Source: Longimicrobiales bacterium (GTDB lineage Bacteria; Gemmatimonadota; Gemmatimonadetes; Longimicrobiales; Gaopeijiaceae). Taken from it: a stretch of DNA of 64,000 bases. The stretch is from NCBI GenBank assembly GCA_965202985.1, contig CBDBCF010000001.1, positions 1,696,001 through 1,760,000 of the forward strand, given 5' to 3'. Position 1 is the first letter of the stretch. Every line of letters begins with the position of its first letter. Below, piece by piece: positions 1-64,000 of this stretch. Made by a program: the position numbers and the translations under genes. The notes under the pieces are model-generated. The model was not told the DNA's origin and made no database searches. It was given only the letters and a program-made list of their open reading frames with translations.

Positions 1-451
1 CGTCGGCCAGGGCTCGGTGGGCGCAGGCCAGCTCGACTCCGCGCTCCTTGCAGGCGGCCTCGAGCTTCTGGCGCGTCTCCCGAAAGGTGCACAGACCGCT
101 GCGCAGATCGACCTGCACGCCGTTTCGCTCGAACTCCTGCCGCAGCATGCGGGCGTCGAACGGCAAGTTGTGGCCGACCAGCAGTGCCCCGTTTACACGC
201 CGCGATATGTCCGCGACCACGTCACTGAAGACCGGCGCCACCTCCACCATGGAGGCGCTGACCCCGTGCACGCCGATCGGTCCGATGTCCCGCTCCGGAT
301 TAAGGAGGGTGTCGTATTCGTCCACCGTCTCCCACGACTCCGGGTCCATGGCGACGATGGCGATCTCGACCAGCCTGTCGTGCTTGCCGAAGCCGGTGGT
401 CTCGACGTCGATTACGACGGGGGCGGCGGGCAGTTCCTGGGTTGGGCGCAT
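1..451 (-). CDS. DEDDh 3'-5' exonuclease (DNA pol III epsilon-like); runs off the window edge
   Basis: Not in the ORF track. Manual translation from ATG 451 gives VVIDVETTG...LVGHNLPFD...AHRALAD (ExoI/II/III motifs). Confidence 0.85.
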   Translation of the reverse strand, partial: MRPTQELPAAPVVIDVETTGFGKHDRLVEIAIVAMDPESWETVDEYDTLLNPERDIGPIGVHGVSASMVEVAPVFSDVVADISRRVNGALLVGHNLPFDARMLRQEFERNGVQVDLRSGLCTFRETRQKLEAACKERGVELACAHRALAD

Positions 452-467
452 TTGGTCCGATCTATTG

Positions 468-1676
468 TCAGTGAGGTTTCCTGGCCGTAACCACGAACTC
501 GAAGAGCTCCTTCTTGGAGTTGCGCTTCCTTATGACGCTAGCCCGGGCATCGACAAGTCCTTCAGCCCGAAAGATGCCCGCCAGTATGTCCTGCACGGGC
601 ACCACCCAGTCGTAGAACTTCGAGTTGCCGACCACGTAGTGCAAAGAAGCTCCTTTTGCCAATCGAGGTGCCAAAGATCGCACATGAACGAGCATGTCGT
701 GACAGTACTTGTGCACATATCTTCCGAGCGCCTCGCTGCGCTCCGCAATGCGTGCAACCAGCTCGCCGAAGCCCGGGTGAGGAATCTGCTCCGTAGTCTC
801 CCACTTGGCGACTCGGCTTGTCGCTACGCCCCAGGTGCCGCCGATTGCCTGCCAGTCCAGTTCGCCGGCGTCGCGAGCGTCCTCCAGATATCCCAGCCAG
901 TACATGTACGGTCGCAGTTCCCGAACGTAGCTCATCCGGTTTGGGTAGGGTGGCGATGTGACCACAATGTTGGGCGAGTGCTCGAACTTGGGAACGACTC
1001 GAGAATCGGCTCGTCGAACGGTTACGGACCCCGCCAGGGCACCACGGGCCGACTCGATTACGGCCGTTGCCGCAGATCGGAATTCCCCAAGCATGTAGTC
1101 GGTGTCCAAGGAGGCCAAGAAGCTGGCCTGGGGCTCCTTGAAGGAGATTGACTGGTGACCAAACGAAGCGTTCGACCACGCGATGACCTGGCGGCAGAAG
1201 GCGATCTTGATCAAATCCGAGGCGTGTTCGTCGCTGGCGGTTGCCGAGACAATGCGTGCCCACAACAACCCTAGCGTCCTGAGGGCCAAAGGCGACCACC
1301 ATCGGTCGATGTTTCGGATCGGGGGAACCCAGCAATCGTCGGCTTCGCCCGCTGCAGGAGTCCTTGCCATTCTATCCGCCAAGCTTACGGCCTGCTGCAA
1401 GGACTCGGCGGAATACTCTCGAACCTTGGCGCCGGCAAACCACACGAGAAACGGGTTGATGTCCAGCAAATCGCACCGGTGGCCACGTTCCGCGCATACC
1501 AAGCCTGTCGTTCCAGTGCCCGAAAACGGATCCAGCACCCGAGGCCGACCGCGAGAGGAAGCCAGCAAGTCGTCGACCAAGCGAACGGAATAAGCTGGCG
1601 TAAGGCGAAGCCAGCCGTGGCGACCAAGGCCGGCATTGTGCTTGAAGGTGTAGTCGCTGCGTTGCCTCACGCTCAT
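468..1676 (-). CDS. DNA methyltransferase, probably N4-cytosine (Type II R-M)
   Basis: LDPFSGTGTT SAM-binding motif and VTSPPY catalytic motif; ATG 1676 overlaps the upstream stop (ATGA). Confidence 0.9.
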   Translation of the reverse strand: MSVRQRSDYTFKHNAGLGRHGWLRLTPAYSVRLVDDLLASSRGRPRVLDPFSGTGTTGLVCAERGHRCDLLDINPFLVWFAGAKVREYSAESLQQAVSLADRMARTPAAGEADDCWVPPIRNIDRWWSPLALRTLGLLWARIVSATASDEHASDLIKIAFCRQVIAWSNASFGHQSISFKEPQASFLASLDTDYMLGEFRSAATAVIESARGALAGSVTVRRADSRVVPKFEHSPNIVVTSPPYPNRMSYVRELRPYMYWLGYLEDARDAGELDWQAIGGTWGVATSRVAKWETTEQIPHPGFGELVARIAERSEALGRYVHKYCHDMLVHVRSLAPRLAKGASLHYVVGNSKFYDWVVPVQDILAGIFRAEGLVDARASVIRKRNSKKELFEFVVTARKPH

Positions 1677-2307
1677 GTGAACTTGGCGTCCGTGGCACCG
1701 AGCAGCGTATCCAGTACATCCATGACGGAGTCCCGAAGTCGATCCGAATTTCGCTCGAAGAAGGCGGCAAGGTCGTAGTCCAGCACTCGGCGCGCGAACG
1801 AATATGTCGAGGAAACCGCATCTCCCTCGATTGTTCCTCGAAGCAGCAGCCATCCTGCCTGACGATATCGCTCCGCGACATCTCCGTCGATTTGATTCGA
1901 CAGCATTGTCACTACGGGGAGGTATGCGTGTTTATAGGCGTTGCCTAGCTACGGCATCGACGACAGCATTCCGACTAATGCGAGCATCAAGAGACAGTGT
2001 TCGTTTCCGGCCCTCCGATGTTTCGACAGAGTAGGACCACTTCGCCTCGTCATCGCTCAATCCTAGCTGGTCTTGGAGTCCGATCTGCCGATACAACGAA
2101 GTGATGCCGCCGGCCGCCTTTGTGAGCTGCATATAGAAGGGGATTGTCCAGTCCAAACCAACGATAGAACGAGTCTGCACCATACAGCTGGCGAAATCGC
2201 TCCAAGTCGACCGACCGACCCTGGCCAAACTTGGGCTGATAGGTCCGGCAGACTTGAACCTTGTCCAACACGATCGACACGTAGCGCTCTTCGCTTGCCA
2301 TCGCCAC
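1673..2307 (-). pseudogene. Degraded putative Type II restriction endonuclease
   Basis: Three consecutive fragments (2050-2307, 1932-2228, 1673-1912). Frameshift near 2120 (YAAHK|AAGGITSLYRQIG) and a second break near 1932; the last fragment is coupled to the MTase start. Confidence 0.65.
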
Positions 2308-2308
2308 G

Positions 2309-3676
2309 CTACGTCGCCGGTCGTCCTGCCTTCAGGTAGTCCAGGAGCAGGTGGGTCATGGCGCGAATGCCGACGGGCACGGCCGAGTTGTCGGCCTGGA
2401 AGTCCGGCGTGTGGTGGCCTCCGGAACGACCGCCGGGCACGACTTGGCCCAGGCGGAAGTAGAAGCCGGGGACCTCGTTGGCGAAGTAGGCGAAGTCCTC
2501 GCCCCCCATCGTGGGTTCCAGGTCGAGGACGTTCTGCTCGCCCAGCAGGCGCTTCAGCGTGGGAAGCATCTGGGCCGCCAGCGCGGCGTCGTTGATCGTG
2601 GCCGGCGTGCCCCGGTCGTAGTCCAGCTCGTAGCTGCCGCCTCCTGCGGCAGTGATCCCGGCCAGGATTTCGCCCATGCGGCGCTCGACCGCGTCCCGGA
2701 CATCCGGGTCGTAGGTGCGAACCGTTCCCTCCATCTCCACCACGTCGGGGATGATGTTGAAGCGCGTACCGCCGCGGATGATGCCCACGGTGATCACGCT
2801 AGGCTCCAAGGGGCTCAGGTTCCGCGACCGAATCGTCTGAAATGCGGCCACGGCCTGCGACGCCATGACCACCGGATCGACGCTCAAGTGGGGCGCGGCG
2901 CCGTGGGACTGCTTGCCCACGACCTTGATCTTGAAGTGGTCCACGGCGGCCAGCGCGGGTCCCACGGAGAATCCCACCTTGCCCACCTCCATCTCGGCGA
3001 AGCTGTGCAGCCCGAAGATGGCGCTGGGCGCGGGGTCCTGAAGCACGCCTTCGGCCACCATCATCCGCGCGCCTCCGTCTTCGCCGGGAGGCGGTCCTTC
3101 TTCCGCCGGCTGGAAGATGAACTTGACCGTGCCCGGAAGCTCGTCCCGCATCGACGCCAGGACCGACGCAACGCCCAGCTGCACCGCCACGTGGATGTCG
3201 TGTCCGCAAGCGTGCATTACGCCCACTTCCTGTCCCAGGTAAGTGGTGCGCACGGTGGACTTGAAGGAGTACGGCGTGTCCTCCGTGACGGGAAGCGCGT
3301 CCATGTCGGCGCGCACCGCCACCACCGGACCAGGCCGCCCGCCCCTCAAGAGGCCCACGACGCCCGTGTGCGCCACGCCAGTGCGCACCTCGTCGAAGCC
3401 CAGCGCGCGCAGGTGGTCCGCCACAAGCGCCGCCGTCTTGAACTCGCGGTTGCCCAGCTCCGGGTACTGATGGATGTGCTCCCGCAAGCGGATGATCGTG
3501 TCCTGGACTTGGGCGACAGCGGCGTCGACAAGGCGGGCGGGGTCTTGGGCGGCGGCTTGGGTCCCGAGCGCCGTCGCTGGCAACGCGGATTGAATGGCGA
3601 TTCCGGCGGCGATGCCCAAGGCGACGATCGGGCCGGCAGCGCGCCGACGGGAGGCGACGGGCGGTTCGGACGGCAT
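2309..3676 (-). CDS. M20D amidohydrolase with signal peptide
   Basis: HQYPELG, RADMDALP, MHACGHD, FQPAEEG and GEDF motifs; start uncertain. Confidence 0.92.
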   Translation of the reverse strand: MPSEPPVASRRRAAGPIVALGIAAGIAIQSALPATALGTQAAAQDPARLVDAAVAQVQDTIIRLREHIHQYPELGNREFKTAALVADHLRALGFDEVRTGVAHTGVVGLLRGGRPGPVVAVRADMDALPVTEDTPYSFKSTVRTTYLGQEVGVMHACGHDIHVAVQLGVASVLASMRDELPGTVKFIFQPAEEGPPPGEDGGARMMVAEGVLQDPAPSAIFGLHSFAEMEVGKVGFSVGPALAAVDHFKIKVVGKQSHGAAPHLSVDPVVMASQAVAAFQTIRSRNLSPLEPSVITVGIIRGGTRFNIIPDVVEMEGTVRTYDPDVRDAVERRMGEILAGITAAGGGSYELDYDRGTPATINDAALAAQMLPTLKRLLGEQNVLDLEPTMGGEDFAYFANEVPGFYFRLGQVVPGGRSGGHHTPDFQADNSAVPVGIRAMTHLLLDYLKAGRPAT

Positions 3677-3941
3677 GGTCGGACAAGGGCCGGCGGCAGG
3701 GTAGCGGCTAGCGGCAGGGCAGGGCAGCTTCGACATGGGGCAGGCCGGGAGTCGCGAGAACGGGGGGAAGGAAGTAGGGCAATCAAGATAAGCGAAACGT
3801 GCGCGACTTGGGGGGCGAGCCCCGCGACGCGAACGCGGGTCTGCGACCGGAGGGCGAGCCTGCGACCCGAAGGCGAGGTTGCGACCGATAACCGCGTCCT
3901 CCCGGACCCGCCAACCCTCCGGGCAAGCTATCATCTTCGAC

Positions 3942-4691
3942 ATGACCGAACCCTCCGTCACCTCCGTCCCCGCAGTCGAGCAGGCGCGCGCCGCCGCGCC
4001 CGTCCGGCCCGCGCTCCGGTTCGAGGCCGCGTCCAAGATCTACCCGCGAGCCGGCGGAAGCCCGCTGATTGCGTTGCGGTCCGCAAGCCTGACGCTCGAA
4101 CTGGGGACGACGACCGCCGTGGTCGGGCGGAGCGGCAGCGGCAAGACCACCCTGCTCCACCTAGCGGCTGGAATCGACGTGCCCAGCCGGGGCCGCGTCG
4201 AGGTGCTGGGCCGTGACCTGAGCCGTCTGCGCGACCGGGAGCGGGCCGTCTTCAGGCGTGACCATGTGGGCATGGTGTTCCAGTTCTTCCGCCTGCTGGA
4301 CCACTTGACGGTGGAGGAGAACGTCACGCTGCCCGCCCGCATCGCCGGCGACCTGGGGCGACACAAGCGCCGGGCGCGGGAGCTGCTGGAGCGCGTCGGG
4401 CTGGCGTCTCGCGCCGCCGACCGGATCGACGGCCTGAGCGGCGGCGAGCAGCAGCGCGTCGCGATCTGCCGCGCCCTGTTGCGCCGTCCCTCCCTGCTGC
4501 TGGCCGACGAGCCCACGGGGAACCTGGACGACGAGTCGGCGGCCGTGGTCATGGACTTGCTGCTCGGCATCGCCAAGGAAGAAGGGAAGACGCTCCTGTA
4601 CGCGACGCACAGCGCCGGCGCCGCCGCCCTGGCCGAACGCAGGCTGACGCTGGCCAGCGGAGTTCTCGGGACGACGCCTCCGCGCCCGTGA
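3942..4691 (+). CDS. ABC transporter ATP-binding protein (LolD/MacB/AttE-like)
   Basis: GRSGSGKT, LSGGEQQR and LLADEPTGNLD motifs. Confidence 0.95.
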   Translation: MTEPSVTSVPAVEQARAAAPVRPALRFEAASKIYPRAGGSPLIALRSASLTLELGTTTAVVGRSGSGKTTLLHLAAGIDVPSRGRVEVLGRDLSRLRDRERAVFRRDHVGMVFQFFRLLDHLTVEENVTLPARIAGDLGRHKRRARELLERVGLASRAADRIDGLSGGEQQRVAICRALLRRPSLLLADEPTGNLDDESAAVVMDLLLGIAKEEGKTLLYATHSAGAAALAERRLTLASGVLGTTPPRP

Positions 4692-7600
4692 TCGGGTACC
4701 TTCGCTTCGTCTTGCGCCGTCGGTTCGCGCGGGAGCCCGCGATGAGCCTTCTGACCTTGGCCGGCGTGGCGCTGGGGACCGGCTCCGTGGTCACGGTGCA
4801 GGTGTTGACGGAAGGGGCGGTCGCGGCGTTCGACGCGACGGTGGACCTGCTGGCGGGAGACGCGGACGCCCTGGTGCTGGGTCACGGCGGCAAGCTGGAC
4901 GAGTCCCTCTATCCCGTCGTCCTGGGCACGGAAGGCGTCGATTGGGCGTCGCCCCTCCTGGAGGGATCGGTCGTCGCACGACGGGCGGACGGAGAGCGAC
5001 GGGCGGACGGACAGGATCTCCCGCGGCCCGTCCCCCTGTACGGCGTGGACCTGTTGTCCTCTGTCGATGGCCCCCTGCATCCGTCGCCGGCAAACGGCGT
5101 CCAGCCTCCGGATCGCGCCCAGCCCTCCTCTTCCGACCTGCTCCGCGCCGCCGCTTCCGCCGACCTTGCCCGCGCCCTCGGCGTCGGCGCCGGCGACACC
5201 GTTGAAGTGGCCCAGGGACCGGCGTGGACGCCCGTCGCCCTCGATCGTGTGCTGGACGCGACCTCCCGCGCTTCGGCCGAAGGTCCCCTGCTGGTGATGG
5301 ACATCGCCGACGCCCAGGACCTCTTGGGCAGAGCCGACTGGATCAGCCGCGTCAACGTTCGCTTCCGCCCCGACGTGCCCGCCGACACGGTTCGGCGCCG
5401 CCTCGCTTCTCGACTGGACGGCCGCGCGCTCGTTTCTTCGCCCGGGGGTCAGCGCGCCGAGGCCCGCCGGCTCCTGTCGGCGTTTCGCGTCAACCTGTCG
5501 GCGCTTGCCTTCACGTCGGTCTTCGTCGGTCTCTTCCTGGTGTACGGCACCACGCGCGCCTCCCTTTCCCGACGACGCCGCGAGACCGGCCTGCTTCGAA
5601 GCCTGGGAGCGACTCGAAGCCAAGTCCTGGGCGCAACGCTGGCGGAAGCGGGCGTCCTGGGCGTGGCGGGCGCGGCCCTGGGAGTGCCTTTGGGGTACGC
5701 CGCCGCCCTGGCCAACTTGGACTCGGTGAGCGGCACGGTGACCGACCTCTACCTGCTGTCGGCGATTCGGAGCTTGGAAGTGCCCCCGCACGTGTGGCTC
5801 CTGGCACTGGCGGGCGGATTGCTCGGGACGATCGCCGGCGCCGCAGGACCTGCCGCCGAGGTCTGCCTTGCCCCGGCGGCCGACCTGCTCTCCGACCAGC
5901 GAGCGCGCGTCCGCTGGCGGTCGGTCTCGAAGACGCTTTGGCGGGCGAGCTGGGCCGTGCTGGCGGTTCTGCTGACGTGGTTCGCCGTCGGAGGCCACCG
6001 CTGGCGCCACGCGGGGTTCGTGTTGGCGGCGGGGATCATGGTCTGGACGGCGTTGGCGGCGCCCGCCTTCGTGACGGGACTGTGCCGACTGGCGGGGCGT
6101 TCGCGGGGGTTCGGCTGGCGCTTCGCCCTGGGCGGCCTACCCGTTCGCCTTCACACTTCGGGCGTGGCGGTGGCCGGCGTGGCCGTCGCCTTCGCCATGC
6201 TGGTGGGGACCACCGTCATGGTCGGCAGCTTCCGCGACACCTTCCGGGCCTGGCTGGACGCCACGATGCTGGCCGACGTGTACGTGTCCGCGGCAGCGTG
6301 GACGGGCGCGACCGACCAGGGGGGCGTGCACGGCGACCTGCTGGACCAGCTCCGGCGGCTGCCCGGCGTGGCCGCCGTGGGTCGGCTGCGAGGTTTCCAC
6401 GGCTACGCGGACAACTTGCCGGTGGCGCTTCGCGGCATCGACGCCCGGCCAACCGGGCCGACCGGAGCGCGGCACAGGGACCGCCTACTACTAAAGGAGG
6501 GCGACCCGGAGACGGTGGCGGCGGAGCTGGCGGACGGGGCGGTTGCCGTCAGCGAGCCGCTGGCGCGCCGGGCGGGCGTCCGACGGGGCGACTCGATTGC
6601 GGTGCGGACGGCCTCGGGCGCCGTTCGAGCAGCGGTAGCCGGCGTCTACTACCAGTACGGCACGGACCGAGGTTCGATCTCCATGGACTTGGCCACGATG
6701 GAGGCGTGGTTCGGACCCGGCGCGCCTCATGGACTGGCGGTCTACCTGGACCGGGTCCGGCGAACGGACGCGGGCGACGACGACACAGACGCGGGCGGCG
6801 CGCAGGCCGGCGTCGTCCAAGCGGTTCGACAGGCGGCGACGCCGTACCCGGTCGTCGTGCGTACTCACGGCGCCCTGCGGACCGACGCGCTTCGCATCTT
6901 CGACCAGACCTTCGCGGTCACGCTGCTCCTGCAGGCGATGGCGCTGGCCGTGGCCGCCGCGGGCGTGGCCCTGTCGCTCTTGGTCATGGCCCGAGAGGAA
7001 GCTTGGGACACCGCCACCTGTCGGGCCCTGGGCGCCACCCGCGGCCAAGTCTTTCGGTTCCATCTGGGCAAGGGCGCGGGGTTGGCCGGCATCGGCGGCC
7101 TGCTGGGCTTGGCGGGCGGCGCCGGACTGGCCGCAGTTCTGATCTACGTGACCAACCGAGCCTACTTCGGCTGGACGGTGCAGTTCGGCGTGCCCGCGTT
7201 CAGCCTTGCCCAGCAGTGCGCCTTCCTGCTGCTGGCCGCCGTGGCGGCGTCTTGGTGGCCGGCCCTCCGAGCGTCCGGCGGAGGGGGCGCCCTGGCGCGA
7301 CGATCCGTCGTGGCGGCGGTCGTGGCTGCGCTGTCGCTCGCCGCGTGCTCGCCCCCGCCGGAGTCCGATTCCGATCCCCCAAACGGCCGCGGTCCTTCGG
7401 CGCTGCCCGATGCGGTCGCGGAAGGCTGGCTCGCGGCAGACCCCGACTACTCGTGGTCGTTCCCCGAAGACCACGGACCCCACTTCGGCTACAAGACCGA
7501 GTGGTGGTACTTCACCGGCGTGTTGTCCACACGGGCGCGAGAGTTGGGCTACCAGTTCACGATCTTCAAGATCGGGTTGCGCCCGCCCCGCCCGGAACGC

Positions 7601-8620
7601 GACGCGCCCCCACCGACGAGCGCGCCCGTCCCGCCCTCCCGCTGGACCGCGTCGGCGTTGCTCCTGGGGCACATGGCCGTCAGCGACCCCGCCGAAGGCA
7701 CGCACGTCTTCTCGGAGGTGCTGTACCGGGCCGGCCCTCTTGCGCCCGGCGCCCCCTCGCCTACCGCCGAGCCGACCCCCGACGCCCGTCCAAGCGACAA
7801 CTCGGCCAGCGCTGCAGGCGGCCCCCTCCTGGCCGGCTTCGGCGCGGCCCCTGGCGGATCGATCGACGCCTCCACCTCCCGCATCCCCGTCGCATGGAGT
7901 CGCGGCCCTCCCGGAACCTTCTCGCCATGGCGCCTGGACCTCCTGCGCGACGGCTTCGCGCTCGCGGCTGCCGACGATGCGGCGGACATCGCCCTCTCGC
8001 TCGTCGTCCGGCCCACGCGCCCCGTCGTGTTCCAAGGTCCCAACGGTTACAGCCGCAAGTCCGCCGAACCGGGCCGCGCCAGCATGTACTACAGCCGCCC
8101 GCGCCTGACCACGACCGGGACCGTCCGCTTGGGCGCCGCCCGCTATGCCGTCGCCGGCGTCAGTTGGATGGACCACGAGTTCAGCTCCGAACCCCTGGCG
8201 CCCGAGCAGGTCGGCTGGGACTGGCTGAGCCTGCGCCTGACCGACGGCGTCGACGTGACCGCGTTCCAGCTCCGCCGCTCCGACGGCCGCGCCGACTACC
8301 AAGCCGCGACCCTGGCCGCGTCCTCCGACCCGCCTCGTCACTTGGCGCGCAACGAATGGTCGATGACTCCCGGCGCGACGTGGACCAGCCCCGCCACCGG
8401 CGCGACCTACCCGGTCGAGTGGACCCTGGCGCTGCCGGGACGGATCGGGCGCATCGTCGTTCGCGCCGCCTTCCCGTCCCAAGAAAACGTGTCGCTCCGC
8501 GTGGCGAACCTTCACTACTGGGAAGGATTGGTCCGCGCGTTCGACCCCGACGGTCGACAGATAGGCGAAGGCTACTTGGAGATGACGGGCTACGGCGAGG
8601 GGAGCCGCCCGGCGCTGTGA
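4688..8620 (+). CDS. FtsX/MacB-type ABC permease fused to an AttH/CrtC-like lipocalin domain
   Basis: About 870 aa double-FtsX permease, then an internal lipobox LSLAAC and FPEDHGPH-EWWY, WMDHEFS, GWDW, YWEG, GYLEMTGY motifs. Confidence 0.85.
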   Translation: MIGYLRFVLRRRFAREPAMSLLTLAGVALGTGSVVTVQVLTEGAVAAFDATVDLLAGDADALVLGHGGKLDESLYPVVLGTEGVDWASPLLEGSVVARRADGERRADGQDLPRPVPLYGVDLLSSVDGPLHPSPANGVQPPDRAQPSSSDLLRAAASADLARALGVGAGDTVEVAQGPAWTPVALDRVLDATSRASAEGPLLVMDIADAQDLLGRADWISRVNVRFRPDVPADTVRRRLASRLDGRALVSSPGGQRAEARRLLSAFRVNLSALAFTSVFVGLFLVYGTTRASLSRRRRETGLLRSLGATRSQVLGATLAEAGVLGVAGAALGVPLGYAAALANLDSVSGTVTDLYLLSAIRSLEVPPHVWLLALAGGLLGTIAGAAGPAAEVCLAPAADLLSDQRARVRWRSVSKTLWRASWAVLAVLLTWFAVGGHRWRHAGFVLAAGIMVWTALAAPAFVTGLCRLAGRSRGFGWRFALGGLPVRLHTSGVAVAGVAVAFAMLVGTTVMVGSFRDTFRAWLDATMLADVYVSAAAWTGATDQGGVHGDLLDQLRRLPGVAAVGRLRGFHGYADNLPVALRGIDARPTGPTGARHRDRLLLKEGDPETVAAELADGAVAVSEPLARRAGVRRGDSIAVRTASGAVRAAVAGVYYQYGTDRGSISMDLATMEAWFGPGAPHGLAVYLDRVRRTDAGDDDTDAGGAQAGVVQAVRQAATPYPVVVRTHGALRTDALRIFDQTFAVTLLLQAMALAVAAAGVALSLLVMAREEAWDTATCRALGATRGQVFRFHLGKGAGLAGIGGLLGLAGGAGLAAVLIYVTNRAYFGWTVQFGVPAFSLAQQCAFLLLAAVAASWWPALRASGGGGALARRSVVAAVVAALSLAACSPPPESDSDPPNGRGPSALPDAVAEGWLAADPDYSWSFPEDHGPHFGYKTEWWYFTGVLSTRARELGYQFTIFKIGLRPPRPERDAPPPTSAPVPPSRWTASALLLGHMAVSDPAEGTHVFSEVLYRAGPLAPGAPSPTAEPTPDARPSDNSASAAGGPLLAGFGAAPGGSIDASTSRIPVAWSRGPPGTFSPWRLDLLRDGFALAAADDAADIALSLVVRPTRPVVFQGPNGYSRKSAEPGRASMYYSRPRLTTTGTVRLGAARYAVAGVSWMDHEFSSEPLAPEQVGWDWLSLRLTDGVDVTAFQLRRSDGRADYQAATLAASSDPPRHLARNEWSMTPGATWTSPATGATYPVEWTLALPGRIGRIVVRAAFPSQENVSLRVANLHYWEGLVRAFDPDGRQIGEGYLEMTGYGEGSRPAL

Positions 8621-8626
8621 GCGGCG
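8578..8626 (+). repeat. 49-bp direct repeat, copy 1 (3' end of the permease-AttH gene)
   Basis: Matches 10283-10331 with 2 mismatches. Confidence 0.9.
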
Positions 8627-8700
8627 GGGGCTTGACGAGATGCCTGGCGACGCTGTCGCCGATCTACTTCAAGCCGAGCTTGTCGGGCTCCAGAAGTCTC

Positions 8701-8763
8701 GCCGAATCTTCCCCTGACTCTTTGCCGATCCTTCCCCTGCAAGTTCGCCGATCCTTCCCCTGA
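8701..8763 (+). repeat. Three direct repeats with a 23-bp period
   Basis: GCCGA(AT/TC)CTTCCCCTG at 8701, 8724 and 8747. Confidence 0.8.
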
Positions 8764-8814
8764 ATCTGCTGGAGGCCCTTGCGCAGCGGAAGGCGGAGCG
8801 CGTAGTTCCGTAGC

Positions 8815-10068
8815 ATGAAGTACATCCCCCGAATCGTCGACGCCGAGCTGGCCGACCGGCTCGCCGCCACCGGCGCGGTCGTCGTCGAGGGTCCCAAGGC
8901 CTGCGGGAAGACCGCGACGGCCGAATCGGTCGCGGCCAGCGCGGTGTTCCTGGACGTGGACGATACTGCCCGGGCCATGGTCGACCTGGACCCGGCGGCC
9001 GTGCTTGCAGGCGATACGCCGCGCCTGATCGACGAGTGGCAGACTGAGCCGGCGATCTGGAACCACATCCGAAGGGCCGTGGACAGGCGAGGCGCCCCCG
9101 GCCAGTTCATCCTCACCGGTTCGGCGGTGCCCACGGACGACATTACCCGCCACACCGGCGCCGGACGACTGACGCGGTTGCGGATGCGTCCGATGTCGCT
9201 CTTCGAGACCGGTCGCTCCACGGGCGAGATATCGCTGGCCGGCCTGTTGGCGGGGAACCCTCAGCGGTCCGCGCGTTCGCACATCGCGGTGCAAGAGCTG
9301 GCGGAGTTGGTGTGCGCCGGAGGCTGGCCCGGGCACCAGGGCCGCAACTTGGCGCAGGCCGTTCGGGCGAACCGCGACTACCTGTCGGAGGTGCAGCGCG
9401 TCGAGGTCCAGCGGCTGGAAGACAAGCGACGGGACCCCGTCAAGGTTGGAAGGTTGCTGCGGTCGCTGGCCCGAAACATCGCCACGCCGGCCACGGTGGC
9501 CACGCTGGCCAGGGATGTGCGCGGGACAGGGCCGTCCTTCAAGGCCAGCACCGCCGCCGAGTACATGGAGGCCTTGGAGCGGTTGATGATCGTCGAGGAT
9601 CAACCGGCGTGGTCGCCGCATCTGCGTTCCCGGACCACGCTGAGAACCACGCCCGTTCGACACTTCGCGGACCCTTCGCTGGCAGCCGCGGCGCTGCGGG
9701 CCACGCCGAACCGGCTACGGGGCGATCTGGAAGTGCTCGGCCTCCTGTTCGAGTCCATGGTGATCCGCGACCTGCGGGTCTACGCCCAGGCCGCCGACGC
9801 CCAAGTGTTCCACTACCGCGAGAAGGACGGCCTGGAGGTGGACGTCATCGTCGAAGACGCCGAAGGAAGGTGGGCGGCGTTCGAGGTGAAGATGGGCGCG
9901 CGGCGGGTCAAGGACGGGATGGCCAACCTGGAACGGGTCGCGGCCCGCATGAGGACCAGCAGCGGCTACGGCGAACCCGGCGCTCTCGCCGTCGTCGTCC
10001 CCAGCGGCTTAGGCGCGGTTCCGCAGGGGCGCGCAGGAGTGGTCCCGTTGGGGGCGCTGGGACCGTGA
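8815..10068 (+). CDS. AAA+ ATPase (AAA_14 + DUF4143)
   Basis: GPKACGKT, LIDEWQ, FILTGS, LFESMV and C-terminal EVD...FEVK. Confidence 0.9.
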   Translation: MKYIPRIVDAELADRLAATGAVVVEGPKACGKTATAESVAASAVFLDVDDTARAMVDLDPAAVLAGDTPRLIDEWQTEPAIWNHIRRAVDRRGAPGQFILTGSAVPTDDITRHTGAGRLTRLRMRPMSLFETGRSTGEISLAGLLAGNPQRSARSHIAVQELAELVCAGGWPGHQGRNLAQAVRANRDYLSEVQRVEVQRLEDKRRDPVKVGRLLRSLARNIATPATVATLARDVRGTGPSFKASTAAEYMEALERLMIVEDQPAWSPHLRSRTTLRTTPVRHFADPSLAAAALRATPNRLRGDLEVLGLLFESMVIRDLRVYAQAADAQVFHYREKDGLEVDVIVEDAEGRWAAFEVKMGARRVKDGMANLERVAARMRTSSGYGEPGALAVVVPSGLGAVPQGRAGVVPLGALGP

Positions 10069-10150
10069 CGACGTTGACCGAGGCGGGCGTACCGGGCAAG
10101 GTGGCCGACGGGGCGTAGGCCTACCGTACCGAGTCGTCCGACTTCAACCG

Positions 10151-10331
10151 TCAGCCCGAAGAACCACCGTCGCCGACCACTCCCGACAGGACCGTGCCGA
10201 TGTAGGAGTCGCGGTCCTATTTCTGGAAGACGACGTTTCGCTTCTTCAACCAGGACTTGTCGCGGTTCCAGCGTTTCTTGACGGAGATGACGGACTACGG
10301 CGAGGGGAGCTGCCCGGCGCTGTGAGCGGCG
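10151..10331. repeat. Chimeric duplicate: 132 bp of the res 3' end joined to 49 bp of the permease-AttH 3' end
   Basis: 10151-10282 resembles 11279-11410 (diverged, with a GAG>TAG stop); 10283-10331 resembles 8578-8626. Confidence 0.9.
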
Positions 10332-10483
10332 CGGGTTCGACGATTGCCCGCCGAAGAGCTTGATGTCGCTCGGGAGGGGTCGCATCTTGTGACTAATGCC
10401 AGCAAGTCCTTCATGACCCGCGACTTCACCGGCAAGCGCAACCACTTTCCACTAGGGCCCACAAAACAGGAGAACAAAACAAC

Positions 10484-11134
10484 ATGGAAACCGCAATCAA
10501 GACCATCATCGAGTGGGGCCTGGAGCACTGGGTCATGCCCGTCTTCACAGCAATTGCAAGTGGACTGGCTTTTGCCTTCAAGAAGACAAGAGGCTTCATC
10601 TTCACAAGCGTGAAGTGGTTCGGCCCGACTCGTCGCCGCGAAAGGTTCGCCAAGCGCGTGAAGGCCGCGCTGCTCCTTGACGACGATTCTCGGGTTCCTC
10701 CGTCATCATCGGAGCCTTTGCCACCGCCGTCCCGAGAAGTGGTGATCCTCGCCAACCTTATCCATAGCATGTTGCAGTGTGTCGACATGCCGAACACAGC
10801 AAAGATGAAAGCGACGATGGCCGTGGACTACCTCGTAGAGCGGCACCATGACAACCGCCGGTCAACAACCCACAGCGTCTGGGCACCGTGGGTTGTTGAC
10901 CATGAGCTTTTCGGCCCTCTTGACAACATGGACATGTTCGTGAGCGACAACGCCTTTACGTTCCTCTTGGTTGAATCACCCGATCGACCCTGGGTTACCA
11001 TCGAAATCGCAAGGAGGCCGGACTGGCAACAGCGTGATGTTGTGGTGTGGAAAGGGATGAAGCGTCCACGAGATCCCTTCAAGGGCACGTTGGACCAAGC
11101 GTTCAAGTACTTCCAAGAAGTGCAAGCCCCATGA
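10484..11134 (+). CDS. Hypothetical protein with one N-terminal TM helix
   Basis: AGGAGA RBS, 216 aa, lower GC than the flanks. Confidence 0.7.
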   Translation: METAIKTIIEWGLEHWVMPVFTAIASGLAFAFKKTRGFIFTSVKWFGPTRRRERFAKRVKAALLLDDDSRVPPSSSEPLPPPSREVVILANLIHSMLQCVDMPNTAKMKATMAVDYLVERHHDNRRSTTHSVWAPWVVDHELFGPLDNMDMFVSDNAFTFLLVESPDRPWVTIEIARRPDWQQRDVVVWKGMKRPRDPFKGTLDQAFKYFQEVQAP

Positions 11135-11278
11135 ACGCCAAGAACCGGACCAGGCTAGGCACCGGTCGCCGAGTTGTTTCGCGAGGACCAGTGGATGGGT
11201 TCTTGGCGGCCAACGGACTCCAACGGCCGTGATGGGGCCTTCCGAGTACGATCACTGTGCCGGGTCAACAGAAACTCG

Positions 11279-14200
11279 TCAGCCCGAAGAACCACCGTCG
11301 CCAACCACTCCCGACAGGATCGTGCCGATGTAGGAGTCGCGTTCCTCTTTCTGGAAGACGACGTTTCGCTTCTTCAACCAGGACTTTTCACGGCCCCAGC
11401 GCTTCTTGACCTCCCGAGAGGACGACACGGACACGATGTAGGAGTTCAGCACCATGTTCGGGTCGCCGAGGCGTTCCTCGATCTCCTTGATCGTCTTGTG
11501 GAATTCGACCTTCTCGTTGTCCACGCCCAGCTGAACAAGCCCCTTCGGGTCGACGAAGGTGACGTACTGCCGACCGCTGGCCAGCAGCCAGAGAATGAAG
11601 TCCGGGTGGAAGTTTCCCGCCTCGAAGAAGCCGATTCCCCGGCCCCGGCTCAAGTTGCGCAGCAGGTAGAGTTCCCTGTCCTTGAAGAAGTTCGAGTTGC
11701 CTTCGCAGTACGCCTTCAAGTCTTCTACGAAGCGGCGCTCGCCCCGATTGAGCGGCGCCGGCTCCACCTCCACCACTCCTGCGCCGTCCACTGCGAGCAA
11801 CGGCGTGTAGAGGTGACGGTCGAAGGACAGCCCGTGGAGACCGAGGCCGGGGAAGGCCCAATCCTTGAGGTCGCCCCTCTCTATCGCTGCTTCCACCTTC
11901 CTCAACGTCGCGACGATATCCTCCTTCGACTTGTCGACGGCGATCCGATAGCCGTACTCGCCGCTCTTCTCACGGACCATGGGAAAGTTGGCGTCGCTGG
12001 CGGTTACTTCAGCGTACTCCAAATGGCGTCGCTCCCAGTCGTTCTTGCGGAAGGTGTAGTAGCGCTCGACGTACTTCTTGAGCAGGGCGAGCGCAATCTG
12101 GTCCCAAAGCCGAACCTTGTCGAAGGAGTCGGCGACCATCTGGGATTCGGGGATCAGCAGGCGATACCATTTGCCGTCTTCAAGCAACTCGTGGATGGCC
12201 GTGCGGGACACGGACAGGTTGTGCCAGCCACGCTCGCTTTTGAAGCGTTCCAGTTCGAAGTAGAGGCGGTCCAGGTCGAGGAAGGCGGTGTGCACTTCCT
12301 CCAGTTTGGCCTCGTGCTTCTCGGCGACGGCCTCCACGTCGGACAGCTCCTCCGACTTCATCGCCTTGATCTTCGGATACCAGTCGAGGACGACCCGTTC
12401 GTGCAGGTAGCTCCTAGCCGGATCGTCCGACGCCATGCCGCCCAGGCTTCGCAGGACCGGCATCGGGCCCAGCTTGCGGAAGGCGTCGCCCGACTCGACC
12501 CTGACGCCGTTGATGACCTTCTTGAGCCGGATCGTCTTGAGCGGCTGCCTTCCGAGGTTCTTGACCACCGGGAACCAGAAGTCCTCCTGCTCGTTGTCGA
12601 CCGACAGTCCTTCCTCGGCGAGAAAGTCCCGAAACTGCGCCATGTAGTCGGCGCGGACTCCGAAGACGTGAAGCGTCTCCAGCGTCTCGACGAAGTCGGG
12701 CCGTTTCAGCCCCTCCGGCAGCTGCGCCCGTGCGCTCCGCTTGAGGCTCATGTCGCATCCCTTGAGCCGCACGCCGCGACCGAAGAGCTGGATGATCTGC
12801 GCCCCTTCCGACTTGCCGATGTGCATCAGCCCCATCGTGCTGACTCGCCAGCTGTTCCATCCTTCGGTGAACTTGCGGGAGCCGATGAGCAGGTTCACGG
12901 TTGAGCCGGGGTTGGCCAAGTCGTGAAAGAGAGAGTCCCCGAACTCCCGCTCGGCGACGGCGAACCCGCTCTGATCGCAGAGCTTCACGAGCTTGGCGTC
13001 GTCGCCCACGTTTACCACGCCGAAGGGGTCGTTGTCGCCCACGCGCAACGCCACTTCACCGGCGGCTCCCTTGAGGTTCTCCACATGCAGCAGCCCGCCG
13101 TTCGGGGCGTTGAAAAGCACCTCCAGCGTCTCGTCGAACACCTGCTCGGCCGACAAGCCAGCATCGTGGAGGTGAGCGAAGCGCCCGGTGAAGATCTCCT
13201 GCTGTTCCGAGTTGCCCAGTCCCTCGTCCAGAATCTCCCGGATGCGGCGGATGCTTTCCGAGCGGTCGGCCACGTAGTCGGCAAGGAAGCGCAGAATCGC
13301 CACCACGTCCGACGCCTCCCGCTTGGACAGGCTCTTGGTGACGCTGCCGCCCACGAACACCCACAGCGGCCGCTCCAAGTTGAAGCGCCGTAGCGTGGAC
13401 TCCTGGTCGCGGTAGAGTCGCTGCTGCTGAAAGAACACGAGCAGGCAGGCGGTAAGGTAGCCCGCCTGCCACTCGGCGTCGCGGTCGTCCTCCAAGTTTA
13501 GAATCCGGTAGTCCTTGCCGAATCCGTCGCCGTAGAACCACTGGTAGGAGTAGTCGAACAACGTGCTGCGGGCGTACAGGTTGGCCAGTTTCGCGCGATT
13601 CGTCCCCCTGACCGCTTGCCCGAACGTGGCCGAGTACTCGAAGGAGAACCCCTTCTCGCAGAGGCGCTCCCGGAAGCGCATCCAAGCGCCGCCCTTGCTG
13701 CTCGCGGCGGTCGCGGCGCCGCGATGCCCCTCGTCGACCAGCACCAAGTTGTTCCCCTCGAAGGCGTCGACGGCGACGGTCTTGTCTCCCATGTCGTCTT
13801 TCAGCTTGGTGACTTCCAGAATATCGACGGTCTGCCCGGTGAAGAGCCCCAAGGAGGCGTTCTTGTCGAAGATGCGGGCCGGGATGCCCGCCGTCTCGAA
13901 CTCGCGCAGGTGCTGGCGCGACAGCCCCTCGTTCGGCGTCAGCAAGATGACGCGGTTGAGGTCGCGTGCGCGGCCGTGGATGTCGAGCAGCTCCAAGTAC
14001 CGAAGAAGGTGAGCGTGCATGAGGAGCGTCTTGCCGCTGCCGGTGGCCATCCAGAACGCCACCTTGTTCAGCTGCTGCCGGGCGTCGGCGGCTTCGTCCA
14101 GCGGCTCCACGCGGTCTCGCTTTCGGACGCCTTCGTTGAACTGGGCGATGTGCCCGTTCACCGCCTCCAGCGTTTGCCGAGGCCGGTTGAAGTACCAGTC

Positions 14201-14554
14201 CAGGTATATCTCCGTGAAGAGCAGCGCGAGGTACTGGAAGTACTTCCACGAGATGGGGCGCAGGCCCCGCGTGATGCGACGTTCGTTGAGGTGCCGGGTC
14301 ACCGACGTGATCGCCTGGTCGTGCGCCAGGAGCACGTCGTCCGGCAGGTTCGGTCGGCGCCCCGCCGGCAGGTGCAGACACAGCGCACGGTGGAAGCGGT
14401 GGACGTTGTCTTCGTCCAACCCTTCAAGGGACTCGTCCCGCAGGTGGCTAGCGAGGTCGTCGAAGCGGTCGACGCCCAAGAGGCCCAGAAGCCACTGGTT
14501 CAGTACCAGTCGCTTGGGGAAGAGGGCGTGCTGGCGACGGCCCACGCCAGCCAT
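11279..14554 (-). CDS. res: Type III restriction enzyme Res subunit
   Basis: FWMATGSGKT, VDEGH, QLFGRGVR and the nuclease motif PDF...VDPKG. Confidence 0.92.
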   Translation of the reverse strand: MAGVGRRQHALFPKRLVLNQWLLGLLGVDRFDDLASHLRDESLEGLDEDNVHRFHRALCLHLPAGRRPNLPDDVLLAHDQAITSVTRHLNERRITRGLRPISWKYFQYLALLFTEIYLDWYFNRPRQTLEAVNGHIAQFNEGVRKRDRVEPLDEAADARQQLNKVAFWMATGSGKTLLMHAHLLRYLELLDIHGRARDLNRVILLTPNEGLSRQHLREFETAGIPARIFDKNASLGLFTGQTVDILEVTKLKDDMGDKTVAVDAFEGNNLVLVDEGHRGAATAASSKGGAWMRFRERLCEKGFSFEYSATFGQAVRGTNRAKLANLYARSTLFDYSYQWFYGDGFGKDYRILNLEDDRDAEWQAGYLTACLLVFFQQQRLYRDQESTLRRFNLERPLWVFVGGSVTKSLSKREASDVVAILRFLADYVADRSESIRRIREILDEGLGNSEQQEIFTGRFAHLHDAGLSAEQVFDETLEVLFNAPNGGLLHVENLKGAAGEVALRVGDNDPFGVVNVGDDAKLVKLCDQSGFAVAEREFGDSLFHDLANPGSTVNLLIGSRKFTEGWNSWRVSTMGLMHIGKSEGAQIIQLFGRGVRLKGCDMSLKRSARAQLPEGLKRPDFVETLETLHVFGVRADYMAQFRDFLAEEGLSVDNEQEDFWFPVVKNLGRQPLKTIRLKKVINGVRVESGDAFRKLGPMPVLRSLGGMASDDPARSYLHERVVLDWYPKIKAMKSEELSDVEAVAEKHEAKLEEVHTAFLDLDRLYFELERFKSERGWHNLSVSRTAIHELLEDGKWYRLLIPESQMVADSFDKVRLWDQIALALLKKYVERYYTFRKNDWERRHLEYAEVTASDANFPMVREKSGEYGYRIAVDKSKEDIVATLRKVEAAIERGDLKDWAFPGLGLHGLSFDRHLYTPLLAVDGAGVVEVEPAPLNRGERRFVEDLKAYCEGNSNFFKDRELYLLRNLSRGRGIGFFEAGNFHPDFILWLLASGRQYVTFVDPKGLVQLGVDNEKVEFHKTIKEIEERLGDPNMVLNSYIVSVSSSREVKKRWGREKSWLKKRNVVFQKEERDSYIGTILSGVVGDGGSSG

Positions 14555-14598
14555 CAGCTGATGTCCGCTAGGCGGCCGACCGAACTCGCAGGGACCAG

Positions 14599-15042
14599 TT
14601 GACGGTCATCAATGACCGCCAAAGTAGTCTTGGCGGCCATGAAACGCCGCAAATGGCCGACAAGTTGATTTCGCGGCCATGCGTGACCGCCAAGACGGCT
14701 ACGCGGCCACGAAGCGTCGAAAGTGGCCGGCAAGCCAGCTTCGCGGCCATGCGTGACCGCCAAGAGCTGGAAGTGGCCATGAAACGCCGTAAGTGACTGC
14801 CGAACGAACTTCGCGGCCATCGGTGGCCACCAAGACGGCCGTGCGGTCACGAAACGCCAGAAATGACCGCAGAGCCGATTTCGCGGCCATCCATGACCGC
14901 CAAGACGGCCCAAGCGGTCACGAAGCGTCGAAAGTGGCCGGCAAGCCAGCTTCGCGGCCATGCGTGACCGCAAAGAGCCGGAAGCGGCCACGAAACGCCG
15001 CAAGCGACCGCCGAACGAACTTCGCGGCCATGCGCGACCGTC
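14599..15042. repeat. Tandem array of about six 70-bp units built from inverted GCGGYCAY/RTGRCCGC motifs
   Basis: TCGCGGCCAT at 14671, 14741, 14811, 14881, 14952 and 15022; higher-order repeat at a 211-bp offset. Confidence 0.9.
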
Positions 15043-16153
15043 AGAAGACATCCTTTCCCTCGGCAGCGTTCAGGAGGTCCGGGAACATCAGAATGGTTCC
15101 CCGGCGACCATTGGAGGGATGGAGGACGCGCAGCACGCCGTGGTCAGCCAGCTTCGCCAGGAGCCGTCGGGCCGTGCGAGCCGGGATTTCCGCGTCGGCT
15201 GAGAACCGGGCGCTGTTAAATATCGGATGTTCGAAGATCCAGTCTAGTGTTCGAATGGCGTACTGGGAGCGAGTAACGTCCGCCACCCGCCCTTTCATCT
15301 TGTCGTAGAGGTCAAGGATGTCTCTGGCCTTCGCAAGGTTCTCCTCGGCCTGGGCGTGCACCGCTTTCAAGAAGAACCGACACCACCCCGTCCATTCGTC
15401 GTCGCGCGAAACGGCGAGCAGCCCTTCGTAGTACTCGGCACGACGAGCTTCAAAGTAGGCGCTGATGTAGAACATCGGCCGGCTGATCAGCCCCTGTTCC
15501 GACAAGAACAACGGCACCAACATGCGACCAAGGCGGCCATTGCCGTCCAGGAATGGGTGAAGAGACTCGAATTCGGCGTGGAGCACGGCGAGCTGCACCA
15601 GCTTATCGGGCACTTCGGTGTGGATGTAGCGCTCCCAAGCATCCATGGCCGCCGGCAGCAGCTCAGCGCCAATGGGCACAAAGGTGGCATCCTCTACCGT
15701 ACATCCGGGCCGACCGATCCAGTTAGGAATACGCCGATACTCGCCTGGCGCCTTGCCCTCGCCCCGCACGCTCGAGAGCAGCACTCGATGCGCTTCGCGT
15801 ATGACTCGCTGGCAAAGCGGAAGCTGCTGTAGCATCTGCTCGGCCCGCCTCATGGCGTTGCGATAGTTGATCACCTCGCGGATGTCGTCTCTTCGCCTTG
15901 GAGACGCCGCCTCCTTACCGGCCTCGAATTCGAAGACCTCGCCCATGCTTGCCTCGGTACCCTCGATCTTGGACGACAGAACCGCTTCTTGCATGGTCAA
16001 CGGCGTAAGCAGGACGCGCGGACTGGGAATAGCGGCCAGCATCCCGTCGTACCTGGCCACCGCGGCCACGGCCGGACCAATCAGCGGGAGCACAGCGGAC
16101 CAGTCAATTCGATTCTCGGGCGGAAACTTTCCTTCGTGATAGTGCGTCGCCAT
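15041..16153 (-). CDS. Fic family protein
   Basis: SSKIEGT and HPFLDGNGRLGR motifs. Confidence 0.95.
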   Translation of the reverse strand: MATHYHEGKFPPENRIDWSAVLPLIGPAVAAVARYDGMLAAIPSPRVLLTPLTMQEAVLSSKIEGTEASMGEVFEFEAGKEAASPRRRDDIREVINYRNAMRRAEQMLQQLPLCQRVIREAHRVLLSSVRGEGKAPGEYRRIPNWIGRPGCTVEDATFVPIGAELLPAAMDAWERYIHTEVPDKLVQLAVLHAEFESLHPFLDGNGRLGRMLVPLFLSEQGLISRPMFYISAYFEARRAEYYEGLLAVSRDDEWTGWCRFFLKAVHAQAEENLAKARDILDLYDKMKGRVADVTRSQYAIRTLDWIFEHPIFNSARFSADAEIPARTARRLLAKLADHGVLRVLHPSNGRRGTILMFPDLLNAAEGKDVF

Positions 16154-16155
16154 GA

Positions 16156-19100
16156 TCACTGCTCCCACATCAGTCGGTGAAAGTCGTCCTCAATAAGCCT
16201 CACTGTCCATGTGTCTGTCGGCAACTTGAGGTTTTCGAGGTTGTTGCTGCCGTTGACGTAGACCAGGTCGTACGCTTCATCGTCTCGGCATGATCTCTTC
16301 AGTCTAAACCACTCAGCAAGGACGAGATTGTCCCGCTCAATCCCATCTGGCGACTCTCCGCCAGGTCGATTGCGCCAGATCACGAGTATGCGCCGACCGT
16401 CGGGTGCGGTGCCCGCCACCGTTCGAAACCACCACGGCCCTTCATCCTGTTCCGTCAGGCCGCCCTTCAAGCGCAGACGGCCCTCCCCATCTCGCTCCGT
16501 TTCGGCCTGGTAGCTTCGAGGTGCCGCTATCCGGTGTGTAACAAGCCCGATCAGCCAGTTGAACGTCTCAAGCAAGTCAACATTGAGCTCCCGGCTCTGG
16601 TCAGTACCCGGCTGTCTGACCTTGAGCCGGTAGGCAGTGGGATCCGCAAATGCCGCCACGTTCAGCAACGACCGGCTTCCCCGGACATCTACGTCTAGCA
16701 TGTACGACAGAAAATGCTCTTTCCGAAAATCAGCCAATCGACGATCTGCCAAAGGTGCAAACGTGGGCTGCTCTTCGTCGCGCTGAGGCTCTACAATGTT
16801 GTTAAGAGCATCTTCGTAGGACTCTAGGCGCAGCACCTTAACAACCTGGGGTGATCTTTCAACTTCTTCGGGCGTTGACTCCCGCTTTGGTCTACCGTCC
16901 TTCCATTCCGGTGAGTACACTACTTTCTTGATTCGCTCCAGAAGAACCGATCCAAAATGGTTTCCCATCTCGACGAGAACGAACTTCCGCTTGCCGCCGT
17001 CGTTTCTGTTCATGCATATAACGGCGTGGCCAGTGGTGCCCGCTCCGGCAAAGAAGTCGAGAACCGTCGAATGCGCATCGCAGGATGCCGCTCGAAGGCA
17101 GTCCTCGACTAGCCCAACCGCCTTCGCGAAATCGAAGCGCTTTTCCCGAAACAAGGCCTTCAACGTCTTGGCACCAAGGTTCGCGGATGCATATCGCGTG
17201 TCATCCCACCAGCTCCTGGGCATCGCTTTGGCATCCATCCGAATCTTGAAGTCTATGTCGATTCCACTTCGTCCGTTATCAACTTTTGCCGTGCTACGGC
17301 GCACTCGATAATCACCGGGTGCTGCTGCAATCCGGCCTGGACCTCGATGCCACCTCTTCTCGACTCTGACGCTATCCTGAAGCTGTATTGGCCAAACAGG
17401 CGTCTCATCTGATCGTGGCTCATTGTGAATCAGGTATTCTTGTTTCGCGGAATCCCATTCCATCACTGGAACACGTATAGAGTCATTGTCGGAGACGTAG
17501 ATTGGGAAGAATAATTTGGGTCTGTCCTCTCGCCTATCCCCAGAACCGTGGCGAACGAGGTTGTTCCATGCATACCTGCCATCCTGGTCGTTGTGTGGAT
17601 ACCGCGCAAGTTCCGAACCTGTCTTCTGCAAAGACCCGGGGACGGCATCCGAATTGCCGAAGAACAGCGCATACTCATGAACCGGCGAAAATTGGCCTTG
17701 TGATTTTCGGCCGGCAGGATTCGACCGAACAGTGGCAATGCCTAGCTCTTTATCAAAGTAGTCTTGCAGGAGCAAGCGCAGAAGCGACACTTCTTCATCG
17801 TCGATCGCCACGCATGCAGAACCGTCGGATGTCAAGAGCTCCTGCGCTAGGGATAGCCGATTGGCCATCAATGAAAGCCACGACGAGTCTTTGTAATCGT
17901 TCTTGTAGAGAATCGCCGACGCATCCGTGTTGTAAGGTGGATCGATATAAACCGTCTTGATCGTTCTGCGATATCGTGCGTGCAACAACCTCAACGCTTG
18001 CAGGTTCTCGCCATGGACCAATATGCCGTCGCACTGGTCGTCCAGTGCTCTACGATCTGACAATGCTTCCAGCAGCCGGTCCGTGAACGCGCTGTCGTAA
18101 TGCCGCGTGTCTAGAAGCAAGCTAGGGTACTCCTCAATGCCGTTCGGTTGCGAGGGGCCGTGATGCTCCAGGAATGAGGGTATAGGTCCGTTTTGCGGCG
18201 CTTCCCCTGGCGCGGAACAGCCTAGCAGCTCCCTCCACTCCCTGCGCTGGCCGTCATTCGCTACTATCTCGGCATGGAACGCTTCTGGAATGCATCCCAA
18301 GCGAATGCAGTACGACGTTTCGACCACGAACTTCTTCTTCAACCACAGGGCCTTCTGGAAGTCTTCTAGTTGCGCCAAGAAGTCGATGATCTTCGTGCCG
18401 ATACGGCGGACGACCTTGATCTTCGACAGATGTTGCTTGACCTGAAGAGCGGCTGCGTGCTCGACGTCGCCCAGACGCATGACCTCGTTGTTGACGTAGA
18501 AGTCCAGCTCGCGACGCAGGAAGCCACCCAGGTCCTTGTGGATGAAGTAGTCGAACGTGTGGCGCGCTGTGTAGCGGTTGAGATGAAGACGGAAGCGGGA
18601 ATAGTCGGCCGGGTTGCCGTCCGCCGCGATGTGTGGTTGGCCAAGCGCTTGGAGCCAGCGAGCAAACGGACGACCCTTGGTCTGTCGCAAGCGATCCTCG
18701 GCCTGGGCGAGCAGATCTGTTTGTGCAGGGGGTCTCTTCTTTTCGTTGCGCTGTTTGTCGGGCCAATCGGCAAGGGTGACCGGACGGTATTCGAAGTTGA
18801 GGACCAGCTCCTTGCCTTGCTCGCCGTCCTGCTCGGCGATGAAGTCGGTGTCTCGAAGCACAAATACGCGTTTGCCGGCCGCGGACGGCTTCAGGTTTCC
18901 GTGTTCGCCTTCCGTGGCACCCACCAGTTGGAAGCGAACGCGCATCGGATCGCTCTCGCCGGGCCGGAGCCGAAACGCGTAGTCGCGCAGGTATTCCGTG
19001 GTCTTGATGTAGTACTGGTCCGCGTTCGCCCAGTGGAGCTTGACTTCCTCGCCCTCGTACGGAATGGCGTACACGCCGGGCTTGTACACGCGCTTGCTGA

Positions 19101-19566
19101 TAAAATCCCCGTCGGAGTAGTAGCGACGGAAGAATCCGTATAGATGGTCGTAGACCTCGACTTCGAGCGCTGCTACGTCGACGGCGTGGTCGAGCCGGGC
19201 CCTGAGCTCCTTGACGGTCGTAGAGTCGTCGGGGTTCACGCCTAGGGCTTCGGCGCTTCTCAAGGCGTCGGCCAATTCTCCTTCCAGTACGGCCCTGTCC
19301 GCCGACTGGTACTGAGACAGCGCGTCGCGCACTTGCGGCAACAGGTCCTGTTCCAGGAACTTCGTGATCTCGCCGCTCTTGGCGTGCATGATGCGATAGA
19401 ACCCGAAGTCCAAGTCGGGTTGGTCGAGCTGGAAGAGCTCTTTCAGGAGGGCAACCAGCTTGTCGAACTGCGGCGTGCGGCCGTCGGTGTCCGGCAGGCG
19501 AACCCTGGCCTCCTTGCGATAGAACTTCCCGACGCTCGCCTGGGAGAAGTCGTACTCGGACTTCAT
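16156..19566 (-). CDS. mod: Type III R-M Mod (N6-adenine MTase) with an N-terminal antitoxin-like peptide
   Basis: FQLDQPDLDFGFYRIM, YIDPPYN and LDFFAGAGTT; begins MKSEYDFSQASVGKFYR. Confidence 0.92.
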   Translation of the reverse strand: MKSEYDFSQASVGKFYRKEARVRLPDTDGRTPQFDKLVALLKELFQLDQPDLDFGFYRIMHAKSGEITKFLEQDLLPQVRDALSQYQSADRAVLEGELADALRSAEALGVNPDDSTTVKELRARLDHAVDVAALEVEVYDHLYGFFRRYYSDGDFISKRVYKPGVYAIPYEGEEVKLHWANADQYYIKTTEYLRDYAFRLRPGESDPMRVRFQLVGATEGEHGNLKPSAAGKRVFVLRDTDFIAEQDGEQGKELVLNFEYRPVTLADWPDKQRNEKKRPPAQTDLLAQAEDRLRQTKGRPFARWLQALGQPHIAADGNPADYSRFRLHLNRYTARHTFDYFIHKDLGGFLRRELDFYVNNEVMRLGDVEHAAALQVKQHLSKIKVVRRIGTKIIDFLAQLEDFQKALWLKKKFVVETSYCIRLGCIPEAFHAEIVANDGQRREWRELLGCSAPGEAPQNGPIPSFLEHHGPSQPNGIEEYPSLLLDTRHYDSAFTDRLLEALSDRRALDDQCDGILVHGENLQALRLLHARYRRTIKTVYIDPPYNTDASAILYKNDYKDSSWLSLMANRLSLAQELLTSDGSACVAIDDEEVSLLRLLLQDYFDKELGIATVRSNPAGRKSQGQFSPVHEYALFFGNSDAVPGSLQKTGSELARYPHNDQDGRYAWNNLVRHGSGDRREDRPKLFFPIYVSDNDSIRVPVMEWDSAKQEYLIHNEPRSDETPVWPIQLQDSVRVEKRWHRGPGRIAAAPGDYRVRRSTAKVDNGRSGIDIDFKIRMDAKAMPRSWWDDTRYASANLGAKTLKALFREKRFDFAKAVGLVEDCLRAASCDAHSTVLDFFAGAGTTGHAVICMNRNDGGKRKFVLVEMGNHFGSVLLERIKKVVYSPEWKDGRPKRESTPEEVERSPQVVKVLRLESYEDALNNIVEPQRDEEQPTFAPLADRRLADFRKEHFLSYMLDVDVRGSRSLLNVAAFADPTAYRLKVRQPGTDQSRELNVDLLETFNWLIGLVTHRIAAPRSYQAETERDGEGRLRLKGGLTEQDEGPWWFRTVAGTAPDGRRILVIWRNRPGGESPDGIERDNLVLAEWFRLKRSCRDDEAYDLVYVNGSNNLENLKLPTDTWTVRLIEDDFHRLMWEQ

Positions 19567-19943
19567 GTCGAGGACTTCTCGTACTGCCGACGTTCGGAGG
19601 GCGTGGATCGGCGGGCAGAGATGATTCGCAAGGTGGTCTCGTCAGGGCCGGAGTCGCGTTCGGTGTGGATCACAATCAGCACTTGTCCGTCTCGTGCGCG
19701 GCCCATCGTCACCCACCTTTCCTCGTGTTCGCTGTGGTCCTCGTCGGGAATCGACAAGGCGCCGGGGTCCTGGAACACGCTGGCGGCCAAGTCGAACGCG
19801 ATGCCGTGCTTGCGGCGGTTGGCGACGGCTTTGGCAGGGTCCCAGTCGAAGCGGAGCGACCAGCTCGCGCCGACGCCGGCACGGTCGTCACAATGACCGT
19901 TCGGGGCCGTGGAGTCAAGGTTCACCACAAGCTCCCCAGTCAT
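19563..19943 (-). CDS. brnT: BrnT family ribonuclease toxin
   Basis: FDWDPAKAVANRRKHGIAF...EERWVTMG...RIISARR; start uncertain. Confidence 0.9.
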   Translation of the reverse strand: MTGELVVNLDSTAPNGHCDDRAGVGASWSLRFDWDPAKAVANRRKHGIAFDLAASVFQDPGALSIPDEDHSEHEERWVTMGRARDGQVLIVIHTERDSGPDETTLRIISARRSTPSERRQYEKSST

Positions 19944-21066
19944 AAGCGCGCCGTCGCATCTCCATTGGGGTCAGGCCGAGGACTTCGGCGGCGCGTTCGA
20001 GCGACACGCGGTTGCTTTCCAGGGCCTGTCGCACGAGCCGGGACAGCCGGTCGTTCACGAAGTCGTGGGGCGAGACGCCGTCCGGTTCGCCGGATCGGAG
20101 CCAGTCCCAGGCGAACTCGCTGCGCTCCACGGCCGCCGGCTGATCTTCCGTGCGCAGCGTTCTGCCGAACCGCTCCTTGTACTGGTGCCGAAACGCCGGC
20201 CACGCGGCGCGAGTCGCTCGGCCCGACGCGACGAGCCGGAACAGAACCGTCTTGTAGCTGACCTTGAACATTCGCTTGACCTTCAAGACGCGAACGATCA
20301 GCGGCTGGCCGCGGGTTGCCGACCACTCGGGTCCGAACGCCGGTTCGGGCATCAAGAACTCGCTGGCGAACGCGTCGGCTTCCCGCTCGGCGTCGTGGGA
20401 AAGGTCGGTCGCGTTCCGGGCGTAGTCGGAGGGATGAAGCAGCAGGTGTCCCAGCTCGTGGGCCGCCGTGAAGATCCAGCGCTCCACCGAGAGGCGTCGC
20501 CACGTGTTCGCGACTACGGCCGGACCACTGCCTCCGGCTCCGACGCCGAGGCCGAAGAACGAGTCTCGCGGCTTGTCCAGCAGCAGCACCTTGACGCCGT
20601 TGTCTTCGAGGAGGCCGCAAACGTCGCGAATCGGCTCGCGGGGGCCAAGGCCGACGGCATGTCGTGCGCGCCTAGCGGCCTGGATCGGCGAACTGGCCCA
20701 CGCCGGGTCCCAGGACGCTCCGAACCGAAACGGCAGGCGCTCGTCGAGACGCGCTTCCATCTCCTCGTAGCCGGCCAGCCACTCCGAGACCTCCGCCAGA
20801 ATCTGGCCGCGGGAGTGGACCTTGGACCGTGGTCGGAACCTCACGTTGTCCAGCGGCGGCGCGACCGCCACCAGATCGGCGACCTGCACGCCGAGCGCTT
20901 CCGCCAGCGCCCGCAGGGTTCCCGCGCGCGGCAGAGTGGTCCCCCTCTCGGCCTTTCCCACCGTGACCCGAGAGAGCCCGGCGTTCTTGGCCAGCTCCTC
21001 CTGCGTGAGGTCCCGGCCCAGTCGCAACCGGGCCAGATTCGCGCCGATCCGGGCTTCGTCCGTCAT
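19915..21066 (-). CDS. XRE HTH fused to an ImmA/IrrE (M78) metallopeptidase
   Basis: LTQEELAKNAGLS HTH and FTAAHELGH...EREADAFASEFLMP. Confidence 0.93.
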   Translation of the reverse strand: MTDEARIGANLARLRLGRDLTQEELAKNAGLSRVTVGKAERGTTLPRAGTLRALAEALGVQVADLVAVAPPLDNVRFRPRSKVHSRGQILAEVSEWLAGYEEMEARLDERLPFRFGASWDPAWASSPIQAARRARHAVGLGPREPIRDVCGLLEDNGVKVLLLDKPRDSFFGLGVGAGGSGPAVVANTWRRLSVERWIFTAAHELGHLLLHPSDYARNATDLSHDAEREADAFASEFLMPEPAFGPEWSATRGQPLIVRVLKVKRMFKVSYKTVLFRLVASGRATRAAWPAFRHQYKERFGRTLRTEDQPAAVERSEFAWDWLRSGEPDGVSPHDFVNDRLSRLVRQALESNRVSLERAAEVLGLTPMEMRRRAYDWGACGEP

Positions 21067-21338
21067 GGGGGCTCTGGGGTCGGGGAGGGGCGACCCGCTC
21101 CGTTCTTGATGTGTTCAATCCTACATTCATTGTAGAAATGATGCGAATACTTCGGAAGGAGAATCTATGAATTCGCCTTTCCCGCTCGGGGAATTCCGCC
21201 CCACCGGGGACGGCGCAGTGCCGGAAAAAGTCAGGCCGATCCAGCTATCCAAACGCCCAATTCTCGGCCACATCATTAAGGCGCAGGCGGACCGCGCCGC
21301 CCGTCGCACCCACCCATCGCCACCACAGGAGACGCCGA

Positions 21339-22502
21339 ATGAAGACAAGAACACTACGAGGAAGCCATTCCAAGGCACCCGTGACGAGGACGGTCGGCCG
21401 GGCGCGTTGCGGCCTCCGCGCTTCCTGCGCCCTCGTTCTAGCCTGGGCCGTCTTCGCCTTCGCGGCCTGCGGCGTGGAAGACGCTCCGCCCGGGTCGGCG
21501 GTCCTCTCCGAACCGTCGTCCGAAGCGACGGCCTCGAGCGCGTTGGGAGACGCCTTCGAGATCGTGGGCTCCTTCGAACTGGAGGAGAGCGACGAGGTCG
21601 TCACCGTTCGGCCGATGGTGACGGCGGGAGAACCCGGGGAGTTGCTGGTCACCGAGCCCATGGAGGGCCAGGTGCGCGTCTACGACGAGGACGGCCGGCT
21701 TCGGGCAAACCTCGGAAGGAAGGGAGACGGCCCCGGCGAGTTCACGGTCCCGATGACGGCGCACAGGGCTCGGGACGGCGACCTGCTGATCGCCGATCCC
21801 GTCCAGGCGCGCCTGACCTTTCTGGCCTCCGGCGCCCCCGATTCGGTCCAGGCCGCAGACGTGACCGGCATCGTCCTGGTCGGTGCGCACCATCTGGGCG
21901 GGGACCGCTACTTGCTGGCCGGCCACAGGATGGGTCCGGGCGGAGCGCCGGGAGAGTTCCTGCACCGGTGGAACCGCAGCACCGGCGAGATCGAGCAGAG
22001 CTTTCTGCCCATGAGGGTTCCGGAGGAGATGCGGGCTCTGGCCCTCAGCATGACCGGCGTGGCGGCGGTGGTGGAGGCCGACACGATCTGGGCGGCGTGG
22101 AGCATTCCGGACACGCTGTACAAGTTCACCACGGACGGCGACCGTCTTGCCGCGATCCCGCTTGCGTTGCCTCGCGTGGGAGCCGCGACTCCCAGGGGCG
22201 GCGAAGCGACCCGGGACCCCGTCTCGATGCAGGAAGAGTTCGACGCCGTCACGCAAATCATGAACATCTTTCTGCTCGGCGGTGGGGAGGTCGTGATTCA
22301 GTCGATGCAGACCCGGGGCAACGACGCGGTGTGGGACCTGCTGGTAGTGGACAGGGAAGGGAACGATCTGTGGAAGCGGACGGACACGCCCCGCCTGTAC
22401 GTCGTCGCGAACGACCTGTTCCACTTCCAGGATCCGTCGTCGGTGCACCCCAACAAGTGGATCGTCGCCAAGTGGGCCGGGGAAGCGGCCGGCGGCGGGT
22501 AA
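21339..22502 (+). CDS. 6-bladed beta-propeller lipoprotein
   Basis: Lipobox FAAC and GRKGDGPGEF motif. Confidence 0.8.
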   Translation: MKTRTLRGSHSKAPVTRTVGRARCGLRASCALVLAWAVFAFAACGVEDAPPGSAVLSEPSSEATASSALGDAFEIVGSFELEESDEVVTVRPMVTAGEPGELLVTEPMEGQVRVYDEDGRLRANLGRKGDGPGEFTVPMTAHRARDGDLLIADPVQARLTFLASGAPDSVQAADVTGIVLVGAHHLGGDRYLLAGHRMGPGGAPGEFLHRWNRSTGEIEQSFLPMRVPEEMRALALSMTGVAAVVEADTIWAAWSIPDTLYKFTTDGDRLAAIPLALPRVGAATPRGGEATRDPVSMQEEFDAVTQIMNIFLLGGGEVVIQSMQTRGNDAVWDLLVVDREGNDLWKRTDTPRLYVVANDLFHFQDPSSVHPNKWIVAKWAGEAAGGG

Positions 22503-22598
22503 GGCGTAGAGTATGACCCAAGTCGGCGGCCCGCTCGGGGCGGTCGACAGTCGAGAAGCAACAACACTGAGCAAACCAACCTCAAGGAGAAAACAACG

Positions 22599-22844
22599 AT
22601 GAGAACAACCAAGAGAACGAGCAGCACGAAGGCTGGAACGATCAGGGCGGTCAAGGTCGCGGGGTTCGCACTCGCGCTGCTGGCCGGGGCACCGGCGTCG
22701 GAGCCCTTCGTTACCGGGGGCCAAGGGACGCAACTGGCAGCCCAGGTGAAGGGCATGCAGGGTACCAAAGGCTTGTGGGTCTTCAAGTGGTGCGAGGGTA
22801 GCTGCCCCGGACGCGGGGCCTACTGCTGCGGCACCGCCGTGTAG
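22599..22844 (+). CDS. Small exported Cys-rich peptide
   Basis: AAGGAGA RBS, signal-like N-terminus, C-terminal CEGSCPGRGAYCC. Confidence 0.7.
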   Translation: MRTTKRTSSTKAGTIRAVKVAGFALALLAGAPASEPFVTGGQGTQLAAQVKGMQGTKGLWVFKWCEGSCPGRGAYCCGTAV

Positions 22845-23151
22845 CGCCGTTCGCGTTCAGCAGATGGATCGGCCACGGGCCGGGCTGGGCCCGGTTCCGA
22901 TTGGCTGAAGCCGGTTAGTTGAAGGGGGTCGTCGCAGAGGCCCCGACCCGGCGTAGAATGAGCAGACCCCCAAGGTCCTTCCCCGGCCCGAGCCGGCGGA
23001 CTCGTGGCTGGATCGTCACGGGTCCGTCGGCGTTTGGCTGCCGGTGCGCTCCGCTATTTGGTGCCCACAGCGGCGACCCCGCGAGCCGGGACGCCCGCCA
23101 ACCCATCCGGCAGACGGCCCCGCCCGCGGTTCGACGGCTGCTTGGCGCCGG

Positions 23152-23700
23152 CTACCCGAACCTGACCGCAGGTCTCTCGGGCGCCGAGGCCGCGACCTGC
23201 TTGGCCCCCGGATCGTCGTCGCGGTCGTCCTCGTCTTCCTCCACCTCCGGCGACGGCGGGCAGTAGGCGCGCCAAGCCGTCGCGACCGGAGTCGGCCCTT
23301 GGAGGACGAACGAGCCGCCGCTCCGGCACACGTCCTCCTGCAGCGCCCTGGCCATGCACTGCCGGAAGGCGTCGAGTTCGCCCCGGTTGCTGGGGTTCCC
23401 TATGGCGCACACGGCTTGGGAGGACTCGGGTCCGTCCTCGGGAACCGCCGAGCTCGGGTCCAGCTTGCCGACCCGGAAGGACCGGTCGGTGGCGCCGGCG
23501 AAGGTGACCGTGACCGGGCTGCCCAGCGCTTCGGCGGCCGCGAAGATCGACGTCCACGGGTTGTCCGTGGCGGGCTCGGGAGTCTCGGGGGTCCGCTCCG
23601 CGAGCTGCGTGGGCGAGCGGTCGTCCCCGCAGGCGGCGACCAGGATGGTCAGCGCCAGCGCGGCGAAGGCCGCCCGTCCGATGGTGGTGATGCGTCTCAT
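23152..23700 (-). CDS. Hypothetical lipoprotein
   Basis: AGGAG RBS and lipobox LVAAC. Confidence 0.7.
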   Translation of the reverse strand: MRRITTIGRAAFAALALTILVAACGDDRSPTQLAERTPETPEPATDNPWTSIFAAAEALGSPVTVTFAGATDRSFRVGKLDPSSAVPEDGPESSQAVCAIGNPSNRGELDAFRQCMARALQEDVCRSGGSFVLQGPTPVATAWRAYCPPSPEVEEDEDDRDDDPGAKQVAASAPERPAVRFG

Positions 23701-23857
23701 GAGTTGCTCCTGGCGAGAGTCCGGCCGCTTCGCCCGCCCTCCCTGGCGAGCCCGCGCTCCGGTGTGTGCCAGTGGATACTCCAGAAATCGAGATTTGTTC
23801 CATTTGGCCCGAAGAGGGGTCCGAGCGACCCGCCTTGGAGCCGGCGCGGATGCGCGG

Positions 23858-24960
23858 TCAGCGGCCTCCCCGCAGCGTCCCGGGCAGCCGACGCACCACG
23901 ACGACCGGCACGTCGAACTCGTCGGCTTCCTCCCAGGCGACGAGCCCGCGGGGGCCGAACGCGTCGGGCATGGCAGGAGAGCCGGGGGCGAGGGTACCCA
24001 GGTACTGACCGTCCGCGGTCAGGATGTCGATGGGACCGTCTTCGCCCGGCACATCGCCGTTGCGCTGGATCCAGATCGCGCCCTCCCAGCCGGTCTTCAG
24101 CCCGCCAACGACCGGGAACTCGTGGTAGAACTCGGCATCCTGGGCCTCCTGCCGAAGGAAGCTGATTCCGATGGCGGCCAAGCCGCTCAACCCGGCTCGC
24201 TACGCGTTGCGCTCCATCCGGTCGGCCTGAGCCAGCAAGTCCTCCTTGTAGGCCGTGCGAACGCGGTCGGTCACGGACGCGGGCGGCATGGGCCTCGCGA
24301 GCACGCCGTATGGCGCGTTCGCGTCCCCCGGGGCGGCGATCTTGATTGAGTAGGCCGACGAGTCGGAGAACGCGACGCCGCCATCGGGAAGGACGCCTGC
24401 GAACAGCGCCGGCGCCAGGGCCAGATGGCCGTCGTCGGGTCGCCATGCTTCCGCAACGGCTTCGGAGGCGGCTTCCGGGCCGTCCAGAACAAAGCGCTCG
24501 ACGAAGCCGCGCTTTCCGGAAGACGGGCCTCCCTCTCCCCGCCTGACGCGGTCCACGGCGCCGGTCGAGATCACGTCCCTGTCGGCGGTGGCTTGCAGTC
24601 CGGGAATGCCGACCAACGCCCCGGTGCCTAGCGGCACCATTCGCTCGAAGTCGCCGGTGGGCCCGTAGACGTGGAACGCGCTCCGAACCATTTCGTACAC
24701 GACGACGCGACCGTTCCTCAAAACGGCGAGGTGCGCCCCCGCAGCGGAACGAAGTTCGCCCGGCCGTCGCCTTTCCCCCCGATCGCGCGGACGAAGCCGC
24801 CCTCGGGGTCGGCGACCACGATCTGGAGCGACCTCCCGTCGAACACATACAGCTTTCCCTCGTCGTCGAACGCCAGCCCGTCGATGCCGCCGAAGCTCGT
24901 TCCTCTCGGCCTCCGTCGCTTCGCACCCGTCCCGTCGCGCTCGGGCTCGCTCGCGCAGCC
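23858..24960 (-). pseudogene. 6-bladed beta-propeller pseudogene
   Basis: GGKGDG|PGEL split by a frameshift near 24763; in-frame TAG at 24200-24202; no clear 5' end. Confidence 0.75.
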
Positions 24961-25054
24961 GGCGATCAAGCCGGTTTGACGAACCCCCGCAACGGGACTT
25001 ACCGTAGTTGTTACTGTCTGAACGCCGCAATCGCGAACACGGAGGCCGAGACTC

Positions 25055-25687
25055 ATGACCGAGCAGAAGACCAGCCGGAACCTAGCCCGCCCGACCCTGC
25101 TGGCGGGAGCCGCCCTTGCCGCCCTGGTGGCGTGCGACCCGCCCGCCTCCAACGGAAACTCCGAAAACAGCGTGGACGTGGAGGTCACCGTTTCGACCGC
25201 AACGCCGACGGCAGAGGCGACCACGGACGCGACCGGCGCCACGGCCGCGGATGCTCAGCGCAAGGCGGACGCAATCTCCATGACGAAGGTTCGGATCGTC
25301 GGCACCGACGTTGTCGCGGTGGGAGAAGCCGATATCGTGTACGTAGACGGAGTCCGCGTGCAGCCGGAAGCCGAGGCCGTCCCCGCGCAGCCGCTCCTGT
25401 ACGTGGACGGCGTCCGCGTGGACCACGGGGGCGCTAGCAGACAGGAAGTGCTGGACGCCTTGGACCCCGCAAGCATCGACCGCGTGGAGGTGCTCAAGGG
25501 CTCGGCCGCCGTGGAGCTTTATGGCGACGAGGCTTCGAACGGCGTCATCCAGATCTTCCTCAACGAAGAGGAGGACGCGGATGTCGTGCGGAAAGCCCTG
25601 GGCAGCGTCCTGACCGGAATCGGCCAAGGGATCAGCCGAACCGGCGAAGGGATCAAGAAGGCGGGGGAGCGCCTGCGGAAGAAGTAG
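25055..25687 (+). CDS. Lipoprotein with a standalone TonB-receptor plug-like domain
   Basis: Lipobox LVAC; PLLYVDGV...IDRVEVLKGSAAVELYG...NGVIQI. Confidence 0.8.
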   Translation: MTEQKTSRNLARPTLLAGAALAALVACDPPASNGNSENSVDVEVTVSTATPTAEATTDATGATAADAQRKADAISMTKVRIVGTDVVAVGEADIVYVDGVRVQPEAEAVPAQPLLYVDGVRVDHGGASRQEVLDALDPASIDRVEVLKGSAAVELYGDEASNGVIQIFLNEEEDADVVRKALGSVLTGIGQGISRTGEGIKKAGERLRKK

Positions 25688-25715
25688 GCAAGCCCCCAAC
25701 CGTGGCTCCCATGCT

Positions 25716-26224
25716 GTGACGACAACGCACTACACGGACGAGGCCCTTGAACGCCTCAAAAGGCTTCCGAAGAAAGTGACCAATCCGAAAACACAGTGGA
25801 TCGAAAAGCCGGGCGGCGAATTCGCGCATCGACAGCGGACCTTCAAGGCCGAGTCGGTAGAGCCGGGAAAGCAGCCGAAACGGTTCCATGTATATCTTCG
25901 CCAGAGCGTTGCCGACGCAAGTGATTTCTCATGCGGGATCGTTTACCAGTCACGAGACGGCAACAGGCGGTTCTGGCAAGGTACAATGGATCGAGTCACG
26001 CACATGGAATAGACATAAGGTACGAACCGCACATTCATCGCACAACAGCTGCCGCCATCGCAGCCAACAGGAAGCCGGACTCAACGGCCGAGGCGACCGA
26101 CAGGTACAGTACACTGGAGGATGCGTTTGAATGCTTGATCCACGATTATTGCATCACAGGGATTCATGACCGCGACCACGAGGAGATTCGCGACCGCCAG
26201 ATGGACTTGTTCAATGGCGCTTGA
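25716..26224 (+). pseudogene. Frameshifted hypothetical gene (DUF1828 partner)
   Basis: ORFs 25716-26012 and 25931-26224 join near 25965 (...FSCGIVY...|VLARYNGSSHAH...PHIH). Confidence 0.6.
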
Positions 26225-27002
26225 CGTCGACAGCCTGCAGCGGACGTTGTGCAAAGAACTTTGCCGGGATGTTCGTCTTGAGCGCCGGCCGGACGGCGCC
26301 CTCATGCTCGCCACCTCCTTCGAGTTCCCCGATGGGGACCATTACCCGATCCATGTCTCGGAGGTGACGGGTGGCCTCCGGCTGTCGGATCGAGGACACA
26401 CATTGATGCGCATCAGCTACGATCACGATGTGGATGCATTTCTGGCCGGCAGTCGCGGACTCTTGCTGGAGCAGATCATGGCCGAGACCGGCTTGACGAG
26501 GAACGGCGGCGCGTTCGTGTTCGACACGACGACCGAGCAGTTCTCCGAGGCCGTCTTTCGCTACGGACAGGCCATGACTCGTGTCTTCGACTTGACAATG
26601 CTGTCTCGGTCGCGGGTTGTTTCCACTTTCTATGACGATCTGGCGGATCTGATCGGCGAGACGGTCGACTTCGAGAGAGTGCAGCGCGACTACCGGCCGA
26701 ACGAAGTGCCCAACGCCGATGCGTACTCGGTCGACTATAGAATCGAGGGGAAGGACGACGCTCCTCTCTTCTTGTATGGCGTGCCAAACCGAGACAAGGC
26801 GCGGCTCACCACCATTATGTTGGCCCACTTCCATCGACATGAGCTGTCCTTCGAGTCCATCATCGTATTCGAGGACCAGCAGAAGATACCTCGGCTGGAC
26901 TTGGCACGGTTGTCGGACGTTGGCGGCGATATGGTGTCGTCGTTGGAGTCAAGGGACGACTTGGCGCGAAAGGTTAGCAGGCGAATAGGGATCGCGGCGT
27001 AG
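26214..27002 (+). CDS. DUF1828 domain protein
   Basis: TSFEFPDGDHYPIHV...LRLSDRGHTL motif. Confidence 0.75.
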   Translation: MALDVDSLQRTLCKELCRDVRLERRPDGALMLATSFEFPDGDHYPIHVSEVTGGLRLSDRGHTLMRISYDHDVDAFLAGSRGLLLEQIMAETGLTRNGGAFVFDTTTEQFSEAVFRYGQAMTRVFDLTMLSRSRVVSTFYDDLADLIGETVDFERVQRDYRPNEVPNADAYSVDYRIEGKDDAPLFLYGVPNRDKARLTTIMLAHFHRHELSFESIIVFEDQQKIPRLDLARLSDVGGDMVSSLESRDDLARKVSRRIGIAA

Positions 27003-27021
27003 CGGGACGCCTTGGACGGAC

Positions 27022-27294
27022 ATGGAGACCTACGAAGACTGGGCGAGGGGCCACGAGCAGCGGGGGTGGGAGCGGGGCCGAGCGCAAGGCCGGGCCGAGC
27101 AAGGCCGGTCGATGGTGCTGCGACTGGCTTCGCGGCGGTTCGGAGCGGAGACGGCGCAGCGGTTGGAGGGGCTGGTGGAGGGGATGGGCGCGAAGGAGTT
27201 GGCTCGGGTCGGGGACGCGGTCGTGGACTGCGACACCGGCGACGAGCTGCTGGAGACCGCGGAGAACGGAGCTGGCAAACGCCGTCCGCGCTAG
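27022..27294 (+). CDS. Orphan Rpn/DUF4351-like C-terminal domain
   Basis: (G-x-E/A-x-G)n repeats followed by RLASRRFG...ELARVGDAVVDC. Confidence 0.6.
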   Translation: METYEDWARGHEQRGWERGRAQGRAEQGRSMVLRLASRRFGAETAQRLEGLVEGMGAKELARVGDAVVDCDTGDELLETAENGAGKRRPR

Positions 27295-27321
27295 CACAGC
27301 CCAGCTGGGCTGCGTTGCCAG

Positions 27322-28023
27322 CTAAACCAGCAGCTTCCTGAACGTCCAGCCGCCGTAGAGGAGACTCTTGTAGAAGCGGCGGGGCTCGCCGAAGCCCGCC
27401 TCCAGGGCCAGAGCGACCGTGCGCTCCGGCGACGCGAAGTGGATGCCGGTGCGGATCATTTCGTCGAAATGCGGCTTGTCCTTGGCGTTCATGCCCATGA
27501 GCGTCCAATAGCGCTGCCAGGCAGGCATGTAGCGTGCGTACTCGTCGGAATCGGGGTCGCCTTGGAGATCGAAGAAGACAAAGGCTCCTCCCGGCCTAAC
27601 CCGCTCCGCTATCGATCGGAGCAACGACGCCTTGCTGCCGTCGTCGGGGACGAAATGGAGCACGTTGACAAGCGTGGCGGCGTCGAACAGCGGCGGCACG
27701 ACCACGTCTTCCGCGTAGCCGAGCTGGTAGGTGATCCCGTTGACGTTGCCGGCCTCCTCGACGCGGCGCCGGGCCAAGTCCAGCATCTGTCGGGACGGAT
27801 CGACGCCGTGGAGCGTCAAGTCCGGTCGCGCCCACTTAAGCGTAACGAGCTCGATGCCGGTGCCCGCGCCGACCACTAGAACGCGGCCTCCCGCCGGCAG
27901 ATCGGGCTCAAGAAGCGCCGCGATCATGGGGAACAGCGTTTCGTACCCGGGCACGACCTGCCGGGCCAGTCCCTCGTACTCTTCCCCGTACCGACCCTCG
28001 AAGTCGAAGGCATCCTCGTTCAT
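27322..28023 (-). CDS. Class I SAM-dependent methyltransferase (CmoA-like)
   Basis: VLVVGAGTG and GVDPS motifs. Confidence 0.85.
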   Translation of the reverse strand: MNEDAFDFEGRYGEEYEGLARQVVPGYETLFPMIAALLEPDLPAGGRVLVVGAGTGIELVTLKWARPDLTLHGVDPSRQMLDLARRRVEEAGNVNGITYQLGYAEDVVVPPLFDAATLVNVLHFVPDDGSKASLLRSIAERVRPGGAFVFFDLQGDPDSDEYARYMPAWQRYWTLMGMNAKDKPHFDEMIRTGIHFASPERTVALALEAGFGEPRRFYKSLLYGGWTFRKLLV

Positions 28024-28043
28024 ACGGCGTTCTCCCGTCACCG

Positions 28044-29612
28044 TTAGAGAAGCGAAGGCTGCGCAGCGGAGCGCAACTCGGGCAAGTCGTCGAGGAGAGC
28101 GTCAGCAGGGAACCGAGCCAGCTCCCCAGGCTCCACCTTGTGCAAACCGCCTCCATAGGTTCGCCCTCCCCAGCGCCACTCTTGCTCCACGATCCGGCGA
28201 AGCGACGCCCAGGTCGCGTCTTGTACGGAGGCGTCCTGCGCCATTTGCGACAGCCTGCCCTTGGGATACAGCATCAGATAAACGTTGGTGGCGATCGCCT
28301 GCGACCGGTTGTGGATGACGCGAAACGGCGCCTTGCCGCACGACGAGCGACCCATGTAGGTGCAAAGAAACGGCGTCGGGTCGCGGTGTTCCTGTGCGTA
28401 CCACGGATTGCGCCGCAACGCCAAGTAGCCCTTGTGAAGGCCGGCGTCTTCACCGCTCGTCAGGTACGCCGCAGCCCCCGGCGCGTCTTTGGCCAAGTCG
28501 TCGTGACGCACGTGACAATCGAACAGAAAGAGTTTCCGGTCCAGCTGCGGGTTGCCGCGGTCGTCCCCGTTCACAACGTCCGTTCCCAGGTGGCGTGGGC
28601 TGGGCAAGACCGGCGTCAAGAAACGCGACGGAATCGACAGTGCCGCCGCTTTGGCTTCGTCCACTACAAAGAAGCGATTGGCGCCCGTGCCGATGCCGCG
28701 TCGGATCGAGAAGAAGTCGCCCAGCACTGTTCCCCGGTTCGTGTGCAGCGTTTCGGTAGCGCGAGTGTAGGGGTCGGGAAACCGTGTCCATTTCGGCTCA
28801 TCGCGCAGCTCTGCTGTGGTCACGCGGCATCGAGATCTCGGTTCCGCAATCGATCCGCCGAAGGTGAACTCGGGCCTGCCGTCTTGTCCTGAAGCTCTGT
28901 TGCGGAACCAAACGACCGCAGAGGACACGAGCGCGTCGCCGAACTGAACTTCAGCCGGATCGAAACGATGCACTCTCAGCAGATCGACATGCGCCAGCAG
29001 GTATCGCTTGACCGCGGAGCCGTAGTTCACGTCCATGAACTCGCTGGGCACCAGCCACGCGGACATTGCGTCCGGATTGAGCCACTTGTGGCCAAGAAGC
29101 ATGAAGTAGACGTAGAGCCCCGCCAGCCCGGACACGCGAATTCCCAGCTCCTTGTAGACCTGGGCTGCCAGGCGGGTCTTTGTCGCCGGCACGATATGGT
29201 GATGCCGAACGTAAGGCGGATTGCAGACGATCAAGTCCACCAGACCCATACCGTCGTCGCGCGGGGGCTCGACAGTTGTAAAGTCTCGGAAGTCCAGGGC
29301 GAGACCCGTCGGTTCCCACAGTTCGCGTGCGGGCGCACCGTAGTGAGCGTCGATCTCGTGACCTCGAGCCGTCTTGACCTCGCCCGGCGGAAAGACGCGA
29401 AGCAACGCCGAATAGAAGGCGCCCGTGCCAAACGCCGGGTCCAAGAACGCCAACTCGGCGTCCTCGTCCAGCATTCCCCGCGTGGCGCGGACGATCTCCA
29501 GTGCCAGTGGTCCCGGTGTGGCGAACTGGCCTAGAACGTTCCTCTCCCGCCGCGTCTTGAGATCGTCCAGCGCGATCTGAAGGCGGGATCGGCGGTCCTC
29601 AAGGTGGTTCAT
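28044..29612 (-). CDS. N6-adenine DNA MTase (gamma class, XamI-type system)
   Basis: GQFATP, LDPAFGTG and CNPPY; ATGA overlap with the REase stop. Confidence 0.92.
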   Translation of the reverse strand: MNHLEDRRSRLQIALDDLKTRRERNVLGQFATPGPLALEIVRATRGMLDEDAELAFLDPAFGTGAFYSALLRVFPPGEVKTARGHEIDAHYGAPARELWEPTGLALDFRDFTTVEPPRDDGMGLVDLIVCNPPYVRHHHIVPATKTRLAAQVYKELGIRVSGLAGLYVYFMLLGHKWLNPDAMSAWLVPSEFMDVNYGSAVKRYLLAHVDLLRVHRFDPAEVQFGDALVSSAVVWFRNRASGQDGRPEFTFGGSIAEPRSRCRVTTAELRDEPKWTRFPDPYTRATETLHTNRGTVLGDFFSIRRGIGTGANRFFVVDEAKAAALSIPSRFLTPVLPSPRHLGTDVVNGDDRGNPQLDRKLFLFDCHVRHDDLAKDAPGAAAYLTSGEDAGLHKGYLALRRNPWYAQEHRDPTPFLCTYMGRSSCGKAPFRVIHNRSQAIATNVYLMLYPKGRLSQMAQDASVQDATWASLRRIVEQEWRWGGRTYGGGLHKVEPGELARFPADALLDDLPELRSAAQPSLL

Positions 29613-30558
29613 AGGCCGAATTCTGCCAGGTCGTCGACGCGGTGCTCCCACACCCAGTCGATGCCCTCTGCCGCTTCATACCCCAGCTAGCCAGAGTCGA
29701 AGTAGCCCCCAAGAAACAGTACAAACCGAGTATCAGAGCCGTACCGATTGCAAAGATGCCGGGCCTTGGCTGCCTCTTCCTTTCGCCGCTTATTAACGTT
29801 CGCATAGTCGCCTGCTGATTTTGCTTCGACAAAGAGCGGCAGATCGTCGGGCCGACTGCGGCGAGGTTGAATCACTGCGTCAATCGGAATGTTGACTATC
29901 CCTGCACCCACGTTGTCCATCCAGCCCTGCACGCCCATGTGAAATGCGAAGGTTCCCGGAGGCATCGCCGTGGGCTCCGCAGTTTCACCGGGCCGAAGCA
30001 GCCGATAACCACGACCTTCAAGCCAACTACGTATTCGGCCAAGCTGTCTCTTCTCCTGCGCGTTTCGAATGATCGGATGCGCCATGACTCCACATAGCCT
30101 GTCCGCCACCACCATAGCTGTCCGGCGAACTTCCTCGTCCGTAGGGTTTCGTTGCTCTGGAATCCATGGACAGATCTCGCTGTCGATCAATCGTGCTATG
30201 ACGTTGCAGATGCGCGCCAAACCGTCTTCGAGATCACTGGCGGCTATTCGGACAGGCACAGCCGCCTTCTTTTCCATCGTCGCGACTAGATTCCTCGCTA
30301 CATCAGCAATTCCAGTGATACGATCTCGTGCGAGGGGAGGGCATGTGATCATCCGCAGTGTCGGCAGTATCCCCGGGTTGCTCTTGAGCACTGTTGGGTT
30401 GACGTAGGCGAATTTTCCCGTCTTGGTCATTGCGTCCCGTACGCGTGCTGCGGCTTCTGCGCGTTGTTCGCGAAAAGCCGCCGGTGCTCGCGCCAAGAAC
30501 CACCGGTTGTACGCATCGACAGACTCGGCGATGTCCGCCTTCCATCGCTCCGGTCTGT

Positions 30559-31950
30559 GGCGCTTCCCCATATGGTGTGGGCTGTGTAGGATCAGGGGCG
30601 ACATGGACCATGAACCGAGGAGGCGAGGATGGAGATGCGGAAGTGGGTGGAGAGCTTGATGGCGTTGGGGCCGGGCTGGGAGGTGAAGGGGGTCGAGGAG
30701 GACCCGGTGCTGATGGAGGCGCGGGTGCGCGTGGCGAGGCGGTCGGGCGAGCCTTTGACGTGTCCCGAGTGCGGCCGGCCGTGTCCGGGATACGACGCTC
30801 GGGAGCGGGAGTGGCGGCACCTGGACGCTTGGGGCTACAAGACGTTCGTCGTCTGCGACCTGCCTCGGGTCGAGTGTCCGGAGCACGGGGTGCGGACGGC
30901 ATCGATGCCCTGGGCGGCGGACAAGTCGAGGTACACGGCGGCGTTCGAGGAGGAGGTGACGGCGTGGCTCGGCGAGGCCAGCATCCTGGGGGTGTCGAAG
31001 CGCATGAGGATGAGCTGGAACGCCGTGAGCGGCATCATGGAGCGGGCGGTGCGCCGGGGGCTCGAGCGCCGGAAGGCGGAGCCGGTCCGGCGGCTGGCGG
31101 TGGACGAGACGTCGGTCAAGCGCGGACACCGGTACGCGACGATCGTGTCGGACACGGACACGGGGCGCGTGCTGCACGTGGCGAAGGGTCGGACCCGAGA
31201 GTCGCTGGCGCAGTTCTACCGGAGCAGGGACGGCGGCTGGCTGCCGGGTTGGAGAGCGTGTCGATGGACATGTGGGGCCCCTACGTGGCGGCGACGGGGG
31301 AGTGGGTGCCGGGCGCGGAGCTGAAGACGGCGTTCGACCGCTTCCACGTGGCCAAGCACCTGGCGGACGCGGTGGACAAGGTGCGGCGCGCCGAGCACCG
31401 CGAGCTGCTGGCGCAGGGCAGCGCCGTGCTCGCGAGGACGCGCTACCGGTGGCTGACCGGACGCGGCAAGATGAGTCACGCCGAGAAGCTGGCGTTCGCG
31501 GCGCTGCGCAAGAACGTGGACCGGACCGCCCGCGCCTGGGCGGTGAAGGAGGCGGCATCGAAGCTGTGGGACTACAAGCTCCGGGGCTCGGCCGAGAACG
31601 CCTGGCTGCACTGGCTGCAATGGGCGTCGGGCTGCGGGCTCGCGCCCGTCCACAAGGTCGCCGAGATGGTCGGCGCCCATCTGTGGGGCATACTCAACGC
31701 CGTCGTGCTGCGAGCGACCAACGGCCCGGCCGAGAGCATCAACAGCAGGATCCAGATGGTCAAGGCTCGCAGCCGCGGCTTCCGCAACTACGACCGCTTC
31801 GTCACCGCCATCCTCTTCCACCTCGGCGGCCTCGACCTCTCGCCCCGCACCGCCCGCCGTTGACCCCGTAGACCCCTCGGCCCGCCTTCCTCGACAAGCG
31901 ATGCTCAGCACACTGCCCAACCACGAACCCACTAGGTTAAGCGAAGAGCC
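30559..31950 (+). mobile_element. ISL3 family insertion sequence (1392 bp)
   Basis: 8-bp target duplication CGGTCTGT at 30551-30558 and 31951-31958; imperfect terminal inverted repeats GGCGCTTC.../...GAAGAGCC. Confidence 0.92.
30635..31863 (+). pseudogene. ISL3 transposase with a frameshift near 31240
   Basis: CPECG, WRHLD and AVDETS in one frame; SMDMW, FDRFHV, TNGPAESINS and RGFRN in another. Confidence 0.88.
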
Positions 31951-32193
31951 CGGTCTGTTCATGTTGACGGCCATAGGGTGGGGTTGCTCCAAGATGAGGT
32001 GGGGCGGGAAGCGCAAGCGTGGATTCGAGGACAAGATGTGGAGAGCGGACAACGAACGCAAGACACCCTTCCATCCCAACGCCGGTATCGAGCACACGGG
32101 CGACCACATGGCTTGGCCCAGGTACGTCCCAGTTGCCGAATCCCTGCTGACAGCGGTAAGATTGGATCAACCAACCGAGGGGGAGAACACGAC

Positions 32194-33510
32194 ATGAGCG
32201 AGACCTGCGACGACCGGGCGAAGGGCCATGAGCAACGGGGCCGGGTCCAGTCTTGCCGCACGCACGACAAGCGCCTGCTGGTCAAGGCGCTGAGGCTGTG
32301 TCTGGCGGCAGTATTTGCGGCTGGTTGCGCCGACCCAGGAGAATCGGGACACGACCCCGAGTCCGACGACCCGCTGGCGATCACGGTCGACACCGTGGGC
32401 ACGTCGGTTCGGGTCGCGAACACCGGCGACCCACCGGAATGGAACTTGGCGCCCGTGGCCTCCATTGGCCCCGACGCCACGTCCGCCGAAGCGACTCCGC
32501 GCGACTTCGGCTCCGTTGCGAGCGTGGCGTTCGGCCCCGACGATCAGGCCGTATATGTCGCCGACCGGCTGAACTGCGAGATCAGCGTCTTTGGGCTCGA
32601 CGGGACTCACCTGCGCACCTTCGGGCGATGCGGAGAAGGTCCGGGAGAGTTCACCGAGCACCTCTATTCCATCGCGTGGGTGGGCGACAAGCTGCTGACG
32701 TACGATTTCGCGGGAGGTCGCATCGGCGAGTTCACCGGCGACGGGGAATGGCGCGGACAACGACAAGTCGCCGGCATCGGGACCGGCAGCCCTTCCTTCG
32801 CCTTGTACCAGACCGGCCCCGACGAGGCGTACGCACGCACGCTCGGGACAGACCCCGAGACCGGCTCCTTCACCTACGCGTTCCACGGCCACGCAGCCGC
32901 CGGCGCAACGGCCGACACCGTGCGGCCACTCGTCTCCGCCTGGGAATCCGGATCGGGGGCTTCGCTAAGGTGCGCCGGAGAGCGCGGGACCGCCATTTTC
33001 GTGGACTTCTTCGCGAACCCCTATGCGCCGCGCGTTCTCGAGCATCCGGGTCCGGGAGGCACGTTCTACACGGCTGTCTCGAACGAATACCGAGTCGTGG
33101 TCACTCGGCAGAGCGACACGTTGCGCACAATTGAGCGCGCGTTGCCCCCGGAGCCGGTCTCCGACGAAGAGTGGAACGCCCTTCTCCAACAGTTCGAAGC
33201 GTGGTTGGAAGAGAGGCCTGGTGCGTCTTGCGAGCCGCCCAGATTGAGCAGGCCGTCCTCCAAGCCGTTCATGACAGGGCTCTTCCTGGATGCCCAAGGG
33301 CGCATGTGGATCGAAGCGGAGCGAAAGGGCCAGAGGCACTGGGACCTCTTCGACCCCGAAGGCCGGCTGCTTGCCCGCTTGCCCGCCCGCGACCGAAGGA
33401 CGGGTCCCTTGCCGGCGTTCGGCGCCCGCCACCTTGCCACGATTCGCCAAGACAGCCTGGGCCTGGATCACGTGGACATCTGGCGAATCGAGCCGCCGGC
33501 ACGGCAGTAG
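32194..33510 (+). CDS. 6-bladed beta-propeller lipoprotein
   Basis: Lipobox FAAGC and GRCGEGPGEF motif. Confidence 0.8.
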   Translation: MSETCDDRAKGHEQRGRVQSCRTHDKRLLVKALRLCLAAVFAAGCADPGESGHDPESDDPLAITVDTVGTSVRVANTGDPPEWNLAPVASIGPDATSAEATPRDFGSVASVAFGPDDQAVYVADRLNCEISVFGLDGTHLRTFGRCGEGPGEFTEHLYSIAWVGDKLLTYDFAGGRIGEFTGDGEWRGQRQVAGIGTGSPSFALYQTGPDEAYARTLGTDPETGSFTYAFHGHAAAGATADTVRPLVSAWESGSGASLRCAGERGTAIFVDFFANPYAPRVLEHPGPGGTFYTAVSNEYRVVVTRQSDTLRTIERALPPEPVSDEEWNALLQQFEAWLEERPGASCEPPRLSRPSSKPFMTGLFLDAQGRMWIEAERKGQRHWDLFDPEGRLLARLPARDRRTGPLPAFGARHLATIRQDSLGLDHVDIWRIEPPARQ

Positions 33511-33633
33511 CGGCGGGTACGCTTGACTTGTAGTCGGCCTCGCGCAAGACTTGCTTGAAGGACAGCCTGCTCGACTGGATCGCGGGCGATGGAGACGGCA
33601 CAGTAGCCGGAAGGGGATCGTGGAGGAACAAGG

Positions 33634-35190
33634 ATGATCAAGAGGCAGCTGGAGGACCTGTGGACTCGCCTGCAGGCCAAGAAGCCCCAGATGCCCCACT
33701 TCCTGTCCGAAGTCTACCTCGAGGGGCTCCGCGGCATCGATGGCCTTCGAGTGGATTTCGAGTATCCGGTCAGCGTGATCGCAGGGGGCAACGCCAGCGG
33801 CAAGTCGACGGTTCTCTTCGCGGCCGCGTGCGCCTACAAGGTTCCGGGGGCGGGAGTTCGAGACTTCGTTCCCTCCACGCTCTTCCCCGACTTTCGCGCC
33901 AAGGTCGGAGACCGCCGGGACGACCGCGGCGAAGTCGTCATGGACTTCGAGTACTCGACGCCCGACGGTCGTCGATCGATGCGCTGGCGACGCTTGAAGA
34001 GTTGGAACCGCAGCTACTTCGGACGCAAGGACGCGACGCAGCCGGAGCGGCCGGTCTATTTGCGAACATTGGCCAACCTGACCAACCCTTCCGAGGTGCG
34101 AGGCGTGCTGGCCATGTCCCATCTCAAGACGCCTCCCCGCGAGCACGCCCTCACGCCCTGGGAGAGCGACTTCGCGCAACGCATGGTTCCTTTTCGCTAC
34201 GCCGAAGTCGTGAACCTTTCCAGCGACAGCGACCGAAAGAACCTCCTCTTCGCAGTTCAAGAAGGAGGCGCAAGGTACTCGGAGTTGCACATGGCGGCCG
34301 GCGAAAGGGCGATCATTCGCTTGTCCCAGAAGATCGCCCACATGATGGACGGTCTAGTGCTTATCGACGAAGTGGAGGCTGGTCTGCATCCCTGGGTCCA
34401 GCAGCTCCTCATGCTGCAGCTTCAGAAATTGGCGTTGCAGAACAATCTTCAGATCATCGTGACCTCGCACAGCTCCGTCGTGCTGAACTCGGTGCCGCCC
34501 GCCGGGCGAATATTCCTGGAAAGAGACGAGGAGGGCCGTGTCTCGGTCGTGCCCGCGTACCGGGACATCGTGCAGGATGTGCTCTACGGCAAGTCGACCC
34601 ACACGCTCAACGTGCTGTGCGAGGACGCCGCCGCCGAGGCGATCCTGCTGGGCTTGGTGGACCAGATCGCTTCTCGGGACAGAATCAAACGCGAGTCGAT
34701 TAGGGTGGGTCGAGACACGGGGGCCAGCGAATTTCCGGCACACGCCAGAGCGCTGAGGAAGTTCGGCCAGATCGACAACGTCGTTTTCGTGCTGGACGGA
34801 GACAGGCGGGACCGTGGCGACGAGACCGCGATTCGCAAGGCGGCGGGACAGGATGTTCCGGTGTTTTTCCTGCCCGGCGACTTCGCTCCCGAAGCATGGG
34901 TGTGGGAACAGATGCGACGTTCCCCGGAGATCGCCGGAGAGCTTGGCGTTGAGCTCAACGACCTGGCCAAGAGGATGAGGCGATTGGACGCGACGTTCGA
35001 CAATACCTCCGGCAAGCCCTCGGAGACAGCCAAATACAAGGTGAACAACCTTGCCGAGCACCTCCGCAGGAGCGCTCCCGAACTGTGTCGCATGGTCGCG
35101 TCGATGGAGGCCAAGCGCAAGACGAGCGAGGTGCAACCGTTGATGAGAGACTTGGCGGACGCCGTCAGCCGCTGGCGCGCGGGTCTTTGA
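33634..35190 (+). CDS. ABC-type (AAA_21) ATPase with a C-terminal TOPRIM-like domain (OLD-like architecture)
   Basis: GGNASGKS, MAAGE, LIDEVEAGLHP and VTSHS, then LCED and VLDGD. Confidence 0.8.
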   Translation: MIKRQLEDLWTRLQAKKPQMPHFLSEVYLEGLRGIDGLRVDFEYPVSVIAGGNASGKSTVLFAAACAYKVPGAGVRDFVPSTLFPDFRAKVGDRRDDRGEVVMDFEYSTPDGRRSMRWRRLKSWNRSYFGRKDATQPERPVYLRTLANLTNPSEVRGVLAMSHLKTPPREHALTPWESDFAQRMVPFRYAEVVNLSSDSDRKNLLFAVQEGGARYSELHMAAGERAIIRLSQKIAHMMDGLVLIDEVEAGLHPWVQQLLMLQLQKLALQNNLQIIVTSHSSVVLNSVPPAGRIFLERDEEGRVSVVPAYRDIVQDVLYGKSTHTLNVLCEDAAAEAILLGLVDQIASRDRIKRESIRVGRDTGASEFPAHARALRKFGQIDNVVFVLDGDRRDRGDETAIRKAAGQDVPVFFLPGDFAPEAWVWEQMRRSPEIAGELGVELNDLAKRMRRLDATFDNTSGKPSETAKYKVNNLAEHLRRSAPELCRMVASMEAKRKTSEVQPLMRDLADAVSRWRAGL

Positions 35191-35280
35191 CTCGGACCAT
35201 CGCGCATTCAGGCAGCACCGGCTGTCCTAGCCTAGCAAGGCCGTCGGATTTCTCTCGGGAAGCTAGCCATTGCCATCCAT

Positions 35281-35674
35281 TTATGCTTCCGGCCGTTGTC
35301 GCTGATCGCTAGGAACGACATACGATGCCACGGCACCTTCGTATATTTGGACAGCATTCAGTACCATGTACTTGGTCCACAGACGCCATATGTCCTTCCA
35401 CTGCTGATTCTCCGACGATAGTACTCCGACCGGAAGTCCGAACCCGTGAGCGTCGACAGCAGAAATGGTTGTTAAGTGACTCTGCGCCTCGCCGATAAGT
35501 GGTCCCTTTAGCGTGTCTACGAGAATATTCCAAGAGGGTGACGCTAGGTGGAAACAGCGCGTCAATTAAGACCACCAATCTACACTGGTAGGTTTCCTGA
35601 TAGCGACGAATGAGTTCCTAACGCTCATAGCGAGGCGCATGTCTTGCCTCATACAGGGGGCTTCGATCGGGCAT
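35281..35674 (-). pseudogene. Remnant of an SDH/ClpP-fold serine proteinase
   Basis: MPDRSPLYEARHAPRYER*ELIRRY (TAG 35618-35620) joined out of frame to SHLTTISAVDAHGFGLPV...IWRLW; the catalytic core is missing. Confidence 0.5.
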
Positions 35675-35702
35675 TTGTCCGTTCCAGATACAATCGCAGG
35701 GC

Positions 35703-35894
35703 CTACTCGATGTTGTACTTCGTACGGAAGGTCAGCGGCTTGCCTCGTCGTGCCTCTCTCCCGTCCTGCCGAGCCTGTTTTGCGCGTTCGATCCGCTCGC
35801 GCCAGTCCTTGTCGGGAAACGGGACGCCCTCTAGTGCAGCTGATCCCTTGGGCTCCGTTGCAGACGCCTCCGTGTCAGCAGTATCTCGTGACAT
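35703..35894 (-). CDS. Small hypothetical protein
   Basis: GGAGG RBS; 63 aa, charged. Confidence 0.5.
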   Translation of the reverse strand: MSRDTADTEASATEPKGSAALEGVPFPDKDWRERIERAKQARQDGREARRGKPLTFRTKYNIE

Positions 35895-35999
35895 GTTTGC
35901 CTCCTTCAAGGTTGACGTTACCCAAATATGGAACCATAGCACCTCTCCGATCAATAAGCGAGCCTTGGCAGGCCGAGGGAAATTCCATTGCCGCCTCCC

Positions 36000-37085
36000 T
36001 CACCTCTCCGCCAAGCTCCGATACACCGCCCGCACGAACCGCTCGGGGTTGTCGCCCCAATGGGCGTCCAGGTCGGCCGTGGGGGCGGCGGCTACCACCT
36101 CGTCCTGGGTGTGGCCGTCGGCCAGCAGGCGGGCCACCCGCAGTCGCACCGTCTCCAGCATGTCTCGGTAGCCGCGCAGGTCGGCGGGGGCTGCAAGGGG
36201 GCCGTGGCCGGGGATGATGCGCGTGGCGTCGTCGGAGCGGGCGAGCACGAAGTTGGCGGCTGCGATCACGCCGTCGATGCCGCCGCCGCTGTCTACGTCC
36301 ACGAAGGGGTAGCGGCCCAGGAAGAAGGTGTCGCCCATGTGGAAGACGTTGGCGGCGGGGAAGTGCACGATGGCGTCGCCGTCGGTGTGGGCGCGACCGA
36401 TGTGCGTGACGCGGATGTGGCGGCCGTTCCAGTGGAAGCGCACGCCGTCGTCGAAGGTGACTACCGGCAGCGCCGCGTCCGAAGCCTGTTGCGAGCGCCC
36501 GACCAGCTCCGCGAATTCGGCCGGGTTCAGGCGGCGATAGACGTTCTCGTGAGCGACGATCATCGCGCCGGCGCGTCCCAGGTTCTCGTTGCCGCCCGTG
36601 TGGTCGCCGTGCCAGTGCGTGTTCAAGACCCAGCGGACGGGCTGATCCGTGACCGCCGCCACGGCGGCCAGGATCTTCTCGGTTAGCGGCGCGTACTGGT
36701 CGTCCACCAGGAACGCCCCGTCGTCGCCGACCGACAGGCCGATGTTGCCGCCCCGTCCCACGAGCATGAACAGGTCGTCCTCCAGGGGGATGGTTTCGAT
36801 CTCGACATCCTGCATGTCCTGCTGGACCGCCGCCCATGTGGCGACTGTCGTGCCCACCGGTACCGCCGCGCCCGCTGGCCCGCCCGCGCCCGAAAGCCCC
36901 GTCGCAGCCGCGCTGCCCGCCACGCTCGCCATCCCGAGTAGCGCCACGCCCAACGCTCCAGCCGCGCGTCCCGGGCACGCCGTGTGCCCCCGCCACGCGG
37001 CACGCAGCCACACCCCGCGCCCCAGCCACGCTGCGCGTCCCCGAATGCGAGCCGCGCGCTCCCGAATACTCGTGATTCTTGCCAC
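36000..37085 (-). CDS. MBL-fold metallohydrolase (cyclase-like)
   Basis: NTHWHGDHTGGN, AHTDGD and IPGHG; start uncertain. Confidence 0.9.
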   Translation of the reverse strand: MARITSIRERAARIRGRAAWLGRGVWLRAAWRGHTACPGRAAGALGVALLGMASVAGSAAATGLSGAGGPAGAAVPVGTTVATWAAVQQDMQDVEIETIPLEDDLFMLVGRGGNIGLSVGDDGAFLVDDQYAPLTEKILAAVAAVTDQPVRWVLNTHWHGDHTGGNENLGRAGAMIVAHENVYRRLNPAEFAELVGRSQQASDAALPVVTFDDGVRFHWNGRHIRVTHIGRAHTDGDAIVHFPAANVFHMGDTFFLGRYPFVDVDSGGGIDGVIAAANFVLARSDDATRIIPGHGPLAAPADLRGYRDMLETVRLRVARLLADGHTQDEVVAAAPTADLDAHWGDNPERFVRAVYRSLAER

Positions 37086-37161
37086 GCTCCCAACTCCTGG
37101 CGATTACTTGATTGACGTGTCCCGACCCTCAAAGGTACGCCCAACCGAACAAGTACGCCCC

Positions 37162-38109
37162 ATGACCCCTTCCGCACTCGCCCCTCGCGCCCCGACCGCC
37201 GCCTCGGCGCCGGCGCAGTCCTCGCATTGCCCCCCGTTCCTCCGCCGCGCCCTGGCCGCCCGCGTCACCCTGGCCGCGGTCGCACCGGTGCTCGCCCTGG
37301 CCCTCGCCGCCTGCACGGATGCAACGCCCGAAGCCGAGCCTTCCGCGGAGACATCGGCGGCGGCCACCCCCGCCCAAGAGCTGCCCCCCGCCATCACAGG
37401 CCAAGGCGGCGCGCTGGAGGGCGCCGACCTGCGCTACCTGGACGACGACACGACGACCACCGGCTACTTGGCCGTTCCCGCCGGCGACGGACCGTTCCCC
37501 GCCCTGGTGATCATCCACGAGTGGAACGGGTTGCAGGATCGGGTCCGGCAACTGGCCGACGACTTCGCCGCCGAAGGCTACGTAACCCTGGCAGCGGACC
37601 TGTTCCAAGGCCGCACCGGCTCGAATCGGGAAGAGAACATGGCCCTGGTGCGAGAAGCGCAGTCGGACCCTGCCCAGATGATCGCGAACCTGAACGCCGC
37701 CGTCGCCTACCTGAAGGGACGCCCCGACGTGACGGGCCGCGTCGGCGCCATGGGCTGGTGCTTCGGCGGAGGCGTGGCGCTGTCGTTCGGCCTGGACGGC
37801 GACAATCACGACGCCACGGCCGTCTTCTACGGCCGCCTAGTGGACGACCCCGAAGCGCTGGCCCGCCTGGACCACGAGGTCTACGGCACGTTCGCGGCAC
37901 TGGATTCCGGCCCGTCGCCCGAGTCCGTGGCCGCCTTCGAGACCGCGCTTCGGGCCGCCGGCGTCGAGCACGACCTGCACATCTACGACGACGTCAACCA
38001 CGGCTTCTGGCTCCGCGTGGACGGCGATCCGGAGGTCCGCGCCGCCCCCGCCGCCGACGCATGGACGCGCCTCAAGTCCTACCTGGACCGAACACTGGGC
38101 GGTTTGTAA
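37162..38109 (+). CDS. Dienelactone hydrolase family lipoprotein
   Basis: IHEWNGL, GWCFGG and HGF; lipobox LAAC. Confidence 0.9.
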   Translation: MTPSALAPRAPTAASAPAQSSHCPPFLRRALAARVTLAAVAPVLALALAACTDATPEAEPSAETSAAATPAQELPPAITGQGGALEGADLRYLDDDTTTTGYLAVPAGDGPFPALVIIHEWNGLQDRVRQLADDFAAEGYVTLAADLFQGRTGSNREENMALVREAQSDPAQMIANLNAAVAYLKGRPDVTGRVGAMGWCFGGGVALSFGLDGDNHDATAVFYGRLVDDPEALARLDHEVYGTFAALDSGPSPESVAAFETALRAAGVEHDLHIYDDVNHGFWLRVDGDPEVRAAPAADAWTRLKSYLDRTLGGL

Positions 38110-38203
38110 CCCTGCTCGCAGACTCCGGTCACCCCGGCAGGCCCCCGGCGATGCCGTCCAAAACAGCTGCGCCCCGCCTGCCATTGGGCCACCTCGACAG
38201 CAT

Positions 38204-38219
38204 TGGCACGTTTCTTGCT
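38204..38219 (+). promoter_or_regulatory. Sigma-54 (-24/-12) promoter
   Basis: TGGCACG-TTTC-TTGCT matches the consensus, 50 bp before the ATG at 38269. Confidence 0.75.
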
Positions 38220-38268
38220 GTGAATCACGGGCTGTCGGACCCAGGACAAACCAACAAGGGGGAAGTCG

Positions 38269-39033
38269 ATGAGATTCGCACGGCACGGAGGGTTGACGCT
38301 GGCGCTGGTGCTGGCCGGGTCGCCGGGGCTGGGGGCCGCCGAGGCCGCCGCCCAAGATCGGGGGTTCCTGCTTCAGGCCCCGAGGATGTCCCTGGCCGTC
38401 AAGGCGGGCTGGGGCCTGCCGCGGGCCGGGGGGAGCGGGGCCGAGAGCCTCTGGCAGTTCACGCGGGAGCAGCTGACGGTCGAGACCGGTGACTTCGCGG
38501 GACTCGCGGTGGGGGGCGAACTGGGCGTGCGGCTCACGGAGCGCCTGGAGCTGACCGTTGCGGCGGTTCGCACGTCCGCCGAGACCCAATCCGAGTTCCG
38601 CGACTGGGTAGGCGAGGACGACCTGCCGATCGCCCAGTCCACCCGGTTCAGCACCACGCCGCTGACCCTGGGGATCAAGGCGTACCTGTGGAATCGGGGC
38701 CGCTCGGTGGGGCGTTTCGCGTGGGTTCCCCGTCGCTGGAACCCGTATGTCGGCGTGGCGGGCGGGGTCGTGTGGTACGAATTCCGGCAAAGGGGCGAGT
38801 TCGTGGACTACGAGACCCAGGACATCTTCGACGATGTCTTCCTTTCCAACGACCGGGCGCCGACGATACATTTCGTGGGCGGCGCGGACGTGACCCTGCG
38901 GAGCCGCGTCGTGCTCACGGGCGAGGCGCGGTACGCATTCGCCAGCGCGCCCCTGGACTCCGACTTCGTAGGGTTTTCCGACTTGGACTTGGCGGGACTT
39001 CAGGTCACCGCCGGGATCGCTCTCAGGTTCTAG
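38269..39033 (+). CDS. Outer-membrane beta-barrel protein
   Basis: Signal peptide, amphipathic strands, C-terminal Phe (GIALRF). Confidence 0.75.
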   Translation: MRFARHGGLTLALVLAGSPGLGAAEAAAQDRGFLLQAPRMSLAVKAGWGLPRAGGSGAESLWQFTREQLTVETGDFAGLAVGGELGVRLTERLELTVAAVRTSAETQSEFRDWVGEDDLPIAQSTRFSTTPLTLGIKAYLWNRGRSVGRFAWVPRRWNPYVGVAGGVVWYEFRQRGEFVDYETQDIFDDVFLSNDRAPTIHFVGGADVTLRSRVVLTGEARYAFASAPLDSDFVGFSDLDLAGLQVTAGIALRF

Positions 39034-39059
39034 TGCGACAAACAGGAGGAGCAACGAAC

Positions 39060-40382
39060 ATGACGACATCGATCAGCAAGACGCGGACCCACTCCGACGC
39101 CGGGTTGGCCAAGTCGGCTTCGGCATCGCCCGGAGCCTTGGCCCGGTACGGGACGTTGGCCTTGGCCCGGGGGGAAACGCCAGCCTTGGCCCGGTGCTTG
39201 AACTTCGCCCGGCGCGCGACGCTGGCCTTCGCCGTCGCCGGAGTTGCCGTCGTCGCTGGCGCGTCCACCGCCGCCGCCCAGGAAGTCCCGCTGGGCCTCG
39301 AGCCCTACGTCGGGTGCTGGCAGCCCCAGGGCGCCGACGTGGACGCGGGCGTGCTGTGCTTCGTGCCCGACGCCGGCCAGCTGGAGATGGTGACGGTGGC
39401 GGACGGCGCCGTGCAATACCGCGAACCCTTCGCGGCGGACGGCCGGATGCGCACCATCGAGCAGGACGAATGCCGGATCGCCGAGTCGGCCCGGCTTTCC
39501 GAGGACCGCCGACGCATCTACACCACATCCAACTCGACCTGCGACGGAGAGCCTCCCAGCCGCAGCACCGGGATCATCTCCATGCCGACCGCGGGCCGGT
39601 GGCTGGACGTGCGGATGGTCGACGTGGAGGGGGCCGCTTCGGCGTGGTCGCGCTGGTACGACCGGACGGGCACGGACGTGCTGGAGGGAACGGGACTTTC
39701 CATTCCCGCGAACGCCCAGCGGTCGGCTCGGCGAGCGGCGGCCTCCGCGCACGCAACTTCGGCTCTGGACGTGGACGACGTGATCGACGCCGCGGCCGCC
39801 GTGGACGCCAGAGCGGTGGAGGCGTGGGTCGCCGAGGTGGGGCAGGAGTTCAAGGGACTCGACGCAGACGACATCGTGCGCATGGACGACGCCGGCGTGC
39901 CCGGCAGCGTGGTGGACGTTGTGGTGGCCGTGTCGTTTCCGTCGCGCTTCGCCTTGGGCGACCGACGACAGCGGGCAGACCGCGCCGCGACCGACCGACG
40001 GCGCGTCGGAGCGCGACCCGTTTGGGCCTTCGGCGGTCGGTACGACCCCTTCTACTCGGGCGGCTACTACGGCTACGGCTACGGGTACGGTTACGGCTAC
40101 GGCAACCGCTACGGCGGCTGGGGCCGCTACAGCTACTGGCCCGGCTACTACACGCCCGTGGTCGTGGACGTGACGCCAACCCAGCCCCGGCCCGCCGGTG
40201 GTCGCGTGGTCGCGGGGCGGGGCTACCGACGTCCCCCCAGCGACCGGGTAAACCCCTCCGGCTTCGCCGCGCCGGGCTCCGGACGGAGTTCGGTGGGTTC
40301 GGGCAGCTCGTCCAGGGGCAGCATCGGCGGCAGCAAGAGCAGCGGCTCCGGTCGCAAGGCGAAGCGGCGGGGAGGGTCCTGA
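39060..40382 (+). CDS. Exported hypothetical protein with a Gly/Tyr-rich low-complexity tail
   Basis: AGGAGG RBS, AAAQ signal cleavage site, (GY)n tract. Confidence 0.7.
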   Translation: MTTSISKTRTHSDAGLAKSASASPGALARYGTLALARGETPALARCLNFARRATLAFAVAGVAVVAGASTAAAQEVPLGLEPYVGCWQPQGADVDAGVLCFVPDAGQLEMVTVADGAVQYREPFAADGRMRTIEQDECRIAESARLSEDRRRIYTTSNSTCDGEPPSRSTGIISMPTAGRWLDVRMVDVEGAASAWSRWYDRTGTDVLEGTGLSIPANAQRSARRAAASAHATSALDVDDVIDAAAAVDARAVEAWVAEVGQEFKGLDADDIVRMDDAGVPGSVVDVVVAVSFPSRFALGDRRQRADRAATDRRRVGARPVWAFGGRYDPFYSGGYYGYGYGYGYGYGNRYGGWGRYSYWPGYYTPVVVDVTPTQPRPAGGRVVAGRGYRRPPSDRVNPSGFAAPGSGRSSVGSGSSSRGSIGGSKSSGSGRKAKRRGGS

Positions 40383-40440
40383 CGCCCCATCGGCCTAGGC
40401 TTCGGCGAAGGCCGTCCGGATCGCGATCGCCGTCGTTGCC

Positions 40441-41211
40441 GTGATCGTGCCGGCGGTGGCATCGGCTGCCCCCCTGGCCGCGGCAACGGGCGTCGCTTGG
40501 CAGCTGGAGCCGGCGGGCGGCTGGTCGCAGACGCTGGCGTCGAGCCCCGCGCTGGCGTTGGCCCTGCTCTTCGGCGGCGGCGTCCTGACCAGCCTGACCC
40601 CCTGCGTCTACCCGATGATCCCCATCACGGCATCGGTGATCTCGGGCACCGCCCAGAAGGGCCGCACTTGGCGCACCGCGGGCCTCACGGCGACCTACGT
40701 GCTCGGCATGGCGTTGCTGTACGCCGCCCTGGGGCTGGCCGCCGCCCTGACGGGCACGCTCTTCGGCACCGTGAGCGCCAACCCTTGGGCGCTGTTCGCC
40801 ACCGGCAACGTGCTGCTGATCTTCGCCCTGGCCATGTTCGACGTGATCCCGGTGCCGGTGCCTCGCCGTCTCTTGGCATGGGCGTCCGCCAAGGAGGGCG
40901 GCTCCTACGGGGCCGTCTTCGTCTTGGGCGCCGTCTCCGGGGTCGTGGCCGCTCCCTGCGGCGCGCCGGCGTTCGGCGCCGTGCTGGCTTGGGTGGCCAC
41001 CAGCGGCGCGGCGCCCGTCATGGGCTTCCTGTACCTCTTCTCGTTCTCGCTGGGCATGACCGCCCTTCTCGCCGCCGTCGGACTCCTGTCCGGCACGACC
41101 GCGCTGCTGCCCCGCTCCGGCAAGTGGATGGTCGTCGTGAAGCGGGTCGCGGCACTCGTCCTGCTGGGCGTTGCCGAGTACTACTTCATCCAAGCCGGCT
41201 TCAACCTGTGA
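40441..41211 (+). CDS. CcdA/DsbD-family cytochrome c biogenesis membrane protein
   Basis: LTPCVYPMIP and AAPCGAP motifs. Confidence 0.9.
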   Translation: MIVPAVASAAPLAAATGVAWQLEPAGGWSQTLASSPALALALLFGGGVLTSLTPCVYPMIPITASVISGTAQKGRTWRTAGLTATYVLGMALLYAALGLAAALTGTLFGTVSANPWALFATGNVLLIFALAMFDVIPVPVPRRLLAWASAKEGGSYGAVFVLGAVSGVVAAPCGAPAFGAVLAWVATSGAAPVMGFLYLFSFSLGMTALLAAVGLLSGTTALLPRSGKWMVVVKRVAALVLLGVAEYYFIQAGFNL

Positions 41212-41246
41212 CCGCAACCGCAACCGCACCGCGCAACCGCATCGTC

Positions 41247-41897
41247 ATGAACTCGACCGCACGCTCGGCCTTTCTTCCCCTGGCCGCCCGCCCCTCCTTG
41301 GCCGCGCTCTCCTTGGGCGTCTCTCTGTCCCTGGCTGCCGCCTTCTCCCTAGGCCCCCCCGCCCGCCTCGCCGCCCAAGACGGCGTCGCCCTCCCCGTCG
41401 GCACGCCCGCGCCCGACGCCAACGTGGAGGACTTGGAAGGCCGCGCCGTCTCGCTCCTGGAAGTCGCCGGCGTCGCCGAGGGGAACCCGGCGCTGATCGA
41501 GTTCTGGGCCGCTTGGTGCGAACAGTGCGAAGCGCTCCAACCCCAGCTGGACGCGATCCACGAACGGTACCGCGGTCGGGTGGGCGTGGTCGCCGTGGCC
41601 GTAGCCGTGGCTCAGTCTCCGCGCCGCGTGCGCCGCCACGTGGAACGCCACGCGCCCGGCTACGCCTACGTCTACGACGCCTCGGGCGAAGCGGTGCGCG
41701 CGTACCAAGCTCTCACCACGTCGATCGTCGTCCTGGTGGACGGCGCCGGCCGCGTCGCCTACGCCGGCACCGGGCCGGACCAGGACCTGACCGGCGCCGT
41801 CGAAGCCATGCTGGAGGCGGGCGATCCTGCCTCGTCTCAGCCCTCGTCTTCGGGCGCCGGCGTCACCTCGTCGATCACCGCGGCCAGCTCCTCGTAG
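41247..41897 (+). CDS. TlpA-family thioredoxin
   Basis: EFWAAWCEQC motif. Confidence 0.88.
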   Translation: MNSTARSAFLPLAARPSLAALSLGVSLSLAAAFSLGPPARLAAQDGVALPVGTPAPDANVEDLEGRAVSLLEVAGVAEGNPALIEFWAAWCEQCEALQPQLDAIHERYRGRVGVVAVAVAVAQSPRRVRRHVERHAPGYAYVYDASGEAVRAYQALTTSIVVLVDGAGRVAYAGTGPDQDLTGAVEAMLEAGDPASSQPSSSGAGVTSSITAASSS

Positions 41898-42442
41898 GCT
41901 GCCGGGTCCACTTGGTTGAAGCGCGGGATCACCTTCGCGACTCGGCCGTCGGGACCCACCACGATCACGGCCCGGCTGTCCACCATGCCGTTGTCGCGCA
42001 GACCCCCGCCGAACGCCGCGTAGGACGCCCCGTCGTTCTCGGCGTCGCTCCCGAACAGGAAGGGAAAGTCCTCGTCCTTGAGCCAGGACGCCAGCTCTTC
42101 CGGCGAGTCGTTGGAGACCCCCAGCAAGACGACGTTCCGGCCCTCGTTGAACAGCTCTGCGTACTGATCACGGTACGCTCTCATTTGAACCGTTCAGCCA
42201 CGCGTCCTGACCCTGAAGAAGAACGCCAGCACCACCGTTTGGCCCCGGTAGTCGCTCAACCGGACCTTGTCCCGCAGAACCCCGTGGCGCGTCGCCCCGG
42301 TCATCTCGATATCCGGCGCCATCGCGCCCTCTTCGATCAGCCCGGCGCCCGCCTCCTGGGCCTGCCCTTCCCCGGCGCTCCCCGTCGCAGCCAGAGCAAG
42401 AGCCAGGGCCAAGGCCGCCCCCGTCGTCGTTCGTCGCGTCAT
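41837..42442 (-). CDS. Peroxiredoxin (BCP/AhpC-like), probable selenoprotein
   Basis: Two track ORFs are in frame across TGA 42194-42196: VVLAFFFRVRTRG-U-TVQMRAYRD. Confidence 0.85.
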
Positions 42443-42473
42443 CGTTCTCGTCCGCTCCCTCGGTTTGTGGTCG

Positions 42474-43430
42474 TTAGTGAGTTCGCGCGCCAACCGACGC
42501 CCGAATCGCCGCCACCGTCTGCTCCACGCGGAACGCCAGCAGCTTCCGCCCGGTCTCGACGGCGGTCTCCTTGTCGGCGATGCTCACGCCGTTGATCGAC
42601 GCCTTGCCTGCCGCGACCCGCTGGGCGTGGCGCACCGTCCGCGGGTCCTCCACCATCATGATGGCGGTGATCACGAAGTCGTCGTGGAAGCCGTCGTTGG
42701 CGGTCTCCCGAATGCCCAGCTCCTCTTCCATCCAGGCGTGGACTTCGCGGTAGCGATAAAACTCGGGCACGTAGTGGACGCGGGTCATCCCGTCCGCCCA
42801 GCGTTCGTTCAGCGCGTCCGCCACCGCCTCCATGCCGGCTTGGTTGCCGCCGCTGTCGCCGATGAAGACGATGTCCGTGAAGCCGTGGGCGGCCAAGCTG
42901 CTGGCCACGTCGTGCAGCACGGCGCGGAAGGTCTCTTCGCGCAGGCCGATCGTCCCCGGATAGCGCATGTGGCCCGTCTTCTCGGGCTCGAAGGCGCCCT
43001 CGGGCACCAGCTTGACCACCGGTGCGCAGAGCGCGTTCCCCAGCTTTCTTGCGATCCCTTCGCACGCGCCCTCCAGCACGTAGTTGTGCTTGCCCGTGGC
43101 CAGGTACGGCCCGTTCTGCTCGATGCCGCCCGTGGAGACGATCGCCGTGGTCTTGCCGTCCCGGAGCGCGTCCCGGACCTCCATCCACGTCATCTCCTCG
43201 ATCCACACCGTGTTGAGCGCCTCGATCGGCCGCTCCATCGCCATGTCGGCCTGGAACGCCGCTTCCATCTGCGCGGCGCGAGCGGCCCGCTGCTCGGGCG
43301 TCATGGTGCGGCCGCCCTGCTGCTGGGCGTGGACGAGCGCGGGCGACGCCGCCAGGGCGGTGGCGAGCGCCAGCAACAGCGTGGACGCCCGCGTCGAGGT
43401 CGCCGTCGGGACCACCGTCGCAGTCGCCAT
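42474..43430 (-). CDS. Creatininase family protein
   Basis: EEMTWMEV, TGGIEQNGPYL and GDSGGN motifs. Confidence 0.88.
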   Translation of the reverse strand: MATATVVPTATSTRASTLLLALATALAASPALVHAQQQGGRTMTPEQRAARAAQMEAAFQADMAMERPIEALNTVWIEEMTWMEVRDALRDGKTTAIVSTGGIEQNGPYLATGKHNYVLEGACEGIARKLGNALCAPVVKLVPEGAFEPEKTGHMRYPGTIGLREETFRAVLHDVASSLAAHGFTDIVFIGDSGGNQAGMEAVADALNERWADGMTRVHYVPEFYRYREVHAWMEEELGIRETANDGFHDDFVITAIMMVEDPRTVRHAQRVAAGKASINGVSIADKETAVETGRKLLAFRVEQTVAAIRASVGARTH

Positions 43431-43600
43431 GGGCGTGCGCTGTCTTGCCAGCCGTCTTCCGTCTTGCATGGGCCGAACCCTCCTGTTCGCCAAGGAATGC
43501 GACCTCTATTCTAGTGCGGGCACGGGCCGCGGGCGAACAGGGGGAGGGGACGCCCGCCTCGTGTCGCGCTCCCTCCCCCCGCCCCTGCTCGGAGGCCGTC

Positions 43601-44608
43601 GTGAGACCGGACGACTTGAACGCCGCCCGCGCCGTGGCATTCGCAACCGTCGCAATCGCGGTCGCCGCAACCTGCTGCGGCCAGTCCTCCGGCAGGTCGG
43701 CGGACGCCCCCGCATCGCCCGAGACGATCCGCACCGCCGACCCCTTCGCCCGGGGCTACGCCGTGGACGACTTCCCACGCGTGCAGGAACTCGCGTCGAA
43801 CGTCTACTCGTACGAGCAGCTTCGGTCCGCCGGCGACGAGCTCTTCACCACCGTCAGCCTGTTCGTGGTGACCAACGACGGCGTACTCGTCGCCGACGGA
43901 CAGGGGAGCCCCGCCGAAACGCAACGGCTGATCGACGCGATCGCCCGCATCACCGACCAGCCGATCGCCCACGTCGTCGTCGCTTCCGACCACGGCGACC
44001 ACACCGCCGGCAACAGCGCATTCCCGACCAGCGCCCGCTTCTACGCCCACCCCACCTCGCGGGCCGCGCTGGAGACCGCCGCGGCCGCGCCCGGTCGCTC
44101 CCCCGACGCCCCTCCCGTCGTGATCCCGGACCAGCTCGTGGAGACCGGCAGAACGCTGATCCTGGGCGGCGTCGAGGTGCGCATCCTGTTCCTGGGGCGG
44201 GCTCACACCGGCGGCGACTTGGTCGTCCACCTGCCCAACGAGCGCCTGCTGTTCATGAGCGAAGCGTACCTGCACCGCATCTTCCCGGCGATGCGCTCCG
44301 CTTACCCGTCCGAGTGGATCGCGATGATCGAAGCGGCCCAAGCGATGGACGTGGACATCTACGTGCCCGGCCACGGCTTCGTGGACTCGCCCGCCGTGCT
44401 TGAAGCGGAGTTGGAGGTCTTCCGCCAGGCCGTCGAACAGGTGGTCGAAGAGGCGACCCGACTCCACGCAGCCGGGTTCGCGCTGGAAGACGCGATCGAG
44501 GCGGCCGACTTCGGGGACTTGGAGTCGTGGTCGCTGCGGTCCAGCCAAGCGCCCCGGGCGATCGAGCGCGTCTACATGGAGCTGGAAGGCAAGCTCCCGC
44601 CGGAGTGA
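43601..44608 (+). CDS. MBL-fold metallohydrolase
   Basis: SDHGDHTAGN, AHTGGD and VPGHG motifs. Confidence 0.85.
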   Translation: MRPDDLNAARAVAFATVAIAVAATCCGQSSGRSADAPASPETIRTADPFARGYAVDDFPRVQELASNVYSYEQLRSAGDELFTTVSLFVVTNDGVLVADGQGSPAETQRLIDAIARITDQPIAHVVVASDHGDHTAGNSAFPTSARFYAHPTSRAALETAAAAPGRSPDAPPVVIPDQLVETGRTLILGGVEVRILFLGRAHTGGDLVVHLPNERLLFMSEAYLHRIFPAMRSAYPSEWIAMIEAAQAMDVDIYVPGHGFVDSPAVLEAELEVFRQAVEQVVEEATRLHAAGFALEDAIEAADFGDLESWSLRSSQAPRAIERVYMELEGKLPPE

Positions 44609-44979
44609 GGGCAAGGACCCCGGCATAGGCGCGCCCGGAACTTGACGAAGCCGACGCCGGTGTCGTGCCCTAAGGTCTTGTCCCCGATCTCGACCGACGC
44701 GAGCGGCGAATCGGACATCACCAGCATGTACTCGTCCGCAGTGCCGTGAACTACGTCCTGCTCGGCGTAAACCAAGACGCCCACGTTGGCCAACGGATGA
44801 CGGTGCTCGGTGGTGTCCACCTTGCTCCCGACCGTCGCGAAGGTGGTGTCGTAGGCCTCGACGTAGCCTACGATCTCGCCGACTGTCGGCCCCTCGACGG
44901 ACGTGACGGCGTCCTCGCACGCGGCGAAAGACGAGAGGACGGCGACGGCTGCCGCGATGCTGCGTACTGCTCTGCCCAT
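44572..44979 (-). CDS. Hypothetical lipoprotein, possibly truncated
   Basis: AGGAGA RBS and lipobox FAAC; the 3' end overlaps the convergent gene. Confidence 0.5.
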   Translation of the reverse strand: MGRAVRSIAAAVAVLSSFAACEDAVTSVEGPTVGEIVGYVEAYDTTFATVGSKVDTTEHRHPLANVGVLVYAEQDVVHGTADEYMLVMSDSPLASVEIGDKTLGHDTGVGFVKFRARLCRGPCPHSGGSLPSSSM

Positions 44980-45214
44980 TTGGATTCTCTCCTGGTCCGG
45001 GCGTGGTCGGCCAGGGGCCTTTCCCCCGGCTGCATCGCTCTCTCTATCCCAAAAGGCCGAAAACCCTGCAGGTTCGGCCTCGGGGGCAGGCGGCCGTGCG
45101 GCTGGCGGGCCGGTGATCGGCATCGCGAAGTTCGGTCGCTGGCCAGCCTTGCCGGCGGGGAGTAGAATGCTCGAAGCAAGCCCGAGTCGTCCCCAACCGA
45201 AGGAACTAGCCGCG

Positions 45215-47254
45215 ATGCCCCACGCCACCGAGTTCGGTCTCCCCCACCTTCAGCGTCCGGCAGGAGGCCGGCCCCGAGGCGCGGTCCTTGTTTCGACCCG
45301 CGCAACCTTCCTTGTCCTGGCGGGTCTACTGGCGGTCGTCCACGCGGCCCCCGCGCAAGCCCAGGAAGGCGGCGGGCACGAAGGCGAATGGCGGTACTGG
45401 GGCAGCGACGCCGCGAGCACGCGCTACTCGCCCTTGGACCAGATCGACGCCTCCAACTTCGGCGACCTGGAAGTGGCCTGGACTTGGCGGGGCGACAACT
45501 TCGGCCCCGAGGCGGACCCGTTGCTCCGGGCCACGCCGATCTACGTGAACGGCACGCTGTACTCGGTGGCCGGCTCGCGCCGCACCGCCGTCGCGATCGA
45601 CCCCGCCACCGGCGAGACGCTCTGGACCTTCCGCGAACCGCCCACCAAGCGCTGGGAGGACTCGATGCGGAAGAACTACGGCAAGGGCGTCGCCTACGCC
45701 CAAGTGGACGGCCGAGGCGTGATCTACCTGGTCACGCCCGCGTTCTTCCTCCACGCGCTGGACCCTGACACCGGCTACCCGGTCGAGTCGTTCGGCGAAG
45801 GGGGCGTGGTGGACCTGCTCGACGGCCTAGGTCCCTGGCCCCACGACCGGGACAAGGGACTGGACCCCGCCACCGGCTACATCACCAACTCGTCCCCGCC
45901 GATCGTCGTGAACGGCGTGGTCGTGGTCGGCAACTCGCACGAGCAGGGCTACTACCAGACGCGCCAAGAGAACGTCCCCGGCAACGTCCTGGGCTACGAC
46001 GCCGCCACGGGCGAGCACCTCTGGACGTTCAACGTGATCCCGCAGGAGGGCGAGCACGGCAACGACACCTGGGAGAACGACGCCTGGAAGTGGACCGGCA
46101 ACGTGTCCGCATGGGCGCCGCTCTCGGCGGACCCGGAGCTGGGGCTGGTCTACGTCGTCACCGATCCGCCCACGGTCGACTACTTCGGCGGCTTCCATCC
46201 GGGCGACAACCTCTTCGCCAACACTATCCTGGCGATCGACGCGGCGACCGGCGAGCGGCGCTGGCACTTCCAGACGGTGCACCACGACGTGTGGAACTAC
46301 GACAACCCGACGGCGCCCAACTTGATGGACGTCACGGTGGACGGTCGCGAGGTGCGGGCGCTGGTGCAGGTCACCAAGCAGGGCTGGGCCTACGTCCTGG
46401 ACCGGGCCACGGGCGAACCGGTCTGGCCGATCGAGGAGCGCTCCGTGCCGCAGTCCGACGTGCCCGGCGAGCACCTGTCGCCCACGCAGCCGTTTGTGAC
46501 GCGCCCCGCCCCCTTCGAGATGCAGGGGCTCACCGAGGACGACCTGATCGACTTCACGCCCGAGCTGCGCGCCATGGCTCTGGAGATCGTCAAGGACTTC
46601 CGGCTGGGGCCGCTCTTCAACCCGCCCTCGCGCGAGAACGCGCCCGACGGCACGCAAGCCGCGATCCACTGCCCCGGCGCGAACGGAGGCGCCAACATCC
46701 CTGGCGGCGCGGCGGCGGACCCCGAGACGGGCATCCTCTACGTGGCGTCCACCAAGGGCTGCAGCGCGCCCCGGCTGGTCCCCGGAACCGACGTGGACCC
46801 GGAGTCGAACGTGGACTGGGTGTCGGTGGGACCGGGCGGCGTGCGCGGCCCCGAGGGCCTGCCGATCTTCAAGCCCCCCTACGGAACGATCACTGCCATC
46901 GACATGAACACGGGCGACCACCTATGGCAGATACCCAACGGCACCACGCCCGAGTCGGTCAAGAACCATCCTCTGCTTGAGGGCGTGGACGTGGGCAACA
47001 CGGGCTCCCGCTCCCACGCCACCAAGCTGGTGACCAAGACGCTGCTCATGTACGGCGAGGGCCGGGGCGCGGCGCCGATCTTCCGGGCGGTGGACAAGGC
47101 GACGGGCGAGGAGCTGGGGGCGGTCGAGCTGCCGGGTTCGACGTTGACCGCGCCGATGACCTACATGCACGAAGGCGTCCAGTACGTGGTGATGGCCGTG
47201 GGCGGGCGCGGGATGGCGGGCGCGCTGGTGGCGCTGCGGCTGCCGGAGGAGTGA
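45215..47254 (+). CDS. PQQ-dependent (quinoprotein glucose-type) dehydrogenase
   Basis: RYSPLDQI, WHFQTVHHDVWNYD, KPPYG and APMTY motifs. Confidence 0.92.
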   Translation: MPHATEFGLPHLQRPAGGRPRGAVLVSTRATFLVLAGLLAVVHAAPAQAQEGGGHEGEWRYWGSDAASTRYSPLDQIDASNFGDLEVAWTWRGDNFGPEADPLLRATPIYVNGTLYSVAGSRRTAVAIDPATGETLWTFREPPTKRWEDSMRKNYGKGVAYAQVDGRGVIYLVTPAFFLHALDPDTGYPVESFGEGGVVDLLDGLGPWPHDRDKGLDPATGYITNSSPPIVVNGVVVVGNSHEQGYYQTRQENVPGNVLGYDAATGEHLWTFNVIPQEGEHGNDTWENDAWKWTGNVSAWAPLSADPELGLVYVVTDPPTVDYFGGFHPGDNLFANTILAIDAATGERRWHFQTVHHDVWNYDNPTAPNLMDVTVDGREVRALVQVTKQGWAYVLDRATGEPVWPIEERSVPQSDVPGEHLSPTQPFVTRPAPFEMQGLTEDDLIDFTPELRAMALEIVKDFRLGPLFNPPSRENAPDGTQAAIHCPGANGGANIPGGAAADPETGILYVASTKGCSAPRLVPGTDVDPESNVDWVSVGPGGVRGPEGLPIFKPPYGTITAIDMNTGDHLWQIPNGTTPESVKNHPLLEGVDVGNTGSRSHATKLVTKTLLMYGEGRGAAPIFRAVDKATGEELGAVELPGSTLTAPMTYMHEGVQYVVMAVGGRGMAGALVALRLPEE

Positions 47255-48180
47255 TGGCTCGGGAGTCCCGGCGGAAGCCGACGCGGTCCCTGACGACAAG
47301 CCAGCGAACCTCGGTTGCGAGCCCGCGAACCGCTTGCATCGGTTCCTGGCCCACGGCGTCCACGAGCTTGGTCGGCGTCTTGGCCGCGCTTGTCCTGGCC
47401 GGTTGCCAGCCCGCCGCCTCGCCGCCCGACAACCCGCTGGCCGCCTTCGACGGCAGCGCCGGACGCTGGGTTGACCTTTCCCACTCCTTCGGCCCTTCGA
47501 CGATCTACTGGCCCACCGACACCGCCGGCTTCCAGCACACCGAATTGGCCTACGGCACGACCGAGGGCGGCTGGTTCTACTCCTCCTACGCCTTCGCCTC
47601 CGCCGAGCACGGCGGGACCCACCTGGACGCCCCCAGCCACTTCGCCGAGGGCCGGCGGACGGCCGACCAAGTGCCGCTGTCGAGCCTGATCGCGCCCGCG
47701 TCGGTCGTGGACGTGTCGGCCAAGGCGACGCCCGACTACCAGCTCTCCGTGGCCGACCTGGAAGCGTGGGAGGCCCAGCACGGGCGCATCGCCGACGGTT
47801 CGATCCTGTTGGTGCGGATGGGCTGGTCGGAGCGGTGGAGCGACCGCGCAGCCTACCTGGGGACCTCGGCGACCGGTCCCGCCGCCGTGCCCGAGCTGCA
47901 CTTCCCCGGGATCGGTCCCGACGCAGCCCAGTGGCTCGTGGACAACCGTGCCGTGGCCGCCGTGGGCATCGACACGCCCAGCATCGACTACGGCCAGTCC
48001 ACCGACTTCGAGTCCCACGTGATCCTCTACGCCCAAGAGATCGCCGGCTTCGAGAACGTGACGAACCTGGACGAGCTGCCGGCCGTGGGGGCGGCGGTGG
48101 TGGCGCTGCCGATGAAGATCGAGAACGGGAGCGGCGGGCCGCTGAGGATTGTGGCTTACGTGCCCGAGCCGGAGGCGTAG
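47254..48180 (+). CDS. Cyclase / kynurenine formamidase family lipoprotein
   Basis: EHGGTHLDAP, GIDTPSID and GSGGPLR motifs. Confidence 0.92.
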   Translation: MARESRRKPTRSLTTSQRTSVASPRTACIGSWPTASTSLVGVLAALVLAGCQPAASPPDNPLAAFDGSAGRWVDLSHSFGPSTIYWPTDTAGFQHTELAYGTTEGGWFYSSYAFASAEHGGTHLDAPSHFAEGRRTADQVPLSSLIAPASVVDVSAKATPDYQLSVADLEAWEAQHGRIADGSILLVRMGWSERWSDRAAYLGTSATGPAAVPELHFPGIGPDAAQWLVDNRAVAAVGIDTPSIDYGQSTDFESHVILYAQEIAGFENVTNLDELPAVGAAVVALPMKIENGSGGPLRIVAYVPEPEA

Positions 48181-48213
48181 GCAACCGAAAACGCTGTCTC
48201 GCGGAAGGGCGTC

Positions 48214-48858
48214 ATGACCGAGAGCCAAAACCTGGAACGGAAGAGGTCTTGGCGCGACGAGCATCTGAGGCGGATATGCGGTTTCGCGAACGCACACGGC
48301 GGTGTGCTGGAAGTCGGGAGGGACGATCGGGGCAAGGTCGTGGGCGTGAAGGACATTGCCCGACTCCTGGAGGAGATCCCCAACAAGGCTCGGTCGTCGT
48401 TGGGCATCATCGTGGACGTGAACCTCAAGTCCAAGGACGGCATCGAGTACCTGCAGATCGTGGTTGGTCCTTACCCGAATCCGATCAGCTACAAGGGAGA
48501 GTTCCACTACCGGAGCGGATCAACGAAACAGGTGCTTCACGGCGCCGCCTTGAGCCGATTCCTAATACGGAAGCAACAAACTGTCCAGGCTACCCAAGAA
48601 ACTACCCAAGAACCGGCTGAGACTACCCAAGAAACTGCCCAAGAACCGGCCCGGACTACCCAAGAACCGGCGCCGACCACGCGGGAGCGAATCCTGGCGC
48701 TCCTCGAAGCCGAACCGCGCATCACGCGACGCATCCTGGCCGAGCGCATCGGCATCACGCCGAGTGGCATCAAGTACCATTTGGCCAAGCTGCGGAAGGC
48801 CGGGATCATCCGGCACGTTGGTCCGACGAAGGCTGGACGCTGGGAGGTCCTGAAGTGA
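48214..48858 (+). CDS. AlbA_2 (Schlafen-like) domain plus winged HTH, short form
   Basis: ESQNLERK, FANAHGG and YRSGST; TQE repeats; C-terminal HTH ending GRWEV. Confidence 0.75.
   Translation: MTESQNLERKRSWRDEHLRRICGFANAHGGVLEVGRDDRGKVVGVKDIARLLEEIPNKARSSLGIIVDVNLKSKDGIEYLQIVVGPYPNPISYKGEFHYRSGSTKQVLHGAALSRFLIRKQQTVQATQETTQEPAETTQETAQEPARTTQEPAPTTRERILALLEAEPRITRRILAERIGITPSGIKYHLAKLRKAGIIRHVGPTKAGRWEVLK
48589..48672 (+). repeat. In-frame ACTACCCAAGAA-type repeats
   Basis: Five TQE/AQE units. Confidence 0.8.
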
Positions 48859-48925
48859 CCGCAGCCAGCCAACGGTTGCGGACGACTCGACAGAGAGGGA
48901 CGATCCGCCGCCGACGGACGCCCCG

Positions 48926-49560
48926 GTGATCGAGAGACGCCTCCGGAGCCTCTGGGATCGTGTCCTGGCCAAGAGGGCCGACGTGTCCCACTTCTTGACC
49001 CAGGTTCGACTGCAAGGCATTCGGGGAATCGACGACTTGGCCGTGGGATTCATCTCGCCGGTCGTCGCAATTGCCGGCGGCAACGCCAGCGGCAAATCCA
49101 CGCTCCTGGCCGCGATTGCCTGCGCGTATCGAGTGCCCGGAGCACGCCACGGAGACTTTCTGCCGACCACGCTGTTCGCGGACTATCGGCCCAGGCGAGG
49201 AACCTACAGGGATGTCCGGGGACCCGCTGCCATCGAGTTCGAGTATTCGACTCCGAACGGGGGACGGGCCATGCGGTGGCGGCGCACCAGTGGTTGGCGG
49301 CAGACGTTCTACGGACGGCGGAGCGCGTCCCAGCCCGAGCGGCCCGTCCACGTGCACGTGACGAGGAACCTCGACGACCCGGCGGAGGTTCGCGACTCGG
49401 TCGCGGGCATTACGCGGGGACGTTCTGTGACGAAGGAGAGACCTTTGACGCTCTGGGAGATGCACTTTGCCGAGAAGATGTTGCCGTTCAAGTACTCGGA
49501 AGTGACCAACCTTGCGCGAGACGGCCACAGCCTGCTGTTCGCCCGGCAGAAGGGGGGCGC
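48926..49560 (+). pseudogene. Truncated paralogue of the 33634-35190 ATPase
   Basis: Collinear (IAGGNASGKST, EYSTP, QPERPV) up to FARQKGGA, then broken before Walker B. Confidence 0.85.
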
Positions 49561-49800
49561 ACCAGCGTCGACTCGTGCGGGTTCGCAGGATGCGTGCTCA
49601 ACGACAGCGGAAGCCCGCAGCGGTCCACGATCGCCATGATCTTCACGTCCTTGCCCGCCTTGGTGATCCCCACGCCCGCGCCGCCGCCCTTCGCCCGCGC
49701 GAACGACGCGTCGACGTACGCCTCCGAGCCGTCGAACAGCCCCCGCTGCTTCGCTTCGCCCGCCAAGTCCTCGAGCACCGCGTCGAGCACGCCCGTCCGT
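49559..49800 (-). mobile_element. IS5-family transposase internal fragment
   Basis: [13 protein letters not shown]...[13 protein letters not shown]...ANPHESTL. Confidence 0.8.
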
Positions 49801-49814
49801 ACTCGGCAACCACA

Positions 49815-49915
49815 TCATGTTTTTGAGATAGGTTCTAATAACATCGAAGTGCGGACATGTCGAGACGTACAGGTCACTGTCGCTTTCAATGATCGCAGTC
49901 AGCGCGGCCTGATGA
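49815..49915 (-). pseudogene. HicB-like antitoxin N-terminal remnant
   Basis: LTAIIESDSDLYVSTCPHFDV. Confidence 0.45.
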
Positions 49916-49973
49916 GTCAATCGAACCGACGTTGCCGCCACACGGTACTCGACGATGATCGACGAGATCAGAC

Positions 49974-51716
49974 TTATCCGGCATGATCGAAGAGATCTAT
50001 GGATTTCTTGTTGGTCAGCACATCCGCCCTTTTTAAATCCCCAGCCACTTGCCCAGCGTAAACGGTTTTTCCCGCCCACTCAAACAGCTTCCCGACCCGT
50101 CGCACCGCTTCGTCCGTCCTGCTCCAGAGCCTTCCGTGTCGAGCTTCGTCAATCATCGTCCGCACGGTTAGGACGGCTTCGGCCCGCCTCCTGTCGTTCA
50201 CCCACCACGGGTAGGGCATACGCTCAAAGTCCTTGCTTTGAATATTTCTTGTGTGGTTGATCACCGTCTTCAGGATCCGATTCGCCGTATCCGAAAGTAG
50301 CCACCCTAGAATAAAATACAGTTCTTCCCGATCTTCACCCTGTCGCAAGAAGGCACACGGTGCTCCACTATCGAGAATATATCCGGCCGGCAAGTAGCGG
50401 GGTACAAACTGTGTTGCCACAAGTTGCCAAGTAAGGCCCTTTTGTCCAAAAAAACGTTGTCCTCCGACACCTCGCAGATACCAGTTGCTCGTCCGCTTGT
50501 ATGTCAACACGGCATCTCCTTCGTCTCGCCAATAGATATAATGCGTCGGATCTGAATACACAATTCGCCCGTTTGCCTTGTTGTACGGTGCATATCGCGA
50601 ATCTGGCAGTGCGACGACCTCTGGATTGTCGCGATGTACAACGCGCACTCGACGCTCTGTTTCTCCTGCCATCTCGGCCGCCTTGAGTGCTGCTTCACGT
50701 CGGACAGACAGCCGCCCGAGTCTAGCACGCTCCAATTCGTGCTTTAGCGTCACTGGCGCTTGGTAGAATTCAAATGCAAATGGCTCTTGAATTTGTTGTC
50801 CTGGACGCACCCTCCGAACGAACAATGCATTATTGCCCGTCGTCATGCCACTTGTTGCGATGAACCGATCGCCCAGTAATGGACCGTCGAAGAAATGAGC
50901 GGTCTCGACATCAACGCCCCACGACAGATTAGGTGTAGCGAGGATCGCCTTCCTATCGATCACTTTCGCATTGCGCACAACTCGGTGGCTATCTTCATTC
51001 TTGATGAAGTCAAGCACCAGCATTGGATAGCTAGTTTCGGCGGAGAATTCAGCGATGTTGGTTAGTTTTACTTTACCCCTCTTCATCAGGAAGTTACGAA
51101 GGCCTGCCATCGTCGGAATCGTGAGCAATGTGTCACTGCAAATGAATGTCAGTCGTCCACCCGGTCGCAGTAAGTCCACGCATGCCACAATGAAAAACGC
51201 GTATGTTTCCTTCTTGATCTTCATTCCAAGACGCTTGCCAAGACGTTTATCCAGTATGTCTTCAATATCGCGATGGAAAGTGCCTCCGAATGGAGGATTT
51301 CCGATCACAAGATCGAAGCTTCCGTGATCAAATCCTATCGTGTCGTTGTGAATGTCGTTACACATACCCGCTAGATACGCCCTAAAGAAGTCGCTATTGC
51401 AGATTCGTGTTTTCACTTCTATTGTATCGTCATTACGGTTAACGGCCGTTGCCAGGGCGCTTTGTGCGAGGCGCCCGTCCACCTCGACACCAATCAATTC
51501 CCATGTTTCGTCAACTCGGTCTCCAGAAAAACAGCTGGCATCCAATCGATCAACAATAGCGGACAAGAAAGCACCGTCACCGCATGATGGCTCCAAGATG
51601 CGCTTGTACATGTCGAGTGGTACTGCGTCGATCACTTGAGTCGCTAGTGAGGACGGTGTCATGTATTGTCCTCGTTGTCTCTTGTTCACTCTTTCATGCT
51701 TTCGTTGTCTGATCAC
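49974..51716 (-). CDS. N6-adenine DNA MTase (gamma class)
   Basis: GQYMTP, LEPSCGDG and IGNPPF; low GC. Confidence 0.9.
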   Translation of the reverse strand: MIRQRKHERVNKRQRGQYMTPSSLATQVIDAVPLDMYKRILEPSCGDGAFLSAIVDRLDASCFSGDRVDETWELIGVEVDGRLAQSALATAVNRNDDTIEVKTRICNSDFFRAYLAGMCNDIHNDTIGFDHGSFDLVIGNPPFGGTFHRDIEDILDKRLGKRLGMKIKKETYAFFIVACVDLLRPGGRLTFICSDTLLTIPTMAGLRNFLMKRGKVKLTNIAEFSAETSYPMLVLDFIKNEDSHRVVRNAKVIDRKAILATPNLSWGVDVETAHFFDGPLLGDRFIATSGMTTGNNALFVRRVRPGQQIQEPFAFEFYQAPVTLKHELERARLGRLSVRREAALKAAEMAGETERRVRVVHRDNPEVVALPDSRYAPYNKANGRIVYSDPTHYIYWRDEGDAVLTYKRTSNWYLRGVGGQRFFGQKGLTWQLVATQFVPRYLPAGYILDSGAPCAFLRQGEDREELYFILGWLLSDTANRILKTVINHTRNIQSKDFERMPYPWWVNDRRRAEAVLTVRTMIDEARHGRLWSRTDEAVRRVGKLFEWAGKTVYAGQVAGDLKRADVLTNKKSIDLFDHAG

Positions 51717-52411
51717 GGAACAAACTCCATGTCACTCTGGTCTACGGCAAAATCGGTGCCACGGAATCTCTGCAACTGGCTCCGCCGTTGTTGTAGGCGT
51801 TTCTGGCGATTGGCAAATAAGTCGTGAAGTTTTTGTTCAAACAGCCCAAAGAGAACTTCGGCTTTTTCCGGTACACCTCGCTTTGCTGGCCTGTATCCAG
51901 AATCGATAGCAGCATAGAAATCACGCTCGCGGAGCATAATCTGGCCAGGACCAGCATCATATGTGACGAATTCTGTCCAATCGAGCAAATCGACGAAATA
52001 TGAAAGATGCGTATGGTTGGACATGTCGAATTTGATGATGAGCAAGTAATAAGAATCTATCCATTGTCGTAGAATATAGTCAAGCAGTTTCTGCATGGAC
52101 ACGAGATTGGGTTGGCCGTTCATGTTCTGAAGGCCAGACTTAACGTTTATTGGATTGTATATGCCATTACAATAGACCCAGGTGTCGCCCATGGAACGCT
52201 TTCTGATTTCGCCTTTCTTGGTGCCTTCGTAGCGGGTATCCAAGTGTACCTTCAGAAGCGCTGTAGTCCGATCGTCAACGTAGTCGGCCATGCGATGCCC
52301 CGGCTCCTTGCCCGACACGATTTCGGCGAAGCTCTGATCTCGCACATGGACAGACCAATGGTCGTTGGTAAGGTTGATGATCTGTGATTGGACACATGCA
52401 GTGATGGCCAT
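51713..52411 (-). CDS. Putative Type II restriction endonuclease
   Basis: SMGD...INVK PD-(D/E)xK-like motif; GTGA overlap with the MTase; low GC. Confidence 0.65.
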   Translation of the reverse strand: MAITACVQSQIINLTNDHWSVHVRDQSFAEIVSGKEPGHRMADYVDDRTTALLKVHLDTRYEGTKKGEIRKRSMGDTWVYCNGIYNPINVKSGLQNMNGQPNLVSMQKLLDYILRQWIDSYYLLIIKFDMSNHTHLSYFVDLLDWTEFVTYDAGPGQIMLRERDFYAAIDSGYRPAKRGVPEKAEVLFGLFEQKLHDLFANRQKRLQQRRSQLQRFRGTDFAVDQSDMEFVP

Positions 52412-52558
52412 TGGACACTCACAGGCTTGGGGTTGGTCACCGTGGCCGGAGGATTCCGGGCGGCGGAGAGTGGTTGCGTGACCCGAGAAAAGTAGCGTGT
52501 TTGGGCGGTTTACGCTACCGGTTACGTGGTTTGAGTGACGTCAGGGAGGCCGCCACCG

Positions 52559-53060
52559 TCAGAACACCGTGCCGAAGCTCAACCAGGGGTGCCACTTGGA
52601 GTCCGGGGGCGTGGTGTCGTCCACGGGGAAGCGTCGGGCCAGGTTGATCCGGAGGCCGCCGGGCACGACAACGCCCGCTCCTCCCGAGAGGAAGGTGAGG
52701 CGCTCCCCTTACAGGTCGGGTGCGTTGGTCGGGGCCAGTCGGCGAAGGTGCGCATCCAGTCGCTGAAGATCGAGAGCCGGGCGAAGCCGATCTGGAGCTG
52801 AACGTCGGCTCGGGCGCGCAGGGCCACGCGGCTGGCCAAGCCCTGCGGCGTCCGTCCGCGAAACCAGCGGCCGGAGGGTCGAGGAGCCACGACTCGGTGC
52901 GGGGTGATCCTCCCCAGGTCCGGGCGGTGCCGGACCTCCGCTCCCACCGAGACGCGCCTGCCCGGAAAGAGGACCGCCGTCCCGGTGGCTGCCGCTCGCA
53001 CTCTCGGGTCTTCTTTCAGAGTGCCCGCCAGGGACAGCGCGCCCCCCCGCAGCCGGCCGG
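52559..53060 (-). pseudogene. C-terminal remnant of an outer-membrane beta-barrel
   Basis: Frameshifted beta-strand-like peptides ending GGLRINLARRF...WLSFGTVF*. Confidence 0.4.
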
Positions 53061-53229
53061 ACCGGCTTCCCCACGAGTTTCTGGATGAGCGTCGCGGGAC
53101 GTTGACCAAGGCGATTGAGAGCCTGATAGACGAAAGGCCGCTGTCGTAATCGCCAAGGCTTCATGAGCCGGATAAGCGAGTCGAGACGGTCGGTGTCAAG
53201 ATTAGCATAGTTACTATCGAAAATCCGAA

Positions 53230-54792
53230 TCAAGAAGCTGCAAGCATCCGCAAGCGCTTTCCCTCGGTTTCGGCGTCTTCCGCGTCCATGAAGGCGTGGC
53301 ACCTCTCGAGTTCGCGGCGCGTCTCGTCCAGCGAGTGCCACTGAACCTGGGCCGTCCATCGCCATAGGTAGTCCATCGCTTGGATGAGCGGTTCCGGGCG
53401 TCCCGTCCGCGACAAGGCTCGGAGCGCCGCGACGTAGTTGGCGCGGAAGACCGTGGGCACCAGGATGCGGTGTTCGCCGCGGGCCACCAGCTCGGCGTTC
53501 ATCATGACGCGGGCCACACGTCCGTTGCCGTCCGCGAAGGGGTGGACCTCGGTCACGAGGAACATCGCGAAGACGGCGCACTGGAAGGGCGTCTCCAAGC
53601 TCCGCCAATGTCCGAAGCCCTGCTCCAGCGTGCCGCGCACCAGGGCGGGGTCCACGAACACCGTCGTGCCCGCTCGGTTGGGCATGGACTTGAACTCGCC
53701 GGGTCGCGTGTCGGCGCGCCCGCCCATGATCGTTCGGTGGCGGGACTTGAGCAGTGCTTCAAGGTCGCGAAAGCTGTCCGGCGTCCGGGCCATCTCGGCG
53801 TCGTCCGAGACCAAGCGCCAAGTGCCCGCCACGTCGTGGGCGTCTGCTGGCCGTTCCGTCGGGACGTTGCCGTCGAAGACGATGCCGGCGGCTTCTTCGA
53901 CGGTGAACTCGGTGCCTTCGATGAAGTTCGAGAAGTATGCATCGAAGAAGGCCAGCGTCTTGCTGCCCACGGAGTCGCGGGGTGGCGCGGGGACGGTTCG
54001 CGGCGGGTAGTCGCGGAGAGCGCGATGCAGCGTCTCGAAGAGGGCGACCCGGCCGGCGTCGAACGGGCGACCTTGCCCGCGTGCCCGGGCCGCGGGGGAG
54101 GCGAGTCGGGTCGACCGGGTTCCCAGGAGCGCGCCGATCACGTCGTCCAGCGTCGCCGCTTCGTCGTGCATGTCCAAGGACGCCGCCGCGATCCGTACTT
54201 CGTCGCGCAGCCGATTGGCCGCGGCTTCGCCCGACAACGAAATCACGGCGTCTAGGCGTTCTTCGATCTCGCTTCGCGACAGGGTTCGCGGGACGCGCCC
54301 GCCTCGTGCCCGGCTGGGCCGCATGTTCTCCAAGAACGCCCGCGCCCGCGAGCTTAGGTGAAGGTCGGTCATGAACGGCTGGTCCAGTTCGATCGGCCCC
54401 ACGCCTCGCCGGGGACGGAGGAGGACTCCGGGCAGCTCGATCTCGCGCCCCCGTGCAGCGACGATGCAGACCGAGCCGTCCGGGGCGGGACCGATTTCGA
54501 ACGCCGTGCGGTCGGCAACCACTGCGCCTGGGAAGTATCCAGCGACGATCTCCCAGAGGTTCCGTCGCACCACGACTTCGACCGGGTCGACCAGGTTCTT
54601 GGTGTAGAGGCGGGAGCCGATCTTTCGCAGCTTGCCGGCCCTCACGGCCCGCGAGACGGCGCGGCTGATCGCCGTGGTGGACACGAACGCCTCGGGCGCG
54701 GCGGCTAGCGCGAAGGCGGCCGTGGCGGGTGTCGGGGAGGCCGGTGCTTGGTTGCTGGCCCTGGGCGACCGGTCGGCGGGAATTTTGGCCAT
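53230..54792 (-). CDS. Fic family protein (long form)
   Basis: YFSNFIEGT and HPFADGNGRVAR motifs. Confidence 0.92.
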   Translation of the reverse strand: MAKIPADRSPRASNQAPASPTPATAAFALAAAPEAFVSTTAISRAVSRAVRAGKLRKIGSRLYTKNLVDPVEVVVRRNLWEIVAGYFPGAVVADRTAFEIGPAPDGSVCIVAARGREIELPGVLLRPRRGVGPIELDQPFMTDLHLSSRARAFLENMRPSRARGGRVPRTLSRSEIEERLDAVISLSGEAAANRLRDEVRIAAASLDMHDEAATLDDVIGALLGTRSTRLASPAARARGQGRPFDAGRVALFETLHRALRDYPPRTVPAPPRDSVGSKTLAFFDAYFSNFIEGTEFTVEEAAGIVFDGNVPTERPADAHDVAGTWRLVSDDAEMARTPDSFRDLEALLKSRHRTIMGGRADTRPGEFKSMPNRAGTTVFVDPALVRGTLEQGFGHWRSLETPFQCAVFAMFLVTEVHPFADGNGRVARVMMNAELVARGEHRILVPTVFRANYVAALRALSRTGRPEPLIQAMDYLWRWTAQVQWHSLDETRRELERCHAFMDAEDAETEGKRLRMLAAS

Positions 54793-55027
54793 CTTTGGTA
54801 TGGTTCGGCGTCGCGTGAGGGGAATAATCTCAAGATAACGCCGTCAAGGAGAGAAAAACGACGAGGTTAGCCTATGTGGCGACGCAGGATCGTGGCGAGG
54901 CATCCGGGTAGGGGAACCGGGGCGTCCCACCGCGAATCTGCAGGGTTCGAGGCCTTTCGCAGTAGTAGTAGCGAGGCCGGCGGATTCGCCGTCGGGCCGG
55001 AGTACCCCGAAGCGAGGAAGGTACGAG

Positions 55028-55291
55028 ATGTCGGAGGTGAAGAGCGTGTCGGAGGCGGAGGGCCTGGGGCGCGTGCTGGTGGAGGCGTTCGGGGACGGCT
55101 GGGAGCTGCTGGGCATGGCCGAGTACTGGTCGGGCTTGGACGGCTGGACGTTCGAGCACGTGGAGGACCAGGTTCCGGCGACGTTCACGTGCCGCACGGA
55201 GAAGTTCATAGCGCTGCGCGACCTTCGGGTGCTGGCCGATGTGGTTAGCGAGGGTCGGCGCTGGCGCTTGGTGGCCGATCCTGGGGACTAG
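55028..55291 (+). CDS. Hypothetical protein
   Basis: GGAAGG RBS; 87 aa, acidic. Confidence 0.55.
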   Translation: MSEVKSVSEAEGLGRVLVEAFGDGWELLGMAEYWSGLDGWTFEHVEDQVPATFTCRTEKFIALRDLRVLADVVSEGRRWRLVADPGD

Positions 55292-55369
55292 GGCGGAGGC
55301 GAGCGGCAGGTTTCCGGGCGTTTCGTCGTAGAGCGACCGAGCCCGGAATCCGCCCGGCCGAGTTCTTGA

Positions 55370-55597
55370 ATGCCCGAAGTGAGCCCCCCAATGTTCGGCG
55401 AGCGGCTGAAGGACTTCGCCGTGTCTCTCGCCCTGTGCGGTTGGTGGCTGCCGGTGGTCGGGGCGGTGGAGGACGCGTGGTTCGCGAGCGCGTTCGTGGG
55501 GCTGGTGATGGCGGCGTGCTTATGGTTCGGCCTGCGGGGAACGGCCGGGGAAGGCGATGTTCTGGATGGGGGTCGGCCTCGGACAACGCGGGGTTGA
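55370..55597 (+). CDS. Small two-TM hypothetical protein
   Basis: Two hydrophobic segments. Confidence 0.4.
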   Translation: MPEVSPPMFGERLKDFAVSLALCGWWLPVVGAVEDAWFASAFVGLVMAACLWFGLRGTAGEGDVLDGGRPRTTRG

Positions 55598-55628
55598 CGA
55601 GGCCGATGTCGCACGGTCGCTAAGGTTG

Positions 55629-56498
55629 CTAGCCCATCAGCTCATCCAAGGACGTGTACTCGAAGGAGCGGCGCAGGCCCAGGCGGGCAAACTGAACGGC
55701 AAGCTCCTTCACTTGGGTCTTGGTCAGCTTGCCGGTGTTGGCCCAGCGGCGATGCAACCGGGTCACGACCGCGGCCCGCGCGCGAGGATGATTGACGACC
55801 GTGATGCGTCGAAGCGAGAGCATGACCAGCTCCTCCCACGCCGGATGGTTTGCGCGCAGCGTTTCGTGAGCCTCGACGCGATCAACCCGACCTTCCGCGA
55901 CCTGCTCGATTCGAAGCGCCAATTGCCAGCGCCACCAGGCCTGGGCCATCGGACAGTCGGAGAAGACGGACACCTTGCCTCGGACGAAGATGCCGCCGGT
56001 TCGTCGCAAGAGGTTGCGGGTTCGCGCTTCCGAGTCCTTGGCGGGAGAGCCCTCCGTCATAAGCGCAGCGCGGACCGAATGTCCGGAATCGCCCAGACGA
56101 CTCTGCTCGATCCACGCGACGTGGCAGAGGAGCCAAAACACGGGCTGGGACGCCAGCCGGGGAGGCAAGTTCCGCCAAGTCCTGCCGAGCTCCACCTCAA
56201 GCTCGAAGGGTGGCTTGACAAACTCGGCGGGCGTAAGGCGGTCGCGCGGAAACGAAGGGGCATCGATCTCGTCGCCCACGCCCAGCCCCAGGACGCGACG
56301 AAGGTAGGCTCCCAGCTGCCTAGGTCCCTTGTCGATCTCGGATGCCAGTTCCTCTTGCCGACCTCTGACCTTCTCGACGGTCGCTCGGTTGTGGCGTGCA
56401 GGCTTTCCGTGCTTCCTTTGGTCGAAGACGATGTCACGCTGCCAGCTGCTGAAGGCGGTGCCGCACTTGTCGACCAGTCGGTCAATCTTCTTCGTCAT
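55629..56498 (-). CDS. Hypothetical protein, DUF6339-like
   Basis: LPPRLASQPVFWLLCH...AQAWW resembles the DUF6339 pattern as recalled; overlaps the upstream gene. Confidence 0.55.
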   Translation of the reverse strand: MTKKIDRLVDKCGTAFSSWQRDIVFDQRKHGKPARHNRATVEKVRGRQEELASEIDKGPRQLGAYLRRVLGLGVGDEIDAPSFPRDRLTPAEFVKPPFELEVELGRTWRNLPPRLASQPVFWLLCHVAWIEQSRLGDSGHSVRAALMTEGSPAKDSEARTRNLLRRTGGIFVRGKVSVFSDCPMAQAWWRWQLALRIEQVAEGRVDRVEAHETLRANHPAWEELVMLSLRRITVVNHPRARAAVVTRLHRRWANTGKLTKTQVKELAVQFARLGLRRSFEYTSLDELMG

Positions 56499-57324
56499 TG
56501 TCTTCCCTGGAATCGGCGAAGAAGAAGGGCTCCAGAAGCGTGGCCACCAAGGCCGGGTCGTAGTTCTCGTCGTCCCACAGCGCCACGTTTTCTCTCTTCT
56601 GCCGCAGTCGATTCCCGAGTTCGCGAGCCAGCGGCTCTTCATCGCGTGCATCGCTGGTGCCGGATTCCGACCGCGACTCTGAGAGCGCACCCCCGAACAC
56701 GCGAGGAAACCAGCCGCATACTCCCACCAGAGCCGCCACTTGCAAGGTCCTGTCCGACTTTGCCTGCTTGAAGACGTCCGGCGCCATCTTCACCGTGAAC
56801 CGCAAGCGTCCGCCGCCGTAGTCGGGGCCCACCTCCATGGTGCCCTTGTCCATGTCGTCGTTGCGCCGAAACGTGACCAGCGACTCGGTCAGCGTCTTGG
56901 AGCGGCACGCTTGCCCCTTGGCCAGCCACCAACCTGCCGGAACGCGAAGTTCGTCGGCGTCCGCCCACAGCGAGGTCAGCCCCGTTCCGTCGAGCGAGAA
57001 GGGCATCCGCGCGATCAGCCCGGGCACGATGTAGACCATGTCGTCCACTTCGTCGGGAGCCCACGAGACCACTTGTGGGTCGTCGGTCGAAGTCGAAGTC
57101 TCCACGCGGGCCATGAGAGTCTTGGGGCACCGCAGCTCGACGGCCCAGGCCGCCGTTCCGTCTTCGATCAGCTTGTGCAGAGCCGGCGCCCCGATCAGCC
57201 GGTGCCGCACCGTTGCGCTGTTGCGGCCCACCGACACTTCGGGAGCATAACTCGCGTCCAACCAGTCGTACCGCGACCCGTCTTCCAGAAGGATCGGGAG
57301 AGGCGTCTGCTCGATGGTGTTCAC
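56482..57324 (-). CDS. Hypothetical protein
   Basis: GTGA overlap with the upstream ATPase; WAVELRCPKT; 280 aa. Confidence 0.7.
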   Translation of the reverse strand: MNTIEQTPLPILLEDGSRYDWLDASYAPEVSVGRNSATVRHRLIGAPALHKLIEDGTAAWAVELRCPKTLMARVETSTSTDDPQVVSWAPDEVDDMVYIVPGLIARMPFSLDGTGLTSLWADADELRVPAGWWLAKGQACRSKTLTESLVTFRRNDDMDKGTMEVGPDYGGGRLRFTVKMAPDVFKQAKSDRTLQVAALVGVCGWFPRVFGGALSESRSESGTSDARDEEPLARELGNRLRQKRENVALWDDENYDPALVATLLEPFFFADSREDNDEED

Positions 57325-59204
57325 GAATCGCTGCGTCGGCGGCGCACGATGTCCACCTCGACGGCGTTCGGGTCGGCAAGCCCCTTGTCGAGCACGACGA
57401 CAAACCGGCGAGCGGTATTGGGCAGGGCCACTTCGAACGGGTTGTCCTTGGGTGGATGCGTCGTGCCGTCCTCGAAGCGAACCTCGCGAATGGGGACCCA
57501 CTCGGGCCCCAGAGGCTGCTCGCAGGTCTGGTCGGAGCCGGACGGCACCCTGACGCGGACACCCAACAAGTCCGCCGACGGAAGATCGCCCCGAGGGTCC
57601 CATTCGACCTTCACGGCATCAACGGTTCCTGCCCCGTTCCGCGATGCCCGGTACGCCAGCCGGCCCGAAACGGCTCTGCCCTGCCGCGGCGCAGCCCCCT
57701 GCCTGCGCTTCTTCTTTCGCATGCCCCGCCTCCGGCGTGCGTCCACGCCCTCTTCTTCCTTGTCGCTTCGATCCATCACGGTGGCACCGTTCTCGCTGGC
57801 GCCCCCTCGCGGACGGTAGCTGGGCACCTTCTCCGCCTTCTTCTCCCGGTTGCCGGAAAGCGGGACGAAGCCCTCGGGCGTGAACTCGTCGTCGGCTTCC
57901 TCTTCGCCGGCCTGCTGCCGCAGCTCGGTCGCGATCTTCTTGAGTCGGGCCAGCAGCTCCGCGCTGTCTTGTCGCGAGAGGCGACTTCGCTCCAGATGGC
58001 GGTGCTCCGGGCCTTCGGCGTCTCGGACCAGCTCCGCCAACCTGCCGTCGGCCACCATGACGACCGCGGCGAAGGGCTTGAAGGTTCTGAAGTGTCGGGG
58101 CTCCAACGCGTCGGCGCTGTTTGTGATCCACATGCCGTTCCGGAAGACCTGGACGCGCGACTCCGGCCTGCCCTTGCGGGCCTCCAGCGTCCGAATGCGG
58201 ACCGGCGTGCCGTCCCGCAGCTCGAAAGGCACGCCGTCTCTCAACGTCTGCCACGCTTGGTAGGCCTGGGCGCCCGGGAGCCAGCGGCCCGTCTGGGCGC
58301 CGCGCTTCTTTCCCTTCTCCTGTTCGAGGATCTTTCCCAGCGTGTTGCGCGTCACGGCGGTCTCGCACCCGCTTTCGTCGCGCACGCGCACGACCATCTT
58401 TCCTTCCCAGATCGCGACCAGGAAGTTCTTGGCCGCGACTTGGGCGATCGCCTGCACCGGATCGGCCTCACTCCGAAAGTTGTTGAACCCGGTGATGCAC
58501 ACGACGCTTCCCGTGTCGGTCAGCCGGTCCAGCTCCTCTTGCAGCAGGGGCGGCGCTCGGTCCGGATAGGGCGACTGATGGAAGAGCGTGGCTTCCTCCC
58601 CGTGCAGCCAGAAGCCGTCGCCCCCGAGACCGCCTTCGCCGTTGCGGAGCGCGCGGGAGGCCAGGATCGCATGACCGCTCGCAATGTCGTGCAACTCGCC
58701 GCCGTCGTCTCCCCATCGGCCAGCGTAGAGCACGTACCGCAGGTCCGAACCCGCGAACGCCGTCAAGTGACCAATGCCGAACGCGCCGGCCCCGCCCTCG
58801 TCTTTGCTGGTGTTTCCTTGCGTCAGGATGCGCCGCATCCGGTCGGGATCGAGTCCCACGCCGTTGTCCCGGCACACGAGCAAGCGGACGGTTTCCTTGT
58901 CCAGGATCCGCCGGATGCGATCGATGACCCTCTTCTCGGCTCTGCCCTGGGTCTCCGCCTGGCGCTGGGCTACGGCTTCGTCGAAGTGATTGCGGTACGA
59001 TTCGATCCCCGGCACTTGGTCGAGCGGAACTTGGCGGATGTCAAAATCCACCTCCGCCTGTTCGACATCGATCTCGTCGGCGGCGTCCAGACAGTTCTGA
59101 AGGAGTTCGCGGACGATCGGCTCCGGCTTGCCGTCCCACTGAGTCGTGGTAAGGGTCGAGAATCCTTGGGGTTGGCCGGACTGGAATACGAGATCGTCTT
59201 GCAT
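57321..59204 (-). CDS. GHKL/HATPase-fold ATPase with an uncharacterised C-terminus
   Basis: RELLQNCLDA, DNGVG, GAFGIG and TGSVV (N, G1, G2, G3 boxes). Confidence 0.85.
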   Translation of the reverse strand: MQDDLVFQSGQPQGFSTLTTTQWDGKPEPIVRELLQNCLDAADEIDVEQAEVDFDIRQVPLDQVPGIESYRNHFDEAVAQRQAETQGRAEKRVIDRIRRILDKETVRLLVCRDNGVGLDPDRMRRILTQGNTSKDEGGAGAFGIGHLTAFAGSDLRYVLYAGRWGDDGGELHDIASGHAILASRALRNGEGGLGGDGFWLHGEEATLFHQSPYPDRAPPLLQEELDRLTDTGSVVCITGFNNFRSEADPVQAIAQVAAKNFLVAIWEGKMVVRVRDESGCETAVTRNTLGKILEQEKGKKRGAQTGRWLPGAQAYQAWQTLRDGVPFELRDGTPVRIRTLEARKGRPESRVQVFRNGMWITNSADALEPRHFRTFKPFAAVVMVADGRLAELVRDAEGPEHRHLERSRLSRQDSAELLARLKKIATELRQQAGEEEADDEFTPEGFVPLSGNREKKAEKVPSYRPRGGASENGATVMDRSDKEEEGVDARRRRGMRKKKRRQGAAPRQGRAVSGRLAYRASRNGAGTVDAVKVEWDPRGDLPSADLLGVRVRVPSGSDQTCEQPLGPEWVPIREVRFEDGTTHPPKDNPFEVALPNTARRFVVVLDKGLADPNAVEVDIVRRRRSDS

Positions 59205-59232
59205 GGTGTGCGCGTGCGCGGGTCCTTGTCCT

Positions 59233-60595
59233 TTAGTCGGTGCAGTCGCAGGCGGGCGTGCCGACGGCGTACCGGCCCAGGTCGGGCGCGGCGCCGGCTG
59301 CGATTTCGGCGAAGGTGGGGCCGCTCAGGCCGAAGAAGCCGAAGCTGGCCGTGCCGTCGCCGTCGCGGGCGGCCACCTGTCTGCGGTAGCGCTCCTCCAT
59401 CCGGCTCCACCAGGCGATGTCCGACGGTGCGCCGGCTTCCCGGTCGGGGTCGGGCCGGGCCGCCGCGGCCGCCAGCGACCGAGTGCCCTTCATGAAGCAG
59501 AAAACGCAGTTGCCCGCGTGCTCCGGGATGCGGAGGTCGAAGTCGCGTCCCAGCCAGAAGCGGCGGACGCCCGCGGCGTCGATGCCCCACTCCGCCAGCG
59601 GGAAGATCGGATGCTCGCCCGGCGGCTGGGTATGGATGGAGCAGGATGTGCTGGCCCCTTCGGCGAAGACCGAGCGGGACTCGATCTTGTCGATGCGCTT
59701 CTGCTCGTCGGCTCGAAGGCCCAGCAGCGTGACGTGGCCGGCGTGGGCGGGTCCCCACATCGGCGCGGGACCCGGAGGACGGTCGACAGCGTCGAGGCGC
59801 TCCCCGGGCACCGGCATCGGCGCGTCCGTGTAGTCGCTCCAACGCTGGGCTGGGCGCGCCGGCGGGCGTTCCGTCATGCAGCGCACCCGTTGCCGGTACA
59901 CGTCGGCAGGCGCCGCGCCCCGGTTGCGACGGTACTGAACCAGAGCCTTCTGCGGCGTCACGAACCGTCGTCGTCCCCAGTGGCCGGCGTGGGCGGGGCC
60001 GTCGGTGACGCCCAGCCACTCGGCCAGAAGCTCGTGCGACGGATACAGCTTGAGTTTGGCCGTGCACGAGCGGCTGTGGGGGTTGGGCAGCATCCCCTGG
60101 TAGGAGAGCATCTCCTCGAAGACCTCGCCTCGGGAGCGAAAGCCCCGGGGATCGTCCTCCACGGGCTCGGGCAGAACCAGCCGGTACGAGGGGCGCCGGA
60201 CGTACACGCCCCGCGAGGCGTCCTCCACCGTGCAGAACTCGAACCAGAAGAACGGGATGCCGAAGTCGCGCTCCAGGCGCCGCTTGCACTGTCGCGCGAA
60301 GTCGTAGGTGGCCGGGTGCTCCGCAGACGTGTTGGCGAAGAGGATTGCGTCGCCGCGCTCGGGCCGAAGCAGCCCCGATTCGGCCAGCAGGAACGCTAGT
60401 GCGGCCGAGGACCTTCCGCCGGAGAACTTGACGATGTGCGGAAGGCGTTCGTGCTCCTTGGCGCGAGCGGCGATCTCGCGGGCGCCGACCTCCCTGGGGG
60501 CGGGAGCTGTGCTACCGGACTGCGGCCGTCCGATTAGGGTCGGAAGACGACCTCCCGAAATTTTCGGGGGGGGGGGGGGGGGCGGGAAAGGGCAT
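59233..60595 (-). CDS. PAPS-reductase-like (adenine nucleotide alpha hydrolase) Fe-S protein; start codon out of frame across a poly-C tract
   Basis: The frame stays open upstream of the track ORF: KFSGGRSS, FANTSAEH, RSCTAKLK, GLRADE, GNCVFCFMK, C-terminal CDC. Confidence 0.82.
60566..60582. repeat. G17/C17 homopolymer
   Basis: 17 consecutive G on the + strand. Confidence 0.9.
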
Positions 60596-60609
60596 AACTG
60601 TGGTGCTGT

Positions 60610-61848
60610 TCAGCCCCCCGCCGGCTCCAGCCTCACGATCGGCGTCTCGTTGCCCTGGCGGCTCTCGATCGCCACGTAGATGAAGCCGTCGGGCCCTTGG
60701 CGGATGTCGCGGACGCGGCCCAGCCCGCGCAACAGGGTTTCGGACGCGACGACACGGTTGCCGTCCACGGAAAGGCGGTCGATGCGCCGGCCGGAGAGGC
60801 CGCCGGCGAACAGGCTGCCTTGCCACTCCGGGAACCTGTCGCCCGTGTAGAACAAGAGGCCGGACGTTCCGATGGAGGGGACCCAGACGTGCAGCGGCTG
60901 CTCCATGCCGTCGGCGTGCGTGGCGGCGTGAATGGCGCTGCCGGAACCGTAGTTGACGCCGTAGCCGATCACGGGCCAGCCGTAGTTCTTGCCGGGCTCG
61001 GACACGTTCACTTCGTCGCCGCCTTGGGGTCCGTGCTCGGTGAGCCAGACGGCGCCGGTCTCGGGGTGGACGGCGAGCCCCTGCGGGTTCCTGTGCCCGT
61101 AGCTCCAAATGTCGGGTCGGGCGGCGCTATGGTTCACGAACGGATTGTCCTCCGGCACGCGGCCGTCGTCGTGAAGACGGACGATCACGCCGTGATGGTT
61201 CGACATGTCCTGGGCCGGATGGGCGGCAAGGTCGCCGCGCGGGGGCACCTGGCGGTCGCCCACGCTCAGGAACAGGTAGCCGTCGGCGTCGAAGGCCAGC
61301 TTGCAGCCGAAGTGGCCGGCCCCTTGCGACGCAGCCTCGAAGATCTCGTCGACCAGGGTGAAGCGGTCGTTCTCGAAGGTGCCGCGCACCACCGCCGTGG
61401 TGGCCTGCGGTCGATCGGGCTCGGGACCGTCTCCGATCCGCTTGGAGTAGCTGATGTAGACGAGTCGGTTGGACGCGAAGTCCGGGTGGACCGCCACCTC
61501 CATCATCCCGCCTTGGCCCACCGCCACCACGTCGGGAACGCCGGGAACGGGATCGGGAAGCAACGCGCCGTCGCGGACGATGCGAAGCCGTCCGGGGCGC
61601 TCGGTGACCAGCATGTCGCCCCCGGGCAGGAACGCCATCGACCACGGGTTCACCAGCCCGTCGACAACGGTGACCACCCGGTAGTCGTGATGCACCGAGC
61701 GCATGACGTCTTCCTGTGCTGCCGCACCCGCGGCCGGGGCGACGGAAAGCCCCGGAGCCAGTCCGGCGAGAAAGCCGGCGGCAAGGGCAAGCGGCAAGAC
61801 GTTCTTCCTTCTCGTGGCGGAATCGTGGCTAGCGGCGTAGTGGCCCAT
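60610..61848 (-). CDS. PQQ-dependent soluble sugar dehydrogenase (GSDH/YliI-like)
   Basis: PWSMAFLP, SYGHRNPQG, EHGPQGGDE and NYGWP motifs. Confidence 0.93.
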   Translation of the reverse strand: MGHYAASHDSATRRKNVLPLALAAGFLAGLAPGLSVAPAAGAAAQEDVMRSVHHDYRVVTVVDGLVNPWSMAFLPGGDMLVTERPGRLRIVRDGALLPDPVPGVPDVVAVGQGGMMEVAVHPDFASNRLVYISYSKRIGDGPEPDRPQATTAVVRGTFENDRFTLVDEIFEAASQGAGHFGCKLAFDADGYLFLSVGDRQVPPRGDLAAHPAQDMSNHHGVIVRLHDDGRVPEDNPFVNHSAARPDIWSYGHRNPQGLAVHPETGAVWLTEHGPQGGDEVNVSEPGKNYGWPVIGYGVNYGSGSAIHAATHADGMEQPLHVWVPSIGTSGLLFYTGDRFPEWQGSLFAGGLSGRRIDRLSVDGNRVVASETLLRGLGRVRDIRQGPDGFIYVAIESRQGNETPIVRLEPAGG

Positions 61849-62029
61849 ATGGAATCACCTTGACTGGATTGATGTGCGCTCGTGGCGTCCATCAATTCTA
61901 CCGTCCAGCCCCGGCAGCTGTCCAGCACCGGATCGCCAGCGCGGGGAACCCCGGTCCCGTCTACCGCCTCTCGCCTTGCCCCTGGCCACGAATCGGCCCT
62001 ATCGTCGGCGCGTGACTGTCCCCGAACCC

Positions 62030-64000
62030 GTGCGATCCAGGGCGAACCGGCTTGCCGCGACGCTGCCGTTGCTGTTGGCCGCAGCCGCAGCCGGAACCGC
62101 GACGGCCCAAGCCGCGACGGCCCAAGACCAAGAAGGGTCGAGGCCGGCCCGCGCCACCGTGCACGAAGCGACGCGCGTCCTGGACACCTACCCGTTCTCT
62201 GACCCGAACCCCGTGCCGGTGCTGGCTCGGGACCCGCGCCTCTACCCCTACCACACCTTCGAGGGCTACTCCGCCGCGCCCGAACCCCGGGAATGGAAGG
62301 TGGTCACCCTGGAGAACGACCTGATCCGGGTCTTCGTCCTGCCCGAGATCGGGGGCAAGGTGTGGGGCGCGGAGGTCAAGGCGACGGGCCGCGAGTTCAT
62401 CTATCGCAACGAGGTCGTGAAGTTTCGCAACATCGCGCTGCGCGGGCCGTGGACCTCGGGCGGGATCGAGTTCAACTTCGGCGTCATCGGCCACACGCCT
62501 GCGACGGCCACGCCGGTGGACTACGCGTGCCGCGAAAACGACGACGGAAGCGCAAGCTGCTTCGTCGGCGCCATGGACCTGCCGTCCCGAACCCACTGGC
62601 GCGTGGAGATTCGCCTTCCGCCGGACCAGGCGTACTTCGAGACGCGCGTGCTGTGGCACAACCCGACGCCGTTGGAGCAGCCGTACTACAACTGGATGAC
62701 CGCGGCGGCGTTCGCTCGCGACGACTTGGAGCTGTTCGTGCCCGGACGTTCGTACCTGGAGCATGCGGGGCGCGAACGGCCTTGGCCCGAGGACGAATCC
62801 GGGCGCTACCTGCCGATGTACCGCAACAACGCGTTCGGGGGCCACAAGTCCTACCACGTCGTCGGCGAGCTAAACGACTTCTTCGGCGGCTACTACCACG
62901 ACGAAGACTGGGGCTGGGGACACTGGGCCCGCTACGAAGAGATGCCGGGTCAGAAGATGTGGCTGTGGGCGCTCTCGCGGGCGGGGGGCGTGTGGGAAGA
63001 CCTGCTGACCGACGACGACGGCCAGTACGTGGAGTTCCAGGCTGGACGGCTGTTCGTGCAGTACTCGCCGGACGATCCCGTCGCGAATCCAATCACGCAG
63101 GTCGGCTTCGACCCCATGTCCTCCAGCCGGTGGACCGAGACGTGGTTCCCGTTGCAGGGTACGGGCGGAATGTCCGACGCGTCGCGGGGCGGGGCCATGC
63201 ACGCATGGGTCGAGGGCGACAGCCTGCGGGTCGCCGTCCACGCCTTCGGAGCGGCCGAGGACACGCTGGAAGTCTGGTCGGGCGACCGACCGCTCGCTGC
63301 CGTCCCCGTGCGCCTGGCGCCGCTAACGCCCCTTCGGACCTCGTTTCGCGTCGCTCCCGATCAGCCCTATCGCGTACGCCTGGCCGCCGTCGGACTCGAC
63401 TACGAATCGGACCCGGCCGACCGGATGCTCTCCCGCCCGTTCGCGACCGAAGCCGACGCGTGGGCGACCGCTCCCGAACCCCGGCGCCTGGCCTTCGAGG
63501 CCCGGCAACTGGCCCTGGGCCGCCGCTACGGCGAAGCCCGGCGCACCTTCCAGCAGGCAGCGGAAGACGACCCCTGGAACCGGAACGTGCTGCTGGGCTT
63601 GGCCGAACTGGCCCTGCGGTCGGCGCGCTACGAAGAAGGACTGGCACACGCGCGGCGCGCCCTTCAGCTGGACACCTACGATCCCAAAGCCAACTTCCTG
63701 GCCGGCAACCTCTACTCGGCGCTGGGCCGCACCGCCGACGCCCGGGACGCCTTCGGCTGGTCGGCGCGCTCCATGGCGTTCCGGGCGGCCTCGTATGCGC
63801 GCTTGGCCGAGGTGGCGACGGCCGCGGGCGAGTGGGACGAAGCGAAGCGCTACGCCGAGTTGGCGCTGGACTTTGACCGACACAGCGTGCCCGCGTGGCA
63901 GGTGCTGGCGATCCGGGGCCGAACGACGGCCGACCACGCCGCCGCGACGCACGCGCGAGCCCGGTTGCTGGAGATCGACCCGCTGCACCATTTCGCGCTG
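62030..64000 (+). CDS. DUF5107 + TPR protein; runs off the window edge
   Basis: Not in the ORF track. Manual translation gives a signal peptide, VTLENDLIRVFVLPEIGGKVW, WTSGGIEFNF, YVEFQAG, then TPR helices. Confidence 0.85.
   Translation, partial: MRSRANRLAATLPLLLAAAAAGTATAQAATAQDQEGSRPARATVHEATRVLDTYPFSDPNPVPVLARDPRLYPYHTFEGYSAAPEPREWKVVTLENDLIRVFVLPEIGGKVWGAEVKATGREFIYRNEVVKFRNIALRGPWTSGGIEFNFGVIGHTPATATPVDYACRENDDGSASCFVGAMDLPSRTHWRVEIRLPPDQAYFETRVLWHNPTPLEQPYYNWMTAAAFARDDLELFVPGRSYLEHAGRERPWPEDESGRYLPMYRNNAFGGHKSYHVVGELNDFFGGYYHDEDWGWGHWARYEEMPGQKMWLWALSRAGGVWEDLLTDDDGQYVEFQAGRLFVQYSPDDPVANPITQVGFDPMSSSRWTETWFPLQGTGGMSDASRGGAMHAWVEGDSLRVAVHAFGAAEDTLEVWSGDRPLAAVPVRLAPLTPLRTSFRVAPDQPYRVRLAAVGLDYESDPADRMLSRPFATEADAWATAPEPRRLAFEARQLALGRRYGEARRTFQQAAEDDPWNRNVLLGLAELALRSARYEEGLAHARRALQLDTYDPKANFLAGNLYSALGRTADARDAFGWSARSMAFRAASYARLAEVATAAGEWDEAKRYAELALDFDRHSVPAWQVLAIRGRTTADHAAATHARARLLEIDPLHHFAL

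Follow-up and report, generated by a model that had tools for sequence, protein, structure and literature searches.

A 64,000-nucleotide stretch of DNA, hereafter the window, carries a BrnT toxin gene followed by the gene of a type III methyltransferase (Mod) that bears a BrnA-type peptide at its N-terminus (Table 1). Mod and its partner nuclease Res form a type III restriction–modification (R-M) system. Mod matches the methyltransferase models (PADLOC MTase_III, E 2.7e-175; Pfam N6_N4_Mtase, 2.2e-24), its motifs are ordered with IDPPYNT (motif IV, about residue 541) before DFFAGAGTTG (motif I, FxGxG, about residue 837), and the cognate Res lies in the same operon and on the same strand. A SoFic gene (PADLOC SoFic, 4.1e-110; Pfam Fic_N and Fic) and a tandem repeat array intervene between mod and res; no further copy of the 70-bp repeat occurs elsewhere in the genome.

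Table 1. Features of the locus, with positions in the window
Feature	Coordinates	Strand	Description
RmrA-like gene	19915..21066	-	N-terminal XRE helix-turn-helix (HTH) and M78 (ImmA/IrrE) Zn-peptidase; stop inside the 5' end of the brnT ORF
brnT	19563..19943	-	RelE-fold RNase toxin gene; ORF of 126 aa from ATG at 19943
ATGA stop/start overlap, brnT/mod	19563..19566	-	read from the sequence
BrnA-derived peptide, Mod codons 1-25 (MKSEYDFSQASVGKFYRKEARVRLP)	19492..19566	-	predicted toxin-binding
Linker, Mod codons 26-32 (DTDGRTP)	19471..19491	-	occupies the place of the antitoxin ribbon-helix-helix (RHH) domain
Type III Mod proper, from residue 33	16156..19470	-	equals the MSQKYEKL... start of unfused homologues
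SoFic-type Fic/AMPylase gene	15041..16168	-	between mod and res; start overlaps the mod stop
70-bp tandem repeat, 5.8 copies	14633..15040	.	TRF; between the Fic gene and res
Type III Res (helicase-nuclease)	11279..14554	-	PADLOC REase_III 2.2e-215; Pfam ResIII 9.7e-10

The protein encoded just upstream of brnT matches Pfam HTH_3 (8.2e-15) and Peptidase_M78 (2e-15) and has an HELGH motif. PADLOC assigns it to RmrA (5.9e-38) and also reports capP, capH and the R-M Control_protein (5e-7); its match to the NCBIfam spr1629 repressor/antitoxin (7e-18) is under the cut-off of that model. The RmrA-like gene, the SoFic gene and the repeat array were not mentioned in the original prediction for this DNA. 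A promoter and terminator scan found no feature on the minus strand, and no RNA run is listed among the sequencing runs that hold the locus.

The toxin gene

BrnT matches the whole of Pfam BrnT_toxin (PF04365; E 2.4e-25, residues 34-117, profile positions 1-77 of 77), scoring 89.1 bits against a curated cut-off of 34.5. This is the only match to the model in the 3.86-Mb genome. The true start may be a GTG at about 19925. All 11 columns that are invariant in an alignment of 102 sequences are present (W34, K38, H46, F50, E74, R76, R106, I108, S109, A110 and R111), and intact close orthologues, 75-94% identical, occur in 8 clusters. Judged by its sequence, BrnT looks functional. A PDB sequence search matched the 'toxin' 7vd7 (2.3e-15); there the BrnT homologue is a lone chain, and the search found no partner homologue and no similar complex.

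The fusion junction

Read on the minus strand, brnT finishes with ...TCG ACA TGA, the following ORF opens with ATG AAG TCC, and ATGA at 19566-19563 belongs to both. The fused ORF (16156-19566) encodes 1136 aa with the N-terminus MKSEYDFSQASVGKFYRKEARVRLPDTDGRTPQFDKLVALLKELFQLDQPDLDFG. Its codons 2-59 contain no ATG or GTG. The sole alternative starts, a TTG at codon 52 and an ATG at codon 60, fall within the conserved first helix of Mod. The fusion is obligate. The original prediction had described this overlap and an ORF that runs without a stop or any other ATG/GTG into the usual Mod start, and in both respects it agrees with the coordinates and sequence found here.

Origin of the peptide

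Free brnT loci supply the comparison. At 77 readable metagenome loci of 80 fetched, the ORF downstream of brnT is typically 66 aa long (e.g. MKDEYDFSNAERGKFYRPGAQLIPPVHLDPEVL...). The commonest arrangement of these 77 toxin–antitoxin pairs is a -4 ATGA overlap, the same as in the window. A regular expression for the partner motif matched at 56 of the 77, and by eye most of the others are near variants (RYDFS, HYDFS, EYNFS). Partners starting M(K/R)xEYDFS in the genomes of relatives belong to Pfam BrnA_antitoxin/CopG_antitoxin (E 4.9e-15, 1.2e-12, 1.4e-14 and 2.7e-8). Mod residues 1-25 are identical at 18 of 25 positions to the N-terminus of one free 66-aa partner (locus L077; E 1e-11), as expected from the original identification of the peptide with the N-terminus of BrnA/CopG-type BrnT partners.

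The original prediction had also held that the DNA-binding half of the antitoxin is absent and that no separate antitoxin gene is present; both points stand. Free partners have RHH-type matches at about residues 26-60, under the Pfam thresholds, and the window peptide ends where this part begins (RLP/DTDG in Mod, RLP/VYLD in the free partners). Neither residues 1-40 nor residues 1-60 of Mod match any Pfam model even at E 10. Because the RHH domain is absent, and RLP is followed by a linker and then the Mod helix, we class the peptide as a fragment of the BrnA/CopG family and not as a member. BrnA_antitoxin (PF14384) and CopG_antitoxin (PF12441) have no match at E <= 0.1 in the genome, which is 92% complete. 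With a 66-aa free partner as query, the best place in the genome is the Mod N-terminus itself (E 0.013).

Recurrence and conservation

Mod homologues were collected as clusters at 90% identity from ENA, JGI, NCBI and Logan. Among the 120 listed, 105 start near the point that is residue 33 in the Mod of the window, and 10 start MKS[ED]YDFS with the peptide intact. The fusion is therefore no singleton and is present in other assemblies. None of the 10 fused homologues keeps a methionine at the old Mod start. For 2 of the other 9 fused homologues, an adjacent brnT was deduced from BrnT and Mod clusters whose longest contigs are of equal size (P0125 with P0006, 19197; P0128 with P0009, 42670). The fused clade is narrow: both genomes with DNA evidence are of the genus of the window, and the runs that hold the locus are sponge and marine metagenomes.

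Within this clade, residues 1-17 have a mean pairwise identity of 0.92 and the linker one of 0.44; the value is 0.68 over Mod residues 81-500 and 0.59 over the whole protein. Fourteen of the first 20 residues are invariant; the linker differs in sequence and in length, its indels reaching about 10 residues. This pattern, read from the alignment, points to selection on the peptide.

Wider searches returned no other fusion family. A phmmer search of peptide residues 1-30 against 1.84 billion representatives (E <= 0.001) found only P0241 and the 63-aa P0243. The back-translated peptide pattern occurred at one place in genome contigs (G001) and at none in metagenome or viral contigs. No free partner was fused to a large protein at the 77 metagenome loci.

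Some candidates were set aside. The only two short ORFs found with the peptide, P0241 and P0242, are both truncated fused Mods rather than free antitoxins. Three longer partner ORFs among the 77 loci look like frameshifts or spurious frames.

Predicted complex

The complex of BrnT with Mod residues 1-25 was predicted with an ipSAE of 0.66 (runs 0.66, 0.73 and 0.64), against 0.00 for the best of three controls. The score passes the ipSAE mark; among reference cases, 116 out of 157 solved complexes do so, as do 2 out of 215 mismatched pairs. These reference counts apply only roughly, because the prediction was made with own alignments. Agreement between the runs amounts to 91% of contacts or more, with a partner pLDDT of no less than 67. 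Mod contributes residues 1 and 3-25 to the predicted interface. Among the BrnT positions in it are S109 and R111, both invariant, and E117 and Y121, both near-invariant. The prediction supports binding of the peptide to BrnT, in line with what had been proposed. In a model of Mod(1-330) alone, residues 1-31 are unstructured (pLDDT <50) and the first helix begins at residue 32; this model is moderate (mean pLDDT 66, pTM 0.48), and its disordered tail is weak evidence.

Natural variants

Three variants bear on whether brnT depends on the peptide. In genome G003 neither the RmrA-like gene nor brnT is present, and roughly 12 codons are missing from the start of the peptide; Mod, Fic and Res are kept, and Mod has acquired a new ATG. 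In genome G001 Res is gone entirely and Mod almost entirely, brnT has an internal deletion, and the peptide-coding stretch is retained at 86% nucleotide identity. The RmrA-like gene of G001 is full length and 86% identical, with 1.9 kb of other DNA between it and the dead brnT. In protein P0013 a brnT fragment is joined straight to Mod and the peptide is absent. Thus, in two genomes and one protein, where the EYDFS core of the peptide or Mod is missing, brnT is missing or broken too; no intact brnT beside a peptide-less Mod was seen among the variants examined. Each of these three cases, two of them from one genus, can be explained by one deletion spanning neighbouring genes.

Proposed mechanism

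We propose that a canonical brnT–brnA pair lost the DNA-binding, dimerizing RHH half of brnA. The first 25 brnA codons would thereby have become an N-terminal extension of a type III Mod, set off by a short flexible linker. The brnA start codon would then be the sole point from which Mod can be translated, and the ancestral ATGA overlap would couple this translation to brnT. The part of brnA that was kept would be the toxin-binding segment, wrapping onto BrnT and keeping the RNase latent, and Mod itself would therefore be the antitoxin. Type III Mods are dimers, so Mod probably substitutes for the RHH dimer as scaffold. BrnT would be silent only while intact Mod is there; it would be freed if the R-M genes were deleted or if the N-terminus of Mod were removed or occupied. 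We put the probability of this reading, in which Mod is a tethered antitoxin that holds BrnT latent only while Mod is intact, at about 0.6. Among the considerations against it, classic post-segregational killing needs a labile antitoxin, and a stable enzyme is an odd one.

Alternative explanations

The toxin could instead belong with its upstream neighbour, in a pair resembling RosmerTA. The RmrA-like protein would then neutralize or regulate BrnT, and the Mod peptide would be an inert leftover of the deletion. An RmrA-type HTH and Zn-peptidase gene does sit beside a toxin gene here: it is on the same strand, overlaps the brnT start and has the PADLOC RmrA match given above, and the two genes are lost together in G003. 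RmrA-type proteins are described, in the available text of the sources, as antitoxins paired with diverse toxins (PMC10440598; 10.1101/2022.05.11.491447). A scar, however, should drift as the linker does, and the peptide is 92% identical over residues 1-17 where the linker is at 44% and Mod at 59%. Peptide binding to BrnT is also predicted at the ipSAE mark, with controls at 0.00. Nor does tblastn (E <= 1e-3) find an RmrA-like gene near 29 brnT loci of relatives or 80 metagenome brnT loci, about 44 of the latter having at least 1.2 kb upstream; BrnT therefore seems normally to be served by an EYDFS partner. The G001 gene, moreover, is full length despite the dead brnT 1.9 kb away. We consider this pairing unlikely as the whole explanation. 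The RmrA-like protein could still neutralize BrnT besides the Mod peptide, or instead of it, or regulate it.

Still less probable, in our view, is that the arrangement serves translation only. On this view the deletion deprived Mod of its own start codon, and the start of brnA would have been retained, together with the coupling to brnT, for the expression of Mod, with BrnT weak, inactive or tolerated and no sequestration. The lack of a usable Mod start before codon 52, the old methionine being gone from all 10 fused homologues, and the existence of decay variants (P0010-P0013, G001 and G003) are as this account expects. Yet a start needs a few context codons, not 17 nearly invariant residues that match a toxin partner motif; BrnT keeps every family-invariant column and is intact in the 8 close clusters; and the G003 Mod readily acquired a new ATG once brnT was gone. 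A chimeric join, or a frameshift hiding a separate brnA, was raised because the assembly is of metagenome type. No point was found in its support and we give it almost no credence. Misassembly at the junction, named in the original prediction as a possible refutation, is ruled out: the region 19383-20098/20100 is spanned by Logan contigs of three runs, taken from three studies, that show 0, 13 and 10 differences; one of the three runs may be the source of the window itself. The fusion is also found in 10 protein clusters from several sources, its peptide-coding stretch persists in G001, and no frame of the region encodes an RHH continuation.

Returning to the tethered antitoxin, we infer neutralization of BrnT by Mod and, from it, a possible guard or addiction role, as the original prediction had done. 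A phage that disables, degrades or occupies Mod would free BrnT and abort the infection. The HTH/M78 peptidase might do the same by cutting the variable linker on a phage or DNA-damage cue. The same tether would also make the cell addicted to the type III R-M genes, which are otherwise lost with ease. We offer this guard circuit tentatively, as a possibility that is open to considerable doubt.

Relation to known systems

The module is a variant of the known BrnT/BrnA system, with the antitoxin peptide moved onto a type III Mod. Brucella abortus brnTA (PF04365 with PF14384/PF12441) shares with it the toxin family, the toxin-first order, the ATGA overlap and the partner motif MKxEYDFSxxxxGKFYR...LP. 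In contrast to canonical BrnT/BrnA, the RHH half of the partner (PMC11980606, available text) is gone here and the toxin-binding segment is covalently part of a 1100-aa type III Mod. With the RHH half gone, autoregulation by the antitoxin would be lost; the upstream HTH protein may have taken it over. The resemblance to RosmerTA (RmrT toxin and RmrA antitoxin) is that a defence locus has an RmrA-like gene directly beside a gene for a toxin. The window locus differs in having a BrnT as the toxin, whose own partner motif follows downstream, and no such gene was found beside brnT at the other 29 and 80 loci examined.

A parallel in logic, drawn already in the original prediction, is the PrrC anticodon nuclease (ACNase), which the type Ic R-M enzyme EcoprrI keeps latent (PMC1484252, available text). 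Both would be RNase toxins embedded in an R-M locus and silenced by an R-M protein, in the window putatively, and the parallel suggests release if the R-M system is attacked. PrrC, however, is an ABC-ATPase/ACNase unrelated to BrnT, whereas the BrnT of the window, at 126 aa, lacks an ATPase domain. The PrrC association is non-covalent, uses no borrowed antitoxin peptide and involves a type I system, here type III. Activation by a phage factor has been shown for PrrC, and the window system is likened to it by logic only.

BrnT modules have been remodelled before. Single-chain BrnT–BrnA fusions are reported in the available text of PMC11980606, and BrnT-like toxins lie just upstream of CoCoNuT Type IV restriction systems in that of PMC11090510. 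In the reported fusions, as far as that text goes, the toxin is joined to a whole antitoxin with an RHH or HTH domain, and the CoCoNuT text mentions no antitoxin peptide on a restriction protein. At the window locus, by contrast, the toxin-binding peptide alone is fused, and to a methyltransferase. Searches of the available literature on BrnT/BrnA, on BrnT with restriction methyltransferases and on fusions of antitoxins to R-M methyltransferases met with no description of such a peptide fusion; Table S2 of PMC11980606 might list one.

Significance

If Mod is the antitoxin, the locus would be a natural case in which a restriction enzyme and a toxin–antitoxin switch are coupled covalently. It would then follow that an antitoxin's short toxin-binding segment is movable onto an unrelated protein, whose presence becomes a condition of cell survival. 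The system is small, a 25-residue peptide and a 100-residue toxin. It would offer a compact, testable model for two ideas long under debate, that toxin–antitoxin modules stabilize defence genes and that they back up R-M systems against phage anti-restriction.

Locus organization

The original prediction described a BrnT toxin gene overlapping the start of a Type III methyltransferase (Mod) gene, and the profile matches and the ATGA junction bear this arrangement out. The 126-aa brnT ORF encodes a complete toxin that keeps all 11 invariant columns of a 102-sequence family alignment, and close orthologues (75–94% identity) are intact in 8 clusters. Its 3' end, ...ACA TGA, forms an ATGA overlap (19566–19563) whose ATG opens the Mod ORF (1136 aa; N-terminus MKSEYDFSQASVGKFYRKEARVRLPDTDGRTPQFDKLVALLKELFQLDQPDLDFG). 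Codons 2–59 of this ORF include neither ATG nor GTG. Apart from a TTG at codon 52 and an ATG at codon 60, each within the conserved first helix of Mod, the ORF offers no further candidate start. The true brnT start may be a GTG at ~19925, since one sponge-metagenome contig carries an extra C behind 19933, between ATG 19943 and the BrnT domain, and P0122, a close BrnT homologue, begins at the position of this GTG.

Features of the brnT-mod locus and its surroundings
Feature	Coordinates	Strand	Match or remark
RmrA-like XRE-HTH + M78 Zn-peptidase gene	19915–21066	-	PADLOC RmrA 5.9e-38, Control_protein 5e-7; overlaps brnT start
brnT	19563–19943	-	Pfam BrnT_toxin, E 2.4e-25, profile 1–77 of 77
mod (Type III, peptide-bearing)	16156–19566	-	PADLOC MTase_III, E 2.7e-175; Pfam N6_N4_Mtase, E 2.2e-24
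SoFic-type Fic/AMPylase gene	15041–16168	-	PADLOC SoFic 4.1e-110; between mod and res
70-bp tandem repeat	14633–15040		5.8 copies, 74% matches; alternative reading, 211-bp unit x1.9; between Fic gene and res
res (Type III)	11279–14554	-	PADLOC REase_III 2.2e-215
DUF4143/AAA_14 ATPase gene	8815–10068	+	Flanks locus in the window's genome (G000) and two relatives (G001, G003)
ORF	468–1853	-	Weak N6_N4_Mtase match 2.4e-5, below cut-off

Five genes of the locus share a strand; among the first four, neighbouring ends overlap or abut. The Mod-Res pair is the core and the remaining genes are additions, because in G050, which is more distantly related, Mod (with the usual MSQKYEKL start) is directly followed by Res, and neither the Fic gene nor brnT is present. 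The Fic gene is kept in relatives G001 and G003. Besides CapH/CapP models, the HTH of the RmrA-like protein matches those of restriction-modification (R-M) control proteins (5e-7), and the protein might regulate the whole operon. The 70-bp repeat, found nowhere else in the genome, might affect res expression. Contig 2 of the window's genome (568000–584000) carries another Type III Mod-Res pair, unfused and with no adjoining brnT; identity to the window's proteins is 36% for its Mod and 37% for its Res.

Origin of the N-terminal peptide

We gathered brnT loci from the genomes of 60 relatives and from metagenomes (80 loci, BrnT 43–61% identical). In the relatives, partners that start M(K/R)xEYDFS directly after brnT match Pfam BrnA_antitoxin or CopG_antitoxin (E 4.9e-15, 1.2e-12, 1.4e-14 and 2.7e-8). 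A readable ORF follows brnT in 77 of the 80 metagenome loci. The typical partner there has 66 aa (e.g. MKDEYDFSNAERGKFYRPGAQLIPPVHLDPEVLSYL...LVNELLRKDIELIE), and most begin 4 nt before the brnT stop, which is the same ATGA overlap. The motif regular expression matches 56/77 of these partners, and most others are, by eye, near variants (RYDFS, HYDFS, EYNFS).

Among the free partners, L077 (MKREYDFSHAVRGKFYRKGAELRLPIYLD...) comes closest, sharing 18 of 25 residues with the Mod N-terminus (pairwise E 1e-11). Beyond the common ...RLP, free partners show weak ribbon-helix-helix (RHH) type Pfam matches at residues ~26–60, all below gathering scores; the window protein continues with DTDGRTP and then Mod. 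A Pfam search of Mod residues 1–40 and 1–60 matched no family even at E 10. The likeness to L077, together with linker and Mod in place of the RHH region, therefore identifies Mod residues 1–25, as judged by homology, as the N-terminal, non-RHH portion of a BrnT partner, as originally proposed; the DNA-binding half is absent.

The proposal that there is no separate antitoxin gene also holds genome-wide for antitoxins of this kind: in the window genome (3.86 Mb, 2 contigs, 92% complete), which has a single BrnT, the BrnA_antitoxin and CopG_antitoxin profiles are unmatched at E <= 0.1. With a free 66-aa partner as query, the best place in this genome is the Mod N-terminus itself (E 0.013). Two short ORFs, P0241 (60 aa) and P0243 (63 aa), consist of peptide and linker followed by unrelated residues; they could be Mods with a frameshift, or else free mini-antitoxins.

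Recurrence and conservation of the fusion

Mod homologues with E <= 0.001 numbered 6950, and the following counts refer to the best 120. In 105, a few residues precede the conserved KL..LLKELFQLD helix, and the usual start is MSQKYEKL.... Ten start MKS[ED]YDFS.A.VGKF(Y/H)R followed by a linker, which provides the further fusions sought as a check on the original prediction, and four (P0010–P0013) retain degraded remnants. The remaining one, P0080, is an unrelated SNF2 protein. The fusion is obligate, because none of the 10 fused Mods retains a Met at the old start. The fused clade is narrow, and one relative (G001) belongs to the window's genus. Scanning metagenome and viral contigs for the peptide gave no match. 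The longest contigs of BrnT clusters and fused Mods are equal in size in two instances (19197 for P0125 and P0006; 42670 for P0128 and P0009).

Mean pairwise identity across the 10 fused proteins is 0.92 for residues 1–17, 0.80 for residues 1–25, 0.44 for the linker (with indels up to ~10 residues), 0.90 for the first Mod helices, 0.68 for Mod 81–500 and 0.59 for the whole protein; within the first 20 residues, 14 positions are invariant. Drift of the kind seen in the linker would be expected of a scar but is absent from residues 1–17, so the peptide is probably no drifting scar and appears to be under selection; for brnT co-occurrence with fused Mods and for codon-level selection there are few cases with DNA.

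Predicted complex

We predicted the complex of BrnT 27–126 with Mod 1–45, each entered as an alignment, alongside three controls. The model reached the mark, in keeping with the proposed binding of BrnT by the Mod N-terminus, with an ipSAE of 0.66 (runs 0.66, 0.73 and 0.64) versus 0.00 for the best control. The mark was attained by 116/157 solved complexes and 2/215 mismatched pairs, counts that are rough, own alignments having been used. The runs concur in at least 91% of contacts, with partner pLDDT of at least 67. On the Mod side the confident predicted interface comprises residues 1 and 3–25, the antitoxin-derived part, and the linker and Mod helix lie outside it. On BrnT it comprises residues 27–34, 57–65, 77–80 and the C-terminal 109–124, taking in the invariant S109 and R111 and the near-invariant E117 and Y121. 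The score is unlikely to reflect a known structure already learnt by the predictor, because sequence searches of the PDB give a BrnT homologue only as a single chain (7vd7), and none for the partner. Modelled by itself, Mod 1–330 (mean pLDDT 66, pTM 0.48, a moderate model overall) is unstructured at residues 1–31 (pLDDT ~30) and enters its first helix at residue 32.

Natural variants

Variant loci in the window's genus all adjoin the same DUF4143 ATPase gene. In one relative (G003), Res, Fic and Mod are retained; the RmrA-like gene and brnT are absent, and the peptide is short of roughly its first 12 codons. A new ATG opens its Mod (MGDPYLHDGARVHLPDGGSDQ...), and a search of this 98%-complete genome gave no BrnT match. 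G001 (L038 1–1600, L040 9559–12499) retains a full-length RmrA-like gene (86% identical) besides the Fic gene. Its Res is gone, Mod is cut to ~45 codons, brnT has an internal deletion of ~160–170 nt, and 1.9 kb of other DNA separates the RmrA-like gene from the brnT remnant. The brnT-deleted form also occurs in a contig of one sequencing run (X1), at greater depth than the intact form. In P0013, a brnT fragment (SIPDDDHSEHEERW...) is joined in frame directly to Mod and the peptide is absent. In all three, where Mod or the EYDFS core of the peptide has been lost, an intact brnT is missing too, and no intact brnT beside a peptide-less Mod was seen among the variants examined. This co-loss is suggestive, not decisive, because each case could be a single deletion.

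Alternative explanations

Misassembly of the junction, raised in the original prediction, is refuted by the fused homologues and by Logan contigs from three runs, each of a different study (two carry the labels sponge and marine metagenome, and one run may be the window's own source), which span brnT, ATGA and peptide (19383–20098/20100) with 0, 13 and 10 differences. The peptide could instead be kept solely as a translation start for Mod, but this would leave 17 near-invariant residues unexplained, and we find it improbable.

The RmrA-like protein could be the real neutralizer of BrnT. Proteins of the RmrA type have been described as serving as antitoxins to a range of toxins (PMC10440598; 10.1101/2022.05.11.491447). 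However, the peptide is conserved and is predicted to bind BrnT, and a tblastn search around brnT at 29 loci of relatives and 80 metagenome loci gave no RmrA-like gene, so we regard this reading as unlikely. It can be combined with neutralization by Mod: the RmrA-like HTH may have assumed the transcriptional control once given by the lost RHH.

Relation to known systems and proposed mechanism

The locus resembles the BrnT/BrnA pair in toxin, gene order, overlap and partner motif. It differs in that the partner lacks the family-defining RHH feature, and the partner is for this reason best described as a family fragment grafted onto Mod. With PrrC-EcoprrI, where an R-M protein keeps an RNase silent (PMC1484252), the likeness would be in logic only. 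Its proteins are unrelated to those here, and PrrC is linked non-covalently, whereas here the peptide is covalently on Mod. Single-chain BrnT toxin-antitoxin fusions with RHH or HTH domains are reported (PMC11980606), as are BrnT-like genes that lie immediately upstream of CoCoNuT Type IV systems (PMC11090510). No antitoxin peptide on an R-M methyltransferase is described in the literature passages searched on BrnT and antitoxin fusions.

We propose that a deletion in a brnT-brnA pair beside a Type III R-M operon cost brnA its RHH half and Mod its start, which would have left the toxin-binding segment of the antitoxin tethered to Mod. We put the probability that this tethered segment lets Mod keep BrnT inactive at about 0.6. 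In Type III enzymes Mod is a dimer. It would serve here as the scaffold in place of the RHH dimer, holding BrnT inactive. BrnT would be freed upon loss of Mod, or when the N-terminus is removed or blocked, and the fusion may act as an addiction or guard module.

Follow-up and report, generated by a model that had tools for sequence, protein, structure and literature searches.

A four-gene cassette combining an SspD-like enzyme with a PDC-M33-type GHKL trio, a candidate DNA phosphorothioation system in a Longimicrobiales bacterium

A P-loop NTPase is described as a requirement of the known DNA phosphorothioation systems, and surveys for them demand a PAPS-fold gene together with such an NTPase (PMC12914056), so that a writer driven by a GHKL ATPase would be missed by design. 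An exchange of phosphorothioation for cytosine methylation has precedent (PMC10853773). PDC-M33 is a phage defence candidate of PADLOC (Payne et al., bioRxiv 10.1101/2024.01.29.577857), which goes unnamed in the main text of that preprint. The description of the paraMORC2 group of GHKL ATPases (Iyer et al. 2008, PMC2292703) does not, in its main text, mention partners of the PAPS, PP-loop or Dnd kind.

The window, i.e. the whole stretch of 64,000 nucleotides that was analysed, contains four co-oriented minus-strand genes at 55629..60595, for which re-measured spacings (a gap of 28 bp, then overlaps of 4 bp, GTGA, and of 17 bp) agree with those of the initial annotation. The features referred to below are:

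59233..60595, minus strand: gene 1, SspD-like PP-loop enzyme of PAPS-reductase fold, ~453 aa when translated from the ATG
60566..60582, minus strand: C17 tract (G17 on the plus strand), 13 nt into the frame that opens with the ATG at 60595
60406..60423, minus strand: PP-loop SGGRSS of gene 1 (aa 58-63 of P0001)
60064..60096, minus strand: loop GMLPNPHSRSC of gene 1, ending in C177
57321..59204, minus strand: gene 2, 627-aa GHKL+S5 ATPase, PDC-M33A-like
56482..57324, minus strand: gene 3, 280-aa PDC-M33B-like protein
55629..56498, minus strand: gene 4, 289-aa all-helical DUF6339-like protein in the PDC-M33C position
53230..54792, minus strand: Fic-domain protein (Pfam Fic, E 3.5e-12), a neighbour outside the module
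51713..52411, minus strand: neighbouring 232-aa ORF without family match, upstream of the N6-adenine methylase
49974..51716, minus strand: neighbouring N6-adenine methylase (Eco57I, E 7e-14)

All four genes could be confirmed, and they occur as a linked set. Gene order was identical in 8/9 related loci, which makes the arrangement more than chance, and in 401 genomes of the phylum all 18 gene 1 loci, full or split, adjoin a GHKL gene, just as all 18 GHKL matches at E<1e-150 adjoin gene 1. The same genome holds a second copy of the cassette that includes a cysteine desulfurase. The trio of genes 2-4 was also seen in L014, where the contig (8.9 kb) carries no gene 1. In the plasmid set, the L028-clade form of gene 1 was not found. 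The Fic and restriction-modification genes reported earlier do lie nearby, both downstream; Fic is absent from the neighbour clusters common to several loci. The region of the N6-methylase and the 232-aa ORF (49974..52411) has a low GC content. No promoter consensus was found, terminators occurred at chance level, and a tRNA search yielded none. As far as names were shown, carriers of the cassette include sponge and marine symbionts.

Judged by profile matches, the trio is a divergent clade of PDC-M33, itself a candidate system; the initial annotation, in contrast, had seen no match to a named system. The order of the three genes is the same, and PADLOC assigns gene 2 to PDC-M33A (E 6.9e-33, aa 28-458) and gene 3 weakly to PDC-M33B (E 0.027, improving to 3.2e-10 in the paralogue; both clades are found by one profile), while gene 4, though DUF6339-like, is unmatched by PDC-M33C. 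Typical members score far better, with 1e-71 to 1e-99 for A and 1e-39 to 1e-61 for B. The partner differs as well: Dcm plus Vsr are replaced by an SspD-like enzyme, sometimes joined by a desulfurase.

All GHKL boxes claimed for gene 2 could be located (RELLQNCLDA, DNGVG, GAFGIGH), with a Pfam HATPase_c score below the cut-off and weak GHKL matches only in a sequence search of solved structures. Gene 2 shares with paraMORC2 the GHKL+S5 architecture and the ExxxH motif (E397/H401), present in the S5 domain of 60/60 GHKL rows, and its sister loci carry Dcm and Vsr; the cassette core, however, lacks the SF2 helicase and the RE-fold nuclease. The conserved DxTC cysteine of the GHKL tail, considered as an essential sulfur relay, was rejected, as it is absent from the L023/L026 and L024/L028/L029/L032/L034 sub-clades.

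Gene 3 was modelled (pLDDT 88) as an N-terminal Ig/FN3-like beta-sandwich followed by an alpha/beta domain; its best structural Z of 6.8 concerns the FN3-like N-terminal domain, with the C-terminal half barely covered. It is a probable adaptor, and gene 3-4 fusions exist in a number of genomes, among them L211 and L212, where no gene 1 is nearby. The label "DUF6339-like" for gene 4 is fair but weak: gene 4 itself has no Pfam match, its paralogue in the same genome reaches 23.0 bits against DUF6339 (cut-off 23.2), and hhalign between the families reaches 68% (E 4.7e-5), compared with 1.6% against one sequence. Conserved Arg/Trp motifs suggest DNA binding by gene 4, and a Cys with 89% conservation is missing from the DUF6339 rows shown. 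Foldseek, a check proposed with the initial annotation and run on genes 3 and 4, returned nothing at E<=0.001, and the fold searches as a whole showed no clear relative; the best structural Z for gene 4 (5.7) concerns the C-terminal helices only, with the N-terminal part barely covered. The ESM Atlas held no usable match for gene 4, and longer, fused forms of it were not seen in a search whose outcome is weak evidence. Fold searches detected no nuclease fold in genes 3 or 4, and no nuclease motif was identified within the trio.

In the case of gene 1, the PP-loop and the cysteine motifs noted initially are all present, namely RxC (C177), CxxC (C363/C366) and a C-terminal CxC (C449/C451), and all five cysteines are invariant across 48 aligned homologues. 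We regard it as a putative 4Fe-4S sulfur-inserting writer. The match to the SspD profile of PADLOC is partial (E 4.4e-11), and hhalign against a true SspD, confirmed as such by PADLOC (1.3e-109), gave 97.6% over 174 columns that span the whole core; two inserts and the C-terminal CxC lie outside this aligned core. Like DndC, gene 1 keeps a P-x4-R-x-C loop and the CxxC. The spacing of the GMLPNPHSRSC loop, which varies by sub-clade with NPHS, NQFS and SMVS as variants, equals that of the predicted DndC specificity loop (GYPAPTRSFRW-C146). The DndC model itself did not match gene 1, BrxP gave a fragment match only (E 0.029), and a sequence search of solved structures found no relatives. By sequence, the best family consists of phage proteins of ~260 aa and unknown product (PHROG 424, E 5.9e-28), which share the SGGR, P-x-R-x-C, G-x-R-x-DE and NCxxC motifs. 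The phage proteins differ in their median length of 261 aa and in largely lacking the inserts modelled to bind gene 4, the occupancy figures being relative only since they stem from trimmed local alignments. None of 81 phage loci contained the trio or a desulfurase.

Set against the known phosphorothioation systems, the cassette resembles SspABCD and BREX type 4 in its SspD-like PP-loop enzyme, SspA-like desulfurase, ATPase and helical partner, and BREX type 4 (BrxP/BrxC) also in that a PAPS-fold enzyme replaces a methylase. It differs from both by the lack of SspB/DUF4007, of the SspC/BrxC P-loop ATPase and of SspE, with a GHKL ATPase instead; no P-loop NTPase was found in the cassette. PADLOC gave no SspB or SspC match for genes 2-4, tblastn with the SspB and SspC of L213 as queries gave no match in this genome, which is 92% complete, and pglZ, brxC or brxL of BREX type 4 occurred neither in the four genes nor among recurrent neighbours. 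DndABCDE has a comparable desulfurase (DndA), the DndC-type loop and the three-Cys pattern, whereas gene 1 lacks the Cys dyad before CxxC, the cassette lacks DndB/D/E, and no DndD (TIGR03185) exceeded the cut-off in the genome. PbeABCD / CxC-ABC systems are linked to the cassette through Pbe genes adjoining three loci.

Gene 1 takes the slot of the DNA cytosine methylase Dcm. We compared 41 other loci of the GHKL clade (SH-aLRT 98 in a quick tree) with 18 more distant rows: gene 1 occurs in 38/41 and 0/18, Dcm in 0/41 and 13/18, and Vsr in 8/18 distant loci, counts that are not independent because the Dcm swap is one event on the tree, and that come from profiles built from these same loci. 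The co-occurrence of the four genes beyond this genome, a check proposed at the outset, is wide. An in-operon cysteine desulfurase is found in 13/41 clade loci, including the second copy in this genome; it retains the catalytic-Cys motif, is packed tightly between gene 1 and the GHKL gene in the nine loci measured and scores 369-400 bits with the DndA model (cut-off 480). Intact five-gene copies that include it are found, for example, in L013, L020 and L099. This copy and 28/41 clade loci lack it, other class-V desulfurase-like genes are present elsewhere in the genome, and the desulfurases could serve Fe-S assembly alone. Resemblance to SspD, the in-operon desulfurase and the replacement of Dcm together argue for the original proposal that gene 1 is a DNA modifier of the phosphorothioate type.

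Several neighbours point in the same direction, although they concern a minority of loci and defence islands cluster regardless: the phosphorothioated-DNA-binding HNH endonuclease NF045808 (above cut-off in 2/41 clade loci), PbeA (3e-154; 3/41) and GmrSD_N (9/41), each with 0/18 among the distant loci. In G247, a complete sspABCD operon has a solitary homologue of gene 4 (3e-71) immediately upstream.

Gene 4 is the predicted partner of gene 1. Their modelled complex reached an ipSAE of 0.85 (best control 0.41), the calibration mark having been reached by 116/157 solved and 2/215 mismatched pairs; our job, in contrast to the calibration set, comprised four chains with self-built alignments. Contacts are at least 97% the same between runs, with a partner pLDDT of at least 81. 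Interface residues D81, G160 and H161 of gene 1 are conserved in 46, 48 and 48 of 48 sequences, and E92 and P97 of gene 4 in 31 and 32 of 35; mean interface conservation of gene 1, however, is not above background (0.61 vs 0.62). The earlier division into a modifier and a three-gene reader keeps its first half but is too clean, with gene 4 modelled as docked on gene 1.

From the observed genes, homologies, linkage and Dcm swap and the modelled contact, we infer, with a probability of about 0.5, a restriction-modification-like system that writes a DNA phosphorothioate mark, a GHKL motor replacing the P-loop NTPase. It would be mobile and mark self with sulfur; that this mark is a DNA phosphorothioate we regard as probable. 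Sulfur would come from a desulfurase of the IscS type, either the in-operon enzyme of one sub-clade or a housekeeping one, the PP-loop of gene 1 would spend ATP to activate a DNA phosphate, and its cysteine-held 4Fe-4S centre would insert the sulfur, as proposed for DndC/SspD. Gene 1 would dock on gene 4 via the two inserts absent from SspD, genes 3 and 4 forming a DNA-reading head, and the GHKL ATPase may act as a clamp gated by ATP for looping or scanning DNA, filling the role of the P-loop NTPase in Dnd, Ssp and BREX-4. Unmarked DNA would then be the target of the trio, either by itself or together with neighbouring nucleases of GmrSD, PbeA or HNH type; sister loci would do the equivalent job with 5-methylcytosine (Dcm plus Vsr), and the 5' poly-C tract may toggle the writer in some lineages.

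TtcA/TtuA-like chemistry yields thio-bases, and gene 1 could mark DNA off the backbone, by a thio-base or another ATP-dependent adduct, as an inheritance from the phage PAPS-reductase-like family. Its nearest families are indeed of phages (PHROG 424; Atlas clusters 55-71% viral; 163 viral loci), the slot is otherwise held by a cytosine base methylase, and PP-loop enzymes with a desulfurase also make RNA thio-bases (ThiI, MnmA, TtcA; PMC12914056). We consider this unlikely given the phosphorothioate-specific neighbours (NF045808, PbeA, sspABCD) and the literature searched, in which the characterised PAPS-fold DNA modifiers are all phosphorothioate writers. In QatABCD and type IV CBASS, PP-loop enzymes of the QueC kind modify a protein or make a small signal. 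If gene 1 did the same, for example on gene 4, while the desulfurase built an Fe-S cluster only and the trio were a defence effector, the tight predicted contact, the conserved gene 4 Cys and the optional desulfurase would all fit; yet the modelled contact runs through peripheral inserts of gene 1 and not through its PP-loop or Cys residues, and the mutual exclusion of gene 1 with Dcm plus Vsr points to a DNA mark, which leaves such a role distinctly unlikely.

Alternatively, the four genes could be a writer only, like DndCDE, with restriction, if any, by separate nucleases and a main role that may be epigenetic and phase-variable. That no nuclease fold was detected in genes 3 and 4, that GmrSD, PbeA or HNH genes stand beside some loci and that the 5' tract is like those at two other methylases of this genome would suit this possibility. 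Dcm, however, requires no helper but is accompanied by the trio, and the trio of L010 sits amid type I and MmeI genes and has no modifier of its own; the trio is therefore probably more than a writer's helper, and a writer-only cassette appears quite improbable. That gene 1 is a reductase of CysH type serving metabolism, or stands here by chance, is hardly credible. In favour is a weak match to Pfam PAPS_reduct (PF01507; 17 bits, cut-off 22.5); against it, matches to this family in the genome are confined to the two cassette copies, the C-terminus reads CDCTD and not ECGLH, the C-terminal motif of CysH, and the 18/18 linkage in the phylum sample contradicts it.

To the full model above we give about an even chance; somewhat below that we place a wider proposal, in which the cassette would add a fifth type to the Dnd, Ssp, Tdp and BREX-4 machines of DNA phosphorothioation. 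Here a phage-derived SspD-like enzyme would dock on a DUF6339-like reader and be driven, without a P-loop NTPase, by a MORC/MutL-type GHKL clamp. This writer would be exchangeable for cytosine methylation within one chassis and homopolymer-switched, so that sponge and marine symbionts would have a sulfur epigenome subject to phase variation. While the PDC-M33 trio is already catalogued, no description of the four-gene cassette was found in the literature searched, and a GHKL-type motor has not previously been reported for DNA sulfur tagging. If true, a function would follow for PDC-M33 and for DUF6339, methyl and sulfur versions of one chassis would permit a direct study of bacterial paraMORC ATPases, and a phosphorothioate writer subject to phase variation would serve as a natural on/off tool.

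The ATG at 60595, the outer limit of the span given in the initial annotation, is out of frame with gene 1: its distance to the stop, with the G17 run in between, is 1363 nt (remainder 1). No alternative in-frame ATG, GTG or TTG precedes the PP-loop, the first listed GTG lying at 60228. Gene 1 is thus frameshifted in this assembly and this copy seems switched off, or the frameshift is a homopolymer sequencing error. Shorter records spanning the tract appeared in runs X2 and X7; in the contigs aligned to the window, gaps were not placed at the tract. Since tracts occupy the same spot in relatives (L001, L002, L009, L094, L096, and L095, where no ATG was found upstream), phase variation is suggested, with the C17 tract as a putative switch that is currently OFF. 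Similar tracts accompany two methylases of the same genome, one a C5 methylase and the other a DUF1156 methylase.

We consider the four-gene cassette of the window a real, conserved and apparently undescribed variant, and probably a GHKL-driven sulfur DNA-marking system. The features discussed are:

Window 55629..60595, minus strand: gene 1 (SspD-like PP-loop enzyme), gene 2 (GHKL ATPase), gene 3 (Ig/FN3-like protein), gene 4 (DUF6339-like protein)
Window 60566-60582: G17 run between the ATG at 60595 and the reading frame of gene 1
Source genome, G000:C1 ~1953665-1959780: second cassette copy (L013), its gene 1 39% identical to that of the window

The initial annotation described four tightly packed genes, and re-measurement on the minus strand confirmed the 28-bp gap and the 4-bp and 17-bp overlaps. 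The motifs it listed for gene 1 (SGGRSS, RxC, CxxC and a terminal CxC) are all present, and the GHKL boxes of gene 2 are intact, including the catalytic Glu33. A correction concerns the ATG at 60595: with 1363 nt from it to the stop, and the G17 run in between, it is out of frame with gene 1. The defence-island edge (48214-49639) encodes an AlbA_2/HTH protein as well as a truncated AAA ATPase, with an interruption by a short ORF resembling a transposase remnant.

It had been suggested that lack of a PADLOC hit would support novelty; gene 2, however, matches the phage defence candidate component PDC-M33A (E 6.9e-33) and gene 3, weakly, PDC-M33B. Gene 4 itself had no match in family profile searches. 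A paralogue in the same genome reaches 23.0 bits for DUF6339 (cut-off 23.2), and hhalign gave 68% family to family, but only 1.6% against one single member; on these profile comparisons, the gene 4 family would be a remote DUF6339 homologue. The ExxxH motif, a mark of paraMORC2 ATPases from restriction-modification operons according to section 5 of PMC2292703, is present in all 60 GHKL rows of our tree. The predicted structure of gene 3 combines an FN3-like sandwich with an alpha/beta domain and that of gene 4 is all-helical; a fold search for either found no clear relative among solved structures.

Relatives are Gemmatimonadota MAGs; of public sequencing runs, the four that match best are sponge metagenomes, all from a single study. 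The neighbourhood is conserved: gene order is kept in eight of nine genome loci (in the ninth, gene 1 is accompanied by a gene 2 that is truncated). In a set of 401 genomes from the phylum, gene 1 was found, full or split, at 18 loci in 14 genomes, and these pair one-to-one with 18 GHKL matches (E<1e-150), not counting one 56-position fragment and one phage-type match; this count is a lower bound because the first screen was strict. Judged from gene 1 sequence alone, homologues occur by name in Acidimicrobiales, a Bathymodiolus gill symbiont, Ca. Zeuxoniibacter and an alphaproteobacterium.

For a quick tree we used GHKL matches spanning at least 1100 nt, excluding short-flank loci (L061-L090) and an overlap (L097); 3 of the 63 rows were duplicates and were removed. 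The GHKL of the window falls among 42 rows on a single branch (SH-aLRT 98). Among its 41 companions, gene 1 occurs in 38, a cysteine desulfurase in 13 and Dcm in none; the 18 sister rows include Dcm in 13, Vsr in 8, DUF6339 in 11 and gene 1 in none. On this tree, the exchange of gene 1 and Dcm is a single event rather than many independent ones. Three clade rows lack gene 1: at L034 the contig begins 178 nt upstream, and of two trios (genes 2-4) at L014 one runs into the contig edge and the other is a real local absence. The L014 trios are divergently transcribed and of different sub-clades, on an 8.9-kb contig devoid of gene 1. Interrupted copies (L098, with a gap of ~1.7 kb inside gene 1, and L100, L101, L104, L003 and L007, where gene 1 or gene 2 is broken by stops or frameshifts) suggest frequent decay or assembly error. 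Some members of both clades (L012, L028, L039, L053) have a small gene of 70-85 aa, possibly a regulator, ahead of the GHKL or of gene 1. A third, distant ExxxH-type GHKL (L106:7803-9791, i.e. G000:C1:2746802-2748790; also L108 and L109) has two other downstream partners (~270 and ~370 aa) without family matches; gene 1 and Dcm are both missing from its surroundings.

In a four-chain model (gene 1, gene 4, gene 2 tail and gene 3 head) gene 1 scored an ipSAE of 0.85 (best control 0.41). Among solved pairs, 116 of 157 reached the score mark, and among mismatched pairs 2 of 215; these counts are only roughly valid for a four-chain job. Contacts agreed to at least 97% between runs, with partner pLDDT of at least 81. 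All confident contacts of gene 1 are predicted with gene 4 residues 85-100, through segments 81-87 and 158-167 (alignment A2 numbering), which coincide with gaps where gene 1 is aligned to SspD and have low occupancy in the phage relatives. The interface holds near-invariant residues, but mean conservation on the gene 1 side is not over background. L093, L095 and L096 carry gene 4 in duplicate, and it is fused to gene 3 in L211, L212 and, partially, L096, as one would expect if it served for reading or specificity. The fusions at L211:6914-8560 and L212:6288-8021 stand alone, a GHKL and gene 1 being absent from their surroundings; each adjoins an ORF that by eye looks like Fic, and G256 lacks any gene-1 match.

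In the mechanism we propose (probability roughly 0.5), a desulfurase would pass sulfur to gene 1, which would insert it, ATP-activated, into the DNA backbone; gene 4/gene 3 would read the insertion sites, the GHKL clamp would act as motor, and the trio or adjacent nucleases would act on unmarked DNA. In L013 (GC 0.56 vs 0.69) gene 1 and the GHKL flank an IscS-type desulfurase; the catalytic-Cys motif is retained in the operon desulfurases, but their scores are under the DndA cut-off. Near clade loci we found NF045808 phosphorothioated-DNA-binding endonucleases (2/41), PbeA (3/41) and GmrSD_N proteins (9/41), each in 0/18 sister rows, and PbeC in L101. A complete sspABCD operon in G247 has a lone gene-4 homologue (L213:5268-6197) immediately upstream. 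L013 is followed, ~3 kb further on and beyond an IS remnant, by a GmrSD_N gene.

A phosphorothioate mark of whatever operation, our mechanism or a set of four genes that is a writer only, is moderately favoured, the writer-only version by itself being quite improbable. The core of gene 1 aligns throughout to a true SspD (hhalign 97.6%, 174 columns), and its GMLPNPHSRSC loop, which differs between sub-clades, has the spacing of the DndC specificity loop predicted in the accessible part of PMC12193691 (GYPAPTRSFRW-C146). Searches of the source genome returned no SspB or SspC, and no DndD above cut-off; the accessible text of PMC12914056 lists four established phosphorothioate systems and a required P-loop NTPase. 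It is unlikely that gene 1 puts another adduct on DNA. Action of gene 1 on protein, or in making a signal, appears rather improbable, and a metabolic role hardly credible; the source genome has no PF01507 match beyond the cassette copies. The best family match of gene 1 is to short phage PAPS-reductase-like proteins, around whose genes the trio was absent in all 81 loci examined. These phage proteins (L131-L210) are widespread, with a median of 261 aa, and lie among Nin-type genes; a C5 methylase is near in 10 of the 81 loci.

The cassette would work similarly to Ssp and BREX-4, yet falls outside Ssp, Dnd and BREX-4. By its profile matches it would be a divergent PDC-M33. In CxC-ABC systems a methylase can substitute for phosphorothioate, as stated in the part of PMC10853773 available, the main text of which, to that extent, has no GHKL or MORC. 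Payne et al. (bioRxiv 10.1101/2024.01.29.577857), in the portion available, term the 145 PADLOC candidates untested. The cassette is not described in the accessible portions of PMC12839542, PMC8011034 or PMC12137116, and a literature search reaching few subscription papers found no description of PDC-M33, DUF6339 or GHKL/MORC with phosphorothioate.

At the start of gene 1, the window, L001, L002, L009 and L094 have an out-of-frame ATG followed by a C-run of 15-20; L096 has G11 after an in-frame ATG and L095 G13 with no ATG located, and most loci have no run of at least 8 at this site. Contigs across the tract from sequencing runs X7 and X2 are 1 and 4 bases shorter overall, gap positions not being placed; either loss, if within the tract, would bring gene 1 in frame. 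We regard phase variation as likelier than homopolymer error. The source genome has only 26 C/G runs of at least 14; of 19 run regions inspected, several lie in or beside C5 methylase, DUF1156 methylase, glycosyltransferase and SGNH genes, others beside unrelated genes. The former (L111, L112, L114, L116, L118, L120) could form a group of phase-variable loci within a sponge symbiont.
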